Assembly: GCA_013115145.1 (NCBI GenBank)
Contig: JAAPAO010000340.1
Location: 1 to 37,926, forward strand
Reading direction: 5' to 3'
DNA: 37,926 nucleotides
Origin: Perkinsus chesapeaki ATCC PRA-425
Taxonomy: Eukaryota > Protista > Perkinsozoa
The notes under the pieces were generated by a model. That model saw only the letters and a program-made list of their open reading frames with translations, searched no databases and was not told the origin of the DNA. Of this stretch, positions 1 to 37,926 are shown piece by piece (position 1 is the stretch's first letter; each line of letters starts with the position of its first letter). The position numbers were made by a program, and so were the translations under genes.

Positions 1-145
1 CGCGTTCGCCGGTGAAGCGGATATGTCTCATGTGGCCATGATAAAGTGCACTCTCGGACCCAACAGGTAGTAGGCACTTCTGGACACATTTTATTAAGTT
101 ATGAACTAGGCAATACCGTTGACGAGCTTACGTTCTTTATTATTC

Positions 146-1265
146 CTCCAAGCGCCCGGTCAGCAGCGTTCGCCTGGTTAATTAGTTTTCTTATGGACAG
201 TCTACCACTCGCATCATTTGAGCTTGATAAAACCTAAAGGACACCAAGCCTACGGACCGAGGTGAATATAGCCTCCCAGACAACATCGAAAGTAGCTCCT
301 ACACTGGGAAGACCAGGGCTGTTAAACTGGAGGGACACCCGACGGAGAATTATACCCTCTTTTACAGAGGTCCGTCCAATTTACGCCCATCACTCAGAGA
401 CAAGAAATATTCCAGAATAGTGCTTGAAGGGGGACTTGCAAGATAGTTCAGAAGTTTAGTTAATTTACATCTATAAGCTCATCCACATCCGAAGGTGGTC
501 TAAATTCAGCCTTCTGAGCTGGCCCCGGTAGACCCCCCAGTTGGATAGGGCTCGATCCAACCGACATCGATGCTCGACTTGAGTCTAAAAACGACACAAC
601 GCTAAAAGTGATGCAGGATTCTTCTATACCATCAAATTCGTGACGCCGTGACGTATCATTCTCGCTTATCGGAGGTGGTGGCGGAGGAGGCGGAGGCGGT
701 GGTGGAATCTCATCGTCACTCTCAGAAGGGACTACAAGCGAGCACTTTCTGAGTAAAAGTTGGTATGAGTTACCTTCTTTGCTAGCCTGTGACGGCGGTA
801 CTATCTCACTGGCTCCCTTTGGCTCCGCCGGCGCAGGTTGCACGGTTGGAGAGTAACCTTCGCTTTGTTGGTCTTCTTCTTCCTCTTCCTCTTCTTCGTC
901 CTCTAATGCATCTCTCAGCTCCACCATGGCCTGGTCGGCTAACTCGCGAGCTCGACCACTCAATCGACTTAACATAAAACGTGAAGGAACTGGCAATATG
1001 GAAGATCTTATCAATCAGGAGTATGTCAATAGAGATATCAGTTCAGTACAGATAGCAATGAAATATTCAAGCTTCATGTTAACAAGGATTTCTGGTTCGT
1101 CATTTGGAGTTCTCCAGAAGCTCTACGAGTTCCCGTAACCTGGTGGCTACGTGACTGAGGCCGTACACCGATGGCCCCGAAAATGCATGTGGTCGAGAAG
1201 TTACCGAGGAAGTTGTCAAACTTAGTAGAAACATTTTCAATTCGATCATGCAAGACCTGAACCAT
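146..1265 (-). CDS. Spliced gene of unknown function with poly-Glu and poly-Pro tracts; probably continues off the left edge
   Basis: Long open frame 1014-460 (EDEEEEEEEEDQQ, PPPPPPPPPP). Further probable exons near 1265-1150 and 233-146 have AG/GT borders (cctttag|gtttta ... aagaac|gtaagc). Exon joins not fully resolved. Confidence 0.5.
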
Positions 1266-2767
1266 TATTTATGATTAACGAGAAAATCGAGTTGGCAAAA
1301 TTTTGCGGCATCAGCAAGCCCCATTGAGCTCTGCCATATTCAGAGGCACCGCTAGTCATCTCTCTAGAATTATTCAACGTTATTGCTTCACAAGCCCAAC
1401 TGCATGCTCATCACTCTTGTGATGCCACGAACGCAACTGCACGCTGCTTTCGCTAAATGATCGCGTCAAAATTTAAGCTTTCAACGAGCGAGAACTGATC
1501 CTTGCCAAGATGAACTAAAACCCAAAAACCCGCATGAAAAGGCATTGCATCAGGTACAGTAGCATGCTCGCATTCATGGTCATATTAATTCACTCAAGTA
1601 TAAGCTCGGATCTGATCGAGCAGGATGACACAAAGCTTGGGCACGCGTGCACACCTTGCCTATGCCGTAACCAGACACACAGGCAACCGCTAACCATAGA
1701 AGGCTTTCAAATACAATAACGAAGATCCAGTAGCCGCCACTGATCAGAAAAAAGCGATGATGAATCAAAACATCGACACTTTACATGTTGTTATCATCGT
1801 ATCTCACAGGAGTGAGAAAACCGTTAAAACTCGAGCACGGCAAGGCAGCCATCAGAATCATGAGAGCCTAATGAAATGACGTATGCTGTAAAGGACGCAG
1901 CAGACCTACTGTGAGGCATCCTTGAGTTAGGGTGAATCGAGATAGGTGGGCGCCAGAATGGAGCGCCAGACACTTGTATCCCTGAGCGAACAGCACGGCG
2001 CAGCTATGTTCCGGAGAGCTTTTCAGAGCGAGTATTATCGACTGGACGTGGAGGAGGCCTGTAATGGCTAGTTTCTTATCGGTAGTTTTCGTTCCGGTTG
2101 CCTCGGTCAAATGACTTCCTACTGCGGAGGTACGTTAAACTTTGAATAGGAAATGCGTTCCTAGCAATAAACACCCTGACACTGCAACCCATTTTATATT
2201 ATCAACGACTCTGAAGTGTATCATGCCGGTGAACTAGGGCTCACCTCGGAGAGAGAGAAACATGCCAGGGATGCTATCAACACAGCGTTTAATAGGGAAT
2301 ATAACACTCGAACCTAACTAGCTTATACAATAACAAAAGAGCGGCTTACTTACCTCCTCGACATGCGGCTCTTTGATAGAAGCCAGTATGATGGAATTGA
2401 TGAAGTTTATGGACAGTACTGTGACAGTGGCAATGAAGGCCCAAAGTGTTGGACGTAAGGCGGTAGAAGCCTAATAGAGGGATAGATGTAAATAATAAAG
2501 GAACATTTATCAAGTGATTCGATGAGTACGAAAATTCGAAGTCAACGAAATTTATGAAGATTTGAAGTCAACGTGATCCATGATTCATGGACCATAAAGT
2601 TGAACTCGAGAATATATATCAATTCAAATTCCCAATGCTCACAGAACTCCGTCGATTCATGCACCTAGCATTCGGGGAAGGCTAGTCGCAACTGCGGACA
2701 GTTGCTTACGCATACCACTCTGGAAGTGAGTCCCTGTCTTCCAGATTTGAGAAATAGGAAGCGCTAA

Positions 2768-3142
2768 TTAAACTGCAGTAGCATTTATATCGGAATGACT
2801 GCTGCTAGCAACACTTATAATAAGGATTTGAACTCCATAAAAAGGAGCCGGGACCACCCAGTCTGACAAGCTAACGACAGCACAGAAACGCAGTGAAGCA
2901 CCTACATTCCTTGGAAGCTCGGTGAGATCGAGATGGACGATATTGAGGCCCGGAGGGAAATTGAAGTTTGACCAACGAATGGGCCCTGGCTGATCGCCGG
3001 ACAACGAAGAAGACGTCGCTCTGTTATAGATTGACTGCCGAGTCTCGGTGAGTTCGATACCGATCTGGAATGAAGTCAGAGGGGAAGGGCTGGCATATCT
3101 TACTTGCTTAGCAGCGATGCCAGCTGCCATCGAAGCACTCAT
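2768..3142 (-). pseudogene. SCAMP-like paralogue S2, copy a (5' exons intact, third exon apparently frameshifted)
   Basis: MSASMAAGIAAKQ|39-nt intron|IGIELTETRQ...IRWSNFNFPPGLNIVHLDLTELPRN|gtaggt. Shares the N(Y/F)PP..DL..P motif and both phase-0 intron positions with S1. Confidence 0.55.
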
Positions 3143-3567
3143 GTTGAGAAATCAATATGTCAGAAATGCTGAATTTTACAAGACACAGCCAACTACTTGC
3201 CATCCCATTTGTCAATACAGAACGCTTTTTCTGTCATTGATAGGCCTGTAGATTATCAAGGCTTCCGCACTAGCAAATCGATCAAATACCCCTCGCAACG
3301 TCGATACCAGCAGCAACGAGCCTCGTTGAACGAGGCATTCAACTGTGAAATGTCAACGTCCACCGGAGGTCTTGGAACATACCACAAAGTGGAGCAGCTT
3401 GTACGAAGGCAAAAGACCAAGAAAGCCACATATTGGCGTTCAAACGTTTTCTCAGGAAGACGGGAAAGCACGTCAGGAAGATTTCCTGACATGCAGCGGT
3501 TTAATTAGCACCCATAGATCTTGCGGGTCCACAGCAATGCGAACAATGGCGCATTAGAAGACAGAAG

Positions 3568-4300
3568 ATGGTTGAGCTCTGCGATGAGTCTGAAGAGACG
3601 CGCAATCCATTCATTTGCAAGAATCAGTTGGTAATGAGCACCACTTGATGTAGAAAATGAAGCAAAAACAGGCAATGAACTTGAGTACTAAATCAGTCAC
3701 CCGATCGACCTGCCAAGCCTGGTACAGTTCTCTGGCTTCGGCGCTGGAATGTAAAAATCTGAGACTGCTGTGGCGCTGTCTTCCATCGATCAAATTGTCA
3801 TTAGTAATGCGCACTGTCTTTCGATAGAAAACGACTGTCTTGTAGTACAAGACTTGTACAACATAAATTACATGAATAAATCTGGTCTTCAACGCGTATC
3901 TACTCTAATTTGATAATGTCTCCGCCAAACTCTGCCGCCGATGTCTCTCGAGGATATCAGATAATCTATGATATTGTTGTGAACTCAAGGCGCAAAGAAA
4001 CCCAACGTATGCTTGCAAATAGATAACACAGATGAGACTGGCAACCTGCGCAGCTGCAGTACAAAGGGCAGTGCAAATGGCATTATCAGCTCTCCGGTGA
4101 CTGACATACACCAAAGTCATTGTTAAGCCCAAACTACTGCATAAACAAGGACCGAGCCTTTGTCAATACATACTCCATGAATATATATTGTCTACTCCCT
4201 TCGGCAGTGTCTTATGTTTGGGACAGAACACTGTTTTACGAACAGCTTAGGTGACGTAAAGAGGATACTGCCTGAATAAAGCGGTTTGCCATCGATAAGT
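3568..4300 (+). pseudogene. Multi-exon gene or fragment Z, copy a, unknown function; divergent partner of S2
   Basis: MVELCDESEETRNPFICKNQL|41-nt intron|AMNLSTK... All three copy differences in this stretch fall inside the intron. Downstream exons (NAHCLSIENDCLVVQDLYNINYMNKSGLQR) are plausible, but the full frame is unresolved. Confidence 0.3.
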
Positions 4301-4534
4301 ATACTCGTTGATACCCTCAACTTTAACACAACAGCTCGGACTAGGGCAGAGCTTAAAACAGGAAAATTAGACTATCTAGGAGGAATACATGATTTGTGGA
4401 TCTCTTTGCTTAATTATTACCATACTAGATTTCAATAAGAAATTTATTATGGCTCAGTGACCAAGAGGAACTGATAAGTAACTGAATTAAATCAGTCTAA
4501 TATGGATTTGGTTGGATTTCTATTACTAGAAATA

Positions 4535-4581
4535 GGAAAGTCAAACCCGTATAAGTGCCACTTATACGGGTTTGACTTTCC
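4535..4581. repeat. Perfect hairpin with 23-bp arms and a 1-nt loop
   Basis: ggaaagtcaaacccgtataagtg-c-cacttatacgggtttgactttcc. Paralogous copies at ~10757 and ~14724 carry only part of one arm. Confidence 0.95.
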
Positions 4582-4621
4582 GATTTTAATTATCCACTCA
4601 TTAAGTGGGGTGAGCAAACCT

Positions 4622-5140
4622 TACAGTCCTAAGTCTTTGAGCAAACCGAAATGCATCAACATTATCGCTGATAATTTATCGGTTGTAGCTTCAGCAAGGC
4701 CTCTGGTACCCTAAAACACCAAGACTTGACGGTGACGGATGACAAGCTGGTCCACTTACTTGGTAAAATGCATAGAAAGCGAGACTGCCAAATATCACGG
4801 CATTCAAAATAGCATACAGAAGGCGCACCTGCCATCAGGGAGCCATAGAAGAGCATCTGATCTCATGCCAGGTAAGGATTGAATTTCAAGAATCAATCCA
4901 ACAAGCACGGACGACTCGAAGCAAATTGTAAAGGTTTTCCTAAGTGAAACTACTCATGAGGCTTGTTTCCTCCCCGTGAATATCACCACTACCTGATTTT
5001 TGACGAAAGTAGCCTTGACGAGTGTCACATGACATAACCGCGCCGATTCCAGCTCCTACACAAACTGATGATCTTCAACAACGCGATTTGCCACCTACCA
5101 AATCGCTGTCCTTCTTTTCCTTCTTGCCGACGTCGGACAT
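4622..5140 (-). pseudogene. SCAMP-like S1, copy a (internal deletions, 3' exons missing)
   Basis: Homologous to 10789-11728, but exon 2 is deleted (ccgattcc joined to agctcctacac) and part of exon 3 is deleted. Confidence 0.72.
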
Positions 5141-5586
5141 GCCACGAAATTCAAATTAACCAATCAGCGTTGCCCAACAAGACACATTTCGTAACGGTTA
5201 AGGCGTTTCCCATCTCCGGGAATTTCCTTCCCCACCGCGCTCGAAAATGCCAAGCAGCAGTGCTCAACCGTGCTGCTGCAGCACGGAATTCGGACCAGCG
5301 CGCGAAGTCGGGCGCGCGCGGTTCTTATGCAAATATCGCTCGCCCCGCGCGTCTGCAAATTACGCGCGTTTAGTGATCGCAATGTTAGGGGAATTTCAGA
5401 TTTTTGGTGATAGGATTTATTAGGGCATTTTAAAGTCTATTATGGACTTATGACTATTATGGACTAACTGGTCATAGTTTAGCCTTTTTAATGCCTTGTT
5501 TGAGGCTAGGGGCACTAAGGCAGCTCAGTGGTCGCACGCCCACATTGTTACCATTTTCAGTATAATTCATTGCACGCTTTCTAAGC
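5141..5586. promoter_or_regulatory. Putative bidirectional promoter between S1 (-) and X (+), copy a
   Basis: ~0.4 kb between divergent ATGs, CG-rich with GGGCGCGCGC. Conserved ccattttcag acceptor ~25 nt before the X ATG. Confidence 0.4.
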
Positions 5587-6232
5587 ATGCTACACACCAC
5601 TATTACAATCTGCCTCGCCTATCATATAATTATGATGCAACCGGCCTCTGCTGCTCCCCTGGCCCAAAGCAGCAACTTAAGGTACGTTGTCGATTTGCCC
5701 TCCTATTTCACATGCCCTTTCAATTTCAGAGGCTACGATCATCCCCCTGTTGAGGGCCGCCGCCTCTCAGATGACCCTCAAGAATCCTTCGACCCCATCC
5801 TTAAAGGGCTTCCTGAGTAAGCCCACTCCAATCTGGCATATTCGCAGGAATCTTTTTTCCCTCAGGATCAATGCGCCGAGCTCCGGTAAGGTACAAGCGT
5901 ACGCTATAGTTAATCTAGTCCTCGGCACTATCTCGTGTATCCTCACGTGCGCTTGTTGGATACAGAATACTATATGGTAAGACCGATAGACAAACGCCTC
6001 GTTCCAGACACTTTCTCTTTTCAGCTTTTGCAAGCTCTGCTTCGCCTGCTGTTTGCCCTCATACAGGAAGAAATGGGTTGCCAAAAACCTTCAGGTCGTC
6101 CAGCCTCCTCCAACACCCAAGCACGGTCGTAACGTCTCTGATGCCTCCACAGCCGCCGACGTTGTTATTGAATTGGAGGAAGGTGGCAAAAATGAGGAGA
6201 GGGAAGTTGGGGATGATCAAACTCGCATCTAA
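5587..6232 (+). CDS. Gene X copy 1: 166-aa predicted type-I membrane protein (signal peptide, NLRG/RRL, one TM, Cys-rich juxtamembrane cluster, acidic tail)
   Basis: Exons 5587-5681, 5730-5816, 5866-5976, 6025-6232 with 48-49-nt GT-AG introns and consistent phases: MLHTTITICLAYHIIMMQPASAAPLAQSSNLRGYDHPPVEGRRLSDDPQESF...VQAYAIVNLVLGTISCILTCACWIQNTICFCKLCFACCLPSYRKKW...DDQTRI*. Copy differences in exons 2-4 are largely synonymous in this frame. Confidence 0.85.
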
Positions 6233-6430
6233 TTGTGATAGGTATGATCGTCCATAATATATTATAATTACAGTAAGTCGATGAACGCCCGGCAATAATT
6301 TGTCAAAAGGATTATTTTCAGACCCGTCTGACACCGTGGACCCCAAGGCCCGGCAGACAAGAAAATCTCGACCTGCACCATTTAAGAGTTGTGACTACTA
6401 TCGATTCGAAAATATCGTATTATCGTTATA

Positions 6431-7430
6431 ATGAAATATCTATTATTTTTTGCACTCATGTGCAAGAATGTATCGTCTCTCGTTCGCTGCATCTTACATG
6501 GCTTATCTCGTGGTTGTTATATTATTCCTATTATTGAGTTAATAGTGGGCTTAATCGCGGTGGCTTACCTCGCTACACAGTACTCCACATTTCTTGGAGG
6601 GATTCACCTATATAGGTTATGCCGAGAACGGTTGTATTCGGCCAGGTGAGAAATTGAACTAATTTCCGCGTTGGCGAGCCACTTTTCTGATGTACAGCCA
6701 GGAAGTCACTCAATCTGTCATTTGAAAAAGGGAAATGAGTTCGCCGGGGATCGAAAAATGTAACACTTCAGCCTAACAGTCTTCACCAACATCAAACTTA
6801 CTTGAATTCTCGAAGGGGTTTGTAACATAACAACGCAATTCATACAGCCTCACCAATTAAGAAATCTGAGAAATTAATTTCTGAAAATTTCTGGTGTTTA
6901 CTAAATTTTAAAACCGGGTTTCGAGATTCGAGATATTTTCCATACCAGCTGGTGTGCTGGTAACCAGCACAGAGCCACTCTCAAGCGCTTTCCCGCGCCG
7001 CACGAGTCGCCGGCTTGGCGACACTTGGCGATGCCTAGGTGTTCCAAATAAACAGATTTTTGCAGATCGCTCTGTGGTACTCAAGAAACATACTGTTGAA
7101 TAGTATTCAATGAATACGTTAAAGCATATGCAACACGTCAGGTAACCTGACTCAGCTTGCATCAAGTCTCGAAACTGGCAGAAAACCGCTCAGCTTGAGC
7201 AACATATGTAACATACAGTACAAGGAAGATTTGACCGGGCTGCCATTGGCAAATTCAGAAGTGTAAACTGCCGTTCGATCCGGAACGATTAGTATGCCTG
7301 CATATCAATTACCGATAATCGGTATACTATTCGATAGAGCTATGAATTTTCGACCCAACGGGACCTTACACATCTCAATTTGCCAGTTGTAACTCGACCA
7401 AACCTCCGTTGGACAGTTCTTTCGATAGGA
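6431..7430 (+). pseudogene. Degenerate multi-exon gene Y, copy 1, unknown function
   Basis: Exon-like blocks with synonymous divergence versus the 13.6-13.8 kb copy (QGRFDRAAIGKF / QGGFDRAAIGKF; MNFRPNGTLHIS / MNFRGNGALHVS). Joins introduce stops. Confidence 0.3.
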
Positions 7431-7589
7431 TTGTACTATTAGAGGCTCTAATTTAGAGCTCCTCTTCTAGAAGATACTACTATGATATAATGCCCGTCCC
7501 GCCTAATTAAGACAGTCTCTAGATTGAACTACACAATTTCCGGGTCGAGTTAAAGCTTTTTTCGATGAGTTCGAAAACGGCGGGAAAAC

Positions 7590-8002
7590 GGATTTGCTTC
7601 TTAAAGTAGCCTTCAGTGTCACATTTAATGTGACACCGAAGGCTACTTTCGCGGTTATGTAACTTACATAACCGCGCCCATCCCCGCACCTTGCAAAAGC
7701 ATACCAACATTATTTCCTTCGCAAAGCCCACCTCGCCTTGCGGCACATCGCCGAGGTCAAAATGTTTCATATTAAGAAATGGAGGCTAGTTGGAGTCGCA
7801 CCAATCAATCACTCGGATGGGCACCTCCTCAATATCAGTTATACTGGCTCGCGTAGACGATGAGCTTGCACTTTTGAAACGGTCAAGTCGCAGCATACCT
7901 AAGCTCTCCTACACAAACTGATGATCTTCAACGCGATTTGCCACGGTGCTAATACCACCTACCGAATCGCTGTCCTTCCTTTCCTTCCAGCAGACGTCGG
8001 AC
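7590..8002 (-). pseudogene. SCAMP-like S1, truncated copy (start codon mutated to GTG)
   Basis: Contains the exons ...DWCDSNY/FPPFLNMKHFDLGDVPQGE|VRGWARL... Exon 3 is disrupted by an inverted insertion. Confidence 0.7.
7603..7676. repeat. Two abutting hairpins (22-bp arms with 1 mismatch; perfect 13-bp arms)
   Basis: aaagtagccttcagtgtcacat-tta-atgtgacaccgaaggctacttt followed by cgcggttatgtaa-c-ttacataaccgcg. Confidence 0.95.
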
Positions 8003-8165
8003 ACGCCGTCACGAAATTCAAACAAAGAAATCAATAAGTATAATAATACCTTTAATCATTAAAGCTTGATGCTTTGTTTGAGGCTAGGGGGCACTAGGGC
8101 AGCTCAGTGGTCGCACGCTTACATTGTTACCATTTACAGTATAAATAATTGCACGCTTTTTAAGC

Positions 8166-8395
8166 ATGCTCAACAGCACTATCATAATCTCACTGATCAT
8201 GATGCAACCGGCCTTTGCTGCTCCCCTGGTCCAGAGCAGCAACTTAAGGTACGTTGTCGATTAGTCCTCCGATTTCGCATGTTCTTTCAATTTCAGAGGC
8301 TACGATCATTATAATTGATTGCACGCTTTCTAAGCATGCTGCATATCAATATTATAATCTTATTAATTCTGATGTAACCAGTCTCTGCTGCTCGT
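8166..8395 (+). pseudogene. Two truncated tandem 5' fragments of gene X
   Basis: MLNSTIIISLIMMQPAFAAPLVQSSNLR|intron|GYDH breaks off. A second exon-1 copy starts at 8336 (MLHINIIILLILM*PVSAAR) with an in-frame stop. Confidence 0.75.
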
Positions 8396-8491
8396 GACAC
8401 AATAGTGCTTTGCAACCACTCATTCAATATACGACGGGTATGTCCATACAGGAAGCATTTGGGGAAGGTTCCAAAGTTTGGACTTTGGAGC

Positions 8492-8538
8492 CAAGTCACT
8501 GTCCGCAGTTTGGAGGCCAAACTGCGGATAGTGACTTG
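8492..8538. repeat. Hairpin with 22-bp arms (1 mismatch), at a duplication junction
   Basis: caagtcactgtccgcagtttgg-agg-ccaaactgcggatagtgacttg. The paralogous site at ~2690 has only a partial single arm (aactgcggacagt). Confidence 0.9.
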
Positions 8539-8579
8539 CGCAGACTAGTCGGGGAGTGAGAAGGTGAGTTTTAGTTTTT

Positions 8580-8840
8580 CGGATTTGAGAAATAAGAAGC
8601 GCTAATTAAACTGCAGTAACATTTATATCGGAATGACTGCTGGTACCAACAATTATAATAAGGATTTAAACTTCACAAAACTGAGTCTACACAAACTATC
8701 CAGTCCGATAAGCTAAAGGCAGCACAGAAACGCAGTGAAGCACCTACATTCCTGGGAAGCTCGGTGAGACGATATATGAGATGGATCATGTTGAGGCCAG
8801 GAGGGAAATTGAAGTTTGAGCAACGAATGGACCCTGGACC
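8580..8840 (-). pseudogene. SCAMP-like S2, copy b (frameshifted, 5' end lost)
   Basis: GPGSIRCSNFNFPPGLNMIHL followed by a frameshift relative to 2768-2975. Confidence 0.55.
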
Positions 8841-9091
8841 TCCGCTTTTGCCAGTCGATCAAATACCCCTCGCACCGTCGATACCAGAAGCGACGAGGCA
8901 TTCAACTGTCAAATGTTATCCACCGGAGGTTTCGGGGCACACCACAAAGTGGAACGATCTGTACAAATGCAAGACCAGAAAAGTTACATATTGGCTTTCA
9001 AACGTTTTCCTGACATGCAGCGATTTAAATAGCACCTATAGATCTCACGGGTCGAAAGAAATGCGAACAGTGACGCACTAAGAGACAGAGG

Positions 9092-9830
9092 ATGGTTGAA
9101 CTCTGCGATAAGTCTGAAGAGATGCGCAATCCATTCATTTGCAAGAATCAGTTGGTAATGAGCACCATTTGATGTAGAAAACGAAGCAAGAACAGGCAAT
9201 GAACTTGAGTACTAAATCAGTCACCCGATCGACCTGCCAAGCCTGGTACAGTTCTCTGGCTTCGGCGCTGGAATGTAAAAATCTGAGACTGCTGTGGCGC
9301 TGTCTTCCATCGATCAAATTGTCATTAGTAATGCGCACTGTCTTTCGATAGAAAACGACTGTCTTGTAGTACAAGACTTGTACAACATAAATTACATGAA
9401 TAAATCTGGTCTTCAACGCGTATCTACTCTAATTTGATAATGTCTCCGCCAAACTGTGTCGCCGATGTCTCTCGAGGATATCAGATAATCTATGATATTG
9501 TTGTGAACTCAAGGCGCAAAGAAACCCAACGTATGCTTGCAAATAGATAACACAGATGACACTGGCAACCTGCGGAGCTGCAGTACACAGGGCATTGCAA
9601 ATGGCATTATCAGCTCTCCCGGAGAGCTCTCCGGTGACTAGCCTACAATAAAGTCATTGTTAAGCCCAAACTACTGCATAAACAAGGACCGAGCCTTTGT
9701 CAATAAATACTCCATGAATATATAGTCTTCCCTCTATCAGCATTGTCTTATGCTTGGGACAGAACACTGTTTTGTGAACAGCTTGGGTGACGTAAAGAGG
9801 ATACTGTCTGAGTAAGGCGCTTTGCCATCG
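9092..9830 (+). pseudogene. Gene or fragment Z, copy b
   Basis: Near-identical to 3568-4300 (MVELCDKSEEMRNPFICKNQL). Confidence 0.3.
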
Positions 9831-10079
9831 ATAAGTACACTCGTTGATATTCTAAACTTCAGCACAACAGCAATCATCGTCCTATACAGGTAAAGCACTA
9901 CTTGTCAAAACTACAAAAATCTCTACCGCTGCAGCAGCGGCACAGTATGAAGCGAAATAACGGTGGAAAGATACAACATAGCGAACTCAAAATGTATGGA
10001 CGCTCGCTTTTTAGGGTGTCCATGATCACAATCAATTATACAGTTCATACAGTAAAGGGCTGGTAATGTAGGCGCTCTT

Positions 10080-10330
10080 GTTCCAGTTACACGTCAGGTT
10101 GCATCAAGTCCTTCACCTGGCATGAAACCAACACTCAACTTGAATACGGAATGCCGCCATGCAGTGTTATATACATCTCGGTAAGCACTGTTCACAGAGG
10201 AATAAATCTCCAAGATTTGATCGGGTGACTTCTGGCAAATCCCTTGTTGGATCATCCAACTGGGATCGAGCGGCAGCGAACACCGCCTACCAAGGTGGTC
10301 CACAAGAAGTGGCATCGATCACAGTATACA
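10080..10330 (+). pseudogene. Diverged fragment related to gene Y
   Basis: cacgtcaggttgcatcaagtc matches ~7135 and ~13521; SPRFDRVTSGKS resembles QGRFDRAAIGKF. Confidence 0.25.
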
Positions 10331-10420
10331 GCATAAAAAATAAATAATACAAAGAGGAGATGCGAAACGGTCACAACGATCATGACTCCTGGCTTAGTAA
10401 GCCAGGTAAGCCAGGCTTAC

Positions 10421-11728
10421 CTTAGATGTGATATAAAAAGATAGAATTGCGTTGAGTGACCATCCAATACTCTCAATGATAGCTGAGACGAACCAGAAGC
10501 CACTCCTGAGAAGTGGCTAGTGATAATAAGCGATGGAGATACAAGAGTATCTCACGTTTGCCTATCGAGCATAGCATCGCTCATAAAGCCTTCTATACTG
10601 CCACACGGTACTGTGGCGAAACATATCATTATTATCTGAATAAATATATTAGTGAAAGGAGACGGAAAAGCAAATAAGTAACTGAGTTGAATTGTATAAG
10701 ATTCTTATCATAAGAATGAATTGACTTGGATCTTTAGTGACAAAAAACCGAAACCCAAACCCGTATAAGTGGAGTGAGCAGAACTTACAGTCATAAGTGT
10801 TTGAGCAAACCGAAATGCATCAAGATTATCGGTTGTAGCTTCAGCAAGGCCTCTGATACCCTAAAACACCAAGACTTAGCAGTGACGGATGACAAGCTGG
10901 TCCACTTACTTGGTAAAATCCATAGAAAGCGAGACTGCCAAATATCACGGCATTCAAAATAGCATACAGAAGGCGCACCTGCCACCACGAAGTCATAGGG
11001 GAGCATCGGATGGTAGGTCCAGGAAAGAGTTGCATTTCAAGAATCATTCCGACCTACCCTTGACCTGGCAAGTCCCAAAAATCTGCGGAAGACCGCTACT
11101 GGTCATCATATCCGTAGATGATGCCATGCTTGCGCATCCCTGAGGCTAGCGCGCGCCCAGATAATCGATTACCCAACAAAGCGCGGACGACTCGAAGAAA
11201 ATTTTATGGGTTTTCCCAAGTGAAACTACTCATCAAGCTTATTTCCTCCCCGTGAGTATCACCACTACCAGTTTTTTTAAACGACGAAAAACCTCGGAAT
11301 GTGACTTACCTTTTCTGCATGTTCAAAAAACGCGACCACAACGATCGTATCCACTATGTTGAGTGCAAAAAGCGCGAAAGTAGCCTTCAGTGTCACATGA
11401 CATAACCGCGCCGATTCCCGCACCTTGCAAAAGCATACCAACATTATTTCCTTCGCGAAAGCCCACCTCGCCTTGCGGCACATCGCCGAGGTCAAAATGT
11501 ATTATATTGAGAAATGGAGGGTAGTTGAAGTCACACCAATCGATCACTCGGATGGGCACCTCCTCAATATCAGTTATACTGGCTCGCGTAGACGATGAGC
11601 TCGCACTGTTGAAACGGTCAAGGCGCAGCATACCCAAGCTCTCCTACACAAACTGATGATCTTCAACAGCGCGATTTGCCACGTACCAAATCACTGTCCT
11701 TCCTCTCCTTCTTGCCGACGTCGGACAT
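10421..11728 (-). CDS. SCAMP-like four-TM protein S1, best-preserved copy (possible 1-nt lesion at the exon 6/7 join)
   Basis: Exons 11728-11687, 11643-11467, 11423-11310, 10978-10910, 10860-10789 (all phase 0), then 10635-10556 and 10516-10421. Protein: MSDVGKKERKDSDLESLG...VIDWCDFNYPPFLNIIHFDLGDVPQGEVRESARLCHVTLKATFALFALNIVDTIVVVAFF...VRLLYAILNAVIFGSLAFYGFYQGIRGLAE...FRFAQTLMTIIMICFATVPCGSIEGF...FWFVSAIIESIGWSLNAILSFY. The NxPP motif followed by 4 TM fits SCAMP topology. Exon 6 ends in phase 2 but exon 7 needs phase 0. Confidence 0.7.
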
Positions 11729-12136
11729 ACCGTGACGAAATTCAAATTGAGAAAATCAACGCTGCCCAACAAGATAAATACCGTAACGGTTAAGACGGAA
11801 TCCATCTCCGGGAATTTCCTTCCCCCATCGCGCTCGAAAATGCCAACCAGGGCGGAATTCCGACCAACGCGCAAAGTCGGGCGCGCGCGTTCTATATGCA
11901 AATCTCGCTCGCCCCGCGCGTCTGCACATTACGCGCGTTCAGTGATCGCAATGTTAGCGGAATTTCGGATTTTTGGTGATAGGACTTTTTAGGGCATTTT
12001 AAAGTCTATTATGGACTTATCGGTGATAACTGGTCATAGTATAGGGTTTTCAATGCAGTGTTTGAGGCTAGGGGGCACTAAGGCAGCTCAGTGGTCGCAG
12101 GGTTACGTTGTTACCATTTTCAGTATAATTGGTTGC
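11729..12136. promoter_or_regulatory. Putative bidirectional promoter, copy b
   Basis: Homologous to 5141-5586; gtcgggcgcgcgcg at ~11877. Confidence 0.4.
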
Positions 12137-12779
12137 ATGCTGCACATCAATATCATTATCTCCTTCGCCTATCATATAATTATGATGCAACCGGCCTCTG
12201 CTGCTCCCCTGGCCCAAAGCAGCAACTTAAGGTACGTTGTCGATTTGCCCTCCTATTTCACATGCCCTTTCAATTTCAGACGCTACGATCATCCCCCTGT
12301 TGAGGGCCGCCGCCTCCCAGATGAACCTCAGGAGTCCTTCGACCCTATCCTCAAAGGGCTTCCTGAGTAAGCCTACTCCAATTAGGCGTATTCGCAGGAA
12401 TCTTTTTCCCTCAGGATCAATGCGCCGAGCTCCGGTAAGGTACAAGCGTACGCTATAGTTAATCTAGTCCTCGGCGCTATCTCGTGCATCCTCACGTGCG
12501 CTTGTTGGATTCAGAATACTATATGGTAAGGCCGATAGAAAAACGCCTCGTTTCAGACTCTTCCTCTTCAGCTTTTGCAAGCTCTGCTTCGCCTGCTGTT
12601 TGCCCTCATACAGGAAGAAATGGGTTGCCAAAAACCTTCAGGTGGTCCAGCCTCCTCCAACACCCAAGCACGGTCGTAACGTCTCTGAGGCCTCGACAGC
12701 CGCTGATGTTGTTATTGAATTGGAGGAAGGTGGCAAAAATGAGGAGAGGGAAGTTGGGGATGATCAAACTCGCATCTAA
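12137..12779 (+). CDS. Gene X copy 2 (166 aa, intact)
   Basis: Exons 12137-12231, 12280-12366, 12415-12525, 12572-12779; same phases as copy 1 and no stops. Confidence 0.85.
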
Positions 12780-12977
12780 TTGTGATAGGTATAATCGTCC
12801 ATAATATATTATAATTACAGTAAGTCGATGAACGCCCGGCACTAATTTGTCAAAAGGATTATCTTCAGATCCGTCTGACACCGTGGACCCCAAGGCCCGG
12901 CAGACAAGGAAATCTCGACCTGCACCATTTAAGAGTTGTGACTACTATCGATTCGAAAATATCGTATTATCGTTATA

Positions 12978-13830
12978 ATGAAATATCTATTATTTTGTGC
13001 ACTCATGTGCAAGAATATATCGTCTCTCGTTCGCTGCATCTTACATGGCTTATCTCGTGGTTGTTATATTATTCCTATTATTGAGTTAATAGTGGGCTTA
13101 ATCGCGGTGGCTTACTTCGCTACACAGTACTCCACATTTCTTGGAGGGATTCACCTATATAGGTTATGCCGAGAACCGTTGTATTCGGCCAGGTGAGAAA
13201 TTGAACTAATTTCCGCGTTGGCGAGCCACTTTTCTGATGCACAGCTAGGAAGTCAACCAATCTCTCAACAAATGCAATATCTGAAGAATTATTTTCCGAA
13301 AATGTCTTGAGTGTGTTTACAAGTTTTGTAACTCGGTTTCTGAATTTTGTAATACGAAATTTTAAAACCGAGTTTCGAGAATCGAGAAATTTTCCATACC
13401 AGCACAGAGGCACTCTCAAGAGCTTTCACTAGTCGCCAAGATATTCCAAATAAACAGATTTTGCAGATCGCTCTGTGGTACTTAAGGAACATCCTATTGA
13501 AGACGTTAAAGAATATACAACACGTCAGGTTGCAGTGAGCCCTAAAACTGGCAGAAAACTCACTCAATTTGAACGAGGAGTAACAATTTGACGACATAAT
13601 CACTACGAGCGAGTAACATACAGTACAAGGGGGCTTTGATCGGGCTGCCATTGGCAAATTCAGAAGTATAAGCTGCCATTCGATCGGAAACGAGTGGTAC
13701 GCCCGCATATCATTATACTTTTCGATAGACCTATGAATTTCCGAGGCAACGGCGCCTTGCATGTCTCAATTCGCCAGTGGTAACTCGACCAAACCTTCGT
13801 TGGACAGTTCCTCCGATAGGATTGTACTAT
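12978..13830 (+). pseudogene. Degenerate gene Y, copy 2
   Basis: Homologous to 6431-7430, with indels. Confidence 0.3.
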
Positions 13831-13868
13831 TAGAGCTCCTCTTCTAGAATACATTATATCGGCCTCAT

Positions 13869-15489
13869 TTAGACAGTTAACCTCGCCAGATTAACCTAGA
13901 TGATTTTGTGCTCGCTCCGAAAGTCCTCCTGGCTTACCTTAGATATGATATAAAAAAAGATAGAATTGCGTTGAGTGACCATCCAATACTCTCAATGATA
14001 GTTGAGACGAACCAAAAGCCACTCCTGAGAAGTGGCTAGTGATAATAAGCGATGGAGATACAAGAGTATCTCACGTTTGCCTATCGAGCATAGCATCGCT
14101 CATAAAGCTTCTATACTGCCACATGGTACTGTGGCGAAACACACCATTATTATCTGAATAAATATATTAGTGAAAAGAGTGGGAGAAGCTCGGACTAGTG
14201 CAGAGCTCAAAACAGGAACATAAGACTATCTAGGAGGAGTGCAATAGGCCTTTGTGACGGGGCTCGCTCGTCGCTCACCTAGTGCTCTGGTGGTGCGAGC
14301 GAGTGATCAAATCGGGCGGGAACGATTACGAGAAGAAGTCGCGGGTTCGAATCCCACAGGCTGCAAGTTTTTGCGCTTTTACTCGACACACGGGGTAGAT
14401 TCCAGAAACAACAAATTTTCTAGGTATCCTCAGACAAAGGGAAATCTTTTCGTGTATAGACTGTCAGCTAGTTCGCTCTGGTTATCGGGAAATAATTCGT
14501 ACGCACGCACGCACGGCGAAATGATCCGTTTCCAGATAATAAGCTCCGCTTGCTTCGCTCGATTCGCAATTACAATTGAATTTCTTTACCTAATTATGGC
14601 AATACCTAATTTTATTTAGAAATGAGGTAGGGATTTGTAACTAAGAATAACTTATTATTAAATAAATTAGATCAGTGTAGTATGGATCTATTTAGATTTC
14701 CAGTAAATAAAAATCTGAAACCCAAACCCGTATAAGTGGAGTGAGCAGAACTTACAGTCATAAGTGTTTGAGCAAACCGAAATGCATCAAGATTATCGGT
14801 TGTAGCTTCAGCAAGGCCTCTGATACCCTAAAACACCAAGACTTAGCAGTGACGGATGACAAGCTGGTCCACTTACTTGGTAAAATGCATAGAAAGCGAG
14901 ACTGCCAAATATCACGGCATTCAAAATAGCATACAGAAGGCACAGCTGCCATCAGGGAGTCATAGAAGAGCATCGGAACCTAGGCCCAGGGAAGAATTGA
15001 ATTTCAAGAATCAATCCAACAAGCGCGGACGAGCCCAAGTAGATTTTTTTTCAAACGCCGAAAAACCTCGGAATCTGCCTGCCTCTTCAAAAAACGCGAC
15101 AACGATCGTGTCCACTATGTTGATTACAAAAAGCGCAAAACGTAGCCTTCAGTGTCACATGACATAACCGCGCCGATTCCCGCACCTTGCAAAAGCATAC
15201 CAACATCGATTCCTTCCCAAAGCCTACCTGGCCTTGCGGCACATCGCCGAGGTCAAAATGTATTATATTAAGAAATGGAGGGTAGTTGAAGTGACACCAA
15301 TCAATCACTCGGATGGGCACCTCCTCAATATCAGTTATACTGGCTCGTGCAGACGATGAGCTTGCACTATTGAAACGGTCAAGGCGCAGCATGCCCAAGC
15401 TCTCCTACACAAACTGATGATCTTCAACAGCGCGATTTGCTACCTACCAAATCGCTGTCTTTCCTTTCCTTCTCGCCGACATCAGACAT
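13869..15489 (-). pseudogene. SCAMP-like S1, copy c (frameshifts in exons 3 and 6; SINE-like insert in intron 5; last exon VNLARLTV*)
   Basis: Synonymous divergence from copy b in exons 1-2, a +1 shift in exon 3 (gctacgttttgcg) and a -1 shift in exon 6 (gaagctttatga). Confidence 0.75.
14260..14580 (+). mobile_element. tRNA-derived SINE-like element
   Basis: B-box/T-arm GTCGCGGGTTCGAATCCCACAGGCTGCA followed by a ~240-bp body nearly identical to 20200-20450 (opposite strand). Absent from the paralogous introns of S1 copies a and b. Confidence 0.62.
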
Positions 15490-15912
15490 ACGGTCACCAA
15501 ATTCAAATTGAAAAGTCAACGCTGCCCAACGAGATGAACATCGTAACGGTTAAGACGTAACCCGTCTGTGGAAATTTCCTTCCCCCCATCGCGCTCGAAA
15601 ATACCAGCCATGACGGAATTCCGACCAGAGCGCGAAACTGGGCGCGCGCGCTCCTACTGCAAATATCGCTCGCCTCGGCGCGTCTGCACATCACGCGCGT
15701 TTAGTGATCGCAATGTTAGCGAAATTTCGGATTTTTGGTGATAGGACTTTTTAAGGTATTTTAAAGTCTATTATGGACTTATCGGTGATACCTGATCACA
15801 GTATAGGGTTTTTAATGCCTTGTTTGAGGCTAGTTGGGCACTAAGGCAGCTCAGTGGTCGCACGCTTGCATTCTTATCATTTTCAGTATAATTGATCGCA
15901 CGCTTTATAAGC
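15490..15912. promoter_or_regulatory. Putative bidirectional promoter, copy c
   Basis: Homologous to 5141-5586; ctgggcgcgcgcgc at ~15639. Confidence 0.4.
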
Positions 15913-16538
15913 ATGCTGAACAGCACCATCATAATTTCAATAATTACGATGCAACTTGTCTCTGCTGCTCCCCTGGCTCAAAGCAGCAATTTAAGGTATA
16001 TTGTCCATTTGCCCTCCTGTTTCGCATTTCAATTTCAGAGGCTACGATCATCCCCCTGTTGAGGGCCGCCGCGTCTCAGATGAACCTCAGGAGTCCTTCG
16101 ACCCTATCCTCAAAGGGCTTCCTGAGTAAGCCTACTCCAATCTGGCAAATTCGCAGGAACTTTTTCCCCTCAGGATCAATGCCCCGAGCTCTGGTAAGGT
16201 ACAAGCGTACGCTATAGTTAATCTAGTCCTCGGCACTATCTCGTGTATCCTCACGTGCGCTTGTTGGATACAGAATACTATATGGTAAGACCGATAGAAA
16301 AACGCCTCGTTTCAGACTCTTCCTCTTCAGCTTTTGCAGGCTCTGCTTCGCCTGCTGTTTGCCCTCATACAGGAAGAAATGGGTTGCCAACAACCTTCAG
16401 GTCGTCCAGCCTCCTCCAACACCCAAGCACGGTCGTAACGTCTCTGAGGCCTCCACAGCCGCCGACGTTGTTATTGAATTGGAGGAAGGTGGCAAAAATG
16501 AGGAGAGGGAAGTTGGGGATGATCAAACTCGCATCTAA
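15913..16538 (+). CDS. Gene X copy 3 (162 aa, intact)
   Basis: Exons 15913-15995, 16039-16125, 16174-16284, 16331-16538. Signal peptide is 4 aa shorter, in frame. Confidence 0.85.
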
Positions 16539-16736
16539 TTGTGATAGGTATGATCGTCCATAATATATTATAATTACAGTAAGTCGATGAACGCCCGGCA
16601 CTAACTTGTCAAAAGGATTATTGTCAGATCCGTCTGACACCGTGGACCTCAAGGCCCGGCAGACAAGAAAATCTCGACCTGCACCATTTAAGAGTTGTGA
16701 CTACTATCGATTCGAAAATATCGTATTATCGTTATA

Positions 16737-17190
16737 ATGAAATATCTATTATTTTTTGCACTCATGTGCAAGAATATATCGTCTCTCGTTCGCTGCATCT
16801 TACATGGCTTATCTCGTGGTTGTTATATTATTCCTATTATTGAGTTAATAATGGGCTTAATCGCGGTGGCTTACCTCGCTACACAGTACTCCACATTTCT
16901 TGGAGGGATTCACCTATATAGGTTATGCCGAGAACGGTTGTATTCGGCCAGGTGAGAAATTGAACTAATTTCCGCGTTGGCGAGCCACTTTTCTGATGTG
17001 CAGCCAGGAAGTCACTCAATCTGTCATTTGAAAAAGGGAAATGAGTTCGCCGGGGATCGAAAAATGTAACACTTCAGCCTAACAGTCTTCACCAACATCA
17101 ACAACTTTTGGTTGTAACCAAAACTTTGTAACTTTTGGTTTTGTTGTTCACCAACAACAAGGTTTGTAACATAACAACGCAATTCATACA
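16737..17190 (+). pseudogene. Gene Y copy 3, 3'-truncated
   Basis: Homology to 6431-6870 ends at ~17190. Confidence 0.3.
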
Positions 17191-18194
17191 GCCTCACCAA
17201 CTGCGAAATGTGAGAAATTATTCCGAAAAATGTTTCAAATGTGTTAACGAATCATACCAAATTTCTGAAACCGTTTCAAAACCGAATTTCTCGCCCGAGA
17301 TATTTTTCATACCGCAGTGAAGATGATATGTAAGAAATGCCAAATGTTTCCCAGCTCCAACCGAGGGATTATTTAAACCAACACAACAATAATGATAGTC
17401 AACCACCACAGCAATTCGGTCAATACTACGCATTGCACTGGTCTATAGGGGGCGATTGCCGCCGAGATAATTGTTATCTAGACACTTTGAGGGTAAACAG
17501 TGCTAGACATAATTATACAATAACTTAGACCCCTAGATCAATCAGCATCATCAACTTGCATTCTCAAATGCTTGCATCAACAACTTCCCATTTTCTATGG
17601 GGACCTTCTGAGCTTGCAGCTTTGCCGCACGTGCACCTAAGATAATACCAAGAATTCATTCCAATTCGTGCCGGAAATCAGCGAAGAGAGTCCACCAATT
17701 TAGACTACCACGTCTTCAGGAATGCTGAAAGCTGAGACTTGAAAGGCATATTCAACGCTATAAAAGACCAATATTCTCCAAGCGAAGGCCTCAGGGCTAC
17801 AAATCTGATGGCAGGGTGGTCACAGAAACGTCTGGATTGATGTATCTTCATAGCTGTATCGGTTGGCTCCCCCCATAGTAAACATTTACAGGGTCTTCTA
17901 GTTCGTCATGCAGAAACGTGATTGGTTTTACGCGAACCCTGGTTATCTTACACGGTCATAAATTAGCTTGGATACGCCCTAGGATGCCCGAACTGGACGA
18001 TATATATGATTTTACAAGATGATCCCAATCGGTTGTGGACAACTGTCTTCACTTGCCAACCGTTATATATGGTTGCCCTTTTATACCCAAAAGCACTTAC
18101 GTTAAATCACGTATCGCATCTCTGACACTTTCCCGCACAAAACGGACAACGTCATGGCAATCAAAGTAAGCTTCATTGAATTGGAACCTAAAGG

Positions 18195-18751
18195 TAACCT
18201 AGTAACCTAATAACCTAATAACCTAGTAACCTAGTAACCTAGTAACCTAGTAACCTAATAACCTAATAACCTAATAACCTAGTAACCTAATAACCTAGTA
18301 ACCTAGTAAGCTAGTAAGCTAGTAAGCTAATAACCTAGTAACCTAGTAAGCTAGTAAGCTAATAACCTAGTAACCTAATAACCTAGTAACCTAGTAACCT
18401 AATAACCTAATAACCTAATAACCTAGTAACCTAGTAAGCTAGTAAGCTAATAACCTAATAACCTAGTAAGCTAGTAAGCTAATAACCTAGTAACCTAGTA
18501 AGCTAGTAAGCTAGTAAGCTAGTAAGCTAGTAAGCTAGTAACCTAATAACCTAGTAAGCTAGTAACCTAGTAACCTAGTAAGCTAGTAAACTAGTAACCT
18601 AGTAACCTAGTAAGCTAGTAAGCTAGTAACCTAGTAACCTAGTAAACTAGTAACCTAGTAACCTAGTAAGCTAGTAACCTAGTAACCTAGAAACCTAGTA
18701 AGCTAGTAAGCTAGTAAGCTAATAACCTAGTAAGCTAGTAAGCTAGTAAGC
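18195..18751. repeat. 8-bp tandem satellite, ~70 units, consensus TAA(C/G)CTA(G/A)
   Basis: Contiguous taacctag / taacctaa / taagctag / taagctaa units, with rare taaactag. Confidence 0.97.
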
Positions 18752-19009
18752 ACTATTTGTTTCTTCTTTGTTACCTAAGACCCCACTCGCTTCCTGGTAT
18801 TGTCTCTTCAGCATAAACATGCATTGGGGAGCTACTGGCTCGCCCTGGTCCTTCAAACATCATTCTACTGTACCTGCAGCAGATAACAACGACGAATAAG
18901 AAGAAGACAGCAATAATACAATTATTATACAAATAATCGCCAAGGAGAAAATGTTGACAGTAAATTTATAATTTTATTACAATGCAAATGCGTATTATTG
19001 GCACATAAG

Positions 19010-22000
19010 CTATCTAGCAGTGCCAAGGAATCGAGTCACAACTTTGAAGACCTTCATAGATGGGAGTGTGGAGTGTAAAAAAGCGCAAGTTTCATACGGC
19101 CTCTTCCTCTTCCATAAAATGCAGTTGATCGAAGAGTTGATCTACCGTGGTTCTTCTCGCCATTATTTCCGATCTCCAGCAAGCTTTATTAAAATGATTC
19201 ACCCCAGCTTACGTCGGCACATTAGTTATCCTACAGTGACCGTCAACATCATCATTATCATCATCACTTGCTTCCTCACTGCCACGATAATGTGGTGAAT
19301 TATGGGGTATTAAATTGACCACCAAAGGGAATATATCATTGCCTTTATTATCCTTAATAAGACAATCACTGTGATCATACCTGATTGAGCATGTTGGTAG
19401 CATCCAGCATCAAAAGCAATTCAAAGCTGTTATATAATGTTAATTATAATTGCGAAGCAAGCGAAGCGTATACTCTCAGTTTCCTAATACTTTGTGCGTG
19501 CGTGCGAACATTATCCAGCAGCTCGATGATCTAGTGGAGCTATCCACCATCCGATAGCTCTTGCTCCGGGTATACCAGGAAAGGTACGAAAGTTGGTTCT
19601 GATTATATCTTGAAGGTTTGCGGGCCAAGATATATTTTTTCCGCAGGAAAATTATCGGCCTGGGGATCGAGCCTGCGACCATCCAACAGAATTTACTGAT
19701 CATTCGCCGAGCTCTGTCCCTTCAAAAAGGTGTAGCAATTACCACATGAATGAACGTCAAGGTTACTGTATAATCAATATAATATGCTAACCATATAAAT
19801 GGCCCTCAAAAGACGTTCTAAGTCACTTCAAGCGCTAATCGTAGTGGTGGTATTCCCAACAATGCTCGACAGTAGCTTACAATGTGTAGTCATGTGACTT
19901 CCATTTCCTCATCCTTATCCTTGTCGATAACTCATATACAAAATCATTTACACTGCTGCTCGAGTGTGTGGGGAATAACCCCATGTCGCGATAGTCAGAA
20001 AAGAAGGCCACCATATCTTGGGTGCAATACTCCACCTGAGCCAGTGTGAAATTTTGCACAAATTCTGTCTCCTCGACGAACTGAGCTGTCGTATCGATCA
20101 GCTAAATAATTCTTAATCCCACCGGAAACCAATATATAAGCATACTAAGTACTAAAGCATAAGATACAGTATATAAGTATATTACAGTGAACTTACTATA
20201 GTTACGGAGCAAGCGGAGTTTATTATCTGGAAACGGATCATTTCGCCGTGCCGTGCGTGCGTACGAATTATTTCCCGATAACCAGAGCGAACTAGCTGAT
20301 AGTCTATACACGAAAAGATTTCCCTTTGTCTGAGAATACCTAGAGAAATTGCAAACTTTGAAAGCTACGGTGTGTTGAGTAGAAGCGGAAAAGCATTTTT
20401 TGCGGAAAATGCAGCCTGTGGGATTCGAACCCACGACTTCTTCTCCAGCTCATTACCGTCCGGGTGCATTTAATAATAGTCGTCAAATAAAGCGCTAAAC
20501 GTGCACTGAATATGGTAGAAGAGTTTTCTAGGAAATCACTATTAACTTCGAGCCCCTTAATTTGCGGCGAATTATCTGCGCACGATATCGTTTCGTCGCT
20601 AAGCCACTTCGTCACGAAGCCCTAGTAAGTAGTATTGAATTTCAATGCTAAGCGCCGCAGAGCCATTAGATTTTCGTGCGGCGTGGGAGCTCATCATCAT
20701 TAAATCACTTCATATGAACCTACCTCATCCCGGAGAGTCTGCATTAGATTGAGGGATACCCAGGACCATTTCTGGAATCTTGATAGTGACAATAATACCA
20801 CAGCAAGAACCATAACCTGACAACAAATACCTACACCGAACACTGAAATTTGACAACTATAATTAAAGGTTATAAACTAGCCATTTGACAACGTGACAAG
20901 GTAACTATTCAACAGTTTATCGGTTCGACAAATTGAAAATTTAATATTTATCAACTTAACAGTTTCACAATCACAACTTAGCCATTTTATTTAAGTAAAA
21001 ATTGTCACTAACAATGTAACAAAGTTAACAATTAAATGGATACTATCACCTATCAACTTCGTAGGTTTACTCCAACACGTGCGATAAATTTTTCCCTATC
21101 CCGAAAAATCGTAAATTTCCGGCGAAATTTCTTCCAATAATTTCCGTTCTCCCAACACCACTATACCCCCACGCCTCACCTCGATCGACACAGCCATCTC
21201 CCTTCCAGCAGCTGCAAGTGCCTCCACTGTGCCTAAAATAACTCTACTGAAAAATTTCCCAAAAAATTTTCCCACTTTTTTCCAGCCATAAAGTTCGTCT
21301 TTTTATAGTTCCTCTGTCCCAGCTATGCCACTCCTCCAAAGGCTGCTCAAAGTTATATCCACAACTCGTTCCAGGTCGCATATCAAAAGTATCTTTCAGC
21401 CGTTTCTCGAGAATCCTGTACGGATTGAGTTCCACCGGGCTTTTCTCCGGTTTGTTAATAAACCTCTCAAAGTCCATCACCAACGGCAAGACACAGTAGC
21501 CGTCAGACAGCAAGTGCGTCGTTTTAATGTACAAATAATTTACGTTCGCCCCAGCATTTTCGGGGCGCATCAGGAAAACTTGAAATGGTGGTTCGAAAGG
21601 ATATTCCCGCCAGAGAGCTTCCGTGGCCTTCACCGCGTCTCTAGTTCCGCTTCCCTTGAAGGTATACTCGATAACCATCGGCCCTCCAGCGTCACTGCGC
21701 ACCGAAATTCTCGGCCACAATTGGTAGACGCACCAGCTAAGCCATCGGCCGAACCTGGTTTCGTGCCCCCATCCGCGGAGATGGAAGTATCCAACAGCTC
21801 TGGTCAGAATTGAGATCGTGGAATCCATGTCGGCATCGATCGGATATGATCGAAGCGATGGATGCTTTTTAACAATCGCCTCAACCGCGGATTGAACCCG
21901 GGTCGTCTCCAATGGAGCGCTAGACTCCAGCAACCAGTCGCACACCGCACTTGTCCACAAGCTTTCATTCGTATAAACCGCGTACTCCTTGCCGCTCGCA

Positions 22001-25000
22001 GGCGACGTATGAAGAGGCTCAACTGCGCCGCTATCGACAACGCTGATCGCAGATTCTATTTTATTCGACAAAGATTGAAGACTCGTCCCGGAGTTCATCA
22101 CTTCCGCGACAGACAGACTGGCATCTACGAATTTGCACGCATGCGCACGCGAGCATATTTCAATTTTATCTCACCGAATTCCTTATTGATCTGCGCGGTT
22201 AGCAGAACAATGTTCAGACTCGACAAGCCCATAAGTGTCGTCTCGGAGGTCGGTGGCTCCCCCAGGATGCTTGTAAGGATTCGGACAACCTATCAGCCAT
22301 TGGTAAAGTCTACACCACTTCACGATCCAATCAGCGAAAGCCGAGAGCTAATTATGTCCTGGGCCTTCATCAATTTGTGCTGGCTTTTATTAATTAAAAA
22401 TAGGGAAGCTAATTCCTTAAAATTTTGAGAATTTGAATTCTTGGAATGGTCCAGTCATCATAGGATACTGTCACACATTTATAATAAACAATAATACTTA
22501 TGTGCTCTACCAAAGGTAGCATGCTCGACAGTAGGCCCTACTGAGCAGGAAATCTATTAATAGCGTTATCAATCAGTCGCTACGATCTTCATCGATCGAA
22601 ACGATTCATCAGTTACTTTTTATGTTATGAGGTGACTTGCTATAGATTCCTCGACCTCAATTCGACAAAGATACAAAATAGGTCAACAAGCATGCACCCA
22701 CCATTCACCTTATGTTCAACTGAATTGCCATTGTAACTGCTTTCATCGAGTATCTTTCGACCATCAACGCTTCCAGACGGGCTCACTTCCCCTCGTGAAG
22801 GAGTGTCGCTGCCACACGTCGATGAACTGGTATGACTTCCGACCATCATGTGCACTATAGGAGCTTCGATAGTATTACCGAAGGTCTCACTGAGCAGGAA
22901 AAATGACCGCGCGCCACAAAATTATTCCCACTTGATGCGACCGATATGCGTCCACCAGCAATCTTCGCAATACCAATTCCAAGGCTCATTGTAGAAGGTG
23001 TCCGAACAGCCGTATTTACTAGGATACCTAAATTGACATAATATCGAATCATCACGCTTCAACCTAAGATACTCTCCCAGCAGTGCGGAATGAATCCTAA
23101 GATTCAGTAAAACTGTAATAATCTCACTCCACACAAACACGCAGGTGTTGACGAGCCATAGATAACCCCCGTTCCCCTCCGAACACTACTGAAGCTTTCC
23201 GAAATGACCCAGAAAACTCCTTTTCATCTGATACCTTTCTCACTCGCTTTAGAAGCCCACCAATCGATTGAAAAAAGTATTGTGATAACCCCAGCATTTG
23301 TTGGGCGAGCTGGAGTGCTTTCATCGAACAAAGTTTCTAAAACTGCTGACCATCCTCCCAGTTTGTCAGTTCTAGAAATATTATATCCTCAATCCTTACA
23401 TTCTCCGGCATCGACTGCATGCCTTGTACTCTTCGGCAGCAGCAGCTCCACCACCATCATCATAACTCCTCCTGTCAACTTCACCCTTCTTGCACATCAA
23501 ACAATACACCCAATTCACTATCTTAACCATGGTCCAACAGGACCTAAAGAAGGAGCAACAACAACCTCAGAAAATGAATCGATATAGTCATCTACGATGA
23601 AGTCAAAACAGACAAGTTACCGAACCTCAAAGAAATCGGGGACTGAAAACGGGCAATGCTGCTGGAAAATATGTCCCACAACCAGAAGAACCTTCAAATA
23701 CAGATTTATAAAATAGTAAGTTTGAGAATCCAGGAATTGAGAGCTAGTGAATTTGCCGCGTCAACATCTCCAGTGAATACATATAATAATATAAATCATA
23801 CCGTATAGTGGCAACTGCCCGCACCCATTCAAACACCTATGTTAGAAAGGATAGAAATATCCCGAGAACTCCAAGAGACAACTCATAACCTCAATAACGA
23901 AATCCTTACTTCGACCTAAGATACTTATAAAGTTGCTCGAGATACCATCTCGACACTCCATCCACGCCCCATCTGCCGAAATATCCACCCCACATCTCTA
24001 CATCCTGCAGCAGCTGTGTCGGCCCTTGTACCAGTAAAGATACCGGCACCCAACAGAGGGCTCTGATGGGCTTACGACGACCAGACAGAAGTACGCCAAG
24101 CAAAGCCAGACCGCAATAGATGTACCACCCCAGAGGCCCGGGCACTTGCGTTAACAATATGCCGCCACCAAAACGACCAAATGGCACATAATAAGAGATA
24201 GTCTCCGCCACAGAGGGGTGAAGTAATGACGGAAGTATCCAAGGTAGAAGCGCGACTCTGCTGATGAAGGCTTTCAGGAATGCGATAGGGGACAGAGTAA
24301 ATAGTGTACAGATTGGCAATGCCAGGAGCATCTGAAAATTATTACATCTCAACTTGTCACTATGCCAGAAAATGTCTACGGTTCCATACATTCCTTCTCT
24401 AAGATGCCCTAAATGTTTCCTATCGTCAACCGTCATCATCCACACGCCTGCCCAGCGTCATCAATCAGCACCCAACGACGTGCACCCAAACATTCCCTCG
24501 ACGACCACAATTACTTCGCGATTGACAAAGCAAACTGAATTCTCACAAGAATTCACGAAAAATAAATATCTTGAGGGACTCTCCTCTAAAACCTTCGCAG
24601 TGCGTTCGGCAAAAGATACTCCGGAAGCCATAATGAACATCATGTCATTCAGGTTCTCCAACATAATTGTTCCGTCTCGCCTCACCATCAGTCCAGTCCC
24701 CTTTATCCTCCTATCCTCTATATCCTCCATGGTAGCCTTCCCTTTACGCTTCAGAGCCTCACTCATGTCCACCCGGCTCACGGACTCCACCAATAGCGGA
24801 CCCGACAACTTTCCTGTACCTTCGTTACGAGGCAACTCATAACTGAGAAGAAGAGAAAATAATAAAAACACTGAAATCCAGAAAGGATTTGTCAAACCAA
24901 TACGACTTCTATAGATGTGGACCTTCCTGGATCAAGTCAGTACGATTATGCCACTAAAGGCATTCATATGGTTATTATTAATTATAAAACAAAGCTTTCA

Positions 25001-28000
25001 CCAGCGGTCACTTTGACCTTTCTTACTTTGCCGGCAGTAAATGCAGGTGCTCCACGTCCATAAGAGGTATCCTACTCCTTACAGCAGCCAGCAGCCTACT
25101 GCCATTGATGCGGTCCTCACCGCTCGAATGGACGACAAAGAAGTGAAGCTCCCCTTTATAATTCACCACATGGCACTCCCGACCACCGAGCTCTTCGCTA
25201 AGTTCGTTCTGGATGATAACTGAAAGACTTTCCTACGGCAACGGATGCTCGAGAAAAAATAATCAATGCGAAACAACGGAATCTAGATTCGACTTCTCGA
25301 TGCTTTCGCATTACACCAACCACGCCAGCCCGGCAGTGTCCTAGGTGACAGCCATCTAGCACTAGTCCGTCAACCTATACTCTGGCCGAACAAAACATAG
25401 CATCCAAGTGCGCACTAGAGAGGATACCGCCTCATCAAAGATCCGCCAAAGATATCCGATACATGCCAGCTTTGATGATCAAATAAAGTAAGTGAACGGC
25501 AGCAGCTTTTCGTTAGGAGTTTTGTGAATCCTATCGGAAACCCGTCTGCCCTCAGGTAGGTCTCCCTCCTACCATCCATACATAAAATCTTATCGAACTA
25601 GTCTACACTTCCAGAGCAGAAAAGTAAATCTTAATAGGTTTATATTTTCATCTTAGTTGACCACATTTGTATACATAAATTAGATCGTAATTTATCGACT
25701 AAAACTATTTTCGAATATATCGAATATAATATATTTTTTTACTTCTATAACATACGCTATAATACTTTCCCATCTGCAGTGCCCTTACTCTTCCCGTCAC
25801 AAAACCCCAACATATCCATTTTCCCACGTAAATGTTTCCTCCTCACCTGTGTCGTGAAATGCTCCCCCCAACTTCACGAAATTGCCAAGTCGCCCGATGA
25901 ACTCAATTGTCTTGTCAGCGTTTATCCGCACCAGATCGTTCGTTCCTAGAATCATATGGCAGTCTCTAATGCACGCTTCAACCTACTATAGAATCTTATA
26001 CCACTCTTAACGATAAACTTTTCTCGGTTGTTTCGCTCCGCCTGTTCATCGCCATCAGCAGGAATATAATAACCATACGGAGTGACCATATCCCCTCCCA
26101 ACAGGAGCTCACCCATAATACACCCTCCCTGACAGACAGTACAAACTCCAACTCAAATGCTACTCCCCATCGATTCGGTTCATGTCAGCATTGAACAAAT
26201 GGCTATCTCAGATTACTCTCCAAGATTATCATCGATTTCTTTTACGAGCAATGTATATTTATCACATGCTTTAGGAGAATACACGCTCCTCGCAATTGGC
26301 AAGTCCAAACTCAGCTGCCCGGCGGCCGTAACCATCTCCCCCGAGCAACACAAACATTTTCAATAATACCGCGTTCTCTCCTTGAAGTTGCACTTCTAGG
26401 AGAAGCCATGTTCAGATTTCGATGAGAATCCCGGCAAGCAACCAGAGAGGGTTTTCAGGCGAAGCTACTTCATACCGATTTTTCCTCATCGATGCTATTT
26501 TCTTCACACCCCTCATATCAACCATCTTATAACCGAACATGATGGATAGAATTAACACAGTCGATTCATCCAACTCTTCTATATCAATCCTTCATCGAAT
26601 CCATTCGACCAGTTTTATCCTTTCATACCCCATCCCAATATAAATACGATCCTATCTATGATGATCCTCAATAATATACTATATCTATATTATCCTCAAT
26701 AATCTATATACACCATCCCCATATTCCCGTCAAAATGTGCTCCCAGAGGAAAATTAACTAAATTTTATCACCTCCGTGTTTATTATCATACTTCCTCCCC
26801 CCCCACTTCTACTACCTCTGGCGTATTATCATCAACATTATCAACATCAATCACCGCTCCATCAGTTACTTTGTATTTCGCATTAGTATCTCCTTTACTC
26901 CTTTTAGCGTAGAAGCTCAACCAGTACTCGCTCGCGATGAGAAGGTCAAGTAGTGTTATGTGATCAGCATCTACAGGGGTAGCACTAAGTCGACCTATTT
27001 AGTATCTTTCACGTCTACTAGTGATCCAAGTCGACTTATTTAGTACNNNNNNNNNNNNNNNNNNNNNNNNNNNNNNNNNNNNNNNNNNNNNNNNNNNNNN
27101 NNNNNNNNNNNNNNNNNNNNNNNNNNNNNNNNNNNNNNNNNAGTATCTTTCACGTCTACTAGTGATCCAAGTCGACCTATTTAGTATCTTTCACGTCTAC
27201 TAGTGATCCAAGTCGACCTATTTAGTATCTTTCACGTCTACTAGTGATCCAAGTCAACCTTTTAGTGTCTCTCACTAGTGATCCAAGTCGACCTATTTAG
27301 TATCTTTCACTAGTGATCCAAGTCATCCCCCCTGTCCTCCCTAATACCACTCCATTCATCAGCCAGTTCCTGACTCAACTTCTCCCCCCAAGATATCACC
27401 ACCAACTCCTTCCCATCCGCCACTCCGATTCTCTCAATAATATCATCTCTTCTCAACGTGCTCAAGACCGTCGGGACAAAGCCGCACACCAGGGTCCTTC
27501 TCCCACGGCTCAGTTTGCCGTGACCCAAACTCGCTAGCTCCATGAACCTCGCGGGATCTTTCTGAAGCGTATAATCGCTTCCTGGCAAAGCCACCATTCC
27601 GCCAAGAGAGATGCCTGAAGATGCACGTGAGCTAACCTCAAAAATATCTTTTCTATCATACCGATGCTCAGTATTCCATAAGCCGCCGATGACCAATGGA
27701 CCAATCCATTATGTAACATGCAGACGCTAGTGCCTTCTGGGATAAAATCGACAACTGTTCTTTTATAATGTACGAATTCATGGAGTACCTGAGGGAAGGC
27801 GCCGAGTGATGCTAAGTGGGGAATATACGGCTGAAAAGGGTCACGTAAGAAGAAGGCCCTGTCCAACGTTAGATATATACCCTTTTTAATTTTTATACCC
27901 TTAAATTTATAAAACCATTAATGACAGTCTAATCAGTCTTATACATTAATGAACGAGACTTCGCCGAGGGCCTAGCCAGTAACGTTTTCGCTTCACATCC

Positions 28001-29147
28001 ATCCTTGTGGTATCATGCTGACATATTCTCGAATTGGAGACCTTTACGCGAATCTCAACTGCTAAACCATCGATAGGATATCTCAATACATAAATAATTA
28101 TTATTATATATTAATACGCAGCCCACTGCTGGCCTCCCTCCCCAATACCCTTTATTACCATTCCGTGTGTAATAACAACACATTTGCTATAATTCACCGT
28201 AGTGGTACCTGATACCGCTCTCTCCTCTACGTTCCTTCAATTCCATATTACCCCCAGTAAAATGCAATCCTAATATAAGATCACGTCCACTTGGTATAAG
28301 CAGCTCCTCTTGCTCCTCCTCTCCAAGTGCCATCAGCCCATCCAGACTTTCAGCACCCGACATGCCTTCCCCTCGGACAGAAATATCTTCCACGATGATA
28401 ATGCACGGTTCAAGCTTCTCTCTAATATACGCATTCCTAATATCTTGTTGCTCTTTATTCGGCAAATCCGTGCCTATAATATGACTCTAATATACCTTTC
28501 CATCCAGCCCCTTACCCATAGCCGCCAGAGGCAGCCCCAGCGCAGCACAGGCCACATAGACCACATACCAGGTAACACTACGGTCCATATAACATGCTGA
28601 AAACAACTACTAGACGCTCTACGTAGGACGGCGCCTCGAACCCGCAATCATTTTCTGATAGTCGAACTGGGCAATGCCTCCTTTTTGTCGAAGTCTCCTC
28701 CTGATCCCCTTCGCCAGAGTCTCGGCTCGGCACCAAAGGTCGGCGTATCTAAGCTTGAAGAGTGTTAAAAGCTCATTAATAGTATATAAATATTAAATCA
28801 ATTTATCTTGGTTTAAATATTAAATCGCCACGACTCAGCCTTGACTTGAATATCTTCGAAAAGCTTTCCTAGCCCAACCATTCTAGCATTTGCATCATTG
28901 TCCATCAGAACATTGAACTACAACCCTCCCAGTACCCTCTCGACCCCTATCAATAGTTAAGTCACTTACGTCATGCAGTTAACAGGTCCTGTAGGGCTGC
29001 ATTCGAAAGCCGCTACCCTAAAAAGGCATTCCGGTAGGCACGGTGCGCTCCGTAAAAATACCTTTCCTTCATTTGAGATTCACTGGCATATTTCCGGAAC
29101 GTCTGAGCAACGTTGATTGGACCGTGACGGCCTTCGCTGATGTCCAT
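19010..29147 (-). CDS. NRPS-like single-module protein: adenylation - membrane/Cys-rich insert - carrier (T) - terminal condensation; roughly 1,600 aa by exon sum
   Basis: Phase-consistent exons: 29147-29062, 29017-28970, 28748-28642, 28596-28516, 28473-28252, 28208-28159, 27788-27662, 27614-27348, 26970-26816, 26125-25987, 25945-25847, 25219-25027, 24842-~24496, ~24447-23910, [23910-22880 not resolved], ~22881-22709, 22289-22175, 22124-21276, 21232-21180, 20816-20724, 20035-19881, 19380-19213, 19173-19098, 19051-19010 (stop). Motifs in order: MTYADL (A1), FTGGTTTVNYSK (A3), GELLLEG (A6), YRTNDL (A7), GRLGNFVKLGG (A8), LPRNEGTGKL (A10), GLSSL (T), IVKKHPSLRS and THLLSDG (C). Confidence 0.8.
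19440..19710 (-). mobile_element. Diverged SINE-like element in an NRPS intron (19880-19381)
   Basis: B-box-like GGTCGCAGGCTCGATCCCCAGG, internal (GCAC)n and a GCTTCGCTTGCTTCGC-AATTATAATT tail resembling the tail at ~14545-14580. Confidence 0.45.
20200..20450 (-). mobile_element. tRNA-derived SINE-like element in an NRPS intron (20723-20036)
   Basis: GTCGTGGGTTCGAATCCCACAGGCTGCA plus a body matching 14331-14560. Confidence 0.65.
22060..22730 (-). other. Phosphopantetheine carrier (T/PCP/ACP) domain
   Basis: SVEHK|VVRILTSILGEPPTSETTLMGLSSLNIVLLTAQINKEF|DASLSVAEVMNSGTSLQSLSNKIE has carrier helix spacing with the attachment Ser in GLSSL. Confidence 0.75.
24800..29147 (-). other. Adenylation (AMP-binding) domain exons of the NRPS-like gene
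   Basis: A1-A10 core motifs are recovered in the correct order across 13 exons; also VISWGEKLSQELADEW and LLDLLIASEYWL. Confidence 0.88.
26987..27324. repeat. 41-bp minisatellite spanning an assembly gap (N 27047-27141), inside an NRPS intron
   Basis: Unit agtatctttcacgtctactagtgatccaagtcgacctattt occurs on both sides of the N run; terminal units are shortened to 35 bp. Confidence 0.95.
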
Positions 29148-29264
29148 TTGAGGAGGGGGAGGAGGAGTGAGTAACAGATGCCGCGATAATCCCAACTCGG
29201 GCGCGCGCTTTTCTTTCGCACTCACGCGGTTTTAGACAAATTATGGTACGAAGTCTCCTCCAAA

Positions 29265-29470
29265 ATGTTTGAAGTGCTTCTCACTGGAATTGGCGTATTT
29301 GTTTTCGGTGTTACTCAAGGCATCTCAGCTGGATACGAAATCAAACGCCCCTTTCGGGTTTTTGGTAACAAATTGGAGAGAGCGGTATGAAAGTCACGTT
29401 AGGTTTCACCGGCCTACTAGCCGCGCTCAGCTGGAGGGAGCTTCGAATTGGAACGCACACAAAACGTAAG
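29265..29470 (+). CDS. Possible small secreted protein, divergent from the NRPS-like gene (3' end unresolved)
   Basis: MFEVLLTGIGVFVFGVTQGISAGYEIKRPFRVFGNKLERA|gtatga...ctag|PRSAGGSFELERTQN|gtaagg; hydrophobic N-terminus. Confidence 0.28.
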
Positions 29471-30884
29471 GATGCTCGCTGGCTCGGTGAAGCTTTAGAG
29501 TCCAGCAGGAAGATGTTGAAAAATGATGGCTTGTGATGAAACTATTTCCGATGTCATACTTCCTTTTCCACAAATTGGCCTTCGTTGACACTATATCGAC
29601 CCAAAAGCTCTATCTAGAAATATCTACAAGAAATTGATAAATAAGCGACCTATACAGCAACAAGTTGCCGATGGCCCGACCGAAAATGCCTCTATTTCGA
29701 TGGAACCTATTTACTGCAATCCTTCCCATTCAGTTGAACGGCACACCTGGACCCTGCGTGGCCGTACCAGTGAATACTTTGACGACAGTGTCGCTGTATC
29801 CTCGCCTACCTATTTGGTGGATAATCTACCGGTAAGAATGTTAGCACATAATTGGTCAAGTGAAATGTAGGCAAAAACCAAACTATCACCTAGTTCGAGG
29901 CGAGGTTAATAGATATCTTTTCAACAAACTTCATGCTTCCGAAAGTCGCCTTGATAGAGCTTCACCTGTTGCCTTAAATTCGCTACTGAAACTAGAAGAT
30001 CTCATAGATTCCTCCGCGCCACTTTTGAGAACTAAGTCTTTTTAGAAGGTCGTTGGAGGCTTCGGAGGACCAAAACGAAGAGCAATAGGTTTAACACACA
30101 TCTCTGAATAAAGCTCAGAAAGCAATATCCTTATTAAGATATTTGATTTGTTATTAATGTATTATTTATATTACTACTCGCCGGCGGGGTGTCATAAAGC
30201 AACATCTGAAACTCCCTGCTTCCGCCTAGAGACATATGTCCTAGTGAACCTTCCAGCTCATATCTGGGTAACTTAATCACTATTCTTGTCGTCATATCAT
30301 TAACAATATCATGATCCAATTATTATTATTGGTTATATATCTTTGATCAGGTATATGTCCTAGCTTTCTGCCTTCCCTTTACCACTGTGGGAGGAGGTGT
30401 GTGGCTGATACGAAGACCTAAAGTGTTTGCTGATTGGGCCAGGAGGACTAAGATAAGATATAGACGATTATTTATTAAAAAGTGGAATGGTGACGACAGA
30501 TGATGAGCATGTCACGTTTCTGAGGATCTCTGCGATCTGTGTTAAACGTCAGTTCGGGACGGTCGCTGAACAGTTGAACCATGGCGAGTCACATCAAACC
30601 AGACGGGCCTCGACGAGCAAGGACGGCCCCGATTCGCCGGGGTGGCGCTCAACAATCAGTTCAAGTGGTGTTCGTGATGATCATTATTTTCTGGTTTATA
30701 CTGCGGAAGACCGTCCTAAGCAGCTATACGGAGTCCCATAAAGAGATGAGCTTAATCGTTTCGCTGATACTACTAATCGGGTTGCTCGCCAAACGATTTG
30801 GTTACATTTAAGTCTCTATTGTTTCGGCTCGTTTTCGTTGTAACAGTAAAGTGGGGTTAGCCAAATCCGACAGGTTTTTCGAAA

Positions 30885-31380
30885 ATGTTCCCTCCGAGTC
30901 ACGTGGCCAACTGCATCCTCCGCAAGTCGCTCTCTCCTGTGATCACCCGAGGCTTCGCCATCTACAGGTAAATTGTGTCGCGCTGTCCCCTTCAAGTGTC
31001 CACAGGACCCCTGCCCCAAGCGTGGCTGGAATCCTAGAAGTTCGTCAAACATTACGTATATCGCCCCGCCTGGCCGGGCTCGCCGCTGCCTTCGATAAGG
31101 TGCCGAAGGACGGTGACGGTGAGCTGCTGCTGCCTGCTCATCACTTCGATGTGTGCCTGTAGGCATCACCAGAGATGAGTTGCAGGAGATCAGCCCGTCT
31201 ACGCCTTCTGAGATCATGGACGCTGTATTCGAGCTGTTCGATAACTACCCGAAGGACAATAAGATATCCTACAACGAACTCTGTACGTTAATTAACCTAT
31301 CATATCGATTCCAATTTCTATCATGTGCGGTCCAATCGATACATCCTGCGATCTCCTCGAGTATCTTTGAGGTTGGCTGA
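30885..31380 (+). CDS. Small EF-hand-like protein with a possible mitochondrial presequence
   Basis: MFPPSHVANCILRKSLSPVITRGFAIY|R|TPAPSV...LAAAFDKVPKDGD|G|ITRDELQEISPSTPSEIMDAVFELFDNYPKDNKISYNEL; two EF-hand-like loops; 38- and 44-nt GT-AG introns. Confidence 0.55.
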
Positions 31381-33037
31381 AACCCTTCGGGCCCTACTTT
31401 GGTGATCGACGTTGCGATTAACTATTGATTCACAATCGGGGGTCTTTTCTTGTGCCAATGTGTCATGTCGTGAGTAGCGCTTGTATTAATGGTTTGAATA
31501 TATTATTACCAACTAGTCGACGATGCAGATTAATTTGCAAGAATCATCACCAGTCGACCAGCACCACTCAGCTTGGTCTTCTAGTAAATACTTCAGCCGG
31601 TCAGTTGTTGAGCAACGCCAGATCGTGGCAGAAAGATGGATTTTCCTTTTGGCTCTACCAAGACTCGGAATTGTATCTTTGGGAACCTATCTCAATAGGG
31701 CCGGATTGAACGCAGTAAATTATCGTTTGTCTCGTCTTTCAGGCACATATCTTTTACTACACGCTGAAGGTGTGACTGAAGCGGAGAGGTAAGTAGGATA
31801 GTACCTAACTTGAGGTAAGCGATCCGACTTCAGATCTGAGTTCACCTTTTCGATCTGTGATGCAAATGGAGACAATAAAGTGTCAAAGAGCGAGCTATCT
31901 GAGGTGACTATCACTTCCTGTATCCTTTGATGCTCCATGTTCTGTGATATCATTGTCCTCTTGTCGCCCTTCAACATTTCTATCAACACCTTGCGCGTGC
32001 GTACACCCAAATCGATCAAGATATGTCACCGTTATATGCCATACGACATTTGATGGATCGGAGAATATTGAACTCTGTTTAATAGTTGATACCGTATAAA
32101 AATATATGCAATGCATCAATTTGGTTGCATTCCTCAGGTAGTCGAGACGCTGGCTTACGCGAAGTCGAAGGACTGGAGCAAAGCAAAAGTGGGACAGCCG
32201 ACACAATATTGTGTTATTACGGACTCAGGATGTCTCCATTCGTATTGTAGCTGATGCTTTCGCTGAATCACATAAGGCGGATCTCGACATCCATGCATTC
32301 ACCAAATGGAGCCGTGGGAAGTCTGAGCAGGCTCAGGTGAACAGAAGCATCATCGACGGCTGCCATTCAAGTCCACGGTTTCAGGAATTCCACTCCTTGG
32401 TCACCGGGACCATATAGACGTTGTCATCTTTTATGTGTTATTAATGTAACTGTGTCAAGGTTGTGTTGAAAGTCACTGACTGCAAATAGTGTACCCGACC
32501 TTTGAGTCCTGACGAAAGGAATAACGCTATCCTTGGCAACTGTAATAGTGATCTTCTCTACAGAGCTTCATCGACTGACTTCAATACCAATCACCGTCTC
32601 CCTGGCGAATTCCCTCATCAAGAGTTCCAAGCAAACTAGCTCGTTAAAGGGGCCTCCGATCCGGAGTATGATGCCTTAGTCGTGCCCATATGAATTCTAA
32701 CTACGCGACTAGATTCCTCCGGGAGCCAAAACACGCGCGTGGAGGGGCGTCAGATACGCCTTCGCGAAGCCCTGCCCCCGATAGCAACATTAATTTTATC
32801 TATAACAACGCAAGTAATGAGATGCGAAGATCAGCCGAGAGGGGCTTTTAAGTGAAAAACAAAGGGAGCCACAAACTCATCCGGCCACTTGGGATTGTGT
32901 GTTCCTCATAGATTAAAGCATCTATGAGTATCATTATCACAGGGATACGGCTGTGACATATTGCATTCTGAAAAAAAGAATCGAGCACACTTTCTAGATT
33001 CACTCTTACTTTTCATACCAGCGACACTTCGCCTACC

Positions 33038-33493
33038 TTAAGCAGGAGTAAGTAAAATACCAAATACTTCGATCCAATGGAGCCCATGTGAGAACCCCCA
33101 CCAATCCTTGGGGTTTATTCCGAGCTTGTCGGACAACTCTATCAGATCCTTGTTATCTCTATCAAGATCCATTGTATACTTTGGCAAACTACCTTGCCAG
33201 TACCGAACATCATCACAAGTGATATTGTTCACGCCAGGAAGATCAAGGCGAGAAGCATGAATATCGACTCTGCCGTTGCGACCATTCGGGTTGGTCTCTC
33301 TAACATTCCAACGAAAGTAGTACTTCTCATTTCCACCAGAATAGACTCCACTTTCTGGCATAGGACCACAGCCTTTTTTCGACCCTAGTAGTTGAACGAG
33401 CATCATCAACAGCGCGCTGATCTTAAGAAGCTTCCTAACTTCAAGCCTCAACCATATAGCGGTACCGCTCGAGCGGGAGAGTGGAAAATTCAT
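33038..33493 (-). CDS. Intronless ~150-aa predicted secreted protein of unknown family
   Basis: Open 151 codons; hydrophobic LLKISALLMMLVQLLGS followed by a hydrophilic, beta-rich-looking body. True start uncertain. Confidence 0.55.
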   Translation of the reverse strand: MNFPLSRSSGTAIWLRLEVRKLLKISALLMMLVQLLGSKKGCGPMPESGVYSGGNEKYYFRWNVRETNPNGRNGRVDIHASRLDLPGVNNITCDDVRYWQGSLPKYTMDLDRDNKDLIELSDKLGINPKDWWGFSHGLHWIEVFGILLTPA

Positions 33494-34321
33494 GTTCAGA
33501 CTGGAGGTTCAAGGAAGCTGCGGCACAACTCGCGATCCAGATTGGGCGCTTAACTTCTCGTGTGATTAATACGAACATCATATAACCGCACAGGAACGAA
33601 TACACCATTCAAACGCCTAGCCTGAATAGTAACTTTACTTTGGAGGAGCGAACAAAATTGGACTCAGGACTCTCGTTCTGGAAGATTCAATTATCTAGGC
33701 ATTGCCTTTCAAAGGTAAGGAGCTGTGGTGACGTGGAAGAACAGCTATTGACGCGTGCAAGGTTATCTCGAATAACCTTTAATGACTTCTTCACTATCCC
33801 ACAGTAGAAGCCGAAAAACCAATACTGTATCATAGAGTCCACTAGACCGGGGGTCTAGGCGATATACTGGGGCTGGCGACATCGGAGACAGGGAGAGAAC
33901 GATTGCGCTGAGCTATGTTTCGGTTGCACGCATGCGTTGATCTTCCCTCCGTGCGCGCCATTTGACATGGTCCAATGAATTGAACTGTTATCAAATGGCC
34001 CGTGCTCGGTTGCTCAACAGTAGTGGGCGTCGGGACATGCTAGTCAGGACTCCTGACTCAGGAGCGGAAGCACTCGTGTGATGGAGCTCCGTTCCTTCCC
34101 AGAACCAACGCCCACTAGTCTATGGCGAGCGATGGCTAGCCACGGCGTTTCAACTAGCTCTCGCGATCTCGTCTCTATAACGGATGCATAATGCAGCTAC
34201 TAATGTGAAAGCTAAACAAACTGGACGACCTTGGCTCCGGTTGCTTCACCCCAGATGGCGCTGGATGCAAGCGTTTGGCATTCCCCGTTTGTTGTATAAC
34301 GAACATATACATTACTTTGGA

Positions 34322-34530
34322 TGTCACAACTAAGAGGGCATTGAACACTACACTGCGCTCTGCAGCCTGTGCGTCTTGCTCGTCCAGATCTGAGGGCTTC
34401 GGCTAAAGGAAAGGGTAATTAACCCAACTTGGAGTATTAGGAAATATAAACAAATACCCAAAAAAGTTCTGCTACTGTGAATAGGCTTAGGGGGACAAGG
34501 CTTTGTGACAACATTATTAGCTTTGTGACA
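34322..34530 (-). mobile_element. Putative 3' LTR (~190-210 bp)
   Basis: 8-bp inverted ends tgtcacaa (34322) ... ttgtgaca (34503-34510, repeated 34523-34530), giving TG...CA termini. Purine tract AAGGGAGGG lies just upstream on the - strand. No second LTR in the window to confirm. Confidence 0.5.
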
Positions 34531-34755
34531 TCATTGTCTACTCGGCACAATCATGCCCTCCCTTGTGGGGACACTGTCCTCACATCAGCTTAAACAACAT
34601 AGAACTTCTCCTTATCCAAATCTATCTTCTCGTCTGGATAATCTGGGTCATCCCAACGAATAGAAACATGCCCACTTTTCCATTCTCTAATCACCGTACC
34701 AGAATACTTCATCAGTTTGTAGTCGTTCTTCTTGATTCTGGTCTTAATCATAACT

Positions 34756-37700
34756 TCAATATGCATACCAATACGGCTGGGTAATACTTCTAGCCTCATC
34801 AACAGGGGATAGTTGATGATGATCCTTGTCAACAGCATCATATAAATGAGAGTACTCCAACGGCAAAATATTATAAGCATTCTCACGAGTAACTCGACCG
34901 CCAGGATGAACTACATCATACGTATGATCTCCACAAATAGACCATATGTGGCATAGTCTAAAAGGTTGGGCCAGCTTCTTACTCGGGAAGTAGACGATAA
35001 CCGGTTGCCCAACTATATAATCAACCAATTGATTCTTAGCTTTTTTACCAGTTTTAGAGCGAATGTTCTTAAGGGTAGCTTCCTTCAATAACCTCCAATG
35101 TAGCGTGAAGAAATTAGAGCGTATAGCATTAATCGATCTTCCTGGATTGAAGTGAACATCGCCAGCGTTACTCAGATGACCAAAACTAGAATCCGTAGCA
35201 CGACTATACCCATAAGCTAGCTGATCAGGTGTAACAGGCGTAGCACGTCCATCCAAACCATAACAAAACTTAGTAATAGGGCGCAAATTCAACATGGACA
35301 TACATTGCATTATTATCATTTCCAAGTAACTGTCCTGACAAGATACATCACCAGTTGCGTGACGTAAAAGAGCACGCAAGCGTCTAGCACCAAGATGATG
35401 GAGCTTCTCACCTCGACCCCCCTCCCAAGGAGAGCGAGTTGAAAGATACTCCACCCGAGCGCCCAATAACTGACGGCACTTTTCAGAGAAGCGAGAGGTT
35501 GTAAAATACTGTGCTCGATCCAACACAATAAGTCGAAGGCCTCCTCTCAGCAGTTGAATATATCTCAGAGCTTGTAAGATGGCCTCATGGTTCTCGGATG
35601 GCAATAGTTTCCAAGTAGTATGTGAAGTCAGTAAACACGTACAACTTAGAACTTTGCGTTTCCCGCCAATAGAGAATGCATCCACAAAGACCTTCCAATA
35701 TGCAGGGTAAGACGATAAGTTAGCATCAGATAATTGACCAGACCAACCAACTGAAGGGGGTAGTGCCCAAACTCGTTTCGCTCGTGTTACTTGACATACC
35801 ATACATTGTTTACATAAGCGTCGCGAATCGGCGATCAAAGCCGGTAGATGGTAGTCTGTGGCATACCCAACTGCACACCAACCACGATTCACTAAATCAG
35901 TCAAACAACCATTCACGAGAGTGTCTTCCTCAGACGTAAGTTTCACGGAGATGGAACGGTCACCATTAACTGATATCGGGGACAATGGAATCTCTACAAC
36001 CTGGTTGACGGCATCATGACATATAGTCGAAGGAGTCACCAAGTCGGCGGCATACACACAATGACCACCGATATAAGCACGGCTAGTACCACAGAGGCAT
36101 ATATCTAGGGCATCGATAAGTGTACGTCCTAAAAGAACAACCATATCCGAACCGTAACATTTAAGATTCTGCACTTGCAAAACACATAAAGTCACGGGTA
36201 CTCGACATCGTACTACATCGCCATGCAGTGACACTATATCGAGATAACACGGAACAACATAACGTGCGGAGGTCGTAGAGGAGTCAGCGAGCTCGATCTC
36301 AGCCGGCTCAGACAACCGTTGCTTATTGAAGGGGATGTTCTCGTCATTTCTAACAAGTAAGTAGCTTCTACCAGCAGCGGAGTCCACCAAAAAATTAGCT
36401 GTCAACTTAGCTTTCAAATCGATAGAACTTATATAACCTTTCAGAATAACCTCAGAAGGAATCGCCGACGTCACCGCTCGAGAAGGTTCATCGGGCCAAA
36501 CATGAAGGGCTTGTCGATCCTTCGTTACCAGTCGAACTCGATCAGAGGATTGAGCTGATGTTGTCGCCCTTAACGGCTCTGTATAAACCCATGTTCTGAA
36601 CAAGGCACTGTCGATATTAGCTACACGATCGTCGCCAGAGGTAGCGTTCGTGAATCCAGCGAAGAAAATAGGGTTTCCTCGACGGCTAGTGGCTTTAGAG
36701 AGCCCGTCGGCACCAATGGCCTGCACTTTCTCAACGGACCGACAGCCTTTACCAGAGAGTCCCCATACACGGGCATACTTTTTCGCCCAGTCAGCGAGAG
36801 GGACAGAGTTTCTATCATCAATCTGCCGTATCCAGTCTGGCCTTGAGGACGGCGGTCTATTAGGGTCTCGTTGTACTACTTGTTCGGGACCATCAACCAT
36901 CGACGCATCTCTTTCAGTGCGACATGTCTGTCGGATAACACCAACAATAGAGCGATTGGCTGAGCGGCCAACACGCTCCAATGGCAACGCTAGCTCCCAA
37001 TCTTGAGTCTCGGAACCGGATTCATCTGGGCCGGACATATAGCTTTTGATCTTGTCGATAGCTTTCACACGAATATCACCAGGGAGCCTACCCATAATTT
37101 TATCCACAAGTCTTCGTCGCTCGGACGAATCACCTTTATATACATCCATATAAAGATGGTAAATGGTACTACAATGCCGGAGGAAGCTGTCCACAGACTG
37201 AACACTCTCGAATCTCAGCTTCGAAAGTTTACCATCATAGTTGGTCTTGAGCACATCTCTTTGGGCGAATTGGGCTAGGAGTTCCTGCCGGATAGTCTGC
37301 CAGCGGTAGCCGGATGACTCTGCAATCTCACTTGCAGCATCCACAACTTCTACGCAGTCTCCAAAGCTTTGCACCAACTTGTTATAACAGGATATGGTAG
37401 TAGATTGATAAGGCTTATATCCAACATTGGAAACCATCCTACCAGCACCTATCTCAACCATGAGGCCCTCCACCATAGAGTAGTGGCTTTTCAGCCGATA
37501 AGACGCTACCAATTCAGGTACCGTCAGCTTACTAACTTCAATCGGTCGACATGCCCTTATAATCCTCGATGGTCTTGTCGTAGCCTCTGCTCTTAGTCTT
37601 TTCTCCCTGACAGTGTCATCAAGCCCAGGGGAAAGATCATCGAACTCCTCAGCATCGCCGTCGTCAATTCCTGGGAACACTGAGCTGTCATCGTCATCGT

Positions 37701-37878
37701 CGCCGTAGGCATCGTCTTCACCACGATTATCATCAGCATACTGTTGATCATGAGTGAGCATCGGGAGAGCATCGCGCCGACCGTGCCGGGCTGAGAAAGA
37801 TGACTCAGCTTCGGTGATAGCACGCCGATTGAGCATCCGCTCTGCTACCAAATCTAGCGGTGTCCGCATATGCAACAT
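34756..37878 (-). CDS. Gag-protease-integrase polyprotein (~1,040 aa, uninterrupted)
   Basis: Single intronless ORF; first ATG at 37878; no YxDD RT motif anywhere. Confidence 0.85.
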   Translation of the reverse strand: MLHMRTPLDLVAERMLNRRAITEAESSFSARHGRRDALPMLTHDQQYADDNRGEDDAYGDDDDDSSVFPGIDDGDAEEFDDLSPGLDDTVREKRLRAEATTRPSRIIRACRPIEVSKLTVPELVASYRLKSHYSMVEGLMVEIGAGRMVSNVGYKPYQSTTISCYNKLVQSFGDCVEVVDAASEIAESSGYRWQTIRQELLAQFAQRDVLKTNYDGKLSKLRFESVQSVDSFLRHCSTIYHLYMDVYKGDSSERRRLVDKIMGRLPGDIRVKAIDKIKSYMSGPDESGSETQDWELALPLERVGRSANRSIVGVIRQTCRTERDASMVDGPEQVVQRDPNRPPSSRPDWIRQIDDRNSVPLADWAKKYARVWGLSGKGCRSVEKVQAIGADGLSKATSRRGNPIFFAGFTNATSGDDRVANIDSALFRTWVYTEPLRATTSAQSSDRVRLVTKDRQALHVWPDEPSRAVTSAIPSEVILKGYISSIDLKAKLTANFLVDSAAGRSYLLVRNDENIPFNKQRLSEPAEIELADSSTTSARYVVPCYLDIVSLHGDVVRCRVPVTLCVLQVQNLKCYGSDMVVLLGRTLIDALDICLCGTSRAYIGGHCVYAADLVTPSTICHDAVNQVVEIPLSPISVNGDRSISVKLTSEEDTLVNGCLTDLVNRGWCAVGYATDYHLPALIADSRRLCKQCMVCQVTRAKRVWALPPSVGWSGQLSDANLSSYPAYWKVFVDAFSIGGKRKVLSCTCLLTSHTTWKLLPSENHEAILQALRYIQLLRGGLRLIVLDRAQYFTTSRFSEKCRQLLGARVEYLSTRSPWEGGRGEKLHHLGARRLRALLRHATGDVSCQDSYLEMIIMQCMSMLNLRPITKFCYGLDGRATPVTPDQLAYGYSRATDSSFGHLSNAGDVHFNPGRSINAIRSNFFTLHWRLLKEATLKNIRSKTGKKAKNQLVDYIVGQPVIVYFPSKKLAQPFRLCHIWSICGDHTYDVVHPGGRVTRENAYNILPLEYSHLYDAVDKDHHQLSPVDEARSITQPYWYAY

Positions 37879-37884
37879 GCTAGC

Positions 37885-37926
37885 TGGCACCGGGTGGGAT
37901 TCGAACCGGGGTTGCCTGACTGGCAG
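37885..37926 (-). tRNA. tRNA-like 3' half, cut by the window edge; possibly degenerate
   Basis: CTGCCAGTCAGGCAACCCCGGTTCGAATCCCACCCGGTGCCA has a canonical T-loop (GGTTCGAATCC) and ends in CCA, but the T-stem pairs poorly. Isotype cannot be called. Confidence 0.4.

Follow-up and report, generated by a model that had tools for sequence, protein, structure and literature searches.

An intact, intron-rich gene of Perkinsus chesapeaki for a single-module NRPS with a predicted membrane insert between its adenylation and carrier domains

Does one minus-strand locus of Perkinsus chesapeaki, a parasite of clams, encode a single NRPS chain in which a hydrophobic and Cys-rich insert separates the adenylation (A) domain from the carrier (T) and condensation (C) domains, and if so, what might such an enzyme do? 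The window analyzed here is the whole 37,926-nt stretch of DNA; its ORF list shows the locus only as fragments, the longest minus-strand ORF being 285 aa, just as an earlier note on this DNA had remarked. That note, made from the letters alone, proposed a hidden gene ending at 19010 in a probable alveolate parasite. The word hidden was overstated, because a public gene model exists, NCBI hypothetical protein FOL47_006145 of P. chesapeaki (P0001, 1309 aa); the exact match to this protein bears out the guess at the host, which is a perkinsid, and rejects an animal origin, which had also been considered. P0001 threads exactly onto the minus strand from 29147 to 18097, as 23 exons with all 22 introns GT..AG, placing the 3' end about 0.9 kb further on than proposed.

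The public model needs two further exons, which we added to the P0001 threading by comparison with the orthologue in P. olseni and with the family alignment. Exon 23 (19213..19380; 168 nt, 56 aa) and exon 24 (18775..18873; 99 nt, 33 aa) are in frame, have GT/AG boundaries and are absent from FOL47_006145. The exon 23 product shares 70% identity with aa 894-948 of the P. olseni protein; its counterpart there measures 165 nt, has identical phase and belongs to a homologous block in the family alignment. The P. olseni counterpart of exon 24 is also 99 nt, and the two exons combined show an amino-acid identity of 0.76. The refined gene (18097..29147, minus strand, as are all coding features given below) has 25 exons and 24 GT..AG introns, with a product of 1398 aa. 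Exon sizes and phases of the P. olseni orthologue match those of the P. chesapeaki gene, including the stretch 23910-22880 that the earlier note could not read, which consists of three exons (23543-23400, 23027-22932 and 22889-22709).

The locus contains an assembly gap (27047..27141) within intron 8, whose flanking exons are 27614-27351 and 26970-26816. The gap lies inside a 41-bp minisatellite, with copies at 27142-27310 and about 26999-27046 and with stop codons in every frame. Read depth is elevated over the minisatellite, and no DNA unitig from three runs bridges the gap, unitigs ending at 27016 and 27281. Across the gap the protein is colinear with its homologues and no block is missing; the gap thus costs no coding sequence. 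Its presence, together with the finding that neither RNA run searches nor read mapping to the stretch yielded RNA covering the gene, would suit a decaying or unexpressed copy in a repeat-rich region. Such a pseudogene is nevertheless improbable, since 25 of 25 exons are open, the splice sites are all canonical and every family-invariant catalytic residue is retained. Moreover, dN against P. olseni is 0.07-0.68 in every region and lies far under dS; dS is saturated throughout, so that only this inequality can be stated and no dN/dS ratio. The gene is intact and intron-rich, and it codes for a stand-alone single-module NRPS.

The A domain (aa 1-545, exons 1-13, 24782..29147) was recognized by Pfam, by profile comparison and by its invariant residues. 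Pfam AMP-binding matches P0001 at aa 34-397 with 47.5 bits (cut-off 29.9; E 1.4e-12). The family profile matches NRPS A domains in the PDB at E 1e-46 to 1e-29, ranked above acyl-CoA ligases, and on these sequence comparisons we assign the domain to the NRPS type of the ANL superfamily. The motifs A3 FTGGTTT (28261-28198), A4 HWSSAAYG (27698-27675), A5 LLIASEYW (26944-26921), A7 YRTND (25990-25935), A8 GRLGNFVKLGG (25895-25863) and A10 GTGKL (24820-24806) are all present, and T180-G181-G182 of A3, E343 of A5, D431 of A7, G445-R446 of A8 and K536 of A10 are invariant in 15-18 members. On specificity our claim is confined to one position, that of Asp235 (GrsA numbering) in the A4 FD motif, which we take to be the residue binding the alpha-amino group. 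Opposite the FD-motif Asp of 8xjz and LgrA, the window protein has Ser and relatives have Ala or Pro; because of this replacement, a standard alpha-amino acid is an improbable substrate.

At the other end of the protein, the carrier domain (T or PCP; aa 856-930, 22024..22717) is recognized by Pfam PP-binding, which matches P0001 at aa 858-917 with 23.5 bits (cut-off 20.8) and the P. olseni protein with 31 bits, and by a PCP-C fold. Its GLSSL attachment motif (22229-22215) holds Ser882, invariant in the family alignment and the predicted phosphopantetheine site. The terminal C domain comprises aa 931-1398 (exons 19-25, 18100..22023). Of the three HMMs that the earlier note had named, AMP-binding and PP-binding exceed their cut-offs on the protein itself, but Condensation stays below its cut-off on P0001 and gives no match (the large exon alone scores 10.1 bits). 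Single exons give only weak PP-binding and very weak Condensation matches, because they are too short. Among relatives, Condensation is matched (E <= 0.01) by 9 of 19, with 6e-13 as the lowest E-value.

Profile, predicted fold and motif together identify this C-terminal part as a condensation domain. The family profile matches PCP-C didomains in the PDB at E 7e-8 with the catalytic motif aligned. An AlphaFold2 model of the P. olseni orthologue (pLDDT 75.6, pTM 0.80) retrieves PCP-C and PCP-E structures in Foldseek (E 1e-17, TM 0.5-0.66). The T-C half shares its predicted fold with the bacterial PCP-C didomains of fuscachelin (7kvw/8fx7), TycC (2jgp) and LgrA (6mfw); at an identity of 12-15%, the two align over the catalytic motif and over the RD/GxF region downstream of it. 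The motif itself is THLLSDG (21519-21499). Tested against HHxxxDG, the second His and the Asp (H1100 and D1104) are invariant across the family alignment, and Thr or Ser takes the place of the first His in the whole family. Unlike in canonical bacterial PCP-C NRPSs, the chain ends with the C domain, and no A-T acceptor module follows it.

Between A and T lie about 300 residues that comprise a hydrophobic helical bundle and a Cys-rich module. The bundle (aa 575-690, 23993..24694, made up of exon 14 and the preceding end of exon 13) was delimited by hydropathy and AlphaFold2. Its conserved hydrophobic segments are aa 575-591, 595-611, 632-660 and 668-684, and hydropathy and the AlphaFold helices allow four or five membrane passes. 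The Cys-rich module (aa 751-800, 22883..23446) spans exons 15 and 16, with CSRC (23419-23408) in the first and CEDC (22969-22958) in the second; in 18 family members the four cysteines C760, C763, C786 and C789 never vary. This CxxC...CxxC pattern is probably a zinc ribbon, although Pfam gives zinc-ribbon matches on the stretch only below threshold and only in relatives. AlphaFold2 models the insert as long helices of membrane-spanning length with a small beta knuckle or beta-hairpins, at low global confidence (pTM 0.45).

The helices could instead be a soluble spacer or oligomerization domain, the enzyme then being a cytosolic A-T-C protein with a long structured linker, in which the zinc ribbon could serve dimerization. 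Two of the segments have a modest hydropathy of 1.1-1.4, and the positive-inside rule sits uneasily with the topology: the final two helices are joined by a basic RRKPIR loop that fits poorly with an even number of passes returning the chain to the same side. Against this, the four or five segments, each of 17-29 residues and with family means of 1.4-2.0, keep their hydrophobicity in distant members where their sequence has diverged, the modeled helices are long enough to span a membrane, and some members have further hydrophobic segments at the same place. We therefore regard a soluble spacer as unlikely, and from hydropathy and the model the insert is predicted to sit in the membrane.

Searches with the insert returned little. 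The helical bundle has no Pfam match; the fold model of the helical and zinc module gave no credible match in AFDB clusters, the PDB or the ESM Atlas (TM-scores < 0.3); and an atlas search with the TM exon gave generic membrane look-alikes only (scores <= 0.80). A profile search with the module alone found only a P. olseni fragment, and no stand-alone relatives at that sensitivity. The arrangement of A, helices plus zinc module, then T was found neither in the literature nor in libraries of solved and predicted folds, and our literature search, in agreement with the earlier note, met no published account of a characterized example.

The least conserved region relative to P. olseni runs from the TM exon to the T domain (42-53% identity). 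This dip, with the lack of RNA found for the locus, is what might be expected if gene prediction had falsely joined two adjacent genes, one encoding A and the helices and the other T and C. We give this the least credence of the alternatives considered here. P. olseni has the same order with matching exon phases, and the order A, about four hydrophobic helices plus the Cys4 module, T, C recurs in a P. chesapeaki paralogue and in the dinoflagellate Effrenium. In contigs of intron-poor uncultured eukaryotes the whole layout forms single uninterrupted ORFs (1476 aa in L001 and 1380 aa in L003), and the transcriptome-derived relative P0042 carries the full architecture. A, Cys4, the T serine and HxxxD occur on one chain in 18 of 18 aligned members. 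Pfam, profile, fold and family alignment thus uphold the single gene, strand and domain order that the earlier note had read from the letters; the two separate transcripts that it had set against this reading fail at the family level, because the intron-poor relatives encode everything in one ORF. By sequence, the layout is conserved in perkinsids and dinoflagellates. With the whole family as profile, a word-indexed search returned, beyond four true members, only generic bacterial NRPSs. The beta-propeller gene that adjoins the relatives in L001 and L003 has no counterpart in the window.

Among characterized enzymes, the closest analogues are the soluble single-module A-T-C NRPSs of fungi. These include AneB, ThmA and FlvI, with DrcB as an A-T-CT variant, and in the AneB motif QHxxxD the first position is dispensable, the His and the Asp both being essential (PMC10720950). 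Fungal and Perkinsus enzymes alike place a single A, a T and a terminal C on one chain, and both have a catalytic motif that dispenses with the first His, QHxxxD in AneB and (T/S)HxxxDG in the Perkinsus family. The fungal C domain passes the acyl group from T to an alcohol or amine that is free, presumably as it would here by analogy. The likeness is one of architecture, and there are differences: the fungal enzymes are soluble, have T right after A and activate alpha-amino acids, whereas the Perkinsus enzyme has the insert of about 300 residues and is missing the alpha-amino-binding Asp.

A second comparison is with Pls/PosA, which like the Perkinsus protein (its membrane state being predicted) are single-module membrane NRPSs whose A domain is of the NRPS type and whose length is similar to the roughly 1300-1400 aa found here. 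The A domain of Pls (7wew) is indeed among the PDB matches, and a Pls-like membrane homopolymer synthetase, iteratively polymerizing amino acids, could be imagined. As the earlier note had stated, however, Pls-type TM segments follow A-T: in the Pls/PosA member P0144, A occupies 62-388 and T 543-605, with TMs from 623. In Pls, three TM pairs are interleaved with non-canonical C-like/hexapeptide regions, and there is no CxxC, no Cys4 module and no HxxxDG. The Perkinsus enzyme has one canonical C domain, has its candidate TMs before T and lacks the amino-acid-binding Asp. In hhalign the family matches P0144 over the A domain only (6-499 vs 55-524); because A alone aligns, the enzyme is not a Pls relative, and we hold iterative polymerization to be very improbable.

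We put at roughly 70% the probability that this intact gene encodes a single-module A-helices-Cys4-T-C NRPS of about 1398 aa working as follows. The A domain would adenylate a carboxylic acid, and the T domain would then hold that acid in thioester linkage to its phosphopantetheine arm on Ser882. Using His1100 and Asp1104, the terminal C domain would next pass the acyl group to a free acceptor, at its amine or hydroxyl, and so release an amide or ester; this step is modeled on the soluble fungal enzymes AneB and ThmA. The helical bundle is most likely a membrane anchor, with both catalytic halves on the cytosolic face; so anchored, the reaction would take place beside an acceptor bound to the membrane, or beside a route of export.

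A bolder proposal, which we offer tentatively and with well under even odds, is that bundle and zinc ribbon take an active part in the enzyme's function, binding a membrane lipid acceptor or forming an export path, and that the family is a new eukaryotic class of membrane-integrated NRPS. The family would then make a lipid-linked or secreted amide or ester, and the class would be common to perkinsids, dinoflagellates and related uncultured protists. If the membrane part does act in catalysis or export, this would be a second, independent coupling of an NRPS to the membrane after Pls, and would indicate a still undescribed metabolite that is conserved across Myzozoa. Perkinsids and dinoflagellates have many unexplained lipids and toxins, and to our knowledge a product has been assigned to hardly any of their NRPS-type enzymes. 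In transfectable Perkinsus, the family offers knockout and metabolomics work a defined target.

Only short ORF fragments are listed between 18000 and 30500 (the longest on the minus strand is 285 aa), with NRPS motifs recognisable in the minus-strand stop-to-stop frames. Exon 21247-22170, the largest, served as a phmmer query against the whole library. It retrieved P0001, a 1309-aa protein at 98% identity, along with ~38 more remote relatives 1200-1700 aa long. NCBI lists P0001 in Perkinsus chesapeaki as hypothetical protein FOL47_006145; the source is a perkinsid, which bears out the earlier guess of an alveolate parasite. The gene had been described as hidden, which is true of the ORF track but not of public annotation, where this gene model exists. 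The longest ORF of the window lies elsewhere on the minus strand (34756-37890, 1044 aa) and matches no Pfam family at E ≤ 0.01.

Exact threading of P0001 on the minus strand gave 23 exons running from 29147 to 18097, all introns being GT..AG; this moves the 3' end from 19010, as the earlier note had it, to 18097. The P. olseni orthologue P0040 (68% identical, its N-terminus cut off by the end of its contig) has two extra blocks, matching window positions 19379-19212 and 18881-18768. Splice-site enumeration found an in-frame exon for each on the minus strand, at 19380-19213 (168 nt) and 18873-18775 (99 nt), both absent from P0001. Their P. olseni counterparts (165 and 99 nt) agree with them in position and phase, the remaining exon sizes and phases likewise correspond, and the block that P0001 lacks in the family alignment is exactly that of these two exons. 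The refined gene has 25 exons encoding 1398 aa; its introns are either short (41-50 nt) or long (184-688 nt). Compared with P. olseni, dN is 0.07-0.68 in every region while dS is saturated, a pattern that favours a functional gene; over the two added exons the amino-acid identity is 76%. The last intron contains an 8-bp microsatellite, (AAGCTAGT) x 31.5, perfect-looking, at 18500-18751. Short stretches in the introns and exons (26468-26488, 28097-28115 and 28207-28230) recur in other contigs from read sets of the same genome, which suggests small dispersed repeats.

A run of Ns (27047-27141) falls within a tandem repeat of 41-bp units in which every frame has stops; the repeat is part of the intron that separates exon 27614-27351 from exon 26970-26816. 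In the family alignment the residues encoded on its two sides (a WGE...W block, then LLDLLIASEYW) follow one another without a break, as they do in every homologue. Hence no coding block has been lost, and the alignment supports how the two sides are ordered and oriented. The gap was not bridged by the DNA unitigs from three runs, which end at 27016 and 27281, so physical continuity depends on protein colinearity alone; read depth in the DNA runs is raised over the repeat.

The proposed order on one chain, A-[membrane + Cys-rich]-T-C, recurs in 18 full-length relatives, which share an A domain, helices (membrane-spanning by prediction), a Cys4 module, the T serine and HxxxD. The named members come from P. 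olseni, from P. chesapeaki itself (the paralogue FOL47_008165) and from the dinoflagellate Effrenium voratum. Separate A-TM and T-C genes are ruled out at the family level, because P0009 and P0013 are single uninterrupted ORFs (4431 and 4143 nt); their contigs are compact, intron-poor, eukaryotic metagenome sequences with dynein, Med31, SDH and mitochondrial carrier genes as neighbours. The tree has three groups. In the first, a Perkinsus clade is sister to these uncultured eukaryotes; the second is of dinoflagellate type; the third is divergent but keeps the same long A-to-T spacer. The paralogue, on another P. chesapeaki contig, has 1692 aa, a long C-terminal extension and, by motif scan, one CxxC only. 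In the two intron-poor metagenome contigs, L001 and L003, the gene at L001 9034-9948 and L003 9088-9966, immediately upstream of the family member, encodes a ~300-aa beta-propeller with hits to Beta-prop_ACSF4/PQQ_2. These loci are syntenic and count as a single observation, and the window has no counterpart of the gene. ACSF4/AASDH is an animal A-T-propeller NRPS-like protein.

Pfam AMP-binding covers residues 34-397 of P0001 (E 1.4e-12). Searched against PDB, a profile built from 15 A domains of the family ranked NRPS A domains (8xjz, E 1e-46; LgrA, 1e-45; GrsA 1amu, 1e-29) above acyl-CoA ligases. Invariant residues include the P-loop TGG, Glu343 (A5), Asp431 (A7), Gly445-Arg446 (A8) and Lys536 (A10). 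In A domains the alpha-amino group of the substrate is bound by the Asp of the FD motif in A4. Opposite this Asp, two alignments place Ala in the family; the window protein has Ser, and some relatives have Pro. A standard alpha-amino acid is therefore an unlikely substrate.

PP-binding also exceeds its cut-off on P0001 (858-917, 23.5 bits against 20.8; 31 bits in P. olseni), and Ser882, in GLSSL, is invariant. Pfam Condensation stays below cut-off on P0001 but matches 9 of 19 relatives at E ≤ 0.01 (best 6e-13). The family T-C profile matches PCP-C didomain structures (E 7e-8), and the catalytic motifs line up in that alignment. For the whole T-C half of P. olseni, an AlphaFold2 model (pLDDT 75.6, pTM 0.80) matches PCP-C and PCP-E didomains (Foldseek E 1e-17). 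The condensation motif is THLLSDG, with invariant His1100 and Asp1104 and Thr or Ser at its first position family-wide. Five proteins of the uncultured-eukaryote clade (P0004, P0006, P0008, P0009, P0013) carry a second conserved HxxxDG motif, MHA(M/Q)RDG-like, ~120 residues past the catalytic one; the Perkinsus proteins lack this second motif.

Within 575-690 of the A-to-T insert lie four conserved hydrophobic segments (575-591, 595-611, 632-660 and 668-684; family mean hydropathy 1.4-2.0), followed by the invariant Cys760, Cys763, Cys786 and Cys789; dinoflagellate-type members have an additional pair of CxxC motifs. Pfam gives sub-threshold zinc-ribbon matches only. AlphaFold2 models the insert as long helices, then small beta-hairpins and a helix (pLDDT 68, pTM 0.45), with no credible fold match in AFDB clusters, PDB or ESM Atlas, and a profile search with the module alone matched only a P. 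olseni fragment. Hydropathy and the model predict four or five membrane passes. For A and T to lie on one face, so that A can load T, the number of passes must be even; the basic RRKPIR loop joining the last two helices fits such a topology poorly.

As the earlier note stated, Pls places its TM segments after A-T (Pls/PosA: A 62-388, T 543-605, TM pairs from 623 on), whereas the window family has helices and Cys4 between A and T. We rejected a Pls relative: hhalign aligns the A domain alone, Pls/PosA lacks CxxC and HxxxDG, and the TM layout differs. Literature searches turned up neither an A-TM-T-C enzyme nor any account of this family. Mechanistically closest are the fungal single-module A-T-C enzymes AneB, ThmA and FlvI. 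These use the terminal C domain to esterify a free alcohol, and the fungal QHxxxD motif needs its His and Asp but not its first position (PMC10720950).

The original observation is confirmed once the 3' end is corrected and the two exons are added. The A-insert-T-C architecture is real and conserved, and it defines an uncharacterised, lineage-restricted family whose enzyme, judging from its domains, is most likely loaded with a non-amino carboxylic acid, which it would pass on to a free acceptor at a membrane, forming an amide or ester.
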